This document shows, piece after piece, positions 1-64,000 of a stretch of DNA of 64,000 nucleotides. The stretch lies in contig RQSC01000033.1 of NCBI GenBank assembly GCA_013416795.1, forward strand, positions 154,583 through 218,582. Direction: 5' to 3'. Position 1 is the first letter of the stretch. The number at the start of each line of letters is the position of its first letter. The position numbers were made by a program, and so were the translations under genes. The DNA comes from Prasinococcaceae sp. CCMP 1430. Its lineage: Eukaryota; Plantae; Prasinodermophyta. The notes below the pieces were generated by a model. That model searched no databases and was not told the origin of the DNA. It worked only from the letters and a program-made list of their open reading frames with translations.

Positions 1-4
1 GATC

Positions 5-883
5 GTGGGCGGCGGCACGCGAGAGGAGGCCGACCGCGCCGCGGCGGCCAAGCTCGCAGCTGTGGCCAGGGCGAAGGCAATCGGCGAGGGTGACGGCGCG
101 GGTGGCGAGGCTGGGGCGCGCGCACACGGCATGCAGCTGCCGCCGCGGCTCGTGCTCAACGCGAACGGCGAGAACGCGAGTGGGCCTGAGACTCGCAACG
201 GTGGGCTGGATGACATGATGGTCGCCTGGCCGCCGTCCAAAGCCATGGCGGACAACTCGTTGCGCATGAGTGCCCGCATGGCTGCGATGGCCCGAGCTGC
301 GGCGACGTCCGCCCCACACGGGAGCGCCGTGTCGGGCGCGCCGAGGCGGCAGGCGGCCGCGACGGCCAAGGAGATGACGGAGTCGTTCTCGCTTCCGCCG
401 CGCGTGCGCCTCGTCGAGACGAGCACAACGCATCTCATCGAGCGCGTGGCTGAGGGGCAAGAGGGAGAGCTGGCCAAGCCATCGACGGCGTCGAAGATGA
501 AGCAGCGGGGCGGGCGCAAGGGTGCAGGCAAGGGCGGGAAGAAGGGTGGGGGCGTGCCGACCACTGCCCCGCATGGAGAGGATACCCAGACTCCCATAGC
601 GGGTGTGCCTGTCGCCAACCCTCTGTTGTTGGCCCAGCAGGCGCAGGCGCAGGCCGCTGCGGCGCTGGCCGCGCCGACGGCGGCCGCACAGCAGGTGCAG
701 GCGCAGCAGCAGCAGCTTGCAGCGATGCGGGCCCACTTAGCAGCGATGCAGGCGCAGGTGCAGGTGCCGCCGCAGCTAGGGGTGCAAGGCCAGCACCTGC
801 CGCAGCAGCAGGCGCAGCAACTGGCGGCGATGCAGCAGCTCGGGGCGTTGCAGCAAATGGCAGCGATGCTGCAGTTCGACCCG

Positions 884-921
<38 letters not shown>

Positions 922-1137
922 GCAACAGCAGTCACCTGCGCCCAAACCCGGAACACAACCCACCACGCCGCCGATGGCCATGGCTGCCGCCAGCCAGTTC
1001 GGGATGGTCCCGAACCCGCAGCTGCAGCTCCTGGGAATGGGTCTGAACCCTTTTCTGGGTGCGGGCATGGGCATGGCGTCAGGCGCGCAGCAGGTGCCAA
1101 GCTTTCCCAACGCGTTCGCACCCGCCGCGGCCCTCGC

Positions 1138-1173
<36 letters not shown>

Positions 1174-1216
1174 GCAGAATCAGAGCGCGTTCGCTCCGTA
1201 CCCCCCACAAAGCTGA
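5..1216 (+). CDS. Gln/Ala-rich low-complexity protein, C-terminal part (5' end probably outside window)
   Basis: 403-codon ORF with CAG-encoded polyQ tracts (~888-930, ~1141-1176); stop lies ~100 bp from the convergent gene. No recognisable domain. Confidence 0.6.
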
Positions 1217-1313
1217 GCGCGTGCGTCGTTGTGAGGTGTGGTCGCACCAACGACTGCACCTATGTCAAAGCAAGAGATTTACTTCTGCCCACCCGCGCGA
1301 TTGGCCGCCTCGG

Positions 1314-3626
1314 CTAGCCGATGCGCGTCTGCGGCATGTACAGCGGATCTGGCATGGGCACGGACACGAACTCAACCCTGCCGCAGAACAGCGTCAGGCC
1401 GCCGCGCTTGGTGCGACCCACCGCGCCAGCACAGATAATAACGTCGCCTGCATGACCACGCACGCACACGCACCGACAGCCCCGCGCGTCGAGAGGTCTC
1501 GTCAGCACGAACAAGGGCCGCCACCGGTGCCCGCAGGTAGCTGGATGCGCTCTCGCAAGCGCAGGCTGAGGGGAGGCGCGCGCCAACGCCACGCACCTGT
1601 CTTGATGGCACTGCTCACGGCGGTGAAAGGTGCCGCATCGGGATATTTCAAATGCGACGCGCTGAGCAGGACCTGACAGCTTGGCGCCAGTGCGGCCTCG
1701 GCCGCGAGCGTCCTCTCGTTCCTTTCATCTGCGCCATCGGCGGCCTCAACGATGTCTGTGAGCGTGAGGAACGCCAGAAAGCGATTGCGCACACGCACCG
1801 ATGTCACGCGGCCCTTGACGCGCACACTAGGAAGGCTTTCGAGCGCCACGGTGTCTTCAAGCTTGGCCTCAAACACCGGTGCATTCGCAGTGTAAGTAGT
1901 CACGAACTGCAGCACGGCACTGGCGTCCTCAACGTCAAGTGCATCGGCATCATCCACGCCCAAAGCGACCGCCCTCGCGCGGGCCGCCTCGGTGCGGTCG
2001 CGCAGCGATTGCTCCACGAGCGCCACGCGCAGGCGCTCGCGCTCCTGACGAACGAGGATACTTCTCTCCTTGAGAACGCGGCCTGCCTCGGCGATCTCCT
2101 CCTCCGCCCTATTAGGCTCGTCTCCCTGCACACCCTGGTGTACGGCGCCAACCGCACCCTCGCTAGCGCCAGCGCCGACGCCCGCGGCCGACCCATCCCG
2201 CGGAGGCCGCAGGTGTTGCGTGCTCTCAGTGCCGCCACAGCTCGGATCGCCCTGTTGCTGCGGGCCCGCAGATGCACCCTGGCCAACAGCGACATCGACC
2301 CCACCCGCGGCGTCGCCAACGACGTCGTCTGCACCACTCGCCTGGATGCCCGCCTCCTGCTGTCGGTGCTGGTGATGGCGATGCTGCTGCTCGCCTCCTC
2401 CCTGCTCCTGCTGCCCCGCGGCTTTCTTGCGCGCCTCCTTGGCGCGCTTTTTCCCGGCTCCCTTCTCCTTGGCGCTGCGCTTAAGCGCACGCACCTGCAT
2501 CTCAGCCTCATTGGCCGCCTGCTGCGCTGCCTGTGCGGCCATCACGGCCATGCCGACAGAGCGACTGCCTGCTGCAGCTCGCGTGGCTTCCGCCTCAATG
2601 TGCACGTAAGGACCCCATTCATGCGGCAGCGATTGCATCTGCGCCGATCGCCAAGCCCGCGCCGAGGACGATGAGTCGGCGTCGGCGGGCCGCCGCTGCT
2701 CGTATTCTGCCGTGCCCTGCGCCGCGCGACTCGGATGCGAGGTGGCGCCTGCCGGTGCGCACACGCTCATTGACAGCCCCGCAATACGCACCGGTCCACC
2801 CGGGGGCGCCCACACGCGCACCTCGCGTCGGTCGCTGAGCATCGCCGGATCCTCGTACACAAAGTTCGGCGCCATGCCGCGCCAGAGCGCCTGCGCGGGT
2901 GCCCAGTTGCAGCACGGGCATGCTATGACGCCCTCGCACGCAACACAATCGATGCACTGTGAAACGACATCCAGGGGGATGTGGGCGTGCATCAATACGA
3001 TGACCAGCCGCCGCGCACGGATGACCGCCTGCTCCATGCAGCGCGGCACCACACGTAGGCCCTCCACAGACTGTTCCCATCCGCGCGCCGAGGGTGCGAA
3101 GCAGCACCGATGCTGTCAGCGCGCGCAAAATACGCAAGCTGCCCAATTCGCGTCTGCACGTGTATTGGTGCGCGAAGCGAGCACGAGTGCACGAACGAGC
3201 GCCAGCGGCTCGTACCTCCCACGGATGGTGGAATGTGCCGTACTCCTCTGACGCTTCGGCGCTGCCGTCATATTTGCCGCCGGCGCGCTGCGCGGCGGCC
3301 TCCATCAGCGGGTCTACACTCACGCATGTCCAGCCTTTAGTCATGAACGCGAACAACGCGGCGGTACGCGGCGTCGCGCCGTCGCCAACGACGAGGATGA
3401 TGTCCTCGCGAGGCGGCTCACCACCACTGGCTGCGGCCGCTGCCGCCGCACCCGCCCCGCTGCCGGCGTTGCCCTGGCCGAGCGCGAGGAAGCAACGCGC
3501 AGCATTGACCATCGCGAGACTCTCAGTGACCTCCTTGGCGTCTGGGAATAGCTTCAGCCGCATGAGCTCGGGCGCGCACCGCAGGTTGAGAAGCTCGGTC
3601 AGATAGCGCAGCGTCGTGTCTCCCAT
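1314..3626 (-). CDS. SAM-methyltransferase-like domain + C-terminal LysRS-type OB fold; exons 3626-3216, 3070-1597, 1447-1314
   Basis: GT-AG introns 3071-3215 and 1448-1596 join three ORFs in frame (2019 nt). N-terminal LFPDAKEVTES...VVGDGATPRTAALFAF...VSVDP...HAH...CPCC; C-terminal VRVKGRVTSVR...GDVIICAGAVGRTKRGGLTLF. Confidence 0.75.
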
Positions 3627-4235
3627 GTCTCCGGCGCCGGCCGCGGCCCCACGGCGCAGCGCGCGGGGCGGACACCGCGTCGGGTGGCGGCGCAGGCGCG
3701 GAGCGCACAGTGTGACGCTGTCGCCCCTCTCTCCAGCGGTGAGTGTGCACGTGTGTGGTGGCGGAAAACGAACGTTATGGGGGAGCGGGAGGGGGAGCAG
3801 AGGCGAGGGGTGCTGGGCCCGCGAGCAGCCGCCGCGCGCTCCGCACGGCGGCTGCGCGCATTAGATAAATCCAATCCGCTGGGCCGCCCAACCTCGAACA
3901 GGGGAAGCGCACGGTCTGACCGGGTCTTATTTCGTTAATCCTGGTCTGTGAGTCCTATCCGTGTAAAATTTTTGCTAACCGCCACTTTACCCAGGGTACG
4001 TCACCTGACACGTATTTATGCATGTGCGCCATGTTGGTTCAAAGTTGCCACGTGGGTTGGGGAACCGGGAGGGAGGAGGGAGGAGCGCGGCAGGGTGGCT
4101 GGGCGGTGGCACTGGGCGCGGGCGGCGCAGTGTGGCGGGGCGCGTTGCGCGCCCTCCCGCCTCGGAAGACGCGAGCACGCGCGGGCGCCGCGCTTCGGTT
4201 GCGTGCGAGCGCCGCGCGGGCGCGAGGGGGCGCCG

Positions 4236-6829
4236 ATGGTTCTCAGGGAGGCGTCGCCGCAGCAGGAGCCGAGGGCGCAGGCGGGCGCATCACCGCGCGC
4301 AGAGGTGTCGCCGCAGAGCACGTCCGGCCGCGCGGCATCGTCGCCGGCCTCGCCGTCGTCGCCGTCGCCAAGCCTCGCGGAGTCGCTTGGAATGGTCCTG
4401 ACACAACAGAGCGATGGTAGCGGCACCAGATTGAGCGATGGTTCAGACGTCCTCACTCAGCAGCCCCCGCTGTCGGATGACGAGGTGGCAGGCGTTGGGA
4501 TTCCCAGGGTGCCCCCGGACCAGAGCCTCTCGCTACCGGCGCACGTGCGGCGCTCCTCCGCACATGGCGACTCGCCCACAGCGCCGTCCTCGCAGCGCTC
4601 AAGGAAGGTAAGCGGGCGCATCGCACGCGCGCCTGGGTTGGCGCATTGCGGCGATGAGGTTCCAGTGCTGACTTCTGCGCCCTCTCTGCGCGCCATCGGC
4701 TGCGTGCCGCTCGCTCCGAGAATGTCAAGGAGGGGCGCCGGCAGCAACGCAGGTCTCTTGAGATTCGCACCATGTTCGATCTACAGCGCGACGAGGTCCT
4801 ATGCGATGACTTCCTGTGCGCGCTGAAGAAGCGCATCTTGCTGCAAGGCCGCATGTACGTGTTCGAGCAGCACGTGTGCTTCCACTCCAACATCTTCGGA
4901 TACGAGAAGATCAAGAGCATTCCACTGCGTGACGTCACAGCGCTGCGGCGCACGAAGAATCTCATCTTTCCAAACTCCATCGAGGTGGTGGCCTACGGCA
5001 AAAGAGAGTTCTTTACGTCTTTCATCTCGCGCGAGGACGCTTACAGAGTGCTGGCCACGCAATGGCTTCAGTGCTCCCCGTACGCCAAGCTGCAAATGAC
5101 TCCCCAAGAGCTGAGGCAGTACTCGTCTTTGAGCGCGCGCGCGCATTCGCATGCTTATGGCAACAGTACATGTGTAGATGAGGACGAGGGCGCGACGATG
5201 CTGAGCGAGAACGCAAATGGTGGCGGTGCCAGCGGTAGCCCTTCTCGGAGGAGCTTATCCCCGCCGCAAGTTGTGGGGCTGTCTATCGAACGGACGGGCT
5301 TGAGCTTGGGCCCGAGGGCTCCAAGGAGGTCTGCTGACTCGCCCGTCACCGCACGCCGGGAGGTGGGCGGAAGCGAGCCCTCGCCGAGGCACTCGGTAGA
5401 TCACGTGCAACCGCTGCCGCGGGGGCTGGCGCACACTGACATTGCGGTGAAGTCGACATCGAGCGATGGGGGCGCCGACTTGAACAACAGTAGTGGAGAT
5501 GGCGGCAAGGACAATGATACCGACACCGACGAGATGGGCGAACAGGCTGATCACTGGTGGCTGCAGGACAGTATGCCTGATGCATTCCCCGACAGGGCAG
5601 ACACCTTTGTGACGATTGCCACAGCTACACTGCCCTGCAAAGTGACATCGTTCTTGCCCTATTTCTTCAACAATGCAACGTTTGAGGAACGCTTCCGCGC
5701 GGCCTCGGAACACGTGGAGCTACGCGTGAGTGAGTGGGCGCCCCTGCCTTTCGGCTACGCGCGGGACATCTCTTTCCGATCTCCGGTCAAGAGCCCCATT
5801 GGCCCCAAGTCAACTGCCTGCCATCAGACGCAGCGCTTCTGCTACGACAAGTCCCGCCGCCGCATAGTCATCGAAACAAGTCAGGTGCAGCGCGACATCC
5901 CCTACGGCGAATACTTCACTGTGGAGACGCGCTGGGACGTGGAGTCTGTCGTCGAGTCCATCGACGGCGACAGCGACCAATGCCTGCTGACAGTTTCTCT
6001 TGACATCCCCTTCTCGCGACGCACCATCTGGCAGTCGAAGATTGAGAAGTCAACTACTGATGAGATGGCAGACAGCGCTGCGCTGTGGATCGGCCTTGCG
6101 AAGCAGGCGCTCAAGCCTCCCGCACCGAAACTCAAGCCCATCAGCGTGCCCATGGACGCTGACTACATGCATGGCGAGGGCATCTCACACAGCAACCTGC
6201 TCCCAAAGTTGCCACCTAAGTATGCCGACCAGATCAGGCGCATGCTTAACCTTCCAAAGACTCTCAGCAGGTCATCCTCGATGAATCTGTTGACGAGGTC
6301 ACCCTCAACAAACTCTCTCGACGGATCGGCGGGACCTGAGAGCGCAGAAAGCGGCGGACTCTTACAATGGCTTGCAGCGTTCTTCACTACGCCTCTCTCG
6401 GATGTTGGTGCGTCCGAGGGCGCCGCACCCGCAACTGTGGGCCGCTTGTCACCGTGGATGGTTCTGTGGGCGGTGCTCCTGCTCGTTGCCGCCCCGTACC
6501 TCCTCCTTCGCGCGGCGAGCATCGCCGCCGGCACGAGCGGCGTACTCCCGTGGGAAAGTGCACACGCATACACGCTGCCTCTTGCACATCGCTCGTATCT
6601 CAGCTCAGGCTTGTCCGTCCTTGGGTTTAATGCTGCCAGCAGCGATGGCGAGGGCGCGCTCGTCGAATACTTTGCGGCGCAAATGCGCGAACTGGAGACG
6701 GAGGTCTCGCGTGCGCAGCGTGCGCTGCTGCTGCTAGAGGCACAGATGGAGGCGCTGAGACAGGGCGCAGAGGCCATCGGCATCGCCTTGCCTGACGAGG
6801 CAAGCGTAAAACTCCCACCGCAGCATTGA
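4236..6829 (+). CDS. GRAM + VASt (VAD1/LAM/Aster-type) lipid-transfer protein with C-terminal TM helix and coiled coil
   Basis: GRAM: LQGRMYVFEQHVCFHSNIFG...FFTSFISREDAY. VASt: DIPYGEYFTVETRWDV. Hydrophobic WMVLWAVLLLVAAPYLLL. The first exon (ATG 4236, donor GTAAGC at ~4608) is probable; its acceptor is uncertain; core ORF is 4772-6829. Confidence 0.85.
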
Positions 6830-6864
6830 TTTTTGACTTTTTCTGTCCCTTTCACCGCACCCCC

Positions 6865-9800
6865 TCAGCGGTGCGGTGGAACCGGTACGCCCCCCAAGCC
6901 ACCGTCAGTCGGCTGCATGAAGACGTTGCTCCCCCCAAAGAATGCCGCCGCGTTGTGGTTGTTGACGCCCTGCGCGCTAATGGCGTAGGGATTTGCTGGA
7001 GCCCGCGGCGCGTAGTTGTAGCCGCCTGGCACGGGCGTGGGGCCCAGGGGTGCCAGCGGCGACTGCGGATCGGTCGCCTTTGGCGGCTGGTATTGATGGT
7101 GCTGGGGTCCACCGCCGTTTGCGCGCGAGTTGCGCGGCAGCTGCGCGAAGCCGCGGCGGTAGTCCGGGTCGTTTTCGTCCGGGTTGTGCGGGTGCCTCCT
7201 GCCTCCCTGCCCATCGCCCCTCTGGCCCAACTGGTTCCCGAAGCGGAACTGCTTGGGCGTCGAAAGCGGCACCAGGCACTGCTTGAGGTTGGAAAGCGAG
7301 CCCTCCACGAGGGCTTGCCTGTCGCGGCAGTGCGAAATGAGCGAGTGCCACAGCGGCTGCGACGAGAGCATCTTCGGATTTCCCAGCACCACCGTGCCGT
7401 ACTTGGAGCGTGTGAGGGCCACGTTGAGACGGCGCGGGTCATTAAGAAAGCCCACACCGTTGTGTTCGTTGCTACGCACGCAGCTGAGTATGATGTAGTC
7501 CTTCTCTCTTCCCTGGAAGGCATCCACGCTCGCAACCTCGACCTGCTCGTACAACACCTGGCGCAGCGCACCCGACCGCAGCAGCGTGGCAACCACGTAC
7601 GCGCGCTGCCCCTCGTACGGCGTGATCACGCCCAGCTGCGATGGGTGCACGCCGCAGCGCAAAAAGGTCGTGACGATGCGCTCGACATTGGTGGCCTCCA
7701 TACGATTGAGATACGACGTGCCACTGCTCGATATTTCTTCCTGGCCCATCTGCGAGTAGAACATAAGAGGGCACTCGACCGATGGCCACGGGAAGTCCAC
7801 CTCCTCGCGCACACGCTCGCTGGCCCCCACGCCGTTCTGCAGGCTACCTTCGTAGAACGTGTTGGACGGGAACTCGGAGAGCGCCGGGTGCATGCGGTAC
7901 TGGACCTCGAGCCTGATCGGGCGGATGCCCATGCGGATGCAGCGCTCGAAGAGCGACTGGTTGAGCCCCGCGCGCGCGGCCTGCTTGCAAACGATGACAG
8001 GCCCGAGCTGGCAGTGATCACCGACAAGCACTGCTTGCTTGGCACCCGATACGAGCGGGATGAGGCACTCAGGCTCGGTGGCCTGCGTGTTCTCATCGAC
8101 GAGCACGTGGCGGAAACGGAAGTTGGTCAGCCGCGCGTCGCCTGCGCCCACGCATGTGCAGCATATCACATCAGCGGCCTGCAGCACCTCGCGCTCGGCC
8201 GCTTTCAGCAGCGAGCGATACTTTTTTTCGTCCTTCTCGCTGAGCTCGCCGGTCTCCATTTTGAGCTGGCTGAGCTTAGTCAACTGCTCGCGCGTGCCTA
8301 GGTTGGTCACCTGGTAGTGCAGCGTGAGGTGCTCCACACTACTGGTCATGTCCTCGCGGCTCTTGGCGACCAGGCGAACCACTTTGAGGCCAGTGGCGGC
8401 GACCTTTTCTGTGAGCTGATCCACGGCAACGTTGGACGGTGCGCACACGAGGACCTGCCCTTGGTTGAGTTTGCTCATGTGATACACGACGGTGGCGGAT
8501 GTCACAGTCTTTCCTGTGCCAGGTGGGCCCTGGATGAGGCTGAACGGGCGGCTCAACACGGTTCGCACGGCCTCGGCCTGCGAGTGGTTGAGCTCTGGCA
8601 GGCCGGGCGCCGAGATGTGAGCTGGTGGCTTGCCCCGCATCGGCTGCGGCTCCGGCTCGTGCCCCAGCAGTGTGTGGTATATGAAGCCCGACACCGAGGT
8701 CTCGTCGTTCGCAAACAGCTTGAGCGCCGTGCGCATGCGGTCGTAACTAATCGCTTTCCAGCAAACCTCTACGCCGTAGCCCAAGGTGACCGAGGTCGGG
8801 ATGTTGCGGCCGCGCAGCTCTAGCGCCACCTCGCCGGTCTCGGGAACGACCTTGACGACGCGCCCAACGTAGGTCGTCTCCTTGGCGTTGCCGCCACCAT
8901 TGTATTCTGCGCACTTCGCGCGCTTACTGCGTCCCTTGCCGCGCTTGCCACTCTCGTTGGCAGCCCCGCCGCCAGCACTCGCACCATCGTCCTCCCTTTT
9001 CGGCGGGCGCAGGGCCATCTCCTGGCCCACCGCGAGCTTGGCCTCGTGGTCCTCCTGCGGATAGTAGAAGTTGGCGATCTGTCTCCGATTGAGCGAGACG
9101 TCCCACTGCACGGTCACATCAGACTTGGCCTGACTTTCCTTAGTCAGCCTGTCGTGCTCCGCCTCGAGGCCGACGAGCGCCTCATAGATACGCATGTAGC
9201 TCACCGAATCCTCGTACCGGGTCTGCACCGGCTCGGCATCATCGTCCATGCCTGGCCTCTCGAGGTCCTCGAGCGTGGCCTCGGGCTCGCGCTTCCACAG
9301 CTCCTCGAGGCGGTTGACCTGCGCTGCGCTCAGGTGGCGCGCGCGCACAACGTCGTGCGCCGAGGGCTCCTTAATCAGCCATGGCAGGAACTTCTTGTTC
9401 TGCACGATGGGCTGCCACTGATCCATGTCCCAGTCGAACTCCTTGCGGCCGCTGGCAAACACGTCCGGGTCGCGCGAGATGAGCGCGACGGTGTTCTCGC
9501 CTTCAGTCGTGACGGGCACGAATCCGAGCGAGAAGACGTTGCGGTTGCCGGTGATGTAGCACTCGAGCACCGTTTCGCCAAGCGGTGACTCCTTGTGAAG
9601 CACCACTTCCTTGTTGCGGCTGCGCACGAGGTGGTACACGAGGCAGCTTGCGGGCAGCGTGCCGCAGCGCGCGTTGCAAAACCACTTGCCTGTGGCCGCG
9701 CACCGCGCGACGCACGCCGGGTCGGAGATGCCGCAATACGCGCACGCCCACTCTGGAAGGTCCTCCTCAGCGAGCGTCTCGCCATCGCCGCCACCCGCGC

Positions 9801-10164
9801 CTTCGCCCTTGGCGCCATCGCCGAGCGAGAGACCCTCCACGCCGCTCGCAAGCGCGTCCGCGTCCCCTTGCCGCTGGCCCTGGTCATGGGCTGCCACGCC
9901 GCCGATGGCCTCCTCGTACCACGCCGCCTTCGCATCGCTGCTGCTCTGCTGCTGCTGCTGCTGCTGCTGTTCACGCCGCTGCTGGCGCCGCGGCTGCTGC
10001 TGCCGTTGCCGCTGCGGCGGCGGCTGCTGGTGATGTTGCTCATACTGCTTACTAGACGCGGTCGTTGCCACGTCGTCGCCCTCCTCGTCGAACTCCAGGA
10101 AGGTGTAGTCGCCAGCCCCGCCGTCGGCGAGCGCGGCGTCGAGCGCATCCGCCTCGAGCGACAT
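6865..10164 (-). CDS. UPF1: Regulator of nonsense transcripts 1, SF1 RNA helicase (apparently intronless)
   Basis: CH zinc domain (CAYCG...KWFCN...HLVRSRNKEV), QGPPGTGKT, DENTQATEPE, LEVQYRMHP, VDAFQGREKD, RRLNVALTR. Confidence 0.97.
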   Translation of the reverse strand: MSLEADALDAALADGGAGDYTFLEFDEEGDDVATTASSKQYEQHHQQPPPQRQRQQQPRRQQRREQQQQQQQQSSSDAKAAWYEEAIGGVAAHDQGQRQGDADALASGVEGLSLGDGAKGEGAGGGDGETLAEEDLPEWACAYCGISDPACVARCAATGKWFCNARCGTLPASCLVYHLVRSRNKEVVLHKESPLGETVLECYITGNRNVFSLGFVPVTTEGENTVALISRDPDVFASGRKEFDWDMDQWQPIVQNKKFLPWLIKEPSAHDVVRARHLSAAQVNRLEELWKREPEATLEDLERPGMDDDAEPVQTRYEDSVSYMRIYEALVGLEAEHDRLTKESQAKSDVTVQWDVSLNRRQIANFYYPQEDHEAKLAVGQEMALRPPKREDDGASAGGGAANESGKRGKGRSKRAKCAEYNGGGNAKETTYVGRVVKVVPETGEVALELRGRNIPTSVTLGYGVEVCWKAISYDRMRTALKLFANDETSVSGFIYHTLLGHEPEPQPMRGKPPAHISAPGLPELNHSQAEAVRTVLSRPFSLIQGPPGTGKTVTSATVVYHMSKLNQGQVLVCAPSNVAVDQLTEKVAATGLKVVRLVAKSREDMTSSVEHLTLHYQVTNLGTREQLTKLSQLKMETGELSEKDEKKYRSLLKAAEREVLQAADVICCTCVGAGDARLTNFRFRHVLVDENTQATEPECLIPLVSGAKQAVLVGDHCQLGPVIVCKQAARAGLNQSLFERCIRMGIRPIRLEVQYRMHPALSEFPSNTFYEGSLQNGVGASERVREEVDFPWPSVECPLMFYSQMGQEEISSSGTSYLNRMEATNVERIVTTFLRCGVHPSQLGVITPYEGQRAYVVATLLRSGALRQVLYEQVEVASVDAFQGREKDYIILSCVRSNEHNGVGFLNDPRRLNVALTRSKYGTVVLGNPKMLSSQPLWHSLISHCRDRQALVEGSLSNLKQCLVPLSTPKQFRFGNQLGQRGDGQGGRRHPHNPDENDPDYRRGFAQLPRNSRANGGGPQHHQYQPPKATDPQSPLAPLGPTPVPGGYNYAPRAPANPYAISAQGVNNHNAAAFFGGSNVFMQPTDGGLGGVPVPPHR

Positions 10165-10758
10165 CGCGCGCCGCGCGCCGCGGGCGTGGGTGCGCAGCGC
10201 GCGCGCCTGCGCTTGCGTCTCGCGCGCGCTGTCGCCCGCGACCTGTCATGCCGTGAGGCGGCGGCGGGCACATGCGGAGATGGTGGGGGGTCGGGGGTGG
10301 GGCGGGAGGCTGGGGAGCAGAGGGGGCGAGGCCCGCTGGGCAACCCCACCGGCCGCCGCGCTGCAGATCGGATGCGAGCACTCTTTCCTTTTCCCTTTCC
10401 CCGACGACGGCCCGCCGATTCTGAATTTTCGACGTCGGTTGTCTTCCAAGTTTTCCCCGCTCCAATGGCCGTGCGTGCTGGCCTTCTTTGGCCGGGGCAT
10501 TCCGGAAAATGATCCGTGATTGCAGGTCGTCCCTGCGGGCGCGCGCGAGCCGGCTCGCCGCGAGCCGGCTCACCGCGATCCGGCGGCTGCGGCGGCTGGC
10601 GAGCCCGTGCGGGCCGTGGGAGGGGGGCGCGGGGCGCCACAGCGGCGCGCGGGCCCGGCGCTCGCTCGCTCGCTCGCTCGCTCCGCGGGTCCTTCCCCCG
10701 ACCCTCTCTCCGAGAGGTCCCGCACTGCCGGCCGGCCCGCCGCGCGTGCCCGGCGGCC

Positions 10759-13239
10759 ATGGGGCGCAAGACGAAGACGGGCGGCAAGACGCGCCTCGAC
10801 AAGTACTACAAGCTCGCCAAGGAGCTCGGCTACCGCGCGCGCTCAGCCTTCAAGCTCATTCAGCTGAACAAGAAGTATGACTTCCTAGGGTCGAGCCGCT
10901 CGCTGGTCGACCTGTGCGCGGCACCCGGTGGCTGGCTGCAGGTGGCCGTCAAGCACATGCCCGTGGGCTCCAAGATCATCGGCGTGGACCTCGCTCCCAT
11001 CCGGCCCATCAAGGGGTGCGTCACGTTCATCAACGACATCACGACGCCCGCATGCCGCGCCGAAATAAAAAAGGAGCTCAACGGCGGCCTGGTGGAGGTG
11101 GTGGTGCACGACGGTGCGCCCAACGTGGGCGGCGCATGGGCCAAGGAGGCCTATCTGCAGGCCGCGCTCACCCTCGAGGCGCTGCGCCTCGCCACGGACG
11201 TCCTGCAGCCGGGTGGCTGGTTCGTCACCAAAATCTTCCGCTCGGAGGACTACTTCTCGCTGATGTTCGCGTTCCGGCAGCTCTTCGAAGGCGTCTATGC
11301 CACCAAGCCGACGTCGTCGCGCAACACCTCGGCGGAGATCTTCGTGGTGTGCAAGGGCTACAAGGCGCCGAAGTCCATCGACCCAAAATTTCTCGACCCC
11401 AAGCACCTCTTCAAACAGCTTGAGGATGAGGACGGCGGCGCCGAGAAGGTGGACGTGCTGCGCCAGCAGCCGGGCAAGGCGCACAAGAACCGCGAGGGCT
11501 ATGGTCCAGGCGGCGCTGCTGAGCGCTACAAGGCGTGCGGCGCGATGGCATTTCTACGCGCGGACAACCCAGTGGAGATGCTCGGCCTGTACGGCTCCAT
11601 TGATCTCAGCGGGGACGACTGCGCCGACGTGCGCCTGCACGCGGCGACGACAGCTGAGGTGAAGGCACTGTGCGAAGACCTCAAGGTGCTTGCGCCACGC
11701 GACTTCAAGGCACTGCTCCGTTGGCGCATCAAGGCGCGCGACGTGCTCAAGGACGAGCTCGCCGCGCAGGCGGCTGCCAAGAAGGAGCAGGCCGCCGCCG
11801 ACGGCAAGGATGTCGACAGCGAGCCTGAGGATGAGAATGAAGCGCTGCTCAAGGAGATGGGGCGCCTGTATGAGAGCGACCGTCATCGCGCAGCACAAGA
11901 AAAGAAGCGCCGCAGGCGACTGCTGGAGCGTGAGCGGACGCGCCGCGCGGCCAAGCTTGCCGGCGAGGGACCAATTGATGGCGGCGACGAGGAGCTCTTC
12001 AGCATGGCCGCAGCCAAGGCGCGCGGCGCGGGCGGCGCGGGCGGCGCAACGCTCGACGCCGTGGGCGAGGACGACGGTCACTCCGACACGGACTCTGACG
12101 CCGCTCCGATGGAGGAGGAGGAGCCTGACTACGGCTCCGACGAGGAGGCAGCGTATCAGGGCCAGGTGGAGGAGTACCTGGACGCGCTGTACGACCGCTA
12201 CAAGGAGGCGCGCGGCGCCGCGACGGGGCAGGGCGCGCGCCGCCGCGCGCGTAACCTCGCGGCGGAGGGGGGCGACGAAGAAGGTCTCGATGGGGACGCG
12301 CACATGCCAGAGCCAATGCCTGGCTATGGCGTCGAGGTATTCGATGACAGCGACGCCGAGGAGGAGGACGCCGGTGCAGCCGACAGGCAGAAGCGCCAGC
12401 TGCAGCAGTGGTACAGCCAGGACGTCTTCGCGGGCATGAACGGCGGCGGCGAGGCTGGTGACCATGAAGGTGCGATTGAGGAGGGGAGCGACGAGGAGGA
12501 GGAAGAGGAGGGCGGTGCGGCCGAGCGCAGGGTGCGCTTCGCGGCGGCACCGTCAACGAGCGCGCGCGCGCGCGGCGGCGTCCCCGCGGCACCGGAGTAC
12601 GACCCGGAGGTGGGCGCGTTCACGGACACCATCGAACGCTTTGACAGCAGCGACAGTGACAGCGATGCCGAAGAGGAGCTAGGAGACGAGTTCGACCAGC
12701 TCCCAGACGAAGAGAAGGCCGCCATTCGCGCGCACGCGCGACGGATGAAGCTCGAGGGTCGCAAGGCGCGCGACGCGATGATCGAGAGCGGGTACAACCG
12801 TTATACCTTCCATGACGACGCAGCGCCCGAGTGGCTGCTCGAGGACGAGCGCAAGCATTTTGTGCCCATGTCGCAAGTGACCGCCGAGGAGGTGGCCGCC
12901 GAAAAGGAGTACTTTAAGAAGGTCAACGCGCGGCCCATCAAGAAGATCGCGGAGGCGAAGAATCGCCAGAAGAGACGCGCGCACAAAGCGCTCGAGAAGG
13001 CCAAGGCGAACGCCAACGCCATCGCTGAGGGCGAGGGCTCGCAGGCCTCAAAGGCCAAACGCATTGCCAGCCTCATGGCGAAGGCGAAGGCTAATGCGAA
13101 GGGCGGCAAGGGACAGGCAGGCAAAGGCAAGAAGGGCAGCGGCAAGAAGTTCGACAGCCGGATGAAGGCCGACATGCGCGGCCAGAAAGCGGCCGAGCGC
13201 CGGAACGCGAAGAGGGGTGGCGCGAAGAAGCGCCGCTGA
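10759..13239 (+). CDS. SPB1: AdoMet-dependent pre-rRNA 2'-O-methyltransferase Spb1/FTSJ3
   Basis: RLDKYYKLAKELGYRARSAFKL, DLCAAPGGW, HDGAPNVG, SRNTSAEIF, C-terminal GYNRYTF and NARPIKKIAEAK. ATG at 10759. Confidence 0.96.
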   Translation: MGRKTKTGGKTRLDKYYKLAKELGYRARSAFKLIQLNKKYDFLGSSRSLVDLCAAPGGWLQVAVKHMPVGSKIIGVDLAPIRPIKGCVTFINDITTPACRAEIKKELNGGLVEVVVHDGAPNVGGAWAKEAYLQAALTLEALRLATDVLQPGGWFVTKIFRSEDYFSLMFAFRQLFEGVYATKPTSSRNTSAEIFVVCKGYKAPKSIDPKFLDPKHLFKQLEDEDGGAEKVDVLRQQPGKAHKNREGYGPGGAAERYKACGAMAFLRADNPVEMLGLYGSIDLSGDDCADVRLHAATTAEVKALCEDLKVLAPRDFKALLRWRIKARDVLKDELAAQAAAKKEQAAADGKDVDSEPEDENEALLKEMGRLYESDRHRAAQEKKRRRRLLERERTRRAAKLAGEGPIDGGDEELFSMAAAKARGAGGAGGATLDAVGEDDGHSDTDSDAAPMEEEEPDYGSDEEAAYQGQVEEYLDALYDRYKEARGAATGQGARRRARNLAAEGGDEEGLDGDAHMPEPMPGYGVEVFDDSDAEEEDAGAADRQKRQLQQWYSQDVFAGMNGGGEAGDHEGAIEEGSDEEEEEEGGAAERRVRFAAAPSTSARARGGVPAAPEYDPEVGAFTDTIERFDSSDSDSDAEEELGDEFDQLPDEEKAAIRAHARRMKLEGRKARDAMIESGYNRYTFHDDAAPEWLLEDERKHFVPMSQVTAEEVAAEKEYFKKVNARPIKKIAEAKNRQKRRAHKALEKAKANANAIAEGEGSQASKAKRIASLMAKAKANAKGGKGQAGKGKKGSGKKFDSRMKADMRGQKAAERRNAKRGGAKKRR

Positions 13240-13339
13240 GGCGCCCCTGGCGATGGTACGAGCTCGTAATTAATCATTCATGACACAGGAGCAAGAGGAT
13301 GCGCGCCGCGCGCGCGCGCACTGCCGCTTGCTCTCGCTG

Positions 13340-14122
13340 TCAAGCATCCTCCATTGCCACGTCTGCTGAATGCATGCTCGTCTCCGGAAGAAGCGAGCGC
13401 GTTCCCCGGCCGCGGGCGCGGGCGCGGCCGCCTCTGCCAAGGACGCCTTTTCCGGCCGGCTCCCCGCCCCCGCGCCCTCCTCGGCCGGCCCCGACGTGAA
13501 GGGTGGGCTTTCCCTTGCTGCTCCCCTTGCCGCCGCCAGCGCACTTCCTCGGAGCCGTCCCGCTTTCGAACCGGTGCACGGCGTCAGCCGGCCAGCCGTG
13601 CGTATCGCGCACGTGCTGCCCGCGCGCTGCAGCGGAAGCAAAGACTGCGTCGCAGCCATCGACGAGGCACTTGTACACCATGCCTCCCCGCGCGGCCATT
13701 GCAGCAAAGTATGCGTCATGCGCCTCGGCTATGTGCAGCTCGAGGAGGCGCGGCGTCGGCAGCGTGCGCGAGCACACCCTGCAGCGAAAGTAGTGACGCG
13801 CGCGGTAGTGCGCCTGCAGCGCTGCACTGTCTTCGAAGCGCGCTCCGCAGCCAGGCTCTGGGCACTCGTGCACCCCACCGCCCGCCTCCGAGCCACCGGC
13901 CTCCTTCTGTTGCTCCTGCGGCTGCTGCTGCTGTGTCACCGGCGCCTCCGCCTGCCTCGCCAGCGCCTCGCGATGCGCGTCGGCCTCAGCGAAGAACGCG
14001 TCGTCCGCGTTCCGCGGTCGTGGCGCCGCAGGTGGCAGCGCGGCCAGCGCGGCCTCTGCCGCCGCGAGGAAGCTGCTCTGCGCCTCGCCCCCGCCGCCGC
14101 CGTCTGACGCATCCACCTCCAT
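13340..14122 (-). CDS. ZNF511: ZNF511-like C2H2 zinc-finger protein
   Basis: CPEPGC...HYRARH, CRVC...LLELHIAEAHDAYF, YKCLVDGC...HVRDTH pattern. Start taken at MEVDAS. Confidence 0.8.
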   Translation of the reverse strand: MEVDASDGGGGGEAQSSFLAAAEAALAALPPAAPRPRNADDAFFAEADAHREALARQAEAPVTQQQQPQEQQKEAGGSEAGGGVHECPEPGCGARFEDSAALQAHYRARHYFRCRVCSRTLPTPRLLELHIAEAHDAYFAAMAARGGMVYKCLVDGCDAVFASAAARGQHVRDTHGWPADAVHRFESGTAPRKCAGGGKGSSKGKPTLHVGAGRGGRGGGEPAGKGVLGRGGRARARGRGTRSLLPETSMHSADVAMEDA

Positions 14123-14256
14123 GTCCGTGCCACCGCACTGCGCTGGCCCGCGCCGCGCGCGGTCTGGCAGCCCCGCTGGAGGTAAAAATGGGCTGACGAG
14201 CTTAATGACGGCTTGCACTTGCATAGATGCTCAGTAGTTACAGTGTGTTAATGCTG

Positions 14257-14576
14257 TCACACGCGCTCAAGCCTCACCCTGAGCACCTTGTCCCTCTTGA
14301 GCCACTTAGCGCGCGCGCGCGCACCGTCTACGCGTGAGGGCAGAGGAACGCTCAGTGCACCCCCGCCGCCATTGCCCCACACTAGTCGCAGATCGCGTTC
14401 ACCTACATCGAGGTCCACAGATGCTGCCGAGTCGAGCATGGGCAGCGACACGCACACCTGAATACCCGAGGTGGTCTCGCTCACGCTATACTCTGGTGCG
14501 AGGACCTCTTGGATCAGGGGCTTGCCGGGGCTTTCCTCTGCCGGGTGCTTGGTGGGCATCTGCGCACCGCTGCTCT

Positions 14577-14634
<58 letters not shown>

Positions 14635-15640
14635 TGCTGCGACCTTCCGCTCCGACACCTCACGGAGGAGCGGCTCGGCGCTCTGGCACTGCTGCGAGCC
14701 ACTGCCTGCCGCGGGTATGTCCAGGTTGGACAGCTGCTCAAGCAGCGAGCGCTCGCCCGCGCTAGTTGTCGGCTGCGCCTGAGACTGCTTTGGCTGCTGC
14801 TGCTGTAGCCTTTGTTTCGCCCTGTCGCCCTGCTGTTGCGCGTGCGCGGTTGTATTCGGAAGCTCGTCGTTAGGCAGCACACCCTGTGCCCATCGCAGCC
14901 TGACCTCACGTCCCACGCCGAGACGCACTCCCTCTCCCGCCGCGCGCTCCGCGAAGCGCAGCGCGCGGTCCACGAGCAGCGGCCGGAAAAACGCGCCGGG
15001 CGCGTCGGCCTCGTGCGCGGCACGCCGCACGGCAGCCGGGTGAACGCGCAGCTCGAACGTGAGCTCACGCGCGCCGGCCGACGGTGGCAACGGCTCGCCG
15101 CCCTTCCACTCGAGCGGAAGCTCGACCGCACGTGGATCACGCTCGCGGCTGAGGTCACCGTCTGGCCGGCGCGAGCGCGGCTCGCCCACTGACGACGCGC
15201 GCCATAGCCCCACTGATGCGCGTCGCCCGTCACTCGTCGCGCACAAGATCACAAGCGCCGGGGGCTTCCTCCCACCCGCCGCGCCCGCCGAGCTGTCCGT
15301 GCGCGCTGACGCAGGTGCTCGTGCGCGCTCGCCTACCTCGAACCCAGAAGCAGCTGCCGCAGCTCGAGCCGCGCCATGCGGCGTGACAATCTCGGGGGCG
15401 CCCCCTGGAGCTCCAGGTCTGCCGCCCTGCGCTCCTCCGCTGGCGCCGCCTGGAGCGCCCGACATGCCGCCCGGCAGGACCATGCCGCTGGCCTTGGCGT
15501 TTGCCATCTGCTCGTTGAGGAACCGCTTGTACCCCTCAGGATCGCTCTCGGCGAGCTCGTCGAGGAACGACCACATGCTACTCGCGTGTTTGCGCGCCGC
15601 GTCGACGCCACCCGGCATCGAGCTCAGGAGCTCCTCCAGC

Positions 15641-15676
<36 letters not shown>

Positions 15677-15756
15677 GTGCCGCCGCTCCCGCTACCATCG
15701 CCGCTTCCCGCCGCCGCGGCCGCCGCCTGCTGCAGCTGTTCCATGAGGCCTTCCAT
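14257..15756 (-). CDS. PIH1D2: PIH1-domain / CS-domain co-chaperone (PIH1D2-like dynein-assembly family)
   Basis: MWSFLDELAESDPEGYKRFL N-terminal motif and C-terminal CS domain (VCVSLP...SVDLDV...ARAKWLKRDKVLRV). Start and possible internal introns are uncertain. Confidence 0.7.
14578..14631 (+). repeat. (GAC)~18 trinucleotide microsatellite
   Basis: Directly visible; reads as poly-Val in the PIH1 frame. Confidence 0.95.
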
Positions 15757-16017
15757 CGCGCGGCGGTCGCGGCCCCTGCCACGCACCGCCGCGACCGCCG
15801 CCGCCGCTGCCTCGCGCACGCTGTGGCGGCGTGGACCGGCACGTGCGGGGAACAGCGTGGACATGGCATGGCGCCCAATGGGGCAAACTGCTCCATTTAA
15901 CCCTACAGTACAATATACCTCAAATGTAACCCTAACTCAGTCGCGGCTCGGCACACGGACGCGCCGGCACGAGTTCACTCTGTCTATCCCCTCTAATACT
16001 ACGTCGTCATCCTACAG

Positions 16018-16794
16018 CTAGTGCTGCTCGTCGTCGTGCGACACGTATCCGCACACCTGGCAGCCCACTTTGCGCATGCGCGGCCCGTCGAGCTCCACCA
16101 TGAGCACCGACTGCCACTGCCCAATAGCGAGCTCGCCGCCGACCACTGGCACGCTGAGTGTGGTGCCTAGCAGCGACGCCAGCAAGTGCGCGTGCGCGTT
16201 GAGGGGCTCCTGCGCCATGAACTCTTCAAGCGTTCCTTTGCCCTGGCTCATCCAGTTGCGCTCAATGGCCGCAAGGTCGCGCTCGGTCTCCGGCCGCTGC
16301 TCGAGGTCGTTGTGGAGGTACGGCGCATCGGGAGGGGCGAGCGCGAGCAGCCACTTCGCGTAATCGCGGCGCAAGCGAGCCTCGTCCTCGTTGATAGTCA
16401 GCGCCACCGTCGTGTGCTGACTTACGAGGTGCGCCGTGCCGTTCACCACGCCCGACGCGGCAACCTGCGAGCGGCCGCAGCGACAGTCGTCACGCCGGGT
16501 GGCAGCGGCCGTCGTTAGAACACGCGCGGCCGCGCGCTCGGCGCCATGGCATCGCCCGCGCGGCCACGCACGCAACTCACCGTCTCGCGCAAGGGCGCCG
16601 TCAGATCATGAATGCTGACTTCCTGACGCGGCAGCGCCGACATGTCCCCGGCGACGCCCGTGTCGACAGCAAGCTCCGCGTAGTGGTAGACGTGCGACGC
16701 GCGTGCCGCGCACCGTCGCGGCCGCGCGCCCGCGCAGCCGTCGCGCAGCCGCCGCGGCCGGACGCGCCTCGCGCCACCGCCGCGGCCGCGGCCA
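16018..16794 (-). CDS. YjbQ/UPF0047 family protein; intron 16465-16580; start uncertain
   Basis: SIHDLT, HTTVALTINE, YLHND, NAHAHL, LAIGQWQSVLMVELDGPR. GTGAGT donor and CAG acceptor join in frame. Confidence 0.85.
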
Positions 16795-17257
16795 TCTTGC
16801 CGCCCTGCGGACGCAAGGTCAAGAGAGCGCTTCCCCCGAGGGTGGGGAGAGGGGGGCTGCCTGCCACCTGCCGGCGTGTGCGCGCTGTGCCCCGCGCATC
16901 GTGCGTGATCAATAACGCCAGCGACGGCCGCCATGCCTGCGCAAAAGCAAAAAATCCGCGGAGCGCGGCATGCGGGTGGCCGATTAAAGTGCACATATTT
17001 CACAGAGCGGAAGTGGCAATTCGCGGAGTTTTTTGGGGGAGGCGTGTGCTCCATGGCAGACCGCTGCCTCGCGTGCGTGTGCCGGCGGCGCGCCACACGG
17101 CGAGCGCCGCAGCCTCCCCTGATACGGCGATGGCGACGTCAACCGCGACACGCTGCGCCGCGCCGCGCGCGGCGGTGCGCGTGGCCGGCCGAGCGCGCGC
17201 GCTCGTGCCGCCGCGCCACGCCGCGCGGCCGCGCGCGCGCTCGGGCTGGACGCGGCG

Positions 17258-18759
17258 ATGAGCTCGAAGCTCCAGCAGGCTGAGCGCACGCTTGCCGAGC
17301 TCACCCAGCAGATGTCCGACCCGGACGTCATCAACAACTCGGATGAGTATCAGAAGGTCGCTAAGAACGCGAGCGACATGGAGAAGGTGCGGCACGAGGG
17401 GCGCACCTCCGGCGAGCGCCTTTGCCACAGCGCCGCGCGCCCCCGCGCTTGCTGCACAGGGTTGGCGAGGGCGGGCCGCGCCGCCGCGCTGCCACGCGTG
17501 CGCTGCTTCTGACGCGCCGCTGCACGCGCACGCGCACGATGCAGGTTGTCACGCCGTACCACGAGTACCTCGCGGCGGAGGAGGAGCTCCAGGGTGCCAA
17601 GGGTACGGCGTGCGCGCGGGCGCCTGTGGCTTGAGGTGCACCGCTCGCTGCGAGGGTTTCAGGAAAGGCCGCGAACTTTCTAGGTTCGGGTTTTCCTGAT
17701 TTCTTTCCATCGTGATGTGTGTCTCGGCACAAGGGTGGTTTTTGTGTCTAGCTAGGGTTCGTGACACCGCGGATAAGGCGGCACCGCCGCGGCCGCAGCA
17801 GCGCATGTGGTCCCGACCTGACGCGCCTCTCCCCCTGCCCTCCCCCATCTCCCCCTCGCCTCGCAGAGATGGCGAAGGAGGACCCTGAGTTTGCCGAGAT
17901 GGCCGCCGAGGAGATCGAGGCACTCACCGCGCGCATGGTCGAGCTCGAGGAGCAGCTGAAGGTCGCGCTGCTGCCCAAGGACCCGCTGGACGAGCGCAAC
18001 ATCATGCTCGAGGTGCGGGCGGGTACCGGTGGCGACGAGGCGGGCATCTGGGCGGGCGACTTGGCACGCATGTACATGCGCTACTGCGAAGAGCAGGGAT
18101 GGACGCCCACGATGGTGAGCGCGGCGGTCGCTGATGCAGGAGGCTACAAAGAGGTAACGCTCGAGGTGACGGGCGAGAGCGTGTACTCGAAGCTCAAGTG
18201 GGAGGCGGGCGTCCACCGCGTGCAGCGCGTGCCCGCGACGGAGAGCGCCGGGCGAGTACACACATCGACGGCCACTGTGGCGGTCATGCCCGAGGTGGAC
18301 GATGTGGACGTCAAGATCGACCCCTCGGACATCGAGATCACGACGGCGCGCTCCGGTGGCGCAGGGGGGCAGAACGTCAACAAGGTGGAGACGGCCGTGG
18401 ACCTCGTGCACAAGCCCTCGGGCATCCGCGTGTTCTGTACCAAGGAGCGCTCCCAGATGAAGAATCGCGAGATGGCGATGAGCATCCTGCGCGCCAAGCT
18501 CTTTGAGATCGAGCTCGAGAAGCAGCAGAGCGAGATCAAGGAACGCCGCCTCGCGCAGGTGGGCTCAGGCGCCCGCTCGGAGAAGATCCGCACGTACAAC
18601 TGGAAGGACAGCCGCGTGTCCGACCACCGCACCAAGCAGAACTTCTCGCTGCCCGATATCATGGCGGGCAAGATTGAGGATCCCATTCAGGCGTGCATTG
18701 CGATGGACCAAGCGGAGGCAATGAGGCAGCTCGCTGAGGAGGCCGCCAACGTTGCATGA
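17258..18759 (+). CDS. prfA: Organellar (probably plastid) peptide chain release factor 1; exons 17258-17386, 17545-17602, 17867-18759
   Basis: [24 protein letters not shown] (PxT of RF1), [20 protein letters not shown]. Both GT-AG introns restore the frame. Confidence 0.93.
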
Positions 18760-18965
18760 GGAGCACCGGACCGCGCCGCATCCCTGTACATATCTAAACA
18801 CGAATTTTGCAATGGCAACAAACGTATCTACGGCCAGCGTAGCTCGTGGGTCATCGCCGCCCGCGTGCGCGCGCGCCAGGGGGAGTGAGATAGACACGCC
18901 TGAGACATACCGCGAATGTGTACAGGAGGGTGTGCGGCAGGTGCTCGCGCGGCCCGGGCGGGCAC

Positions 18966-19861
18966 TTACGACAGGCCGAGGTAAGTGAAGTAGGCGATCG
19001 CACCCGCGGCCACCAGGCCGGAGATCGCCGAGACCAGCGGCGTGTTGAACCCGCCCTTGGGGAGGCCCGTCTCCTTGTCAAACTCGGCGAAGCGAGACTG
19101 GCAGGCGTGGTGCGAGCGTCGCGGCAGGTTTGGGAGAGTCAGCTGCGCACCGCGCGGATGTAGGCAGGCAAAGACGGAGGGCTTGCAGCGCACCGGCGTT
19201 GCGCGCGGGCGTGGCCGCGCAGCGGGGCGTGCCGCGAGCGCGCCGCGCACCTTGGGGGCGGCGCACTGCGGGCACTGGTAGCCGCCGTCGAGCTCAGCGA
19301 AGGGCTGCTTCTTGAAGTAGATGAAGCCACAGTCGAGGCAGATGTGCGTGGCAGTCTCCAGCTGGCGCTTGGAGAGCGACTTGCCGAAGCGCGGCGGCGC
19401 GGGCAGCTTGTTCCTGGGTGGCAGGATGGGCGCCCCTTTGTTGACAATGAAATCCATGTAATCACGGCCGTTGTTGGAGATGGTGGTCTTGGTGAAGCCC
19501 ACGTTCTCGCACGGCCACATCTCGTCGCCGAAGAAGGACGAGGTGTACAGGATCTGCACGGTTGCGAGCGAGGCCCAGAGGCGCGCAGCAGCAGGGGCGG
19601 CGGTGCGTCACCCGCTCGCGTCAGCGCGTGCACTCGCACTCGGCAGCGCACCCCCGCGCGCACGCGGCGGCGTTCCCCGCGCGCTCGCACCTGGTCGCCC
19701 ATCTTGATGCCGGCCTTGGCGCCGTTGCCGACGGGGTTGACGAAGGTCACGAACACGCCCTCCTCGCCCGGCTTGCCGCCCACCGAGAAGCCCAGCGGCT
19801 TGTCGACGGCGATCTCCTTCTGCTGGGCGCGCGCGGCCGCGCGGCGCGGGGCCGCCCGCGG
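18966..19861 (-). CDS. ENH1: PDZ-like + rubredoxin-like thylakoid protein (ENH1-like); introns 19554-19690 and 19098-19250; 5' end in N gap
   Basis: VDKPLG, LYTSSFFGDEMWP, ATHICLDCGFIY...CPQCAAPK, C-terminal TM helix. Confidence 0.85.
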
Positions 19862-19968
19862 NNNNNNNNNNNNNNNNNNNNNNNNNNNNNNNNNNNNNNN
19901 NNNNNNNNNNNNNNNNNNNNNNNNNNNNNNNNNNNNNNNNNNNNNNNNNNNNNNNNNNNNNNNNNNNN
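19862..19968. other. Assembly gap (N-run)
   Basis: 107 N. Confidence 1.
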
Positions 19969-20678
19969 GCCGCGCGCCAGCTCGGCGCGCCCCGCCGCGC
20001 GCGCGCGGCGGCTCTCGCCGCTCCAGAGCCACTCAAATATTATCCGACGCCGCGGTATCGCCGCGCGGGTTCGGGGGGCGGTGCCGGCACACCACCATGG
20101 TACTGAAGCTATGCGTCGATTCGGGGCCGCATCATTTGGTCGGGCACGCCCCGCACCCGCGTCCCCAACCCCAAGTCAGAGTCGCAAAAAGGGGTCCCAC
20201 CCCGGGCCGGCCAGGCCTTTGGGGTGTCCTCTACGCGCCTCGGATGTTGGTGGGGCGGCGGGGTGCGTGGGGATTCTGCTGTGCAGAGGCTAGGCTCCGC
20301 CCGGAGCGAACCCTGATTGATTGCGAGGGCGATCCGACCGCTATTCGGGCGAAGAGGTTCGGGTTCGGGATCAGCTCCGAACGACGGGAGCTCGGAGCAG
20401 GGAAAAAAGATGGCATCGTGGCAAAATGCATGCGAGACGGTGAAAGTTTTGTGAGTATCCCGTTGATGAATCATACGTTCGATTGAAGGTCGCGTATCGT
20501 GATGGCCGTGGGCTGGCTGGCGCCGCGCGCCTGGGTGCGCCACAGCGCGCGCGCGCCCGGGGCACGCGCTCCGTGGCGCTGCGAGGGTGTGCTGCGGCCG
20601 CTGCGGCGTGCTGCTGCGGGTTCGCGTGCCGGACGCTGACCCGCGGCGCCGCCCGCGCTGCCTGCCGCCATCCGGGAG

Positions 20679-21735
20679 AAGGCGTCGCTCGAGTTCTACA
20701 CGAAGCGCATGGGGATGGTGCGTGGGCGCCGCCGCGCGCCGCGGGCGGACGCCGACGCCGACGCCGACTCCAACGCCGCACGCACCTGACACAACGCCCC
20801 GCGCGCCCGTCGGCTGCTGCCTGCAGACGCACGTGGACACCTACCACTTCGACGAGCTCGGCTTCTCGCTCTACTTCCTTCAGAGCTTCGACGACGCGGT
20901 GGCGCCGCGGCCGGCCGATGTCGGCGAGCCGGGCTCGTCGGCGGCGCACGCGCACCTGTGGAGCACGCCGGGTGCGGTGCTCGAGCTGACGCACAACCAC
21001 GGCAGCGAGGAAGAGTACCACCCCGGCAACGCCGACGGCGACGGCTTCGGCCACGTCGCGTTCAACTGTGACGACGTGTACGCGAGCTGCGCCAAGCTCG
21101 AGGAGGGCGGCGTCAGCTTCAGGAAGAAGCCCGACGAGGGGCGCATGAAGGGCCTCGCCTTCGCGCTCGACCCCGACGGCTATTGGGTGGAGATCGTCAA
21201 GCGCTCGGACGGCTCCGAGATCGCCGACGAGTTCAACCTCTCGCAGACCATGCTGCGCGTGCGCGACCCGCAGGCATCGCTCGCCTTCTACCGCGACGGC
21301 CTGGGCATGAGCCTGGTGCGCGAAAGCCACTACCCAGAGGCGTCGTTCAGCCTCTACTTCCTCGCGTCGCTGCCCGAGGGCACCGAGGTCGACTACGACC
21401 CGACCGATCGCGAGGCCTCGAAGGCGTTCGTCGGCGCGCTGCACGCGCCCGTGCTCGAGCTGACCCACAACCACGGCACCGAAAAGGAGGAGGGCTTCGC
21501 CTACAAGAACGGGAACGAGGACGGCGCGCGCGGCTTCGGCCACATCGGCGTCCTGGTCGAGGACGTGGACGAGGCGTGCGCGGCGATCGAAGCGGCCGGC
21601 GGCGAGCTGGCCAAGCGCCCCGACGGAGGCACGATGAAGGGGCTCGCGTTCTGCAGAGACCCGGACGGCTACATGTGTGAGATCGTCAAGAGGGGGGGGT
21701 ACGGCGACGACAGCGCGCCGTACTTCCTATCGTAA
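20679..21735 (+). CDS. GLO1: Two-domain glyoxalase I (lactoylglutathione lyase); intron 20718-20826; first exon(s) unresolved
   Basis: KASLEFY, FSLYFL, LELTHNHG and GFGH (each twice), QTMLRVRDP, DPDGY.xEIV (twice). Confidence 0.92.
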
Positions 21736-22226
21736 ATGATGGATCAGGGGATGATATGTTACTCAAACAACCGCCATGGTTTAGGCGCGTCCCCCTCTAC
21801 ACTCACGTCTCCCACTTCAAATCATGCGCGCAAGTCGGTGAAAACCCAGCTCAGTACCTGGATGGCGCCCTGGTGGGGGTGACGGGCTCGAAGGGCGCCT
21901 TGGTGGGGCTGACGGGCTCGAAGGGCGCCTTGGTGGGGACCGGCACGGGGCGCACGGGCGCCTCGGTGACAGCGCGCCGTACTTCCTGTCGTAAAAGCTG
22001 GATCAGGGGATGCAATGTTACACAAAGAACCGCCATGGTTTAGGCGCGTCCCCCTCTACACTCACGTCTCCCACTTCAAATCATGCGCGCAAGTCGGTGA
22101 AAACCCAGCTCAGTACCTGGATGGCGCCCTGGTGGGGGTGACGGGCTCGAAGGGCGCCTTGGTGGGGCTGACGGGCTCGAAGGGCGCCTTGGTGGGGACC
22201 GGCACGGGGCGCACGGGCGCCTCGGT
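21709..22226 (+). repeat. 259-bp direct tandem duplication (21709-21967 / 21968-22226)
   Basis: Both copies start GACAGCGCGCCGTACTTCC. They differ by a few substitutions in the first ~70 nt and otherwise appear identical. Confidence 0.93.
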
Positions 22227-22532
22227 GGGGGTGACGGGCTCGAAGGGCGCCTTGGTGGGCACCGGCACGGGGCGCACGGGCGCCTCGGTGGGGGTGACGG
22301 GCTCGAAGGGCGCCTTGGTGGGCACCGGCACCGGGCGCACGGGCGCCTCGGTGGGGGTGACGGGCTCGAAGGGCGCCTTGGTGGGCACCGGCACCGGGCG
22401 CACGGGCGCCTCGGTGGGGCTGACGGGCTCGAAGGGCGCCTTGGTGGGCACGGGAACCGGCCTGTACCCGCCGCCCTTGGCGGCGGCAGTGCCGGCGAGT
22501 GCCATCATGATGGCGGCGGACAGGCGCGACAT
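22110..22532 (-). CDS. Small secreted Pro/Thr/Val-rich tandem-repeat protein (HRGP/mucin-like)
   Basis: Signal-peptide-like MSRLSAAIMMALAGTAAA followed by repeats of TEAPVRPVPVPTKAPFEPV(T/S)P. Differences between copies are mostly synonymous. Confidence 0.75.
   Translation of the reverse strand: MSRLSAAIMMALAGTAAAKGGGYRPVPVPTKAPFEPVSPTEAPVRPVPVPTKAPFEPVTPTEAPVRPVPVPTKAPFEPVTPTEAPVRPVPVPTKAPFEPVTPTEAPVRPVPVPTKAPFEPVSPTKAPFEPVTPTRAPSRY
22165..22460 (+). repeat. 63-bp coding minisatellite (~4.5 units)
   Basis: Unit GGTGGGG(G/C)TGACGGGCTCGAAGGGCGCCTTGGTGGG(G/C)ACCGGCAC(G/C)GGGCGCACGGGCGCCTC. Confidence 0.9.
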
Positions 22533-22672
22533 GGCGACGAGTGGGGTGGTGGCACAGGGAGTGTGTGCGAGCGCGCGCTCTGTGGCGCGCGCGGCGCGCG
22601 CGCCCGCGTCTCCTACCACCCCTCCCGCGCGCCTGCGCGCGCGAGGTGCGCCCCCGCCGCCCCGTCGCGCAC

Positions 22673-23044
22673 NNNNNNNNNNNNNNNNNNNNNNNNNNNN
22701 NNNNNNNNNNNNNNNNNNNNNNNNNNNNNNNNNNNNNNNNNNNNNNNNNNNNNNNNNNNNNNNNNNNNNNNNNNNNNNNNNNNNNNNNNNNNNNNNNNNN
22801 NNNNNNNNNNNNNNNNNNNNNNNNNNNNNNNNNNNNNNNNNNNNNNNNNNNNNNNNNNNNNNNNNNNNNNNNNNNNNNNNNNNNNNNNNNNNNNNNNNNN
22901 NNNNNNNNNNNNNNNNNNNNNNNNNNNNNNNNNNNNNNNNNNNNNNNNNNNNNNNNNNNNNNNNNNNNNNNNNNNNNNNNNNNNNNNNNNNNNNNNNNNN
23001 NNNNNNNNNNNNNNNNNNNNNNNNNNNNNNNNNNNNNNNNNNNN
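22673..23044. other. Assembly gap (N-run)
   Basis: 372 N. Confidence 1.
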
Positions 23045-24155
23045 GCGCCGCCGGGCCGCGCCGCGGGCGCGCGCGCGCGCGCGCATTTTTCCGGCGCACG
23101 AAAAAAGATCGGAAACCCCCGTTTGACAGCGCCGCGCGCCCGCGGCCGCCGCCAGCCACCAGCCAGGGATCGGGGGGTCCGATCGTCAACCGTTACGCCG
23201 GGGCCCTGAGTGGGCGAACTGACCTGAATTGACTACGCGGAGCGCGTGCTCGATCGCATCGATTAGCGGCAGTCGAGGAGCCAACGGCTCGAGGCGAGGA
23301 CTCCCACGCGTGGGTGTTCGGGGCGCTCATTGAACCCCGGGCGCGGATTTCCGAGCGCGCGCGTTTGACGGCCGGCGCCGGCGGCTGCGGCGGCTGCGCC
23401 CACACCACGAGCACGAAGGAGGGTGCACGCGCGGGCCACGTGCGTGCCATGCAATGCAATGCAGCGCGTGCCGGGGCGTCGTGGAAGGCTTCTGGAAGGA
23501 CGCCGTGCAGCGTTGACGCGTGCTCGGTCCTCGAGCATTGAGAGCCCCGCAGTCATCAGCGCTTGGGAGCAGCTGCCGGCTGGGGTGGGGTTACGACTTA
23601 CGAGCGCGCGCATACTATTACTAACTCGTGGTAGGGCGTGTCAGGCCGGCACGCGCGCTCGCACAGCAAAGGGCCACACCCTGCAGGCACCAATTCAGGT
23701 GGCCTGGGCGCGCCTCGTCGAATGTTGTCGTCACCCAGCCGGTCCCCGCCACAAACGTGGGGTCCTCGATCGCCCCAAGGCGCCCGGCGATGTCAAAACA
23801 GGTGCATCTCGATGCCTCGCGGCCATTACAGTCGCCGACGTGCATGTTTGCCGGGGGTTGTTTGCACGCGAGGGCCGCGCTGATCAGAGGCAGTTCGACT
23901 GCGTCAAAGAAACCGCTGTCGTGTGATGGACCGCGGCGTCGTCAACATGTTTTCGTCCGTTACCAGCAACATGATTGACCGCACGACAGCACGTCGTCGG
24001 CGGGCGGCAGGTGGTGAGAGGTACCAAGTCAAGGCCAGGCCAACGCGCCGGCTCGCTCTTGGGCGAGCACGCCGTCGCATCGCTTCGTCTCAGTCCACTA
24101 GAGATTCTGTATATTATAGCGAGATGGGATCCTTGCGCGCACAGAAAAGCTCGGC

Positions 24156-25499
24156 TCAGACGGAATAGTCCAGCAGCGAGAGCTCCCCGCTGCGCGCCTC
24201 CCCCCCCTTGGCGGGGGCGGGCAGCTTGGCGAGCGCCTCGGCGGCGATCGCGTCGCCGTACGCCGCGAGGCGGTGCAGGCTGAACACGACGTAGTCCTGG
24301 TCGGCGCGCCAGCGCGAGTCCGCCGAGTACAGGCGCATGTACGTGTAGTGGCGCAGCTCCCCCAGGACGGCCTCCTCCTCCGCAAGCTGGCCCTCGCACC
24401 AGCCGTGCTTGCCCTCGGTGAGCTGGGCCGGAAAGGCCATCGGCTCGAGCTTGTCGTGCGAGAAGGGGAGGATGTCTGGCGTGGCGCCCGTCGCGTGCGC
24501 GGTCTTGCGGGCGGCGACGCTCGCCGGGCCCTCGGACAGGTCGGGCTCCTGCAGCAGCGCGGCCGCCGCGATGAGGCGCTGCTCGAGCCAGTTGAAGGTC
24601 GTCCCTGCGAGCTCCGGCACCACCATGCCGATGCCTCGCGCCTTGAGCCAGTGCTCGCACTTCTTGGCCCAGCCGTCGGCGTCCTCGGTGAGCCGTTCGG
24701 CGCAGCCCCTGCACACCAGCGCGTTGACCGCGCCGGCGGTGGTCTCGCTCTCCACGAAGTACTGCTTGACGTCCAAGCCGCTGGCCGACTCGGCGTCGAA
24801 GATGTCGTTCATGAGTTGCAGCGCCTGCGCGCGAGGCGACGCGGGAGGCGCGGGAGCGGGTGCGCGAGTCAGCGGCGGAGACAGAGCGCCCGTCGCGAGC
24901 GCTCGCTCGCGCGCGCTCGCAGCCGAACGCACCGGCGGCTGGACGCTGGCGCTCCACTCCACCCAGAATCCCCCCAGCACGTGTTTGCCCGCTGCGGGCG
25001 TCGCGCCGCCGGCGTCGCCCTTGAGCAAAATCGCGCAGCACGCGCACGCGCCGCGCACGTGCGCCGCGGACGGCGTCGCCACCGTGACGTCGCGAAAGGT
25101 CTGGTCGATCCCTCCCAGGCGGGCGGCCTCGTCCGCGCCGGCGCTCCCGGGATCGTTCGCGCCCGCAGCGCCATCCCCGCCCGCGGCCGCGGCCGCGCCG
25201 CCCGCCTGCTTGCCGCGGGCAGCAGGCGTCGCTTGCTTGCCGACCGTTCCGCCCCCCCTCGACGCCGCGAGCCGCTTGCACAGCAGCTTGTGCTTCTTCC
25301 ACGCGCCCCGCTGGCACTCCTTGGAGCAATAGGAGACGTGCCGGCACGCCGAGCACTCGCGCAGCTGCCGGCTCCGCACGCCGCAGTGCGCGCACGCGGC
25401 CTCGCCGGCGGTCGCCCTCTCCCGACCGCGCTCCGCCCGCCTGGCGGCCGCGCGGCGGCTGGCCTGCCCGGGTTGCGCCGCGCGCCTCTTCGGGTCCAC
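24156..25499 (-). CDS. MYND zinc-finger protein with C-terminal Helitron-like Cys/LEQRLIA/EPMAFP region; probable intron 24825-24932
   Basis: MYND: CAHC...CSACRHVSYCSKECQRGAWKKHKLLC. The 108-bp in-frame segment has a GTGCGT donor, a CTGAC branch site and a CAG acceptor. No ATG start identified. Confidence 0.8.
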   Translation of the reverse strand: MDPKRRAAQPGQASRRAAARRAERGRERATAGEAACAHCGVRSRQLRECSACRHVSYCSKECQRGAWKKHKLLCKRLAASRGGGTVGKQATPAARGKQAGGAAAAAGGDGAAGANDPGSAGADEAARLGGIDQTFRDVTVATPSAAHVRGACACCAILLKGDAGGATPAAGKHVLGGFWVEWSASVQPPVRSAASARERALATGALSPPLTRAPAPAPPASPRAQALQLMNDIFDAESASGLDVKQYFVESETTAGAVNALVCRGCAERLTEDADGWAKKCEHWLKARGIGMVVPELAGTTFNWLEQRLIAAAALLQEPDLSEGPASVAARKTAHATGATPDILPFSHDKLEPMAFPAQLTEGKHGWCEGQLAEEEAVLGELRHYTYMRLYSADSRWRADQDYVVFSLHRLAAYGDAIAAEALAKLPAPAKGGEARSGELSLLDYSV

Positions 25500-25786
25500 A
25501 CAGTAAGTAGGGTCTACACATCAAAGATATACCCTAATAGTCTGTAGAATAAACCCAAATACCCGAACCGCAACATGAACACACCCTTCGTTTCGTAACC
25601 GTCGGCCCCATGAACAGGCACACATCCCTCCTCTGACTTCTGACCATATCGTACACACGCGCAGAGGGCCCGCGCTCGGCGCGACACTTGGCGCGCCATC
25701 CGCCGGCGTCGGCGGCGCCGCACATCATCCTCCCGCCGACACCGACGGGGGCCGAGGGGGGCGCGGGCGGCGCCGCCGGCGGGCGC

Positions 25787-25813
25787 GTGTGTGTGCTTGT
25801 GCGTGCGTGCGCG

Positions 25814-25853
<40 letters not shown>

Positions 25854-25897
25854 GCGTGCGTGTGTGTGTGCGTTTTTGTGTGTGTGTGTGTGTGTGA

Positions 25898-25953
<56 letters not shown>
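25787..25953 (+). repeat. (GT)n microsatellite, probably intronic
   Basis: Directly visible; followed by a CGGCAG acceptor at ~25968. Confidence 0.95.
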
Positions 25954-25954
<1 letters not shown>

Positions 25955-25968
25955 CCGCGCTCGGCAGG

Positions 25969-27000
25969 CCGGACGAAGCGGCGTCCGAGGCGGTGCGCGC
26001 CGTGGCGCTCGACCCGGGCTACGGGCGGGCGCGCGACAGGCTGGCGTCGCTCGCCGCCAAGTGTGGGCACCTCGGCGCGCTGATCGCCGCCGCCGAGCAC
26101 GCCGCCCGCAAGTACTCGGACAGCACGTCGGCGGGGCCGCTGCTGCGCTCGCTGCGGCTGCTCGCGCAAGGCCGCTCGGAGGGCAACGCGCGCTTCGGCC
26201 GGGGGAACTACAGGGCGGCGATCGAGGCGTACACGTGGGGCCTCGAGCAGGCCGAGGCAGCGGCGCGCGAGGACGTCGACCGCAACGCCGACTCGCCGGG
26301 CGCGCTGCCCGGCGCGGCGCTGCTTTGGAGCAACCGCGCGGCGTGCCGCGCCAAGGAGGGGGACCACGAGGGCGCTGTCGCCGACGCGCGACGCGCGCTC
26401 AGGGCGGCGCCAGAGTACCACAAGGCGCGCCTCAGGCTCGCGGCGGCACTGGCCGAGCTCGGCGAGCACGCAGAGGCCGCAGAGGAGTACTCGTCGCTGC
26501 GCAGCGAGCTGCCGGGGGACGTGCCGGTCGCGCTGGGCCTGTACCGGTCGAAGAGGGAGCTCGCGCGGAGGTCGGGCGGAGGGGAGGAGGTGCACTACGC
26601 AGGCCCGCCGCGGCTGGCCCGCGCGAGCAGCGTTGCGCAGTATCGCGAGAGCACGCACGACAGCGCCGCGTACCGCCGCGGCGTGTCCCTGCTGCTCTTC
26701 ACGCACGCGCACTGCCTGCCCGCCGCGCGGCTCACGCCGGTGCTGGAGAAGCTGTCGGTGCGCTTCCCGGAGGTGCTCTTCCTGGTGGTCGACCGAGACG
26801 GGGACGCCGAGATGGAGCGGCTGGTCGAGGACGACCTCGGCGTGGACGAGTACCCCACCGTGCGCCTCTTCGACGGCGGGCGGCCGCGCGGCGAGCTCGT
26901 GCACCCGTCGCCGAACGAGCTTCGCGCGACGCTCGCAGAGGCGGTGCGGCGCGCAGAGGAGGAGCAGCGCGAGGCGGCGGAGGCCATACCACGAGTGTGA
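25969..27000 (+). CDS. TPR + C-terminal thioredoxin-like protein (TTL-like); 5' exon unresolved
   Basis: TPRs: SEGNARFGRGNYRAAIEAYTWGL and LWSNRAAC...AVADARRAL...YHKARLR. Trx-like: LEKLSVRFPEVLFLVVD...YPTVRLFDGG, without a CxxC. Confidence 0.8.
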   Translation, partial: PDEAASEAVRAVALDPGYGRARDRLASLAAKCGHLGALIAAAEHAARKYSDSTSAGPLLRSLRLLAQGRSEGNARFGRGNYRAAIEAYTWGLEQAEAAAREDVDRNADSPGALPGAALLWSNRAACRAKEGDHEGAVADARRALRAAPEYHKARLRLAAALAELGEHAEAAEEYSSLRSELPGDVPVALGLYRSKRELARRSGGGEEVHYAGPPRLARASSVAQYRESTHDSAAYRRGVSLLLFTHAHCLPAARLTPVLEKLSVRFPEVLFLVVDRDGDAEMERLVEDDLGVDEYPTVRLFDGGRPRGELVHPSPNELRATLAEAVRRAEEEQREAAEAIPRV

Positions 27001-27067
27001 TTTTACTTTCGACACCTGCACATGCACTTGTTGTGCGTGCTTGCGAGCGCGCTCGAAGGCGCGTCTA

Positions 27068-28473
27068 CTAGAGCTCGCCCATCGCTTGGTCCATGGCGTC
27101 CGCGAGGAAGTCCGCGTCGGCCATGGTCATGCACATGGGCGGCTTGATGCGGAAGACGCTCCCGTTCATCCCGCCCTTGCCAATGAGCACCCCCAGCTCC
27201 TTCATGCGCTCGAAGACCTGCGCCGTCTCCGCTGGGGCGTGCTCCTTGGTCGCGCGGTCCTTGACGAGCTCCATGCCGAGCATGAGGCCGTCGCCGCGCA
27301 CGATGCCGATGACGTCGTGCTTGTCTTGCAGCTCGGTCAGGCGGCGCTTCAGGTACGCGCCGACGATGGCGGCGTTCTCCTGAAGGCCGTCCTCGTCGAT
27401 GGTCCGGAGCACCGCGCGCCCCACGGCGCTCACCACGGGGTTGCCGCCGTAGGTGTTGAAGTGCTGCGCCCGCGTGAGCGTCTGCGCGATCTCGGGGGTG
27501 GTGACGACCGCCGCGAGCGGGAAGCCGTTGCCGATGCCCTTGGCCATGGTGACGATGTCGGGCATGACGCCCGCGCGCTCGAAGCCCCAGAAGTGCGAGC
27601 CCATGCGGCCGAAGCCCGTCTGCACCTCGTCAGCGATGCACACGCCGCCGTGCTCGCGCGCCAGGGCGTGCGCCTCCGGCAGGAAGCCGTCGGCGAAGTC
27701 GACCGTCCCGCCGTAGCCCTGCACGCTCTCCGCGAAGAAGCCCGCGATCTGGCCGCACGTCGAGGCCTGGATGGACTCGCGGAACTCCCTGACGTAGGCC
27801 GACGCGTCGTTGCCGAACGCGCCGCGGTACGGATCGGGGTTCATCGTCTGGTGGACGCCGTTGCCGGCAATCGAGCCGCCTGGCATGTTGTACTTCCAGG
27901 TGTGCATGGCCGTCAGCGAGTTGGTGGCCGGAGACGCGCCGTGGTAGCTGTTGCGCAGCGAGAAGAGCGCCTGGTTGCCCGTGTAGAGGCGCGCCATCGT
28001 CATCGCCATGTCGTTGGCCTCGCTGCCCGAGTTGACGAAGTACACCACCTTGAGGTTGCCGGGCATGCGGGCGGCGAGCTCCTTGGCGTACATCGCCGTC
28101 TGCTCGCCGAGGTAGATGTTGGTCGTGTGCTGCAGGCGGCTCATCTGGTTGTAGGCCGCGCGCAGGATCGAGGGGTGCGAGTGGCCCACCGACACCGTCA
28201 CGATGCCGCCGAAGGCGTCCAGGTAGCGGCGCCCCTTCTCGTCGTACAGGTACTGCATGTGGCCGTCCGTGATCATCACGGGCTGCTTGTAGAAGTGGTT
28301 GAGGGCGGGCGACATGTGCATCTTGCGCGCCTGCCACACCTCCTCCTTGGAGGGGCCGGTGTACGGCGGCGGCGTGTAGTCGCACGGGGGCAGCTCGGGG
28401 GGCTGCACGTAGTCGAAGTCATCGAGCGCGGGCACGGCGGCCGCCGACGCGGCCGCCGACGCTTGCGCGCGCG
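27068..28473 (-). CDS. AGT2: Alanine:glyoxylate aminotransferase 2 (class III PLP aminotransferase); 5' end cut at N 28474
   Basis: QYLYDEKGRRYLDAFGGIVTVSVGH, FVNSGSEANDMA, ADEVQTGFGR, TMAKGIGNG (PLP Lys), VFRIKPPMC. Confidence 0.95.
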
Positions 28474-28474
28474 N

Positions 28475-29803
28475 TTCACCGCGCGCTGCTCCCGCCACCG
28501 GGTCAAAGAGGCGCCGACGTGCGAGCTGTGCCTGGAAAAGGGCACGAGCGAGCGGCCCCTGGGGGAGTTCGAGGGAAAGCGCCTCCATGCCGACTGCGCG
28601 GAGTGGTGCCCCGAGGCGTACCTGAACGAGGACGACCAGCTGGTCAACGTGGCCAAGTCGGTCGCTCGTGCGAAGAAGCTTGGCTGCGCGTACTGCCAGA
28701 AGCCTGGCGCGGCGCTGGGCTGCTCGCGCAAGGGCTGCCCGGCGTCCTTCCACCTCATGTGCGTCGAAGCGAGCGGTGGCCTGCTGCAGAAGCAAAGGTT
28801 TACGGCGCGGTGCGAGCAGCACGCTTTGCCGCGCGTGAGGGAGCAAGAGATGCGAGAGCGCCGAGAGGCGGAGGACGCCGGTGGTGCGGATGACCCTGCG
28901 TCTGTTGAGCCGGACGACGGCAGCGGCGGTGTGGACCAAGAGCTCTTGGCATGGCCTCTGCAGCCGCCGGCCCCTCTACCGGCTTCGCAGCCGCCGCGAC
29001 GGACGCCGCCCCGACGCGCTTTCAAGAAGCGGTGTGCGGCGGTCGGACTGCAAGAGGACTCGAGCGAGGACGATGACGTGCCGCTCGCTCAGAGGCCGCG
29101 TGGGCCAAAGAGCACGCCATCGGCCGCGCCGCAGCAGCGGCGGCTCGTCGCCGCCGCCGCTGCTGCGCAGCAGCAGTCTTTGCAGGCGGGCCTTGGCGAC
29201 GAGGGCAGCAATGGCAATGAGCAGGATGTGCAGCGCTCTCGCGAACCACAAGCTGCCAACACGGCCGGGGAGGAGCAGAACGTGCCGCCGCATCCGGTCC
29301 TCCCGCCCAAAACGACATCACCTGCACGAGAGACGTCCACCGGTGCTGGCCTTGACGATACGCACTCGCGCTCGCACGCGCGCGGCGCGCGCTCGCCCGC
29401 CGTGTCAACTCCAATGCATACAGACGTCAACTCCAATGCACGGACCGGACCGGACAGACAGAGGGTGCTGCCGATCCGGACACACGTTTTTTTTCTCCTC
29501 CCACCCAAAGCTCCTTTTTCACTTTATTTGTTGTTGTTGGTTTGGCTTATTTGTTGTTGTCGACCAACAGGAGCCTTCGATGGATTGAATGAAAAAGGGA
29601 AACGCCAGGCTTTTTTTCCCGCGACCGACTCGACTCGACGAGGGCGGCCCGCGGATCGGATTCGCGCGCATCCCGAGAGATCCCGGGCGTGCGTTCGAGC
29701 GAGCGCCCCGTCCGTGCCTGGATGTGCCCCGCGTCGCGTGGCGCGACGGTACGGGGGCTGTGCCCATTGGAGGTCGGGCCTCGGATGTGATGTCGGTCGG
29801 TGA
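28475..29803 (+). CDS. Extended-PHD (zf-HC5HC2H) chromatin protein, 5'-truncated at N 28474; 3' end uncertain
   Basis: CELC...HADCAEWCPE...CAYCQKPGAALGCSRKGCPASFHLMC...RCEQH. Confidence 0.8.
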   Translation, partial: FTARCSRHRVKEAPTCELCLEKGTSERPLGEFEGKRLHADCAEWCPEAYLNEDDQLVNVAKSVARAKKLGCAYCQKPGAALGCSRKGCPASFHLMCVEASGGLLQKQRFTARCEQHALPRVREQEMRERREAEDAGGADDPASVEPDDGSGGVDQELLAWPLQPPAPLPASQPPRRTPPRRAFKKRCAAVGLQEDSSEDDDVPLAQRPRGPKSTPSAAPQQRRLVAAAAAAQQQSLQAGLGDEGSNGNEQDVQRSREPQAANTAGEEQNVPPHPVLPPKTTSPARETSTGAGLDDTHSRSHARGARSPAVSTPMHTDVNSNARTGPDRQRVLPIRTHVFFLLPPKAPFSLYLLLLVWLICCCRPTGAFDGLNEKGKRQAFFPATDSTRRGRPADRIRAHPERSRACVRASAPSVPGCAPRRVARRYGGCAHWRSGLGCDVGR

Positions 29804-29979
29804 GGTACGCACCTCGGGGACGCGCCTCGCGCCGTGACGTGTCAACGAACGAAGCGCGTGGATCGACCGACCCGCGCGACGCGCCTCGGCAGAGGCGGTC
29901 GCGCTCCGCGCAAGAGGGATTTCCTGGATGTTCTGCCGCGTCCCAGCGCCACCTTCCGCGAAGTCCAACCTGTCATTTT

Positions 29980-29988
29980 AAACCCTAA
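29980..29988 (+). promoter_or_regulatory. Telo-box AAACCCTAA upstream of the TRIC-like gene
   Basis: Exact motif in an AT-rich intergenic island. Confidence 0.55.
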
Positions 29989-30417
29989 TTGAAAAACCTT
30001 ATTTCCTGCGCCGGGGCGGATCAGGATTGAACCTAAACCTCGGCGCCGGCCGGCCGGCCGGCCGCGCGCGCGCGCGCGCGCTCTTTTCCCGAGATCTTTT
30101 TTTCGTGATGGCGGGAAAAGGGCGGGGACGGCGCCCCCGCGGGGCAGGCACGGATCCGACCGCCTCGGCTCCCCCCCTCCCCCCCCCCCCCTGCCCTGCC
30201 CTGCCCTCCCCTCCGCTCCCCTTCCCCGCAACCTCCCTCCGCGCTGGCTGGCGCGCGCGGGAGGAGGGGCGGCGAGGCGCGGCTCGCCGCCGCGGCCAAG
30301 GCCGCCGATGCCGCCGCCTCCCTCGACATCGACCTCAACGCGCACGCGGGCGCGCTGCGCACCGCGCTTGCGGGCGCCACGCCGCAGCTGCGCGCGGCGG
30401 CCGACGCGTTCGCAGCG

Positions 30418-31260
30418 GTGCCTTTCTACTGGGCGCTCCTCGGCCACTGCGTCGCGATGAACCTGCTGTTCAAGGGCAAGTACCGCGACAACTGGCTCAA
30501 GTCCTTCTGGGTGGCGTTCATCGGCGCCTTCGGCGGTGGCACCATGATGAACCTGCTGAGCTACCAGCCCGTGTCGTGGCTCGCGGACAACAACATGGTG
30601 TACATGTTCTTCGCGGTGTGGTACGCCATCAACTACCTGCCGTCCTTTGGGCTGGTGCCCGCGCTGGCCAACTTCGTGCCCGTGCGCATCGCAAGCAAGG
30701 CCGCCTCCACGCTGCTGCGCGCGCAGCTGCTCATCGCGATGGTGGACGCGGGCGTCAAGGCGCACCCGGGGCAGTGGTACACGCCCCTCTTCTACGGCAC
30801 GGTGGCGGCGACAGGCGGCAAATTCATCGCGGACGCGGTGGCGGCGATCAGCGGCGAGAGCACGCTCAGCAGTTTCTACATGCCCGAGTGGGCCGTGCGC
30901 TCGGGCTTCATCGGCTCGGTCGTGTACGTGCTGCTCGCCTACTCGCCGCTCGGCGACTACGAGCCGCTGCTGGAGGCCGAGCTCGCGGCCGCGGCCGTGA
31001 CGACCCTCTTCCTGGCGCACACCGTGGCGAGCGATCTGCTGGACGATCCCCTGGATTGGACCGCACCCTTCGAGTGGATCTTCCATCTCGTCACGCGCGT
31101 ACCGCCCTCCAAGAGCGACGCCATCTTCGACGAGGCGGTGGCCGAGGCCACGCCCAGTGCCGGGCCGGCGCCCAGCGCGACGCCGTCGAGGATAGAGGCG
31201 CCTTCGACAAGCACAACGCCCGCACCGCCCAAGAGGCGCACGCTGCCCAAGAGGAAGTAG
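30418..31260 (+). CDS. TRIC/TMEM38-like intracellular cation channel; true start lies upstream (frame open to ~30280)
   Basis: Multi-TM protein with FIGAFGGGTMMNLL...P..W...N....F.AVWY and a second G-rich helix YGTVAATGG, matching the TRIC repeat pattern. Confidence 0.65.
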   Translation: MPFYWALLGHCVAMNLLFKGKYRDNWLKSFWVAFIGAFGGGTMMNLLSYQPVSWLADNNMVYMFFAVWYAINYLPSFGLVPALANFVPVRIASKAASTLLRAQLLIAMVDAGVKAHPGQWYTPLFYGTVAATGGKFIADAVAAISGESTLSSFYMPEWAVRSGFIGSVVYVLLAYSPLGDYEPLLEAELAAAAVTTLFLAHTVASDLLDDPLDWTAPFEWIFHLVTRVPPSKSDAIFDEAVAEATPSAGPAPSATPSRIEAPSTSTTPAPPKRRTLPKRK

Positions 31261-31391
31261 TCGGCCTCGAGCAGCGCCATTCGCCGCATCAGTGAGACCA
31301 CAGCCGGTAAAGAAGTAGCTTATTCAAGCACACACGGAGGCGGTCTCGCGTTCGAGCTGCGGCGGGGGCCGACGCGCGGCGCTGCGTCTCG

Positions 31392-33957
31392 CTAGAGCAT
31401 GGCGGCCTTGGACTCCTCCTCCAGCTCATACGCGCGCTCCGCGAGGGCGTGCGCGTACTCATCGGCGCCTTCGAGGCGCCACTCGCCACCGTCGCCCGCC
31501 CCGACCACCAGCACGCGCTCGTGGAATGCAACCAGGCTCTCGCGGTGCTGCGGCGCCACGCCCGAGCGCCAGTGCGGCGTCAGCACCCGCATCGCAGCGC
31601 GGCAGGCGTCGCAGCAGCGCGCAGCACCTGCGCAGAGCCGCGCGCGCGATATGGCACCAGCTGGGGGCGCGCAGGTGGGCAGCGGCTGCCGGGCCACGCG
31701 GGCGCTCACTCACCGCCACGGAGATGTACGACGCGCCGGTCTCCCTGAGCGCCTCGTATGCCGCCCGCTCGGAGGCTGCGTCCAGTGCCGACGTCGACTC
31801 GTCCAGCAGCGCCAACGAGGGGCGCGCGAGCAGCAGGCGGGCAAACGCAAGCCTCTGCTGCTCGCCGAGGCTCAGCACGCTTGACCACTCAGTCACCGTC
31901 TCAAGGCCGTACCTGTCAAGCAGGTAGCCGAGCCCGACGCGCCCAAGAGACTCGGCGAGGTCGGCGTCGGATGGCGCACCTGCAAGCTTCGCCTCAAGCA
32001 TGCATGCCTCGTCGACCTCGCCTGAGCCCGACTCGGAGACGCAGTCGCTCAGGTCCCACGTGGGATACAGCAGCTGCTGCCTGAGGCTGCCGAGCACGAG
32101 GTAGGGGCGTTGCGGGACGAAGAAGACCCCGCCGCTCGTCCGCTCGGCGGCCTGGACATCCCCGTTGCCTGCCCCGTCGGCCGCCCCGGAGGCGACCGCG
32201 CCCGCGCTGCCCGAGCGGCGTCCCATGGGAGCCGGGGCGGCGATGGAGCCCTCGCCCTCGCGCCAGAGTCCCGCGATGGCGCGCAGCAGCGAGGTCTTGC
32301 CAGCGCCCGACTTGCCGACGATGAGCGTGTGATCGCCGGGGCGCACGCTCAGAGACAGGTCGCGCACCAGGAAGCGGTCGCTCGCCCCGCCGTGCGCCGC
32401 GTGGGTGCCGGCCGCGCCATCTACGCCGCCGCCGCCGCCGCCCGGAGGTGTCACCCCGACGCCCTCGAGTCGCAGCAACACAGCGCTGCCGCCTTCGTCC
32501 CCACCTTCCGTGACCGGGGCCAGCTCGGAGCGCTCGATGGTGGGGCGCGAGTGCGCCGCCCTGCCCTCCCCGTCGGCCGCCGCAGCCTCCACGACGTCCG
32601 TGAACTCACCGAGGCGGTCAATGACGGCGGAGAACTGGGCGAGGCTGTTGAACTGGAACACGATGATTGACACGTCGCCCAGGATGTGGCTGAAGGCGCT
32701 GAAGCTCTGGTTGATGACGCCGAATTCGATCTCGTTGTTGAAGTACAGCGGCGCGACCACGGCGGCGGGCAGCAGCTGGATGATGTAGCGATAGCCGCTC
32801 GTGAAGAAGTCCAGGTTGCGCGTGGCCACCAGCAGCTCCTGGTAATTGCCCACCAGCGCGCCGAAGCGTTCCGAAAGCAGCCGCTGCTCGGATCGCTCGC
32901 CGCCGTAGAACGCCACGCTCTCGGCGTTCTCGCGCACGCGCACGAGCCCGTAGCGGTAGTCAGCCTCGCGCTTCTCCTGAGCAAAGTTCAGGCCTACCAG
33001 ATTCTTGCCGATGATGATGGAGGCGCCCGTGCCGCCCAGCGCGTACACCAGCAGCGCGCCGAACAGCGGCGGGTAGATGGACCACAGGATGCCTGAGAAC
33101 GACACGAGATCGATCACCGAGTTGAAGACGCTCATCGTGAGGCCGAGCGCCGTCGAGGTGAAGTTCGCCACGTCGTCGCCCAGACGCTGGTCGGGGTTGT
33201 CGATGAGCGAGCGACTTTGCACGGAGTAGAAGGCTCGGCCAGAGAAGTAGCGCTCGGAGAGAGAGCCCGTCAGGTGCTCGCGCCAGCGCAGCGCCAGCTT
33301 CGACTGGAAGTAGTCGCGGAAGACGAACACTGGGATGCCGCCCGCCATGGCGAAGAGGTACAGCTGCAGCTGGTGCTGAAAGCGTTCGGCGTCGCGCGCC
33401 TCCAGCGCGTTGTAAAAGTCGCGACCTGCGGGCGCACGCGGTCTCGCGTCAGCGCGGGGGCGAGCACATCAGCTCCGCGCGCACGTTCGCGGCGCAGGCG
33501 CAAGCGCAGCGCAGCCGCGCGCGCCGGGGGCGGCGCCCGGGGCCGTCCCTCTCCACGCACCGAGGAAGTTGAAGCCGACCGAGACGCCCGTGGTGGCGAG
33601 CGTGAGCGCGAACACGCCCGCGAGCGCCCATCGCGCGCCGTCGCCGCCCCCATCGGCCTCCGGGCGCCAGTACGGTGCGCCCACCTCGACTGCGCGCGCG
33701 TACAGCGACCGCCAGCCGCGCGCGGCCTCGACCGACGCGGGGTCCAGAATAGGCTCATCCGTGGCGTCTGCCACCGCACCTCCCTTGTCCCCACCCGCTC
33801 CGCCCTCGGTCCCGCCATCACCGTCTCCACCGCCGCGCGCGGCGCTGCACCTCGCTGCGCGGCGCGCCGCGGCCGTGTCCCGATTGCTACCACTCGACCG
33901 ACGACGTGCTCGGGTGGCTGCGCGAGGCGTCGGCGGCCGCGCCCCGCTACGTGACAT
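31392..33957 (-). CDS. ABCD2: ABC transporter subfamily D half-transporter (plastid ABCD2-like); introns 33426-33560 and 31548-31713
   Basis: DNPDQRL, EADYRYGLVRVRENAESVAFYGGE, GKSGAGKTS, LSLGEQQRLAF, LLDESTSALD, YISVA|HR. Start codon is uncertain. Confidence 0.92.
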
Positions 33958-35402
33958 ACGAGGCCTTCGCTGGCGACGCTGCCGACGCGGCGCTTGAGCG
34001 CACGATGCCCGTCGTGACGCTCACAGACACGTCCGCGCCGGCGGCTGGAAAGGAGCGCGTGCTGATGGTGTTCGGCGAGCACAGCCGCGAGGTCATCACA
34101 TCGGAGGTGGCGCTGTGGTTCGTGCGCGCGATGCTGGACGCGGTCGGTGTGGACACGGGCGCGCTCGGCGCGGGCAGAGAGGCGCCGCTATCCAGATGGG
34201 CTGAGTTTGGGCCGGCGCTCGACGTCTTCGCCGGCACGCAAGGGCTGAGCGCGGAAACAGTGGCTGCGGCGGCGGCGGGCGGTGCCAAGGCCGCGTGGGG
34301 CGCAGCGATCCGGCGCGCGCTGCTCGGCGCCGAGATCGTCATCGTACCCGTCGAAAACGCCGCCGGCAGGCGTGACATCGAGGGCGGCCGGCTGTGCGAT
34401 CGCGTCGTGCGTGCGACCGGCGTCGACCTGAACCGCAACTGGCCGTACATGTGGAAGCGTTCGCCTTCCGCGCGCCGCTCGGAGACATACGGCGGGCCCG
34501 AGCCGCTGAGCGAGTTCGAGTCGCGCGCGGTGCTCGCGCTCGCACGGCGGTTCGCGCCGCTGCGCTCGTACGTCAATGTGCACTCGGGCGAATGGGCGCT
34601 CTACGTGCCGTGGGACCACAAGAGCGCCCTCGCCGCGCCCACCGATGGCCTTGCGGGCGACGCGATGGACGTGCTGCACGCGATGAATCGCTTCTGCCGC
34701 TGCAAAGCGGGCGCGGCAGGGGCTGTGTCAGGCTATCTCGCGTTCGGCACTAGCATGGACTACATGTTCACTGAGATGCGCGTGCCTTATCCGATCACCG
34801 TCGAGGTCTTCGGCGACCACAACGAGGGCAGGACCTACGCGAAGCGCGGCGCCGACGCGGTGCCGACGACGGGTGACCATGCGCGATCGCTGGCGTCTTT
34901 CGACTTCCTCCGCCCTGGGAGGGGCTCGAGCGTTGGCTCTGGGCGGCGCTGTTACACGATGTTCAACCCTTTGAGCCAGGCTGAATACCGCGGCGCCGTC
35001 ATGGACTGGGTGGCTGCGTTGATGGTCCTCGTCGACCGCATGGCCGCTGACGGCGCGGCGGGCGCAGCTGAGGCCACGGCAGGAGGTGCGAGCGTCGACG
35101 AGGAGGCGATGGCGCAGCGGAGCGAGCGAGCGGCAGCATTGGCAGCGGACAATGAGTCGGCACTGCGCTCGGAGTACGCATCGCTGGCCTCGAGGGCGCG
35201 CGCGAGCGTCGCAAGCGCGGGAGGGGACGGTGCGAGCGAAATCGCAGCCGCGCAAAGCAGTGTGATGAGCTCGACTTCGATCGCGACCGCACCTATGGTG
35301 GTCGCATTCGGCATGTGCGTGCTCGGGGCATTTTGTGCGTTGGCGTTCAAGCGCGCGCAGAGGCGCGCGCGTGCTACGCGGCGCACGCAGGTGGCCTCCT
35401 GA
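33876..35402 (+). CDS. M14 zinc carboxypeptidase with C-terminal TM anchor; no ATG or signal peptide found
   Basis: YHSTDDVLGWL, GEHSRE (HxxE), GVDLNRNW, YGGPEPLSEFE, VNVHSG, ITVEV; hydrophobic C-terminal tail. Confidence 0.88.
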   Translation, partial: CPDCYHSTDDVLGWLREASAAAPRYVTYEAFAGDAADAALERTMPVVTLTDTSAPAAGKERVLMVFGEHSREVITSEVALWFVRAMLDAVGVDTGALGAGREAPLSRWAEFGPALDVFAGTQGLSAETVAAAAAGGAKAAWGAAIRRALLGAEIVIVPVENAAGRRDIEGGRLCDRVVRATGVDLNRNWPYMWKRSPSARRSETYGGPEPLSEFESRAVLALARRFAPLRSYVNVHSGEWALYVPWDHKSALAAPTDGLAGDAMDVLHAMNRFCRCKAGAAGAVSGYLAFGTSMDYMFTEMRVPYPITVEVFGDHNEGRTYAKRGADAVPTTGDHARSLASFDFLRPGRGSSVGSGRRCYTMFNPLSQAEYRGAVMDWVAALMVLVDRMAADGAAGAAEATAGGASVDEEAMAQRSERAAALAADNESALRSEYASLASRARASVASAGGDGASEIAAAQSSVMSSTSIATAPMVVAFGMCVLGAFCALAFKRAQRRARATRRTQVAS

Positions 35403-35635
35403 GCGTTTGCGTCCCCGTCTGTATCATACAATTTTGTATCAATTCAGAGGCATCGGCGCAGCTCGCTGCCATAGCTCGCTCACGCGCGTGAGCTGCCCCG
35501 GATGCCCTCACTGCAGTCCCGGAAGTTTCTTGCACTGAGAAGCAGTCGTCTCCCGCAAAGATTCGTTTCTTCATGCATTCGTCTCCGACGTCATCGTCAC
35601 GATTCTTTGACGCTCCTTTGCTTCATCGTGGCCAG

Positions 35636-37162
35636 TCAGGCATACTTGTGCGAGTCGTCGTGGTCGGCGCCTCTGTTGCTCCATTGCTCGTACTCGACCC
35701 CGACATCGTTCTGGCCGGGCAGCGTCCCCTGCACTGCGACGCCCCCCTCGTGGGGCACGTGCTGCGATCGCCACGGCACACTGGCATGCACATAATCTTG
35801 CTTTTGCTCTGCGCCGTCGCACAGTGCTCGCATGAGCGCCTCCGAGTTCTGCTGAGGGGGGGCACGTGAGTCATGCTGGGCATTGCCGGGTGGTTGAAGG
35901 CTATGGTGGAGTAGGAAGTGATGGGACTCGTGCTGACTGTCGGCGATAGGTAGCTGACTGCCGCTGGCGCCGCGCCGTGCCGCGTCCGCGACGTCGTCGA
36001 CAGCGCATTGCGCGCCGAAGAAGTGACGGTATTGACCGCCGGCGTCATGCAACCCGCCACCCCCAGTGCCTGTCAGTGCCAGCGGGCACTCAGCGAGCAG
36101 CCTCGCGACGACGTCGCAGCACTCCGAGACCACTGCCACGCACTGCGAATACTCTGCGAATTCTTGGGTGAGGATACCTGCTGCTATCCCTCCCGATGAC
36201 ATCATTGAGTCGATGGCGGCCTCGAACGTGCTTGCGGTCTCAGTGATCACCACCAGTTGGCCAATCACCTCATCATCCGCGCCTAGCGCCGCGCGCCCAG
36301 GCAGCGTCTCGGCGTGCCGCGTGAGCACTCGAATTGCAGCGCTGATCACTTCGGCGAGTCGTTGCGCGCCGTGTGCCACGCGCGGCGCGGTCTCGGCGGC
36401 AGCCTCAGAGGCGAGCGTCACGCTGGGTAGCGCCGCAGCAAGGCGAATGAGGCGCTGCGCCTCAGTGGCGAGAGAGGCAAACGCCTCGCAGTTTGCCGCT
36501 GCCACGGCAGCGGCAGCCTGCGGGCTCGTAGATGCGAGTGTTGTCAGGAATTCTTGGGCGGGCTGCGGATCCGGCGGCGGGCGATCGAACGCACGCGCGT
36601 CTGAGCCCTCCGTACCGGGGGCGCGGTGGCGATAGTGGCCGAGCGAATTTCCTCCGTGTGTTGGCAGCGCCGCGTCCACCATGGCACGCGCCGCCGCGCG
36701 CAGAGCCACTTGCCATGCTCTGTGAAAGCCCTCCTCTGGCGCGTGCTCGTCAATGGTACCCGCGGGGTCGCTGCCCCCGATGCTGTTGTAAGCACCGCTG
36801 CCCCCGCAGTGCAGCGTGAGCGCCCGCAGCTGTGCGAGGCGGTGCGCTGCGCGCACGCCGGCCCCCGCCAGCCTCGGCGAGGCGCGCGCGCCACCTGCGG
36901 CGCACGCCGCGCGGACTGCGCGATCAAGCGCTGCGGCGTGTGCCTCAGGCGAGGGGGAGGGCGCACCGAACGCCCCCCTTGCGATGGCGGTCTGTGGAGG
37001 CACTCTGGAGTGTTGCGTCTGCGCGGATGTTGTGACGGACAGCCCGCTCCCGCCTCCGCGCGTGTGCCGCCAGGAGACGATCGCCAGCGCCAGCGCCGTG
37101 CGGAGGCGCAGCGTGCTGCCGGCAGTCTCGCCTTCCCGCCGAGGAGATCCTTCCGTCGCCAT
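35636..37162 (-). CDS. Hypothetical Ala-rich helical protein
   Basis: 508-codon ATG-initiated ORF with protein-like composition in its central part; no family recognised. Confidence 0.55.
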   Translation of the reverse strand: MATEGSPRREGETAGSTLRLRTALALAIVSWRHTRGGGSGLSVTTSAQTQHSRVPPQTAIARGAFGAPSPSPEAHAAALDRAVRAACAAGGARASPRLAGAGVRAAHRLAQLRALTLHCGGSGAYNSIGGSDPAGTIDEHAPEEGFHRAWQVALRAAARAMVDAALPTHGGNSLGHYRHRAPGTEGSDARAFDRPPPDPQPAQEFLTTLASTSPQAAAAVAAANCEAFASLATEAQRLIRLAAALPSVTLASEAAAETAPRVAHGAQRLAEVISAAIRVLTRHAETLPGRAALGADDEVIGQLVVITETASTFEAAIDSMMSSGGIAAGILTQEFAEYSQCVAVVSECCDVVARLLAECPLALTGTGGGGLHDAGGQYRHFFGAQCAVDDVADAARRGASGSQLPIADSQHESHHFLLHHSLQPPGNAQHDSRAPPQQNSEALMRALCDGAEQKQDYVHASVPWRSQHVPHEGGVAVQGTLPGQNDVGVEYEQWSNRGADHDDSHKYA

Positions 37163-37672
37163 CGCGAGCCCGCCACCGCCAAGCGCGGCTGCGCCGCTGC
37201 CTGCCGTCGATGCTGCGCCACTGGCGCTGCGGAATTGAAAAGCCGCGACGAGAAAAGAAAATCACCGCCGATACCGACACTGCAGGGACGCGGAGCCGCA
37301 GCCTTCGTAGGTGCGGCACCCGGCCCGCAACGCGGCGCGGCGTTTGTGCGGCGCCCCCCGGATCTCGAGCCGCCGCCGCAGCGCCGCGGCTCCGCGGCGC
37401 AGGAGCCGGAGGGCGTGCCGCCGGCTGTATGCGTGTGGCCTGGCGCGCGCGCGCTGTGGCGCAACGGCTCGTGCACCCGCGTGCGCAACGGAGGAGGTTT
37501 CAATTTGAAGGCACGTCACATTTCAAGAAAGCGTGCAATTTGACGTGCGATCAAGAACGCAGGTCAAATTGCGTGCCCGGCATGGGCCTGGTAGGGGCTA
37601 CCATCGATGGTACAAACTGTCAAATGCATTGTGATGGGGAATGGTACGTATGGATATCTTACAAGGGCGCGC

Positions 37673-38976
37673 TCAAACTCCTGTCTGCCCGAGGTACTTG
37701 GTGCGGATGATGCGCAGGGCGCCTGCCGCAGAGCGCTCGAGCAGCGACGAAGGCGTGTTGCGCTGTATGAAGCCAATGGCCTCGAGACATTCCGGTTCGA
37801 GCAGCGCCTCGCGGCCGTCGTCGTGCTCGGCGAGGTTAGACACCAGTTGCAGCACGTTCAGCAGCAGCCTCTCGTCCGACTGGTGCGTGCGCAGCAGCTT
37901 CGCGAGCGCCGGCACCGCGCCGGACGCGATGGCGGGCTCCTTGGCCGGCTTTTCGACTGTCACGCTCATGAGCGCGCCCGCAGCCGCCGCGAGCATGCTC
38001 GGCCGGTGCGAGGCCTCGAGCATCGCGACGAGCGGTGGCACGGCGCCGCAAGTCACCGCAGCCCTCTTGGCCGCAAAGGGCACGCACGCCAGCGCCAGGA
38101 CCGACGCGGCGCCTTCTCGCGTCGCGTCGGGAAGCGATTCACCGAGTAGCGCGGTGCAGCGCGCCACGCCCTCGGCTGCCAGGACTGCAGCAACGGCCTG
38201 GGGCGCGAATGGTCCCGCATCAGGACGAGCGCAGCGCCAGGGCGCGCGTGGCGTGCGCTCGCGCGATGCGTCAGCGCCGGCTCGGACGGAGCGCACGCGC
38301 GCGCCCTGGCTCGTCCGTGCGACCGGCGGACGCTCTGCGCGCCTAGCGCCGACCTCACCTTGTCATCACCCCCGCGAATGGTCCTCCGAAGCAACTCGAG
38401 CGCTTTGTGCGCCCTCTCGGCGCCTTCGAGGGTCGCCTGCGAGAGCAACATCTCGATGTTGCCCGACGAGGGCGACGCGAGCGCCACGCGCACCTTCGCG
38501 TCCCACGCGGCCTCCAACAGAGCCTCGTACGCGGCGTCACGCACATCGTCGTGTTTGTCCTTCAGCAGCTCCACGAGCTTGGCGAGCGCGCCCGTCTCGA
38601 GCAGTGCGGCGCAGCCCGTCGCATCTGACGCCAAGTACACACAGCAGCGCGCGGCGCGTTGCCTGCCGATGGCCTCGTCGTCGGAGAGCCGTGCGGCGAC
38701 GGCCTCCGCGACACCCGCACCGATGCACTGAACGCGCGCTTCGGGCACGGCGAGGAGATCCAGTGCGGCGCACAGCGCTTTGTTGCGCTTCGCGAGGCGG
38801 TCCTCGTCGCCATCGCAAACCTCGGACAGCTCGCGCGCCAGCTTGGGGTACGCGAACTTGCCGAAGCCGCGCGTCACCGCGCTGGCCTTGAGCGGCGCGG
38901 GGTTCGCGCGGCTGCTGAATGACGCGATGTGGTTGCCATTGTTCTCGGCCGCCGACAGGTGCGGCCTCCACGCCAT
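37673..38976 (-). CDS. RSPH14: Armadillo-repeat radial spoke protein 14-like; intron 38198-38358
   Basis: VTRGFGKFAYPKLARE N-terminal motif followed by ARM repeats (GAVPPLVAML, GAVPALAKLL). The intron joins in frame. Confidence 0.7.
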
Positions 38977-39785
38977 CGTGGGCGCGCGCCAGCCGCCGGA
39001 CTCTCCAGTGGCGCGCTGGTCGCCTGCCGTGTCCGCCCCCCGCCGCGCTGCGGCCACCCCGCACCCGCGGCCGCCGCACGCGCCAAGCTCGCTCACTCCC
39101 CCCTCCCCTGCCTCCCTCCTTCCGAAAGGGCGTCAGCGGGCACGCACGTCGGCCCAACGTGTGGCGCGCGTCCCGCCCCCGCCCTGCACCCCACCCTCTA
39201 CGCCCCGCCCCCCGCGACCGCCCCCCCGCCGCGCGCGCCCGCCCACATCCGGCAGGCGTGGGGACCGCCCGGCCAGCCAGCAGCAGGGGAGCGCTGCGCG
39301 GCGGCGCCTCGCGCTCCTCAGCACAGCGCGCGCTCGGGGAACCGCATGCTTATCAAATGTACAATGTAACCACGGGCGAGCTTCCAGAGCAAGCTGCAAT
39401 ACGGTTGAGTTTTGATGGGCGGCGGTTCCCACGGGTCCCCACACCCGCGCGCGCCGGAAGCGGCGCGCGGCGCGGCGCGGCGGGGCGGGGCGAGGGTCCG
39501 CGTCCGCGTCCCTGTCGTGCGCCGCGTCCCGCCGCAGCGCCTCCCCGCCCGCCGCCTGCTGCTTGAACAGCTGCGAGAGCATGCCTCCTCCCCTCGGCTC
39601 TTCCCCAGACAGGAGGAGGTGAGGGGGTGAGAGTGGGGGGTGGGGTGGGGGGCACGCCGCGCGCGCCCGCCCGCCCGCCCCGTCCGCCTGTGTACTTACG
39701 CGCGGGCGCGGGCACGCGCGCGAGCGACGGGCGCGCGCACGCGCGCCACAGTGCGCCCCGCCGCCGCACGTCGCGACCAGCAGCC

Positions 39786-41989
39786 ATGGCGGAGGTGCAG
39801 GATGCGATCGCCCTCCTGCAGAAGCAGGCGTCCACCGGCGGCGGCTCGGTCTTCGACGCGCTCGCGTCGGTCATTGGCGAGGTGCGCGCGCGAGCGCTTG
39901 GGTGCCCGCATGCGTTCGTGTGCATGGTAGTTCCGTGCCTGCGCGCGCGCGAGCGCACGCGCGCGCGCGCGCGGACGCGCGCGCGCGAGGGCGCGCGCGT
40001 GCAAGCGAGCGCGCGCGGGGGGGGGCGAGTAGCAGGCTCCATCTTGTGAGGGACGGATGGAATGGCGGGGGGAGGGGCGAGCGAAAAGCCCCGCGTCGCC
40101 GCGCGCATGGGGTGCTCCCATACGTGCCCGCGCGCGCGCCCCACCCCACCCCCCCGCGTAGCCTCTCCCGAACAAGCGCGTTATTCGTACCTTTAGTCAC
40201 ACCGCGCATGCGCATGCGCGCGTGCTTGAGGGGATGGGCGGCGTGTCGCACGCGTCTGCCGCCCCTGTGAGCCAACGGGGTCGCGTGCACACCTGGCAGC
40301 AGAGAAGCCCGCTAACTCCGCTGCCAACACTGCTCCCGCCTGCGGCTGCACGACCCCCGGCATGCGCGGCGCTGGCCCGGCGTGCGTGCGCCCCTGCTCG
40401 CCCGTTCGCCCGCTGGCGTGCGTGTTCGTGCAAACGGCGTTCGCACCCGCTCGCACCTGCAGGTGCTCGAGTCGAAGGCCGACGACGCAGTCGACCTGCT
40501 GGAGACGACGCTCCTTACCAAGAAGACGGCTTTTGCGCCCAGCGCTGGTGCCACGCCCACCGCCTTGCCTGCCGAGGCCGAGGCCGACGCACGTGCGCGA
40601 GGCGCGCTCTTTGCACCCGCAGGTGAGTGCGCCTCTAGAGCAATCTATGCGGTCGCGGACGGTCTATGCGCGCGCGCATGGGGATAGGCGCGAATGCGCG
40701 AGCATATCACCGACGCCGGGGTGCAAAGGGTGGGGGGGGATCATGCACACGCATTTGGTTTTACTGAGCGAATGGGCGTGCTTCCCGTGCGCCATACCGC
40801 CGCACGCGCATCTGACGCGAATCTGCTTACACGCACTCGCTCACGCGCGTTCGCGAATGCAGCCCCTCCCGTGAACGAGGAGACCGGCGAACCCGAGGCC
40901 GTTGAGCCTCCCAACGAGTACAAGGCAGAGGACATGCTGGCAAACACAGCGCTGCTTGACGCCGTGGGCGCCGCATTGCCGCCCGCGGAGGCGTATGCGG
41001 TCATGCTGGCCGCCAAGACGCTCGGTGAGGACCCCGCTCGCAAGCTCGACTCCGTTAGATTCTTCGGGAAGATCCTGGGTACTTCGTCCAACTACTACGT
41101 GTACGAGGCGACCCTCAAGGAAAAGCCCCCTGAAGCCGCAACCACGGCTGAGGGTGCCGTTCCTGCTGAGCTGAACGTTGGCACCAACTTCTACAAGTAC
41201 CTGGTGGCGTCCGCACCCGGCGCTCCCGCGACTGAGCTTCCGGACGTCACTCCGGAGATGATCGTGGTCAGCCGCAAGCTCAAGAGGTACCTGACAGGCG
41301 ACCTGGGTGCGGAAGTGAGCGCCTACCCGCGATTCCCGGGCCATGAGGCGGAGTACCTTCGCGCGGTGATCGCGCGCATCGCCGCCGACACTGTGCTGGC
41401 GCCGGCAGGATACTACACGCTCTCGGAGGAGAACGGCAACCTGGCCCCATCCGAGGACTACGCTCCGCCCGATGCCAGCAAGCTGGCTAGCGCGGCTGGC
41501 TGGGTCCACCGCTACCCGGCGGTGCTGCCGCAGGGCCGCTGCGAGTTCTGGGCGCCCGAACCGGTGGAGCCAGCCGAGGGGGAGGAGGCGCCAGCGCCGG
41601 TGGAGCCCGAGGTCGGCCCCCCGCTGCTGTACTCGGCCGCCGAGGACAAGGCGGAGCCTGCGGCTGAGGGCGAGGAAGGCGCCGGCCTGTGGGTGGGGGT
41701 GTCATCATCGAGCCTGGCGTCAGTTCCCTATAAGGTGGCGGGTGTGCGCTCGATGAAGTGGCCGGGCGCGTATGCCGTGGGTCGTGGAGCGGACTTCACA
41801 AATGTGTACATTGGCGACGGCGTAGAGACCAAGAAGTATGTGCCGCCCCCGCCGCCGGCGATGGAGAGCGAGTTCGAGGGGGAGCTCACAGAGAGTACCG
41901 AACTGCCGCCCGCGCCCGAGGTCGAGGGCGAGGCGGAAGCCGAGGAGGAGGGGGAGGGGGATGCGGAGGAGACGCCTGCTGAGGAGTAG
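39786..41989 (+). CDS. RSP4/6: Radial spoke head protein RSP4/RSP6 family; exons 39786-39881, 40463-40622, 40863-41989
   Basis: VRFFGKILGT..NYYVYE, KLKRYLTGDL, FPGHEAEYLRAVIARI, WVH...QGR, RSMKWPGA, NVYIGDG. Both introns are frame-consistent. Confidence 0.92.
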
Positions 41990-42013
41990 AGTGAAGCAAG
42001 GCCGACGACGCAT

Positions 42014-42015
<2 letters not shown>

Positions 42016-42047
<32 letters not shown>
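42016..42047 (+). repeat. (CA)n microsatellite in the RSP4/6 3' region
   Basis: Directly visible. Confidence 0.95.
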
Positions 42048-42049
<2 letters not shown>

Positions 42050-42243
42050 CGCGCGCCCGCGTATGGAGTTGCGAGCGCCTCAGTAACAAATGTCTCAAGC
42101 GAAGAAGGCGATGCTGACGGCGTGAGCAGCCCACGCTCGGCGTGAGCACGCGCGCGCGCAGGCATCTTTTGCCGCTGACGACCGGCTCAAACGAGATGAA
42201 TAGGTGATGATACAGGTGTTAAGTACACGCGCGGGCGCAAAGG

Positions 42244-45200
42244 TCATGAGTACTTGTGCTCCTGCCCAAACTTCGTGAGCACTGTCCCATTGTATGCTAG
42301 ACGCACGATGACGCTCTCGACCTCCTGAAGGTCGCCAAACTTGTCACGTGACTTCTTGAACGCTGAAGGCTCGGGCACGTCGACGCACAGGACCCGCGAG
42401 GCCGACTCCCAGACGGCGTCTGTGTACTGGAGCCCCACCTTTTTGGATCCAAACACGCACTGCAAGCCATCCGCCAGGGACCGCACGAAACCCGACCCCA
42501 GCAGCGCGAGCGTGCGCGCGCCGCTGCCACCGCCACCACTGGCGCTACCGCCAGGGTATGCCAGCGAGTGCACCTCGAGCCACTGGCAGCTAGCGCTCAC
42601 CTTCTGGGCCCAGTCCGGCAGCGGGCACCAGAAGGAGTTCTGGCCGACGTTGACGTTCAGGGTGCGCTCCAGAGGCTCGCCCATCTCGCCCTTGTAGGGG
42701 ATGGGATCGAGGAGATCGGCCGGCAGCACACCATGCAGGTCGTTGTGAGCGAGGTCCACCGTCTCGAGCGAATGGAAGAAGCCATCGCGTCCGAGGCGTG
42801 CAGGCAGCGCGCCACTCAGGCGATTGTGCGAAAGCTTCAGCTCCCGCAGCGAAGCCATGCCACCAAGCCGTGCATCGAGTTCACCACTGAGCTTGTTGTG
42901 ACTGAGATCGAGGTCATGCAGCCAGTACATGCCGCCCCACTCGCCGGGTATGGCCCCAGTGAGCGCGTTGCTCGCCAAATTGAGCACGGCCAGCTCGGAG
43001 AGCGAGCCCATCACCGCCGGCAGCGTACCGCGCAGCGACGCGCCTGCTATGCTGAGCGACTGCAGACGCGTCGCATTGCCCAGCTCGGGCGGCAGCGTAC
43101 CACCTAGCGGGTTTGCATTGAGATTGAGGATAGTCAGGCGCGGCATGGCCCCGAGCGCGGGCGGTACGCCGCCGACCAGGCCGTTGCCCGAAAGGTCGAG
43201 GTGCGTGAGCACTGGGGCGCGCGTCAGTGCGTCAGGGACGCCGCCAGTGAATCGATTGTATCCGAGTTCGAGGATCCTGAGCCCCTCCATTTCACCCAGC
43301 TCCTCAGGAATGGGCCCCGACAGGCGATTCGACGATGCCTTGAGAATCATGAGGCTCTTCGATTCGAGCAGATCTGCGGGCAGCGTGCCAGTCAGACGGT
43401 TGATGCTCACGTCGAGCTCGTACAGGTGGGGCAGAGCGCCGAGGCCCGGTAGGATGCTGCCCGTGTAGCGATTGCCACTCAGCCGCAGGTGCGACAGTCC
43501 ACGCAGGTACAGCACCTCCGACGGCATGGGCCCGTCGAAGGCGTTGCCGGACATGTCCAGGATCGACAGCCACGCGCAGCCCCAAAGCCAGTTGGGCAGG
43601 CCGCCCTTGAGCTTCGAGTTGGCGAGGCTCACCTCGCGCAGCCGACAGCCGTCTGCCTCCCAGTACCATCCCTCGCTCATATATTCCATTGGAAGCATGA
43701 GGCGGCCCTCACCGGGAATGGCGAGAGAGCGCTCGCCCTCGGCTGCCGCAACGATCGCGCCGCTGCCAGCTTCTTCACTGTCGCGGGCCTCCTCCGCCGC
43801 GTCGTCGCTGCACTCGTCCTCCGCAAGAGCCCGCGCGTCCGCTCTCTTCCCCGCTGGGGCACCTCCATCCTCTCTCATGCCGCGCCCCGCCTCGGCCTTC
43901 GCCGCCGCCACTTCCGCCGAGCCGAGCGACGGCACGCCCGACGGCACAGTGGCGGCAGGCAGCGCCCCGAGCGGCGGCCTCGGTGGCAGCGCGCCCTGCA
44001 GCGCGTCCTCCATGGGTGCCAGCTGTAGCAGCCGCGTGGGCTCCCACTCCCACGCAGGAAAGGTTCCGCCCAGCGCATTGTCGCTCAGATCGAGCACCTC
44101 GAGATTGGAGAGCGCCCCCCACTCCTCTGGGATAGGGCCCCGCAGCTGGTTTTTGCTCAGCTTGAGCACCTGCAGCTTGGACAGCCTGCCGAGCTCGGGA
44201 GGGAGCGGCCCGGCAAGCGCATTGTCGCTGAGGTCGAGCACGCGCAGCTCTTGGAGGTCGCCCAGCCACGCCGGCAGGCCCTGCGCGACGCCCGCGCCGA
44301 GTCGCTTGTCCCCCTGGCAGCCTATGACGAGCACCTGCAGATTCGTAAGCCTGGAGAGGCTCTCCGGGATCTCGCCGCGCAGGTAGTTATTGCTCATGTC
44401 GAGGTACTTGAGCTCCGTCATCTGGCTGACGATGTCTGCCCACGCAGTATCGTTGCCGTACTCGCACAGCACATTCTGGTAGTTGAGCACCAGCTCGGTC
44501 ACGCGCCCGCCCGAGCACACCACGCCGTCCCAGTGGTCCGTGCACGGGTCGCCCGACATCCAGCTGCGCCGGGCTTTCCAGTTGTACCCCCAGCACGCCT
44601 CGTACAGCTCGCGTAGTGGCACCACGTCGGGGGACATTGGCAGAACGAGCGGGCTCGAGCGCGCGGCCAGCGCGTCGGCGGTGCCCTCGGCGGTGCCTTC
44701 GCCCTCGTTGCCGACGCTCTGCACGCGCGGCTCGAGCGCGTCGGGCGGCACGCTGAGGTCTGCTTGCTTCGCCGCGCGCTTCTTCGCTCGCCGCTGCTCG
44801 CGCCGCTTGCGCTTGGCCACCTCGGCGGGATCCTCGAGCTCCTCGAAGTCCTCCGGGACCTTGCCGTGTTTGCCCTGCCAGTGGTACTTCCACCAGTCGC
44901 GCACACTCTTGCGCAGGCCGAGGTCGTGGCGCGGCCGCGCGGCCGCCTCACCGCCGGGCTCGCCGCTGAGCATGAGGAGCTGCGCGGGCGCGGGCGCGCG
45001 TGCGCGTGTGAGTGCGTGTTTTGCAGCAACCTCGGGCGTCGGCGCGGCGCATGCGCACGAGCCCGCGGATGCGCCTTCGCGCTTCCTCGCGCTCGCGCGA
45101 GGTCGACTTACCTGGCTCGCCGCCCCCGGCCCGAGCATTAGCCCGGCGGGTGTCGGCGTGCGCGCGAGACGGTGCGCGTGGTACGGCAGCGCGGCGTAGT

Positions 45201-45339
45201 CGGGCAGCTCCTCGCGCGTGGGGTCGTACGCCGGCGGGCCGTACAGCCGTGAGCGAGGGACCTGCGCGTGCGCGCCGCGCGGCGCTCGCGCCGCGAGCGT
45301 CGCCAACGCCGCGAACGCCGCGAGCGCGACCGCGAGCGA
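42244..45339 (-). CDS. Secreted plant-type LRR protein with non-LRR island and C-terminal IPT/TIG-like domain; intron 44980-45111; 5' end cut at N 45340
   Basis: Signal-like LAVALAAFAALATLAA, N-cap (W..GDPC..HWDGVVC), ~18 LxxLxLSxNxLxGxxP repeats, then LLGSGF...QCVFG...RVLC. Confidence 0.88.
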   Translation of the reverse strand, partial: SLAVALAAFAALATLAARAPRGAHAQVPRSRLYGPPAYDPTREELPDYAALPYHAHRLARTPTPAGLMLGPGAASQVSRPRASARKREGASAGSCACAAPTPEVAAKHALTRARAPAPAQLLMLSGEPGGEAAARPRHDLGLRKSVRDWWKYHWQGKHGKVPEDFEELEDPAEVAKRKRREQRRAKKRAAKQADLSVPPDALEPRVQSVGNEGEGTAEGTADALAARSSPLVLPMSPDVVPLRELYEACWGYNWKARRSWMSGDPCTDHWDGVVCSGGRVTELVLNYQNVLCEYGNDTAWADIVSQMTELKYLDMSNNYLRGEIPESLSRLTNLQVLVIGCQGDKRLGAGVAQGLPAWLGDLQELRVLDLSDNALAGPLPPELGRLSKLQVLKLSKNQLRGPIPEEWGALSNLEVLDLSDNALGGTFPAWEWEPTRLLQLAPMEDALQGALPPRPPLGALPAATVPSGVPSLGSAEVAAAKAEAGRGMREDGGAPAGKRADARALAEDECSDDAAEEARDSEEAGSGAIVAAAEGERSLAIPGEGRLMLPMEYMSEGWYWEADGCRLREVSLANSKLKGGLPNWLWGCAWLSILDMSGNAFDGPMPSEVLYLRGLSHLRLSGNRYTGSILPGLGALPHLYELDVSINRLTGTLPADLLESKSLMILKASSNRLSGPIPEELGEMEGLRILELGYNRFTGGVPDALTRAPVLTHLDLSGNGLVGGVPPALGAMPRLTILNLNANPLGGTLPPELGNATRLQSLSIAGASLRGTLPAVMGSLSELAVLNLASNALTGAIPGEWGGMYWLHDLDLSHNKLSGELDARLGGMASLRELKLSHNRLSGALPARLGRDGFFHSLETVDLAHNDLHGVLPADLLDPIPYKGEMGEPLERTLNVNVGQNSFWCPLPDWAQKVSASCQWLEVHSLAYPGGSASGGGGSGARTLALLGSGFVRSLADGLQCVFGSKKVGLQYTDAVWESASRVLCVDVPEPSAFKKSRDKFGDLQEVESVIVRLAYNGTVLTKFGQEHKYS

Positions 45340-45340
45340 N

Positions 45341-45870
45341 CCCCCCCGGCTGTGCCGCCGTCGCAATCGAGGCACCGCCAGGGCCGCCCTGAGTGCCGGG
45401 AAACGCTGGTTCGATGGGCGCTTGCCCAAGCACGGCCGGCCCTGCGATTTCAAGGCCCCCTTCGACACTCATCTCCAAGTTGAGCGCCGTAAGCGAAGAC
45501 CATGCCAATCCGTGATCCGGTACCAGCCGCAGCGCCTCGCTGAAGCACTCCTTTGCAGCCTCATTGAGCCCCTGGACGCGCAGCAGCTGGCCCATGCTCA
45601 CGTGCACGTCGACGAGAGTCGGGTCAAGAAGCAATGCGGAACGATGGCAATCGAGCGCCAACGAGTAGGAGCCCTTCGCCACGTAAGCCGCGGCCAGGTG
45701 GGCGTACGCCGCCGCGTAGTTTGGGTCCAGAGCGATGGTCTTGAGGTAGTATTGGAGCGACAAGTCCAGGTCCCCTACGTCACGCAGTGCGTTTGCCATG
45801 TTGAGGTAGGCCTCGGCCATGGTTGGCTCTAGCTGAATGAGCTGCTGGTTGATCGCAATGCATGCCGAGA
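45341..45870 (-). CDS. TPR exon of a SEC-type O-GlcNAc transferase-like protein, truncated at N 45340
   Basis: CIAINQ...AEAYLNMANAL..GDLDL..QYY...LDPN...LVDVH..G.L...QGL...AWSSL...PAFP follows the plant SEC TPR order. Confidence 0.7.
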
Positions 45871-46542
45871 GTCGCGCGCGGGGCGGCGCGTGTCGCCGAT
45901 GGCGCGCAGGCACTGCGGCGCGCGAGAGGGAGGCGCGCCCGCGCCCGCGCCCGCGCCCGCACGCATGTGCGCTGAGCGGTGGACCTATGCGTGCGCGTGA
46001 GCGTGCGAGCGTGCGCACGTATGCGAGCACGCGTGCGCACGCGCGCGCGAGAGAGAGAGAGGGCGAGCGCGTGCGCGCGCAAGAGAGAGAGCGCACGCCA
46101 CGCGCAAACGAGCACGCATCAGTGGGTGCGCACATGCATGCGTTCGCGCGCACAGTCAGCGTCTGAGCAGGTCGGCACCACCCGAGATCACGCGCGCCCT
46201 CGCGCACTCGCGTTGGCGCACCTCGATGGCGACATCAATGACCACCGCCTCGAGAAGCGCGGCGAAGGCCGCGACGGTCTGTGCGCTGCGGCTCGAGGGC
46301 GACGCGACCAGCGCCGCCGCCGCGGCCGCGGCGGTCGCCTCGTCTCCCTCCGCCGCCTGGTCTGCTCCCGGCGCGGCCGCGGAGGGGCTCATCGGTCGGT
46401 CGCGCGCGTGCGCGTGCCACTGACCACTACGCCGCGCTGCGCGCGGGCGCGCTGCACGGGCGCGCGGGCGCAAGAGAGAGGGTCGCGCACGCGCAGCGCG
46501 CAAAGGACCCGCGCGGCGAGCACGTCTCGCGTGCCTGCTGCG

Positions 46543-47263
46543 ATGGGCGTCCTCGCTGAGGCCACGGCGGCGCTCGCGCCCGCCGCCCTGCGGCTCGACG
46601 GGGGCGCTGGCAGTTTGGGCGCTGAGCAATTCCTGCGAGCGTGCGGCCTGGTGCTACCCGTGCTTGGGGCGCTCGGCGCAGGGCTCGCCGTCGTCAAGGC
46701 GGACATCGGTGGCAATATAGATAGGCTGAGCAAGCGTCGCGAGGAGGACCCGGGCAAGTACAAAGCGCTCTTCGACATCGTCAGGGTGAGGGCGCGCGAC
46801 CTCTTGTGCGCACGCTACAGAGCGCGGGCCTGCATGCGTCCTGGCGCTCACGCCTGCGCACCGACGCGCGCGCGCGCGCGCGCCCAATCCCCGCACGCAG
46901 GCTGAGATGGATGCACGCACAGCCTCGCGCACCGACTCGTGCACTAACGCGCTCCTGTGGCTGCGCCGCGCGATGGCCTTCGTCGCGGCACTGGTGGGCG
47001 AGCTCGCGTCGGACGCGTCGCTCGAGTGCGCCCCGGCGGCCGCCGCGGCGTACGAGCGCACGCTCAAGCGGCACCACGGCTGGCTCGTGCAGCAGGGCGT
47101 CACGCTCGCGCTCAAGCTCGCTCCGGCGCGCGCGCGCTTCGAGGCCGCCACGGGCGGCGCCGGCGCCGACGAGATGGCCGCGTTCGTCGCGGCGGCGGAG
47201 CCGGCGCTCGAGGAGGTGCGCGTGTTCCTCGACACGCACGGCCTGGACGACGTCGCCGTGTAG
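46543..47263 (+). CDS. GLTP: Glycolipid transfer protein (GLTP); intron 46786-46900
   Basis: VKADIGGNIDRL, SCTNALLWLRRAM, AYERTLKRHHGW. Spliced length is 606 nt. Confidence 0.92.
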
Positions 47264-47676
47264 CACGAAGCGTCCATCCAAACCCGGATCAAACCGACGC
47301 CGCCACTGAATTGTACACTACCGCCGATTCGAAATTTGGTACCACGTCTTTGATCCTTTTGTGCGCGCCCGCCGGCGAGTTCGTACGGAATCGCAACGAA
47401 TGTGTGACTCTGCGGTTTGGTTGGGCGACGGCAGCCCAAGCGGCGGCGGCGTTCCCCCGAGCGCCAATCGGAGCGCCCCGCACGCACGCGCGCGTGCGCG
47501 CGCGCACTGGGAGCCCCCACCTGAGGGAGAGAGGCGCGCGGCGTCCCGCGCACCCGTGCTCTCTCTCTCTCACGCGCGCGCGCGCGTGCGTGTGAAGACG
47601 CGCGCGCGAGAGCGGGTGCGTGCGGGTGCCACTCCCTCGTTGATTTTCGCGCGCGCGCGCGCGCGCGCGCGCAGCG

Positions 47677-50520
47677 ATGGTGGCCGTCCCGGTCGAGAGC
47701 AGCGACGACGAGCGCGACGCGGGCGGCGACGCGGCCACAGGCTACGACGACGCGCGCTGGGGTACGCAGTACGCGGAGGGCGGTGTGAAAGCTGGCGGCG
47801 GGGCCGACGCGGCGGCGCTCGGGGCAGCGCGCGCGAGAGCGAAGGAACGCTTCGACGCTGGCGACTTCGAGGCTGCCGCGGAGGTGTACACGGAGGCCCT
47901 CGACGGCGCCGCGCGCGCGGCAGTGGGAAGCCATGCGGCACAGCTGTACTTGAACCGCGCGCTGTGCTCGCTGCGTCTGGGCGCACCCGACGCGGCGCTC
48001 TCTGATGTTGACCTCGCCGCAGCGGCGCTGGGCGCCGCTGAGCGCACGACGGGCTTGCCCGCGGGCGGCAGCGAGGCTTCCGCGCGGCGGCTCGAGGCCA
48101 AGTGCGAGTATACAGCAGCGCGCGCGCACCTGCTGCGCGCCGAGCAGGGCGAGGCGGGCGCGGCGACGAAGGCCATCGATGCCGCGCGCGCGGGCCTGCG
48201 GGTGCGTTCGGGCGACAGCGCGCTTGTCGCTGCGCTTGGCGAGGGCCTTGCCCTCTTGGGCAGCCCGGTGCTGGCATCGCACTTTGCCGCGCTCATCGAG
48301 GACGCGCAGGCGATGAGGGCTGGGGCGCTCTCAGCCCGTGACGGCAAGTGCATCAAGCCCGTGCCCCAGGACATCCGTCTTAGCTCACGCGAGCTGTGCG
48401 ACGGGCTGGAGAAGTTCATCCTGGGGCGCGAGGCGGAGGTGCGCGACCTGCTGGCGGCCGGCTGGGCTTCGGGTGGCGAGTACCCGTCGCGGCGGCTCAA
48501 GTTCGTGCTGTACGGGCTCCGTTCGGCAGCGTATCGCCGCTCGCCGCCGGCACCAGTCGGATGTGGTCGCGTGCGCTCGCGCATCGAACAGGCCGTGGCC
48601 GATGCCAAGGCTGCCGTCGCGCACTCGCCTGAGATGTCGCGCCGCGCCTGGGGGGAGGAGTTTGCCGCGCTCAGTGCACCACAGCGCGACCCCGTCACGG
48701 GCATGCTGCCCTCGGCGAAGGAGAGAAAGATGGAGGCGAAGCGCTCCCTCGCGCGGCGCTTCATGGACGAGGACGAGAACGCTGGGCGCGCCATTGTCAA
48801 ATACGTCGACGAGGCTCGCCCGCACTTGGCGCTCATCCCAAGAGCAGACGGGGGCGGTGGCATCCTCGACGCGTGCGTTGATGCCGAGCACCTGGCCGTC
48901 ACCTCGGCGGGCGCGGGCGTCACCGACGGCTGCGTCAATGTGCCGCGCAAGACGTGGCCGCGCGCGTACGCGCTGCTTGGCGACGCGAATGCGGGCACCA
49001 AGGACTGGCCGCAGGTGCGCATTGTGTCTGAGTCCCGCGAGCGAGCGAGCGAGCGAGCGAGCTCGGCGTGCGTGAGTGCTGACCGGAGCCAGTCGCGCCG
49101 GCTGCCCACGCGGGCTCGAACAGGCTGCGCTGTACTTCCGGCGCGCTTTCGAGGCCGACCCGAGTTGCGAAGAATACATCGAAGAGCTGCGGCAAGCCTG
49201 TCGCTGGCTGCCAACCAAGCAGGCGGAGGCACTCATGAGCCAGGGTGCCGACAAGTTCGAGGTGCTCCTGGTCGAGGACAAGCTCATGACTGGCCCTGGC
49301 TACCTGCGGCCGCGCGAGGAGTATGCCAACTACTATCGCTGGATGCGCGAGCGCATCTACGAGCACTACCCTTCGCTGCCCGAGCCTGTGATGCAGAAGC
49401 TGCTCAAGCATGATGCCTACGAACTCGACCTATTGCTGTCATTCCCCAAGGCCATCAAGGGGCAGACCGACGAGTACCTTGAAGTGTATCGCAAGGACGG
49501 CGGCGAATACCTCGAGAGCTACCAGACACCGATGCTCACGTGGGACGAGGTGAAGGCCATGAAGGGCCCAGGCATGGCGGGTTTGCAGGATACCTCGAAT
49601 GTGGGGCCAGGCCAGGACGCGTTGCCAGCTGGCACGTACGGATACGAGGTGCGAGGCGCGTGGAGAGCGTCCCGCGTACATCCGCGCGAACCGTGGGCCC
49701 GTTTGCTATCGCTAACGCGCCACTGCCCTGCGCGCACCCGCGCGCCTGCCTCCGCGTCCTTTTCCATGCGCAGGCTGCGGAAAAGGACACAGATCATTCG
49801 GCGCTGCCCTCACGCGGCGACGGCGGCCTCACCGCCGCCGAGCGGCTCGGTGCGCCCGCACCGACACAGCTGCCACCCGACCGCAAACGAGATGTCGACC
49901 AAATCATGTGGGGTGCCGGGAGGCTGAGGAAGGAGATCGAGGCAAGCTCAGCGGGGGCCGCACCGCTAGGCTCGAGGCAGGCGGTCATTCTGCGCGAGAG
50001 GAATGAGAAGGTGCGTGAAATCTGGCGCGCTCTGAGAGCGCGAACTTGCGGACACGAGAGCAAACGAAAAATGACGCGCGTGCGCGCGCGCGCGCGCGCG
50101 TGGCTCCGCCCCAGCTCGCTGACCGGTGCCCCCTCGGCACCACCGCGCGCCAAAACGCACAGTTGGAAGCCATGCACTCGGGTGGCAAGGCTGCGCTTCT
50201 AGAGGACGCATTCGGCGCAGATGCGTCGCTCGCGGCTGCGCGGAAGGCGGATGCGACGGCCGCTGCCGCCGCCCGCCGCGCGGAGATACTCGCTGCCGCC
50301 GACGATGCCGCGGCTGCGGCCGCAGCCACCCTGAGCTCAAGCACATTCAGCACCACGGGCGACCTCGACGAGATGGATGTGCGTGAGCGAGTGTTGCGCG
50401 AGCACCAATGCGCGCACGTCTTTGCACGCGCGCAGCGCTTGATCCTCACCCTATGCCCGCCCCGCCCTCTCCTTTGGGCGCATTCGCCCACCCCAACCGC
50501 CCGCTCGCGCCCTGCAGTGA
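47677..50520 (+). CDS. TPR protein with MLLE/PABC-like domain; introns 49015-49123, 49649-49773, 50011-50162, 50379-50517
   Basis: TPRs: AKERFDAGDFEAAAEVYTEAL and LYLNRALCSL; split TPR WPRAYALLG|AALYFRRAF. All four GT-AG introns are phase 0. Protein ends ...DLDEMD*. Confidence 0.75.
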
Positions 50521-50795
50521 TTTGCGCATGGCTCCCACTTTGTATTTTCGCCTGCACTGGCTCCTTCGTTACTGCGATCGTCAGTGCTGCCCGCCTCGCG
50601 CGATCGCGTGCGTTCGCACGCGCGCTCCGGCTCGGGCGAAGAATGTCGTACGGACAGCGACGGCGCCCCCCCCCATCCCACCCGCGGCGCAGTGAGCTGT
50701 CCGCGGGACCGCTGGCCGAGCCCGCGAACCCATTGCCGAGCCCTTTCGACGCGCCAGTCTTCGACGCACGCAAGCGATCCGACCGGGCTCGGCCT

Positions 50796-51892
50796 TTACT
50801 CATCTTCATCATCCTCGACCACCCAGTCGACGAAGCTCACGAGGAACTCAAGGAAGGTGATGGTGCCGTCGCCGTCCCAGTCAAGCTCCTGGAAGCGCTG
50901 AATCGCCAGCCTGTGGTGCGAGCCTCCACCGTGCGTGGAGCCCTCGCCGAGCGCGTTCTCTACCTCATCGCGCGTGATGGAGCCGTCGGCATCTTTGTCA
51001 AAGAATGCGAAGGCGTCCGCCACGATGTTGATGGCCTTGTCGATTTCCCCCTGGCCCTCTGGCGCCTCCCCGCTAGTCTTGCGCAGATTGAGCAGCGTCG
51101 TCAACGCGACCACGATCACGAACTCGTGGAAGTCGAGCTCGTGGCTGGCATCGATGTCGCTCAGCTTGAAGATGTCGTCCAGTAATTCGTCGCTCGCCTC
51201 CACTCCCAGCTTTGGCAGGCACGCCTCGATTTCGTTGCGCTGGAGCGCTCCGTCCCCGCTCTTATCAAACTCCTTGAACATCTGCTTCATCCGCAGGAAT
51301 GCGGGCTCAATGGTCGCGAACTTCATCAGGATGGAGTTCATCGTCTTAAGCTGCACCGTGGGGTGTGCGCAGTGGTCCTTGACTGCCTGTGGGTGCGCAC
51401 GCGGGCACAGAGTGCGCGCGTGCGAGTGTCAGTGCGCGTGCGCGCGCGCGCGCGAAGAGTATGCTTGGGCGCATGCGCATGCAACATGGCGAGAGAGACC
51501 AAAAGGCAGCGGCGGGAGGGGCGGAGGTGCGGGCTAGCGGCAGCCACAAGTGCGGGACCCACCTCGATGAGCTGATCGACGAGAGCGCTGCGGCGACGCT
51601 CGGAGGGACGCCGTGTCCTCAATGCTCCCTGTGGCATGGTGGCACGGTGCACAAGCGCCGCATGCGCACGCCGGCGTCAGCACGCGCGTGCGGCTTCGAG
51701 ACACAGAGCGAGCGAGCGCGGAGTGGAGCTGGGGAGGGGAGAGGGATGTGCCACGCCCTTCGCACTCGATCGCGCGCGACGCTGGGGCCACCGGGCGCGC
51801 GCTCCCACCTGCACCCCCTTGCTGCCAGCGACCGCACCACCCTCGGGTGGGCCCGCCACATTGTGCGACGCCGAGCTCATGCATCCACCCAT
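50796..51892 (-). CDS. EF-hand calmodulin-like protein (CML21/22-like) with N-acylation motif; exons 51892-51809, 51628-51563, 51386-50796
   Basis: MGGCMS start, NSILMKF, EF loops DKSGDGAL, DKDADGSIT and DWDGDGTITFLEF. Spliced length is 741 nt. Confidence 0.88.
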
Positions 51893-52798
51893 GGTGGCGA
51901 CGCTTTGCGCGCCCTTCTAGTCCCCGTTTCCTCCCCCGCTCCCTCCTTCCTCCACCTGCCCCGCTTCTCCCTGGGCGTCGCTGCAGTGCACTGCACCGTG
52001 TCCCGGCAGCGCGCCGTTGCGCGCGGCTGGCGTGCGGTGGGGACTGCTGCGGCTGCGATCTGCGGCGCGCCCGCGCAGCGCGGCGCGGCACGTCGCGCGG
52101 CGTGTGTGCCCCCCTCTCCCACCCCACCCCCTCACCCCCGTCCACACAGCGGCCACCCGGCGCGCCCCATTGCGCGCCCCTCTCGATCCGCAAGCCCCGA
52201 TGCAGCCACCACCTGCTCGCCCGCGCCCCGGCCGGGCCGCAGGCGCGCGCGCCTGCTTCGCCGGCCTGCCTCCTCTTCCCCCCATACCCGCCCGCGGCCG
52301 TGCCCCTCCCGCGCCGCCGCGCGCCAGCAGGCGTGCGGCAGCGGCGGCGCCGCCGCCGGCAGCCGCAAGCCCACCCCGCCGGGCCCCGCCGCCGCCGGGG
52401 GGAACCAGCGCGCGCGCGAGGTCCCAACGCAATCCAACTCACTTTGACGTACACATCCACTCGCCCGTGGGGCGTTCCCCGCGCGCGCCCGCGCGCGCAG
52501 CGGTGGGAAACTTTCCTCACAATTCTGGACCCTAAAAATGACCTGGAATTGACCCTAAAACATTTTCACGGGACAGCCGGGGTCACCCGCGCGTTTCAAA
52601 GTTCTTTTGAGTTTTGATGGGAGTTTCGGCGTTTGGTTTGGGGTCGGGCGGCGGCGCGCGTTCCCGTTTTGGGACGGGCCCGGGTGACGGGAGGACGGCG
52701 GGGCCGAGGCGGGCCGTGGGGCGGGGCAGCAGGGCGCCCCGCGCGGGCGGCGCGCGGCTGCGCGAGCCCTGGCGGTGGCGGTGGCGGTGGCGGTGGCG

Positions 52799-53257
52799 AT
52801 GGCGCTCGGCGCGGCGCCCGCGGCGGCCATCGAGCGGCGCTGCAGCGCATGTACAGCGGTAGCCAAGGAGCTGCACCGACGACTCTCCTCGGACAAGCCA
52901 CGCAACGCGCTGGACATGCGAGGGCGCATCAACTCGGCGGGAGAGCGGCAGGGGCGCATGATCAGCTACAAGGACAGCGAGTTGCGCATCACCGAGACGC
53001 TGGATGACCTCTGCGAGGACATGTCCCATCACTTCCTCACGAATGGCGAGTGGGGGACGTCCAGCGCGGGCGTCAACCGCATGGAAAAGAAAGCCATGTC
53101 CAAGAGCTTCCAATTTTACTGCAGCACGCTGATCGAGAAGCACGAGGACGCCATCGTCGAGCGGATACGCGCAGGCAGCGCGATGGGCGAGACGCCGCGG
53201 GACGTTGAGGACACGCTCTGCGTCACCATGGACAGGTCGTGCGACCCCGAGCTCTGA
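52799..53257 (+). CDS. CNPY: Canopy-like (saposin-fold) ER protein
   Basis: CSAC..VAKEL, LDMRGR, SELRITETLDDLC, YCSTLIEKHED, LC...C, and an ER-retention-like DPEL C-terminus. Confidence 0.85.
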   Translation: MALGAAPAAAIERRCSACTAVAKELHRRLSSDKPRNALDMRGRINSAGERQGRMISYKDSELRITETLDDLCEDMSHHFLTNGEWGTSSAGVNRMEKKAMSKSFQFYCSTLIEKHEDAIVERIRAGSAMGETPRDVEDTLCVTMDRSCDPEL

Positions 53258-53527
53258 TGAATGGTCCCGCGACGCAGCGGCGCGTGCGCGGTATAAATCG
53301 ACTGTATTCAGACGCTCGCATTGCAAGGGGCCTTGAGGTGAGGTTCCCCACCCCAGCGGACCGCGGCGGGCGAGTTGATGAGCGAGGCGCGCGAAGAAGG
53401 GAAGTTACGCATGCTGCGCGGGCGCGGCGCGCGGGCGCGAGGCGGGAGCGGGCGATGTCCCCGCAGCCGCGGGCGCCCCGGGTCGAGCCCCGGGCTTTCT
53501 GGGAATCGTGGCCGCGCAGCAGAAAGC

Positions 53528-55371
53528 TCACAGGGGCTCCGAGGACTTGAAGCTCACGAGCTGCCTGAAGACGTGCGCGAGCACCGCCTTGGGGTTGACC
53601 ACCCTCCCGCCTTCGCCGTCGTCCTCGGCGACGATCGGATTGACGCCGAGGATCTCCCCCGCCTCCTGAATGAAGAAGTGCACGTCTTCCTCCGTGCCCT
53701 CGGCACACTTGTTGGCGACCTGTGCGAGCCGGCTGCGCGAGGAGGCCAGCTCGCTGTCCAGGTCGAAGAGCTCCAGCGCCGGCGGCGCGGGCTCCCGCAC
53801 GATGGGTGGGAACACCGCGGGCTGCAACGGCGGCAGCGGCGTCTCGAAGGCCGGCGGGATGAGCGTCAGCGGCTTCTTGGTCACGTTGAGCTCCTTGTAC
53901 AGCGTCATAACCTCAGGAACCAGGTCGTTGCTGTAGCCGAAGAGCTTGTCGGAGAAGAGCGACGTGAAGTCCTTAGGGATTTCGTCTTCGACCTGCAGGC
54001 AGCTGCGCACGCGCTCCGAGAGCGACTCCGTGTCGGGAAGCTTCTCGTGCTCGGCGATGTCCGGATCGTCGGCGTCTACTGCGTTAAGAGACAGCGGCGA
54101 ACCGGGCGCCAACCACTTGACGATGAAGTCCGCGAGCTTGTTGTTGTCCTCCTTGTCGAGGAAGTTGTCCGAGAGCACCTGCGCCGAGCCAAGCACGCAC
54201 ACGCGCCCCGCGCCGAGCTGCGCCATCGCGCACACGGGTCGCGTGGCTGGATAACCGATGCGGCCGGTGGACAGCACGGGCACAGCAGGGGGCCTCACCC
54301 CGAGCGTGCATCCGTGCGGGTAGACGAAAGACAAGCCGCCACTCTCGGACGAGCCTGCGCGCGCGAGCGCAAGAGTTGGCAAGTGTGTGTGCGCGAGAGA
54401 ATATACGCGTGTGTGCGTGTGCGTGCGCGCGTGTTGGGTCAGCACACGTTGAACCTCGTTGGCACGCATTGACGCGCGCGCGCGCGCGCGCGCGCACGCA
54501 TGCTGGCGGACGCGCACCCGAACGCACGCGCGCACGCACTCCCGTCTCCGCCGCCCCCAGCCCCGCCGCTGTTTCCCCATTGCTGCTGCCCCGCCGCGCC
54601 CGTCGGCGAATCGCCCTCCTCGGCGCCGCCCCCGCTGCCAGCCGCAGCCGCAGTGCCGCCCGTCGAGCGCCTCCCGTCGGCGACAAACTACGAGCGCGCG
54701 TGCGCGGGCGTGGGGCACGCCGGTGTGAGCGAACGGGCGATTTCGCGCGCGGTGCGCGCTCGAGCGCATACACGAGTGCGTGAGGGCACGCGCGCTGCGC
54801 AGTCGCACTCGCTCGCTCGCACGCATGCGCGCGCGGACGTGCGCTCGCCGCGCACCTTCGCGATCTCGCGATTGAGCACGCCGTCCGAGACGAGCACCTC
54901 CTTCGGGTGGGGGTACTTGTGGTAGACGGTGCGCACCACGCCGTCTGCGTTGACCGTCACGCCCGCCCCGAGCGCCTCGAGGAGCTCGTTGAGGTTGGAT
55001 CCCGCGCGTGCGTCTCCGCCCTCCCCCGCGCAAAGCAGCAGCCCCCCGCCGTCCTGTGCCACGAACCTCTGCAGCGCGGCGATCTCGTCGGGGTCGAGCC
55101 TCTCCCTGGGCGCCCCGAACGCGACGACGGCCGCGCCGCGCAGCACGTCGGCGCGCGCGGGCCCGTCGAGCACGCCCGGCTTGAACTGCGTGCGCAGGCG
55201 GCGGAAGAGCTGCCGCCAGCCGTGCTTCACCGTGTGCGCCTCCTTCCGCGCGGCGCCGATGAGCACTACGGCCTGGCCGTCCGTCGTACGGTCCTCGGCG
55301 GCAACCATCGCCGCCGCGCCCCACCCGGCGCCCGCCACGTGCGCGTTCGCGATCGCCGCCATCGCAGCCAT
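53528..55371 (-). CDS. IFT52: Intraflagellar transport protein 52; exons 55371-54856, 54687-54540, 54354-53528
   Basis: VVRTVYHKYPHPKEVLVSDGVLNREI, FVYPHGCTL, FETPLPPLQPAVFPP..REP.PP.LELFDLD, RLAQVANKC. Introns are frame-consistent. Confidence 0.95.
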
Positions 55372-55616
55372 GGCTGACACACGCGCGTGCGCGCACGCGT
55401 ATGCGCGCGCGCCGCCCCTCGACGCCTCGGCGCCTCGCAGCGGCCCGCACGCGCCCGCCCGGTCATCCCCCCGGCTCCGCGGACCGCGCCTCCGCCTCCG
55501 CCGCGCGCCCGAGCGCGACCGAGCGCTCCCGCCGCGCTCCCGCCGCGCCCCCACGCGCGCGCTCTGCCGCCACCCTCCTCTTCTCTCCTCCCTGACCAGC
55601 GCACGCGCACGCCCAG

Positions 55617-55764
55617 ACGCACACACACACACACACACACACACTTGCACGCACACACGCACACGCACACGCACACACACCACACGCACACACACACGCA
55701 CACGCACATGCACACAAACTCACACACGAAGATGCACGCACACGCACACGCACACACACACACA

Positions 55765-55805
<41 letters not shown>

Positions 55806-55832
55806 ACGCACACATGCGCACGCACACGCGCA
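55617..55832 (+). repeat. (CA)n-rich microsatellite, i.e. (GT)n on the IFT52 sense strand
   Basis: Directly visible, upstream of the IFT52 ATG. Confidence 0.93.
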
Positions 55833-55964
55833 CCGCGCCCGCGCCGCGCGGCGGTCAACGCGGCGCCGCTTCCGGCATGCGTTCCGATGGGGGCGCGGGC
55901 CCGCGCCGCGCGCCCGCGGCGAAAGTTTTCAAACCGCGGGGCCGCGCGCGCTCGGGGAACGCAT

Positions 55965-55974
55965 AAACCCTAAA
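55965..55974 (+). promoter_or_regulatory. Telo-box AAACCCTAAA in the IFT52/saposin divergent intergenic region
   Basis: Exact motif. Confidence 0.55.
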
Positions 55975-56833
55975 AATGGTACTGTACCCAAAGAGCGAAA
56001 GTCCGAACTCGCATTCTCATTCTAAATGTACGTACTGTTATGGAGGAAACCTTAACCGATGGACCTCCCCCGGTGGGGCGCCTCCTCACCCCCCCCCGTG
56101 GTCCGGGTCTGGCCTGTCGCCATTCGCCGCGGGGACGTCCCGAGACGACCCGGCTTTGCGACGCCCTCTGGGCCCGCTCGAACCGGATCGAGCCGCGCGA
56201 ACCCGGGGCACGCCCCGACTTTGCCACCCTACCCCCCCCACCCCCCCCGAGCCACACCCCCGACTTCTTTCTTTTTTTCTTTTTTTTGTTGGGGGTTTGC
56301 GGAGCCTCGCACCCCGTCCGGGTGTTCGTCGGGGGATGTCGCGTCGGCGGAAGGGTCCGGTCACGTCACGTCGATCGAAACGTGGATCGAAATCCCGCTC
56401 TTTTTTTTGTTTTTTTTTTAAGCGTCGGTGTTACGATGTGGGGGCGTGCGCGGCCGCGAGCGCTGCCGAGCGCGCGCCCCTCGGCCGCGCGGCGAGGCGG
56501 CGCGCACGCGCGTGTGTAGGGGGTTGGGGGGAGGCGCCGCCGCGGCAGCTCGTGCGCGCGCACAAAAACGCGCCAGGCGCAGCCGCTTGACGGGACAAAA
56601 AGAAGAGGCGCCGCGCCGCGACGATGGCGAGGGGACGGGGTAAAGGGGGTGGGTCGCGGAGGAGGGGGGGGAGGAGCAAGCGCAGGGGCGTCGGAGGATG
56701 TGATGAACACGGCGCCGATGCCCCTCCCCTCTCTACCACCACCGTCCCAAATCCTCTTTCCCCACCCGTTTTTCGCAGCGCGCACGAGCCGCGCATTCTG
56801 ACCGGCGCCGCCCTTGTGCTGCGCCCCCGGCAG

Positions 56834-57729
56834 GCCTGCCGTGCGTTGCGTGCGGCCTCGCAACCGATGCCGCCACCAAGTTCGTGAGCAAGGACGGCGT
56901 CGAGGAAAAGGTCCAGGCCTGGTTTCTCAACGACGTGTGCCCCACGCTCCCCGAGCAGGAGGCCGGCAGCTGCGCGCTCTTTGCGCCCGCCGTGATTCCC
57001 AAGGCCTTCGACTGGGCTCAGCAGGAGCTGCCGCAGGTGTGCAGCCAGACGGGCCTGTGTGATTCGGAGGCCGAGGCCGCCGAGGTCCAGGCGCTCTTCG
57101 GCGCCCCCACCGAGGTCGGCGACGCGGCGTGCAGCCTGTGCACGTTCGTCGCCCAGCAAATCGAGATTGAGCTCGCCGACAACACCACGCAGGCCGTCAT
57201 CGTCGCCGACGCCGACGAGCTGTGCGGCGAGCTACCCGAGAGCATCGCCGCCACGTGCGTGGAATACGTCGACGCCTACGCGTCCACCATCATTGCGCTG
57301 ATCGAGCAGGCCGCGCCCCCCGAGAAGGTCTGCGAGGCCATCGCGCTCTGCAGCGGCCCCAACGCGGCCCGCGTCGCCGTCGCCCCCTCCAACGACGACT
57401 GCGCGACCTGCGAGTTCGCGCTGTCGTCGGCCAAGGCCGCGCTCGCGTCCAACGAGACCCGCCAGAAGGTCATTGACAAGCTCGACATCCTCTGCAACCA
57501 GTATGCCGGCTCGTTCGCGCAGGAGTGCGAGGAGTACGTCACCGCCTACGGTCCCGACCTGCTCGTGCAGGCCGCGCAGATGATCGACCCGCAGGCGGAC
57601 TGCATCAAGCTGGGCTTCTGCGGCTCGGACTCGGGCTGCTCGCACGCGCCGCTGCGCCGCGAGCAGCTCCTGCTGGGCAAGGCCGCCGCCGGTACGCTGC
57701 GCCGCCCAGGCGCCGCCGCGCAGGCGTGA
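56834..57729 (+). CDS. Prosaposin-like protein with three saposin-B domains; first exon unresolved
   Basis: Three repeats of CxxC...C...C...C...C (CVAC, CSLC, CATC). Confidence 0.88.
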
Positions 57730-57940
57730 GCCTGGGACGCCGCAGCACACCCCGGGCGCGAGGGCGCTCACCGCCGGCCTATCGCCCTCTCCCAAGTAAC
57801 AGATTGATTTGCACGTAACACGCCCTCGCTCGCTCGCTCGCTCGCCCGCTCGCTCGCGCACGCGCGCGCGCGCGCCGAGGCGCGCGTGTGTAGAGCCCCC
57901 CCCCCCCCGCGCGCACACATGCGTGCGTTACACTAAAGGC

Positions 57941-59300
57941 TCAGAGCGCAAAGCTGAAGCGGAAGCCGTCGCTCTGCGCGCCTCCCTTCGCGCCGACGCC
58001 AGCAGCACCGCCATTCACCCCCCCGGCCTCCATCGCGGCAAAGAGCGACGCGCAGTGCGCCCCGGCGACGCCCCCGCCGCCGTCCGCGCTCGTCTTGGCC
58101 TCGGCCTGCGCGAGCAGCTCTGGCGCGTGCGCGCGCACGGCGGCGTCCAGGCGCGCGCCGAGCGTCTCCGCGTCTGCGCCGCTGCGCACGCCGCTGATAT
58201 TGTACGCCTCGCGAGAGAGGAAGCGCCGCACGTGCGGCAGCGCCGCGCGCGACACGAAGTTTTGCGTGACCGCGACCGACTCCTCGAGGTTGAGCGCCAT
58301 GTGCCACCACCCGCGCGGTACGAAGACCATGTCACCCGCCTCGGCGGTGCACTCGAGCAGCGCGCCCTCGTCGCGGGCGGCCTCGTAGTAGTTTATGAGC
58401 CACTCGACGCTCGACACGGGCTGCGTGACGTCCGCGCCGTCGGCGCTCGCGCCCACACCGGGGGGAGGGGCGGACGGCGGCGCCATGAGCCAGCGCTTCC
58501 GGCCGCGCACGAGGCAGTTCCAAGCCGAGGTCGCGTTGGGGTCCTTGTGCCAGCTCGAGCCAGACCTCGACGGGCCCGCGATGAGCCACCGGTACGCGGG
58601 GCGGCCCTCCTCGCCGAGCAGGGCGAAGAGGTCCTCGCCGAGGAACGCTGGCACGCCGTAGTCGCGCGCGAGGCGCGGCGCGCGCGACGCGAAGTGCTTG
58701 TCGAACAGGTAGAGCGGCTGGTCGTCGACGGCCGCGCCCGACTCCACCGCGTCGCAGTACCTGTGGTAGTCGGCCACGCGCATCTCGTAGCCACCAACGA
58801 CGGCGGGGTTGGCCCCGTAGGCCTCCTCCAGGTACGCGCGCGACCACCGCGCACAGGCGGGCCAGTCGGCGCACGCCCCGCGCACCACGCAAGGCCGGTT
58901 GGGCCTCTGAAACCTCCGCTCGAACTCCTCGCGCAGCGCCTCCGGCGTCCACCCCGTGCCCTTGCCGACGACGAGCTCCTCAACGGTGTGCGTCTCGAGC
59001 CACGCGTCCCCGACCGCCGGCAGGTCGTCGAGCGGCGCCGTCGCGCACATTCGGCCGCGGTACAGCGCGTCCGAGTAGTACGGCGGGCAGTGCGCGCGCT
59101 CTTTCCCGCCTCCGCTGTCGTCGCCGCCTTCGCCGCGACCGTCGCCATCGCGGCGCGCCCTCTTGCGCGGCGGCCCGGCGGCTGCGAGGCCCGCGACGTA
59201 CGTGCGATGCCAGGACCCCTCGAAGGCGAAGCCGCCGGCGCGCGCGCGCAGCACGGCCGCGCGCCACAGCGCCGGAGCGCGCCGCCGCAAAGCCCGCCGC
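57941..59300 (-). CDS. JMJD6-like JmjC 2-oxoglutarate/Fe(II) oxygenase; N-terminus uncertain
   Basis: LWR...FAFEGSWHRTY, YLFDKHF, YRWLIAGP.RSGSSWHKDPN.TSAWN, FVPRGWWH..LNLEESVAVTQNF (H-x-D...H triad). Confidence 0.92.
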
Positions 59301-59410
59301 GGCGGACGCGCCGCGCGCGTACACCGCGCCCAGCGGAAGCACGCGCGCCGCGTCCATCGCCACCACAGCAACAGCCGCAGCGCACACACCACACAGCGCA
59401 CAGCGCTCGC

Positions 59411-59469
59411 CGTGTGTGCGAGCGCGTGCGTGTGTGCGTGTGCGTGTGCGTGTGCGTGTGTGTGTGTGT
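59411..59469 (+). repeat. (GT/GC)n microsatellite
   Basis: Directly visible. Confidence 0.9.
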
Positions 59470-59779
59470 ACGCCATCTCCACGCAGACACGTGAACACCA
59501 CCTGATCACCAATGCTTTGCAATGAGCCCTAAACCCTACTCATTCATTACCATCAAATGATATGCTATGCTTTGAGGCCTTTCAAACCGAATTTCGACGC
59601 AACGAAGTATCTCCCGTGGGTGCATTTAACATTAATAAAGGAGTTGCACTCCTTCAGGTGGTTTCGGTTTGGGTCGGCCGCGGCGCGTAGCCGTAGCGCA
59701 GCGCGGCCGCGGTGTACACGCCGAGGGTATGTTACGTGAGCGGCTCGATCGCGGGCTGGGCTGGGCGCGCGCGCCCGCC

Positions 59780-61808
59780 TCAGCTGCTGAAGAGGCCGCG
59801 CCGCCGCGGCCGGCCCGCCGCGGCGCTCGACTCGTCCTCTCCCGCGGGGGCGGGGTTGCCCTCGACGATGGTGCACTCGCAGTTGAGCACGCGCTCAAGT
59901 AGGACGATCTCGTGGCGCGCGGCCCACAGCTCGAGGGAGACGTCCGCGCCCGAGCCGCCGGGCTCCCTGCGTGGGGTGACCACCAGCAAAACCTTCGTGC
60001 CCTCCTGTAAAACGTGCACGTTGGCCACCGCGCCCGTGTGGCAGCGCTCGAGCGCGACGGCCACCCGCAGGATGGAGGCCATCACCATGAACTTTCGCCT
60101 GGCGGCTGGCGGGAGGAGCCGCAGCCGCTCGTGCTTCGGCGAAGGGAATTTCTTCCTGTGGTATCTCGCGAGCAGCGCGATGGTCTCGACTTCGAGCGCG
60201 CGGTAGCCCTGCAGGTGATCGTTGTTTTTGATCAGGTACCAGCTGTGCTTGTGAAAGCCGTCGTGCGCCACGAACAGGCCGACCGAGTGGAGCACCGCCG
60301 CCGCCTCCATGAGCTCCCAATCGTTCGCGCGGATGGCGGCGAGCTCCTGAAACTCTTCCGACTGCAACGCGGCAGCGGTGTCAGAGCCGCCGCCTTTCTC
60401 TTTGCCGCCCTTAGCCCCTTTCTTGCGAGCCCCCGCCTTGCCGCCTTCGCTGCCGCCTCTGGCCTCGGACATGGCGGCCACAACCTGCCCGAGGCCACAC
60501 GACTCGAGCAGGCCGTCCGCAAGCTGTCTCGCCAGGCGCGCCACGCGCAGCGAGCTGCCCAGGCGGGTCTCGGGCACAAAACGACGCGCGACGTGCAGCA
60601 CGCTCGTGCGGCGGATGTCATCCGATGGAGTGTATGCGGGGAGCACCGAGCGCATCCAGTCCAGGATGACACCCTCGCGCAGCGCGTAGGGACTCACGCG
60701 CATGTGCTCGATGCCCAGACAGCGAAAGAGCTCACGCATCAGGAGCACGCCGCCGATGATGACATCGACGCGCTTCTCGCTGATTCCGGCCAGCTTGCTG
60801 CGCTGCGAGGACGTGCGCGCGCCCAGCACGACGTCGCAGAGCTCCTCAAGCTCCGCGCGTGAGAACGCAAGGTCCGTCAGCTCCCCGCTGGTCAAGGGCG
60901 CGCTGCCGGGGGCCGCGCCTCTGTCCGCGTCCTTGCCGCTGCCGCTTCCGCCCCCCTGCTTGCTGTTGCCACCGCCACCACTCCCGCCGCTCTCCTGCTG
61001 CCGCTGTCGCATCTCGTTTATCATGACCGCGATGGTCGCTGCCGAGCCGCTGGAGCCCACCACCACCTCGAACGAGCCCGCCTCATCGACCATGCTGCGC
61101 AGGTTCGCCTCCTCGAGCGCGTTCGCCACGGCCGTGCGGGTCTCGCGCACGAGGTCATCGACGATGGTGTACGAGCACCCGGCCTCCTCCGAGCGCAGCT
61201 GCTCGCCTACGCACAGCTCCGTCAGGCCGACGTGCCCAAGCCGCAGAGAAGCGGTCTCGAGGGCCTCGCCGCGATGCCCGAGGACGAGCTCGGTCGATCC
61301 TCCCCCGATGTCGATGCACAGCGCGCGCTGCTCGTGCACGGGCAACGCCTGCAGGACGCCTTTGTATATGAGGCGGGCCTCCTCCTGGCCGCTGATGACC
61401 TCGACCTCGACACCGGTGGCCTCGGACACCTGCCGCACGAAGACGTCGCGGTTGTGCGCCTCGCGCACGGCCGAGGTGGCCACCGCGCGCAGCTGCGCAC
61501 CCTTCGCGTCAGCGGCGCGCTGGAAGCGCTGGATGGCCGCGAGCGCTCGCTGCTCGCCAGCCGGCGTGACGACGCTGAAGCCGCCGGTGCCGCCGCCGAG
61601 GCGCACGGGCTCCTTCAGCTGATCCACCACCTCGAAGCGCCCGCACTCGAGGCAGCGCACGATCACCATGTGGAAGCTGTTCGTGCCCATGTCGATGGCC
61701 GCGACCATGCGCTCGCGCTCGGGCTCGGCCCGTCCGCCCGCGCCAAGCGCGGCGGATGCCGCGCCGTCGTCGGCGGCGCCGGCAGCGCCCTCGCCCGCGC
61801 GTTCGAGC
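59780..61808 (-). CDS. ppx: Ppx/GppA exopolyphosphatase / pppGpp phosphatase with C-terminal HD-like domain; 5' end cut at N 61809
   Basis: AAIDMGTNSFHM, ATSAVREA.N, ISGQEEARLIY, IDIGGGSTEL, ALREG, LHSVG...HKHSWYLI, ARYHRK. Confidence 0.93.
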
Positions 61809-62029
61809 NAACCAAAAAAAAAAAAAAACGCCCCCGCACCAAAAAAACGTTGCGCGGATACAATTTCGATCCGATGACACTTCCGTCGTTTCGCACACCA
61901 ACAGCCGAAATCACACCCACGCCGGGGGTGCACGCGACGCATTTAGCGACCTTCCGTAGATTCGCTTACCAACCGCCGAGCGCGTCGCGCGCGCACCGAG
62001 CCACCACAAAAAAAATCAAATTCGCGGGA

Positions 62030-62338
62030 GCGAGCGTGTCACAAACAAAGCCTCAAAGAATTTATTTTTTTTGTTTGGATGGGCAATTTCGCTCGGTAAT
62101 TCGCTCGGCGTCGAGGCGCAGCGTCCGAATGCCCGCAAGCGGTCTTTTTGTGCGTGCCGAATTCAACATTGAAAAATTCAGTGTAATTGGTTTTCGTTTC
62201 ATAAATTTCAGTTTTACGGTGTTTCGGGCCGCGTAAAACTGAAATTTCTGGCGCGAAAACCGCGTAAACTGAATTTTTTCATTCAAGATGCCATGCACAA
62301 ATAAAAAAAGATTTGCGGAGGCTATGTGACACGCTCGC
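62030..62338. mobile_element. AT-rich fold-back / MITE-like element with 14-bp terminal inverted repeats
   Basis: GCGAGCGTGTCACA (62030-62043) is the exact reverse complement of TGTGACACGCTCGC (62325-62338); an internal ~50-bp imperfect inverted repeat is also present. No target-site duplication seen. Confidence 0.45.
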
Positions 62339-62402
62339 AGGCGCCGAAAAGGTCCGCCCCGTGACGTGGATCCTGACGTGGAGAATCCCCCGGTCGCGGC
62401 CT

Positions 62403-62439
62403 AAACCCTAAGGCCGCGATTCTAAACACGAACCCTAAA
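62403..62439 (+). promoter_or_regulatory. Two telo-box motifs (AAACCCTAA, AACCCTAAA)
   Basis: Exact motifs upstream of the last gene. Confidence 0.55.
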
Positions 62440-62518
62440 TTGCGGGGTGCGAGCGACACAGACCCCGAACCCGGGGCGCGTTCCCCGAACGGGAGCGCGG
62501 GACCGCCCGTGAACGAGC

Positions 62519-62615
62519 GTGTGTGCGTGCGTGTGTGTGTGTGTGTGTGCGTGTGCGTGTGCGTGCGTGTGTGTGTGTGTGTGTGTATGTGTGTGTGTGT
62601 GTGTGTGTGCCTGTG

Positions 62616-62646
<31 letters not shown>
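62519..62646 (+). repeat. (GT)n microsatellite
   Basis: Directly visible. Confidence 0.95.
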
Positions 62647-62647
<1 letters not shown>

Positions 62648-62719
62648 AGCGGGTGCGTCACAGCGAGGTGCTGCGGCGCGCGCGTCGCCCCTGCGCGGCT
62701 GCGGCGGCGGCTGCGGCGG

Positions 62720-62761
62720 NNNNNNNNNNNNNNNNNNNNNNNNNNNNNNNNNNNNNNNNNN
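62720..62761. other. Assembly gap (N-run)
   Basis: 42 N. Confidence 1.
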
Positions 62762-64000
62762 CGCTCGCCCTACGAGGCGCCGGCCTCGAGCCCCGCGTAC
62801 GCGTACGCCGCGCGGCCGGGCAGCGCGCACCCCGGCTCCGCGCGGCACCGCAAGCTCGCCCGCGGCGCGTCCCCAGGGACAACGCGCGTCGTCGCCACGC
62901 CTCCCCCGCCGACGCCGAGGACGCCGGTGGCGCAGGTGCAGGCGTCGCCCGCCCTCGGGTGCGGCGAGAGCGCCAGCGCGGCTGACGCGAGCGCGCTGCG
63001 CTTCCTCTTCTCCGAGCGGCAGCTCGCGGCCGCGCGACGGCTCGCGCAGTGGCACACGCGGGACCTTGCGCTCATGCAGAGGCCCCTCGCAGACGCCGCG
63101 CCCGCATCGGACGCGGTCGGCAGCGACGCGCCGGAGCCGCAGCTGAGGCACCTCGACGTGTTCGCCGAGCCCGCGCCCGACGACGACGAGGGCCTATCGC
63201 GCTGGGACGCCGCCGTGCAAGCGCTGCTGAGGGGGGAGAACGGCTGGCCCGAGGGCCTCATACCGCCGTACGAGGCGATCGCCAAGGAGGCGGGCGCGGC
63301 CGACCGCGTCGCGTACCTGCCGGGCGACGGCGGCGCCGGCGACAGCGGGGCGCGCGACACGACTACGCGCTGGGGCAAGCCGAGCAGCTGCGCCAACTGG
63401 CGGCGCTACGCGAGCCGACCGCTCGACTCGCCGGTGGACGTCGAGGCGCTGGCGGCGTGGGCATCGCAGGCGCGCCTCAGCGCCGGCAGCACAGCGGGCG
63501 CCGAGGAGGTCGCCGCCCTGCTGCGCCTCAACCAGGCGCTGCTGGCTGACCTTCTCGCGCGACGCGCTGAGGTCTTTTCTACCGAGGCCGAGTACTGGGA
63601 GCGCCGCGCCAACAACCTCGAGGCGTTGCTGCGCTCGCGAAATCTGCCAGTCCCTGCGGCGCCGCCGATGCCGGACAAGGTCGCTGCCGAGGTCAAGCAC
63701 AGGCGACCGCGGCCAGCAGCGGCGCCCCCAATCGAAGAGACGGCTGTGCCAAAGCCTGCCGAGGTGACCACCGCGACCGCCGTCGCCGTCTCGCCGTCCG
63801 TGCGAGGCACGAGCGACGCCCTCGAGTCGGCGAGCAGCGCGGCGGTGGCCGCCGCCACCGCCGCGCCGCCGCGTCCCCTTTCACGCCTGGGGCGCGAGAA
63901 CGCTGAGCGCCCACCCCACGAAGACTACTTCACCATTGAGGAGGAGGACGAGAACGAGCCTGACGAGGTCGTGTACGCAGGCGAAGACCTAAGTGCTGCC
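62762..64000 (+). CDS. Hypothetical protein, open frame running off the window end
   Basis: The frame starting CGC TCG CCC TAC GAG appears open to the end (…FLFSERQL…WDAAVQALLRGENGWPEG…EAEYWERRANNLEALL…); no family recognised. Confidence 0.6.

Follow-up and report, generated by a model that had tools for sequence, protein, structure and literature searches.

Our data indicate that the C-terminal domain of a MYND-finger protein of a marine green alga is likely a homologue of the non-catalytic N-terminal part of transposases from Helitron-like elements (HLE2/Helentron type), and that the protein represents an exapted transposase module joined to a MYND adaptor (probability approximately 0.7). 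The gene lies within a stretch of 64,000 nucleotides that was analyzed in full (referred to here as the window; positions are counted from its first letter), and the locus corresponds to PRCOL_00001504, a single-copy nuclear gene of Prasinoderma coloniale. In the product, a MYND finger at the N-terminus is followed by a low-complexity linker and then by a compact alpha/beta domain of ~260 residues. A first-pass annotation, made from sequence alone, had proposed a chimeric host gene that couples a MYND finger to a co-opted Helitron N-terminal module. Our data support this proposal and refine it: the gene belongs to an older family shared with diatoms and pelagophytes and is not a lineage-specific chimera.

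Gene structure and expression

An open reading frame (ORF) of 447 codons is present at 24156-25499 on the minus strand, as first reported, and two database models, P0049 (EukProt Prasinoderma coloniale PRCOL_00001504-RA) and P0052, are available for the gene. The RNA contigs skip a spliceosomal intron of 108 nt (24825..24932, minus strand; GT..AG, in frame). The joint 24823/24932 was seen in a culture run, X1 (side 255), as well as in a marine metatranscriptome, X2 (side 68), and the splice agrees between the RNA contigs and models P0049 and P0052, both of which read ...VQPP|ALQLMND... across the exon joint. Codons 190-225 of the ORF are intron and hence not protein. The first-pass annotation had called a normal spliceosomal intron, which held, but the intron sits inside the ORF that it quoted and removes these codons. 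The sister-species gene has no intron at this position.

The last coding exon (24156..24824, minus strand; codons 226-447 of the unspliced ORF) is covered by an RNA contig over 24076-24823 that rejoins at 24932. This exon encodes most of the Helitron-N-terminus-like domain and contains the stop codon at 24156-24158 (minus strand). The upstream coding exon (24933..25411, minus strand), with which an RNA contig is collinear to 25411, encodes the MYND finger together with an Ala/Gly-rich linker and, from the C-terminal domain, its first CxxC hairpin. The 3' UTR and poly(A) site occupy 24093..24155 (minus strand): the metatranscriptome contig stops at 24093, where it carries a loose plus-strand T-run, the culture RNA contig begins at 24076, and the poly(A) tail near 24093 is 63 nt past the stop codon. 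The anatomy of the gene is thus directly established, and the gene is transcribed, spliced, and polyadenylated both in culture and in the sea.

The 5' end of the gene is affected by an assembly discrepancy at a single base, 25412 (not assigned to a strand). In another contig set from the same organism (X9, contig 12; run type not on record) 138 letters replace base 25412, between 25411 and 25413, and the RNA contig ends loosely in GCC repeats at 25411. The window ORF contains no ATG upstream of the MYND finger because of this discrepancy. The reading frame upstream of codon 30 is unreliable in the window, and the true N-terminus cannot be read from it. P0052 begins with a run of Ala and then GEAAC. 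For P0049, the N-terminus given in the annotation (MLRRQLREC...) was rejected since its required intron deletes the first CxxC of the MYND finger; it is also at odds with the transcript-derived P0052.

MYND finger and conserved C-terminal domain

The MYND zinc finger (aa 36-74; 25278..25394, minus strand) matches Pfam zf-MYND (PF01753) over profile positions 1-39 of 39, with an E-value of 1.8e-10 and 41.1 bits against a cutoff of 22.7. No other model was significant in a Pfam scan of the window protein. Among the aligned family members, 18 of 33 contain the MYND finger.

Two CxxC pairs are conserved in the C-terminal domain according to the family alignment. The first, C152/C155, lies in the motif CACCAIL (25026-25046; CxxC at 25035..25046, minus strand), and its cysteines are kept in 25/25 and 23/23 of the family members covering the respective column. 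The second, C263/C266, lies in the motif VCRGCAERL (24690-24716; CxxC at 24702..24713, minus strand) and is kept in 31/32 (C263) and 32/33 (C266) members. In an AF2 model built on the family alignment (pLDDT 82, pTM 0.82) the first pair is placed between two strands while the second is at the start of a long helix (strand 130-135, then helix 136-157, pLDDT about 90). A single-sequence AlphaFold model, with a pLDDT of 38, was discarded. We infer that the two pairs probably hold one zinc ion in a putative C4 site; zinc binding is untested.

Two further conserved blocks follow. The first is a DUF6570-core-like block (24510..24629, minus strand), supported by hhalign and BLASTP, with a VVPEL..(N)WLEQRLIA helix and then PDLSxGPxSxA(G/A). 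The second, referred to here as the pre-Rep block (aa 343-414; 24258..24473, minus strand), is supported by hhalign, BLASTP, and Foldseek and reads LExxAFPxL..G.(H)GW ... HYTxMRLYSxDxRWRxDxDYVxFSLHRLAA. The sequences quoted in the first-pass annotation, GMVVPELAGTTFNWLEQRLIA (24567-24629), ILPFSHDKLEPMAFPAQLTEGKHGW (24399-24473), and LRHYTYMRLYSADSRWRADQDYVVF (24282-24356), are all found on the minus strand as quoted, and the ORF, the MYND finger, and every quoted motif held when checked against Pfam and the sequence. The quoted motifs are beyond chance and make up the most conserved columns of the 33-sequence family alignment. Residues R308, P319, E352, F356, R389, and R398 are invariant in this alignment. 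Two well-conserved positions of the window protein differ from the consensus of the family (L359 is Q and G330 is A).

Sequence similarity to Helitron N-termini

The first-pass annotation had recognized a DUF6570-type motif followed by a Helitron_like_N-type motif and had suggested HMMER against PF20209 (DUF6570) and PF14214 (Helitron_like_N) as a check. Taken literally this check failed, as neither profile matched the window protein at E<=10. A single family member of 33 touches PF20209 (E 0.06-0.08; the gathering score of this profile is 24.3 bits). Word-indexed searching of proteins, first with the C-terminal half and later with alignment A2, gave no useful result, probably because Ala-rich words swamped the output. 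The search with a family HMM was informative only once low-complexity members were taken out. Its best non-family match was P0078, a bona fide DUF6570 protein (PF20209 E 6.5e-17), with a database-wide HMMER E-value of only 0.34 among 5.8 billion proteins.

At the profile level the predicted motif order held. Using hhalign, the pre-Rep block matched P0078 with a probability of 94.5 and a score of 55.4 (A4) and with a probability of 93.0 and an E-value of 3.3e-7 (A2); overall, E-values ranged from 8e-8 to 3e-7 and scores from 52 to 55. A second match aligned family columns 57-85 to P0078 residues 7-34 (score 33.7, P 2.5e-4, probability 43%), and this DUF6570-core match spans only about 28 of the 133 PF20209 profile positions. 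Both matches score higher than any of 100 shuffled controls (mean 13.5, sd 2.7, maximum 22.4), and the two blocks are collinear in the order that had been predicted. The window protein alone also matched P0078 in both blocks by BLASTP, with 47% identity over 19 aa in the DUF6570-core block and an E-value of 7.7e-4 in the pre-Rep block. The matched blocks are separated by about 150 residues in P0078 versus about 30 in the algal family.

Only two true Helitron-side sequences, P0078 and L011, were available, and the comparison is profile-to-sequence rather than profile-to-profile. L011 is a metagenomic Helitron ORF (PF14214 E 2.2e-19) in which an AFPCLFPYG motif lies about 15 residues ahead of the PF14214 start, and the window protein ends about 30 residues past the point where PF14214 begins in L011. 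L011 was retrieved through the motif itself, by a three-sequence motif alignment, and so does not count as independent support. An alignment of nine sequences proved too divergent for a pattern search, and no relatives of P0078 were found in metagenome contigs. We regard homology as demonstrated by the profile match of the pre-Rep block, which corresponds to the segment between DUF6570 and the Rep model of Helitron-like transposases and runs into the start of Helitron_like_N; for the DUF6570-core helix, homology is only suggested.

Fold and embedding similarity

Language-model neighbors of the window protein, and of a family member with 38% identity, are DUF6570 clusters, with the caveat that scores of about 0.9 are reached by 4-10% of shuffled proteins. 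Among the top 30 Foldseek matches in 2.3 million AFDB clusters, 10 proteins are explicitly named Helitron/DUF6570 and 6 more carry helicase or replicase names (16/30). These local matches cover model residues 204-296 with 23-33% identity and a probability of up to 0.92, and every one of them is individually weak (E>=0.1, TM<=0.3). The first row of an ESM Atlas shape search was a DUF6570 cluster. Foldseek against the PDB returned nothing significant, and a PDB sequence search with the family profile returned 0 matches at E<=10. VIA, a scan independent of Foldseek, ranked 7lcc_A first of 48,161 PDB chains; 7lcc_A is the only Helitron transposase structure. The Z-score of 3.7 is weak, as the usual best score for unmatched models is Z 7-8. 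The first-pass annotation had held that a lack of any profile or structural similarity to Helitron proteins would refute its reading, and the hhalign, fold, and language-model evidence indicates that this is not the case.

An alternative explanation is that the domain binds zinc, is restricted to its lineage, and has no relation to Helitrons, and that EQRLI and AFP.LFP.G recur by coincidence or convergence. In its favor, Pfam thresholds are unmet, the structural scores are all in the twilight zone, the database-wide E-value of P0078 is 0.34, and high language-model scores are attained by the shuffled proteins noted above. Against it, five methods agree on one rare family (embedding, Foldseek on AFDB, the Atlas shape search, VIA on the PDB, and HMM with hhalign), both blocks are collinear and exceed all 100 shuffles, and the sole Helitron transposase entry is first among the PDB chains. 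We consider chance or convergence very unlikely.

Distribution of the family and direction of descent

The family comprises 48 representatives at E<=1e-3, and 26 at E<=1e-10, among 1.84 billion proteins. Named members come from the diatom Grammatophora oceanica and the pelagophyte Pelagomonas calceolata, and further members come from a sister species and from uncultured marine eukaryotes. The same architecture is conserved within this small family, across prasinodermophyte, diatom, pelagophyte, and uncultured marine eukaryotes, and the prasinodermophyte, the diatom, and the pelagophyte share an open frame, the invariant residues, the domain order, and the length. A family-only tree, which might have spoken to horizontal transfer and direction of descent, was star-like and uninformative.

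Homology could also reflect reverse or shared ancestry, in which an old marine-algal cellular module was captured by the HLE2 ancestor, or both derive from a common non-transposon ancestor, so that in either case the gene would not come from domestication of a transposon. Consistent with this alternative, HELIANO sees DUF6570 only in HLE2, among additional domains acquired by Helitron-like transposases (PMC11417382), all examined family members are in host contexts, and the star-like tree gives no direction of descent. Several observations argue against it. The stronger matched block is not DUF6570 proper but the segment into Helitron_like_N, itself contiguous with the Rep nuclease, and the best match in the PDB is to an HLE1 transposase without DUF6570. 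Furthermore, the cellular family is tiny and narrow (48 in 1.84 billion), whereas DUF6570/Helitron sequences occur across animals, fungi, rotifers, and plants, and the algal version resembles a shortened transposase region. We therefore regard reverse or shared ancestry as unlikely; descent from a transposase remains an inference.

Host-gene status, genomic context and selection

The first-pass annotation had described a gene without Rep nuclease or PIF1 helicase that sits among housekeeping genes, and both descriptions held. No Rep nuclease or PIF1 helicase was found in the gene or in the 64-kb window, the poly(A) site lies shortly past the stop codon, tblastn of the window with a real Helitron_like_N ORF gave no match, and HUH and catalytic Tyr motifs are absent from the protein. 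Neighbors in the window are housekeeping genes: UPF1, Spb1, RF-1, glyoxalase, a TPR protein, class-III aminotransferase, TRIC, an ABC transporter, and M14 peptidase. Ordinary host genes also surround four homologues, and neither Rep nor PIF1 occurs within 10 kb of these; host context is shown for the loci examined.

Within the window the gene occurs once: blastn and tblastn give the self match only (the whole genome was not covered), and the read depth of the contig spanning the gene equals that of its flanks. Looking for related loci among bacterial and archaeal genomes gave none. Around the gene, no Helitron-type termini were seen, and inverted repeats were limited to GC-rich low-complexity matches. 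The first-pass annotation had also stated that many near-identical copies with Helitron termini would refute domestication, and no such pattern is seen in the window. Its proposed synteny check in related algae was negative: the sister-species contig L002 (13.7 kb of a 17.7-kb contig) shares the gene alone with the 64-kb window.

The further checks it had proposed, copy number, dN/dS, and RNA, gave a single copy in the window, a value of about 0.4-0.5 versus the sister species, and spliced RNA. Population variants comprise 4 synonymous and 2 non-synonymous changes in the CDS, compared with 5 substitutions and 1 indel in the 3' UTR (about 63 nt), and sister-species contigs differ among themselves by 2 synonymous and 0 non-synonymous changes. 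Purifying selection on the gene is supported by these data, which are thin.

A third alternative is that the locus is a transposon remnant, that is, a decaying Helitron-like fragment with a captured MYND exon and not a functional host gene. The similarity is limited to a transposase fragment, the window ORF has no start codon, synteny with the sister species is lacking, and a dN/dS of about 0.4-0.5 is not very low. On the other hand, the gene is single copy in the window, without terminal repeats or hairpins; its frame, invariant residues, domain order, and length are kept across three algal groups; its RNA is spliced and polyadenylated in culture and sea; the absent ATG is accounted for by the discrepancy at 25412; and Rep and PIF1 are absent near all five loci examined. 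We consider a remnant highly unlikely.

Proposed function

We propose, by inference, that the N-terminus of a Helitron-like transposase was exapted and fused to a MYND finger in an algal ancestor, or that the fusion spread between algae. The N-terminal 489 residues of Helraiser carry a zinc-finger-like motif, and Helraiser lacking these residues neither binds nor cleaves ssDNA (PMC4778049). By analogy with the Helraiser N-terminal domain, and without binding data, the C-terminal domain may bind nucleic acid. MYND fingers of ZMYND11/BS69, DEAF1, ETO, and the SMYD family dock peptide motifs of partner proteins. By analogy with these, the algal finger might bring a partner protein, as yet untested, to the bound site. 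The protein would then serve as an adaptor or regulator targeted to DNA, with Helitron-like sequences as possible targets. DNA binding and cellular role are inferred, and the involvement in chromatin regulation or transposon control raised by the first-pass annotation remains inference only.

A bolder reading, which we consider unlikely, is that the protein is a Helitron-derived, sequence- or structure-specific binder of DNA (hairpin or ssDNA) used by the host against, or instead of, Helitron-like elements. The exapted domain would occupy transposon ends or similar hairpins, and the MYND finger would recruit a silencing or chromatin partner. If true, it would be a KP-repressor-like regulator and the first known protein-coding gene domesticated from the rolling-circle Helitron superfamily, common to distantly related marine algae, possibly via horizontal transfer.

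The more conservative reading of an exapted module joined to a MYND adaptor has its own consequences. It offers a testable function for 'MYND-type domain-containing' hypothetical proteins of ecologically important phytoplankton (prasinodermophytes, diatoms, and pelagophytes), and the domain, which folds well in prediction (pTM 0.82), would give a small and experimentally tractable proxy for the DUF6570/pre-Rep region of Helitron transposases, which is poorly understood.

Comparison with known systems

The closest known system is the RepHel N-terminus of HLE2/Helentron/Helitron2 elements (PF20209 and the lead into PF14214). DUF6570, encoded within the RepHel ORF, is a marker of the HLE2 clade and is missing from HLE1 (PMC11417382). 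The algal domain appears to have the same order, a P.EL..L..EQRLI helix and then an AFP.LFP.G..GW / Y..RL...D.RW...Y..F block, and its fold and embedding neighbors are overwhelmingly DUF6570/Helitron proteins. In contrast to RepHel, the algal family falls below Pfam thresholds and is missing ~120 residues between the blocks, and the algal gene has no HUH motif, catalytic Tyr, PIF1, or transposon ends, and no multiple copies in the window. Conversely, the algal protein contains a MYND finger, a domain unmentioned among HLE domains in the HELIANO text (PMC11417382).

The N-terminal DNA-binding domain of Helraiser (PDB 7LCC) is the top structural match and the source of the functional analogy. 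The match has a Z-score of only 3.7 and 12% identity, with an alignment scattered over chain residues 120-776, and Helraiser is an HLE1 member without DUF6570 and without a sequence-level match to the algal domain. With respect to MYND adaptors such as ZMYND11/BS69, DEAF1, ETO, and the SMYD family, the algal protein shares a canonical, full-profile MYND finger. It differs from them in lacking PWWP, bromo, SAND, TAF-homology, or SET domains and instead has the Helitron-like module as the partner domain.

Host regulators have arisen from transposase DNA-binding domains, including THAP- or BED-derived proteins and PIF/Harbinger-derived genes (see PMC9710019). Similar to these domesticated transposase genes, the algal gene retains a non-catalytic part, is single copy, expressed, and conserved, and is joined to a host protein-interaction domain. 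It differs in that the source would be a rolling-circle Helitron-like element and in that DNA binding is only inferred. The literature searched contained no protein-coding domestication from the Helitron superfamily, only cis-regulatory co-option. Many host regulators come from DNA-binding parts of cut-and-paste transposases, and the algal gene would add a new source superfamily to them.

The gene and its transcripts

The gene under study was read as a minus-strand open reading frame of 447 codons (24156-25499) that begins with GTG and contains no in-frame ATG upstream of its MYND finger; GC content of the window is approximately 0.57-0.74 in 2-kb windows. Pfam finds one significant domain in the window protein, zf-MYND (residues 36-74, E 1.8e-10, full profile covered). 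To resolve the transcript, contigs from public sequencing runs were placed on window positions 23100-27500. One run, on a culture of this organism, yields a 1,241-nt contig that spans 24076-24823 and 24932-25411 and skips a 108-nt minus-strand intron with GT..AG ends (24825-24932). The same splice joint recurs in a marine metatranscriptome, and the junction of VQPP with ALQL is confirmed both by P0049, the EukProt Prasinoderma coloniale gene model PRCOL_00001504-RA, which is identical to the spliced product, and by P0052, a transcript-derived model of the same gene. The identity with P0049 assigns the window to this marine prasinodermophyte. The first-pass annotation had described a normal spliceosomal intron, which held and is RNA-supported, but the intron sits inside the reading frame it quoted. 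Since the intron is in frame, that frame runs through it, and codons 190-225 of the unspliced version are Ala/Pro-rich, intronic and not protein. The intron falls precisely between ...PP and AL..., while the sister-species gene (contig L002, 2757-3683) is uninterrupted at the homologous site, indicating recent gain or loss of the intron. The P. coloniale intron also carries a short 14-nt tandem repeat (24884-24920).

At the 3' end, a T-run terminates a metatranscriptome contig at 24093, which corresponds to a poly(A) tail on the coding strand. Since the mRNA ends 63 nt past the stop codon, no downstream exon could supply a nuclease or helicase. The claim that the HUH nuclease (Rep) and helicase (PIF1) of Helitron transposases are absent therefore held, by Pfam and by transcript end, and we regard the lack of these catalytic parts as shown.

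At the 5' end, the RNA contig runs past 25411 into GCC (poly-Ala) repeats missing from the window, and in another run's contig (same organism; run type not on record) 138 letters replace window base 25412. The window thus appears to be short by approximately 137 nt at 25411-25413, shifting the frame of all upstream sequence, which would explain why the reading frame lacks an ATG. By frame arithmetic, inserting the 138 letters would bring an ATG at 25519-25521 into register with the MYND finger, although the letters themselves are unread. P0049 instead annotates the start MLRRQLREC, which needs a short first exon at approximately 25567-25574 (window 25372-25574) and also an intron that deletes the MYND finger's first CxxC. 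P0052 remains collinear across this motif; the annotated P0049 5' end is therefore probably wrong, and likely an artefact of the assembly problem at 25412.

A conserved algal family

An exhaustive phmmer search of 1.84 billion representatives with residues 225-447 returned 48 matches at E<=1e-3, 26 of them at E<=1e-10. The nearest relative, P0002 (54% identity; kin P0056-P0058), derives from metagenome contigs with 71% GC, whose source is very likely a sister species. Other matches are mostly proteins of approximately 300 residues, and the named members come from the diatom Grammatophora oceanica (annotated 'MYND-type domain-containing protein') and the pelagophyte Pelagomonas calceolata (CAH0378737.1). 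Pfam detects the MYND finger in 18 of the 33 members of family alignment A1, and many of those without it are contigs truncated N-terminally. All members share one motif series: FRxV, an invariant CxxC in a Cys-rich hairpin, PA, ACLxCA and CxxWL, followed by ExR..A...L...PDLSxG..SxAG, VxF....LE..AFPxL....GW, HYTxMRLYSxDxRWRxDxDYVxFSLHRLAAxG and LP...P. Residues R308, P319, E352, F356, R389 and R398 are invariant, and C152, C155, C263 and C266 are kept in 23/23 to 32/33 sequences. Both the domain architecture and the conservation of candidate zinc ligands are shown by these data.

The architecture proposed from sequence alone is present in other algae (sister species, diatom, pelagophyte), but synteny between the sister-species contig and the window was not found. 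Genes around four homologues encode DNA primase, G-patch/GCFC, histone, cathepsin, IFT43, BT1, arginase, kinesin and TTC21, with no Rep or PIF1 gene within 10 kb. Approximately 8 kb upstream of the Pelagomonas member (contig L008, CAKKNE010000006.1, 1202-2431 and 10001-11074) is another MYND gene, in this case joined to TPR repeats, and MYND genes are perhaps locally clustered or expanded in this species. P0032 and P0036 (657 and 785 aa) set the family C-terminal block, near-identical to that of P0015, between unrelated sequence; they are likely chimeric predictions on metagenome contigs or a family branch without MYND.

We asked whether the gene is under constraint. Across 221 codons aligned with the sister species, dN/dS was 0.51 (NG86) or 0.40 (LWL85), with dS close to saturation and GC3 about 0.9. 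A wild metatranscriptome variant has six coding differences (four synonymous, two non-synonymous), and five site differences plus one indel in its ~63-nt 3' UTR; sister-species contigs from four samples show two synonymous and zero non-synonymous differences. These data suggest constraint but are thin; a stronger argument is that the family is conserved in a prasinodermophyte, a diatom and a pelagophyte.

Relationship of the C-terminal domain to Helitron transposases

The first-pass annotation had proposed a zinc motif, a DUF6570 core and a pre-Rep block leading into Helitron_like_N, in that order. Each quoted motif lies at most a few bases from its assigned place, and the order is supported by the alignments below. 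The HMMER check against PF20209 (DUF6570) and PF14214 (Helitron_like_N) failed: neither is matched by the window protein even at E<=10, and hmmscan of each of the 33 members gave a single DUF6570 match (E 0.06). The family profile had no sequence matches in the PDB. Unlike this simple Pfam test, sensitive and mutually independent approaches agree on a Helitron/DUF6570 relationship.

Language-model neighbours of residues 225-447 were DUF6570 clusters (score 0.92); clusters of Helitron_like_N came lower in the list, and P0006, a family member 38% identical, gave the same result. An AlphaFold2 model built on the family alignment shows a confident, compact alpha/beta fold (pLDDT 82, pTM 0.82), its low-confidence parts being the intron-encoded loop and surroundings. 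Foldseek against 2.3 million AFDB clusters gave no match significant on its own (best E 0.11). Among the best 30, ten carry names of the Helitron helicase-like, DUF6570 or Helitron_like_N type, and six others are labelled 'ATP-dependent DNA helicase', 'helicase-like' or 'replicase helicase endonuclease'. The strongest local alignments are confined to model residues 204-296 (protein 332-424; rmsd 4-6 Å, 23-33% identity, probability 0.66-0.92). In an ESM Atlas shape search the top row was a DUF6570 cluster, with TM about 0.3. VIA-align, independent of Foldseek, found nothing over Z 3.7 among 48,161 PDB representatives, so the fold is unrepresented in the PDB; 7lcc_A, the sole Helitron transposase structure, ranks first in that scan, and among Foldseek's PDB candidates it alone reaches Z>=2.

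A profile from A4, the alignment without low-complexity members, retrieved from a 5.8-billion-protein collection family members and one outsider, P0078, which scores 28 bits (database-wide E 0.34). By Pfam this outsider is a genuine DUF6570 protein (PF20209, E 6.5e-17, residues 2-117). With hhalign, the first match (probability 94.5%, E 8e-8, score 55.4) pairs the AFP.LFP/YT.MRLYS block with P0078 185-251. With alternative alignments on, a collinear second match (score 33.7, P 2.5e-4) pairs the L..P.L..LN.xExR..A.I.L block with P0078 7-34, the DUF6570 core IPPELAHLTVMEQRLVSKVQ. As controls, 100 shuffles of P0078 scored 13.5 on average (sd 2.7, maximum 22.4) and reversed P0078 scored 14.0. P0078 was itself picked by similarity, but its second block and Pfam identity are independent of that choice. 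Alignment A2, with the window sequence as first row, gave a main match of 93% probability at window residues 343-414, and BLASTP of the window protein alone aligned both blocks (pairwise E 7.7e-4 and 0.41). In L011, a metagenomic ORF, AMAFPCLFPYGKDDF lies approximately 15 residues ahead of the Helitron_like_N match (PF14214, E 2.2e-19, residues 83-272); L011 was fetched using the shared motif, so it shows motif position only and adds no independent weight for significance. These results indicate that the proposed motif order is real. We consider it very likely that the C-terminal domain is truly homologous to the Helitron transposase N-terminus, with the reservation that all structural scores are weak and only two Helitron-side sequences are involved.

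Genomic setting, origin and proposed function

The gene is single copy in the window (tblastn and blastn, self match only), and depth of the contig spanning it, 27.1, equals that of its flanks. Scans for inverted and tandem repeats revealed no Helitron-like ends around it; all they picked up was GC-rich low-complexity sequence, a (GT)69 microsatellite and, farther downstream, a 63-nt array. The microsatellite (25816-25953), where contigs from every run break, lies upstream in the divergent intergenic region between the gene and a plus-strand TPR protein gene (25789-26997). The C-terminus of this neighbour is thioredoxin-like by eye only, which would make it TPR-thioredoxin-type; Pfam confirms the TPR part. 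Downstream of the glyoxalase gene, bordering an N gap (22673-23044), are arrays of 30-nt and 63-nt units (21864-22460; the latter 4.9 copies, 97% identical), which in one frame would code for repeats rich in Gly, Thr and Val. The claimed housekeeping neighbourhood held, with nine named neighbours: UPF1, Spb1 rRNA methyltransferase, class-I release factor, glyoxalase, the TPR protein, class-III aminotransferase, TRIC channel, ABC half-transporter and M14 carboxypeptidase.

Given homology, descent from transposon to host is the likely direction, inferred on grounds other than phylogeny. It is favoured because the stronger block adjoins the Rep model, because the best PDB match is an HLE1-clade transposase without DUF6570, and because the cellular family is very small and narrowly distributed while Helitron N-termini are ubiquitous. 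DUF6570, part of the RepHel ORF, is a marker of the HLE2 clade (PMC11417382). A family-only tree, without Helitron sequences, is a star in which two Prasinoderma-type sequences form an isolated pair, and is therefore silent on horizontal transfer between green and stramenopile algae.

In Helraiser, ssDNA binding and cleavage depend on the N-terminal 489 residues, which include a zinc-finger-like motif (PMC4778049). MYND fingers act as docking sites for short peptide motifs in partner proteins, often co-repressors. By inference, the C-terminal module may bind nucleic acid and the MYND finger may bring a partner protein to it. Such an adaptor role could as easily prove wrong as right, and it is unlikely that the protein acts specifically to control Helitron-like elements.

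Comparison with known systems

No paper in the literature searched by full text links MYND to Helitron proteins. The phrase 'domesticated Helitron' appeared once each in two papers (Drosophila dosage compensation; a TE population-genomics review), and neither title concerns a transposase-derived protein. Family proteins are already in databases as hypothetical or 'MYND-type domain-containing'. Transposase-derived host fusion genes are a known kind; the source superfamily proposed here is so far unreported in the literature searched. The identity of the algal protein as a Rep nuclease, helicase or mobile Helitron is excluded. Approximately 120 residues of the Helitron transposase N-terminal region have no counterpart in the algal family and, unlike Helitron transposases, the algal proteins stop approximately 30 residues into the Rep model. 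The algal protein qualifies as a member of zf-MYND but not, by curated thresholds, of PF20209 or PF14214, and is best described as belonging to a host gene family with a Helitron-transposase-N-terminus-like domain.
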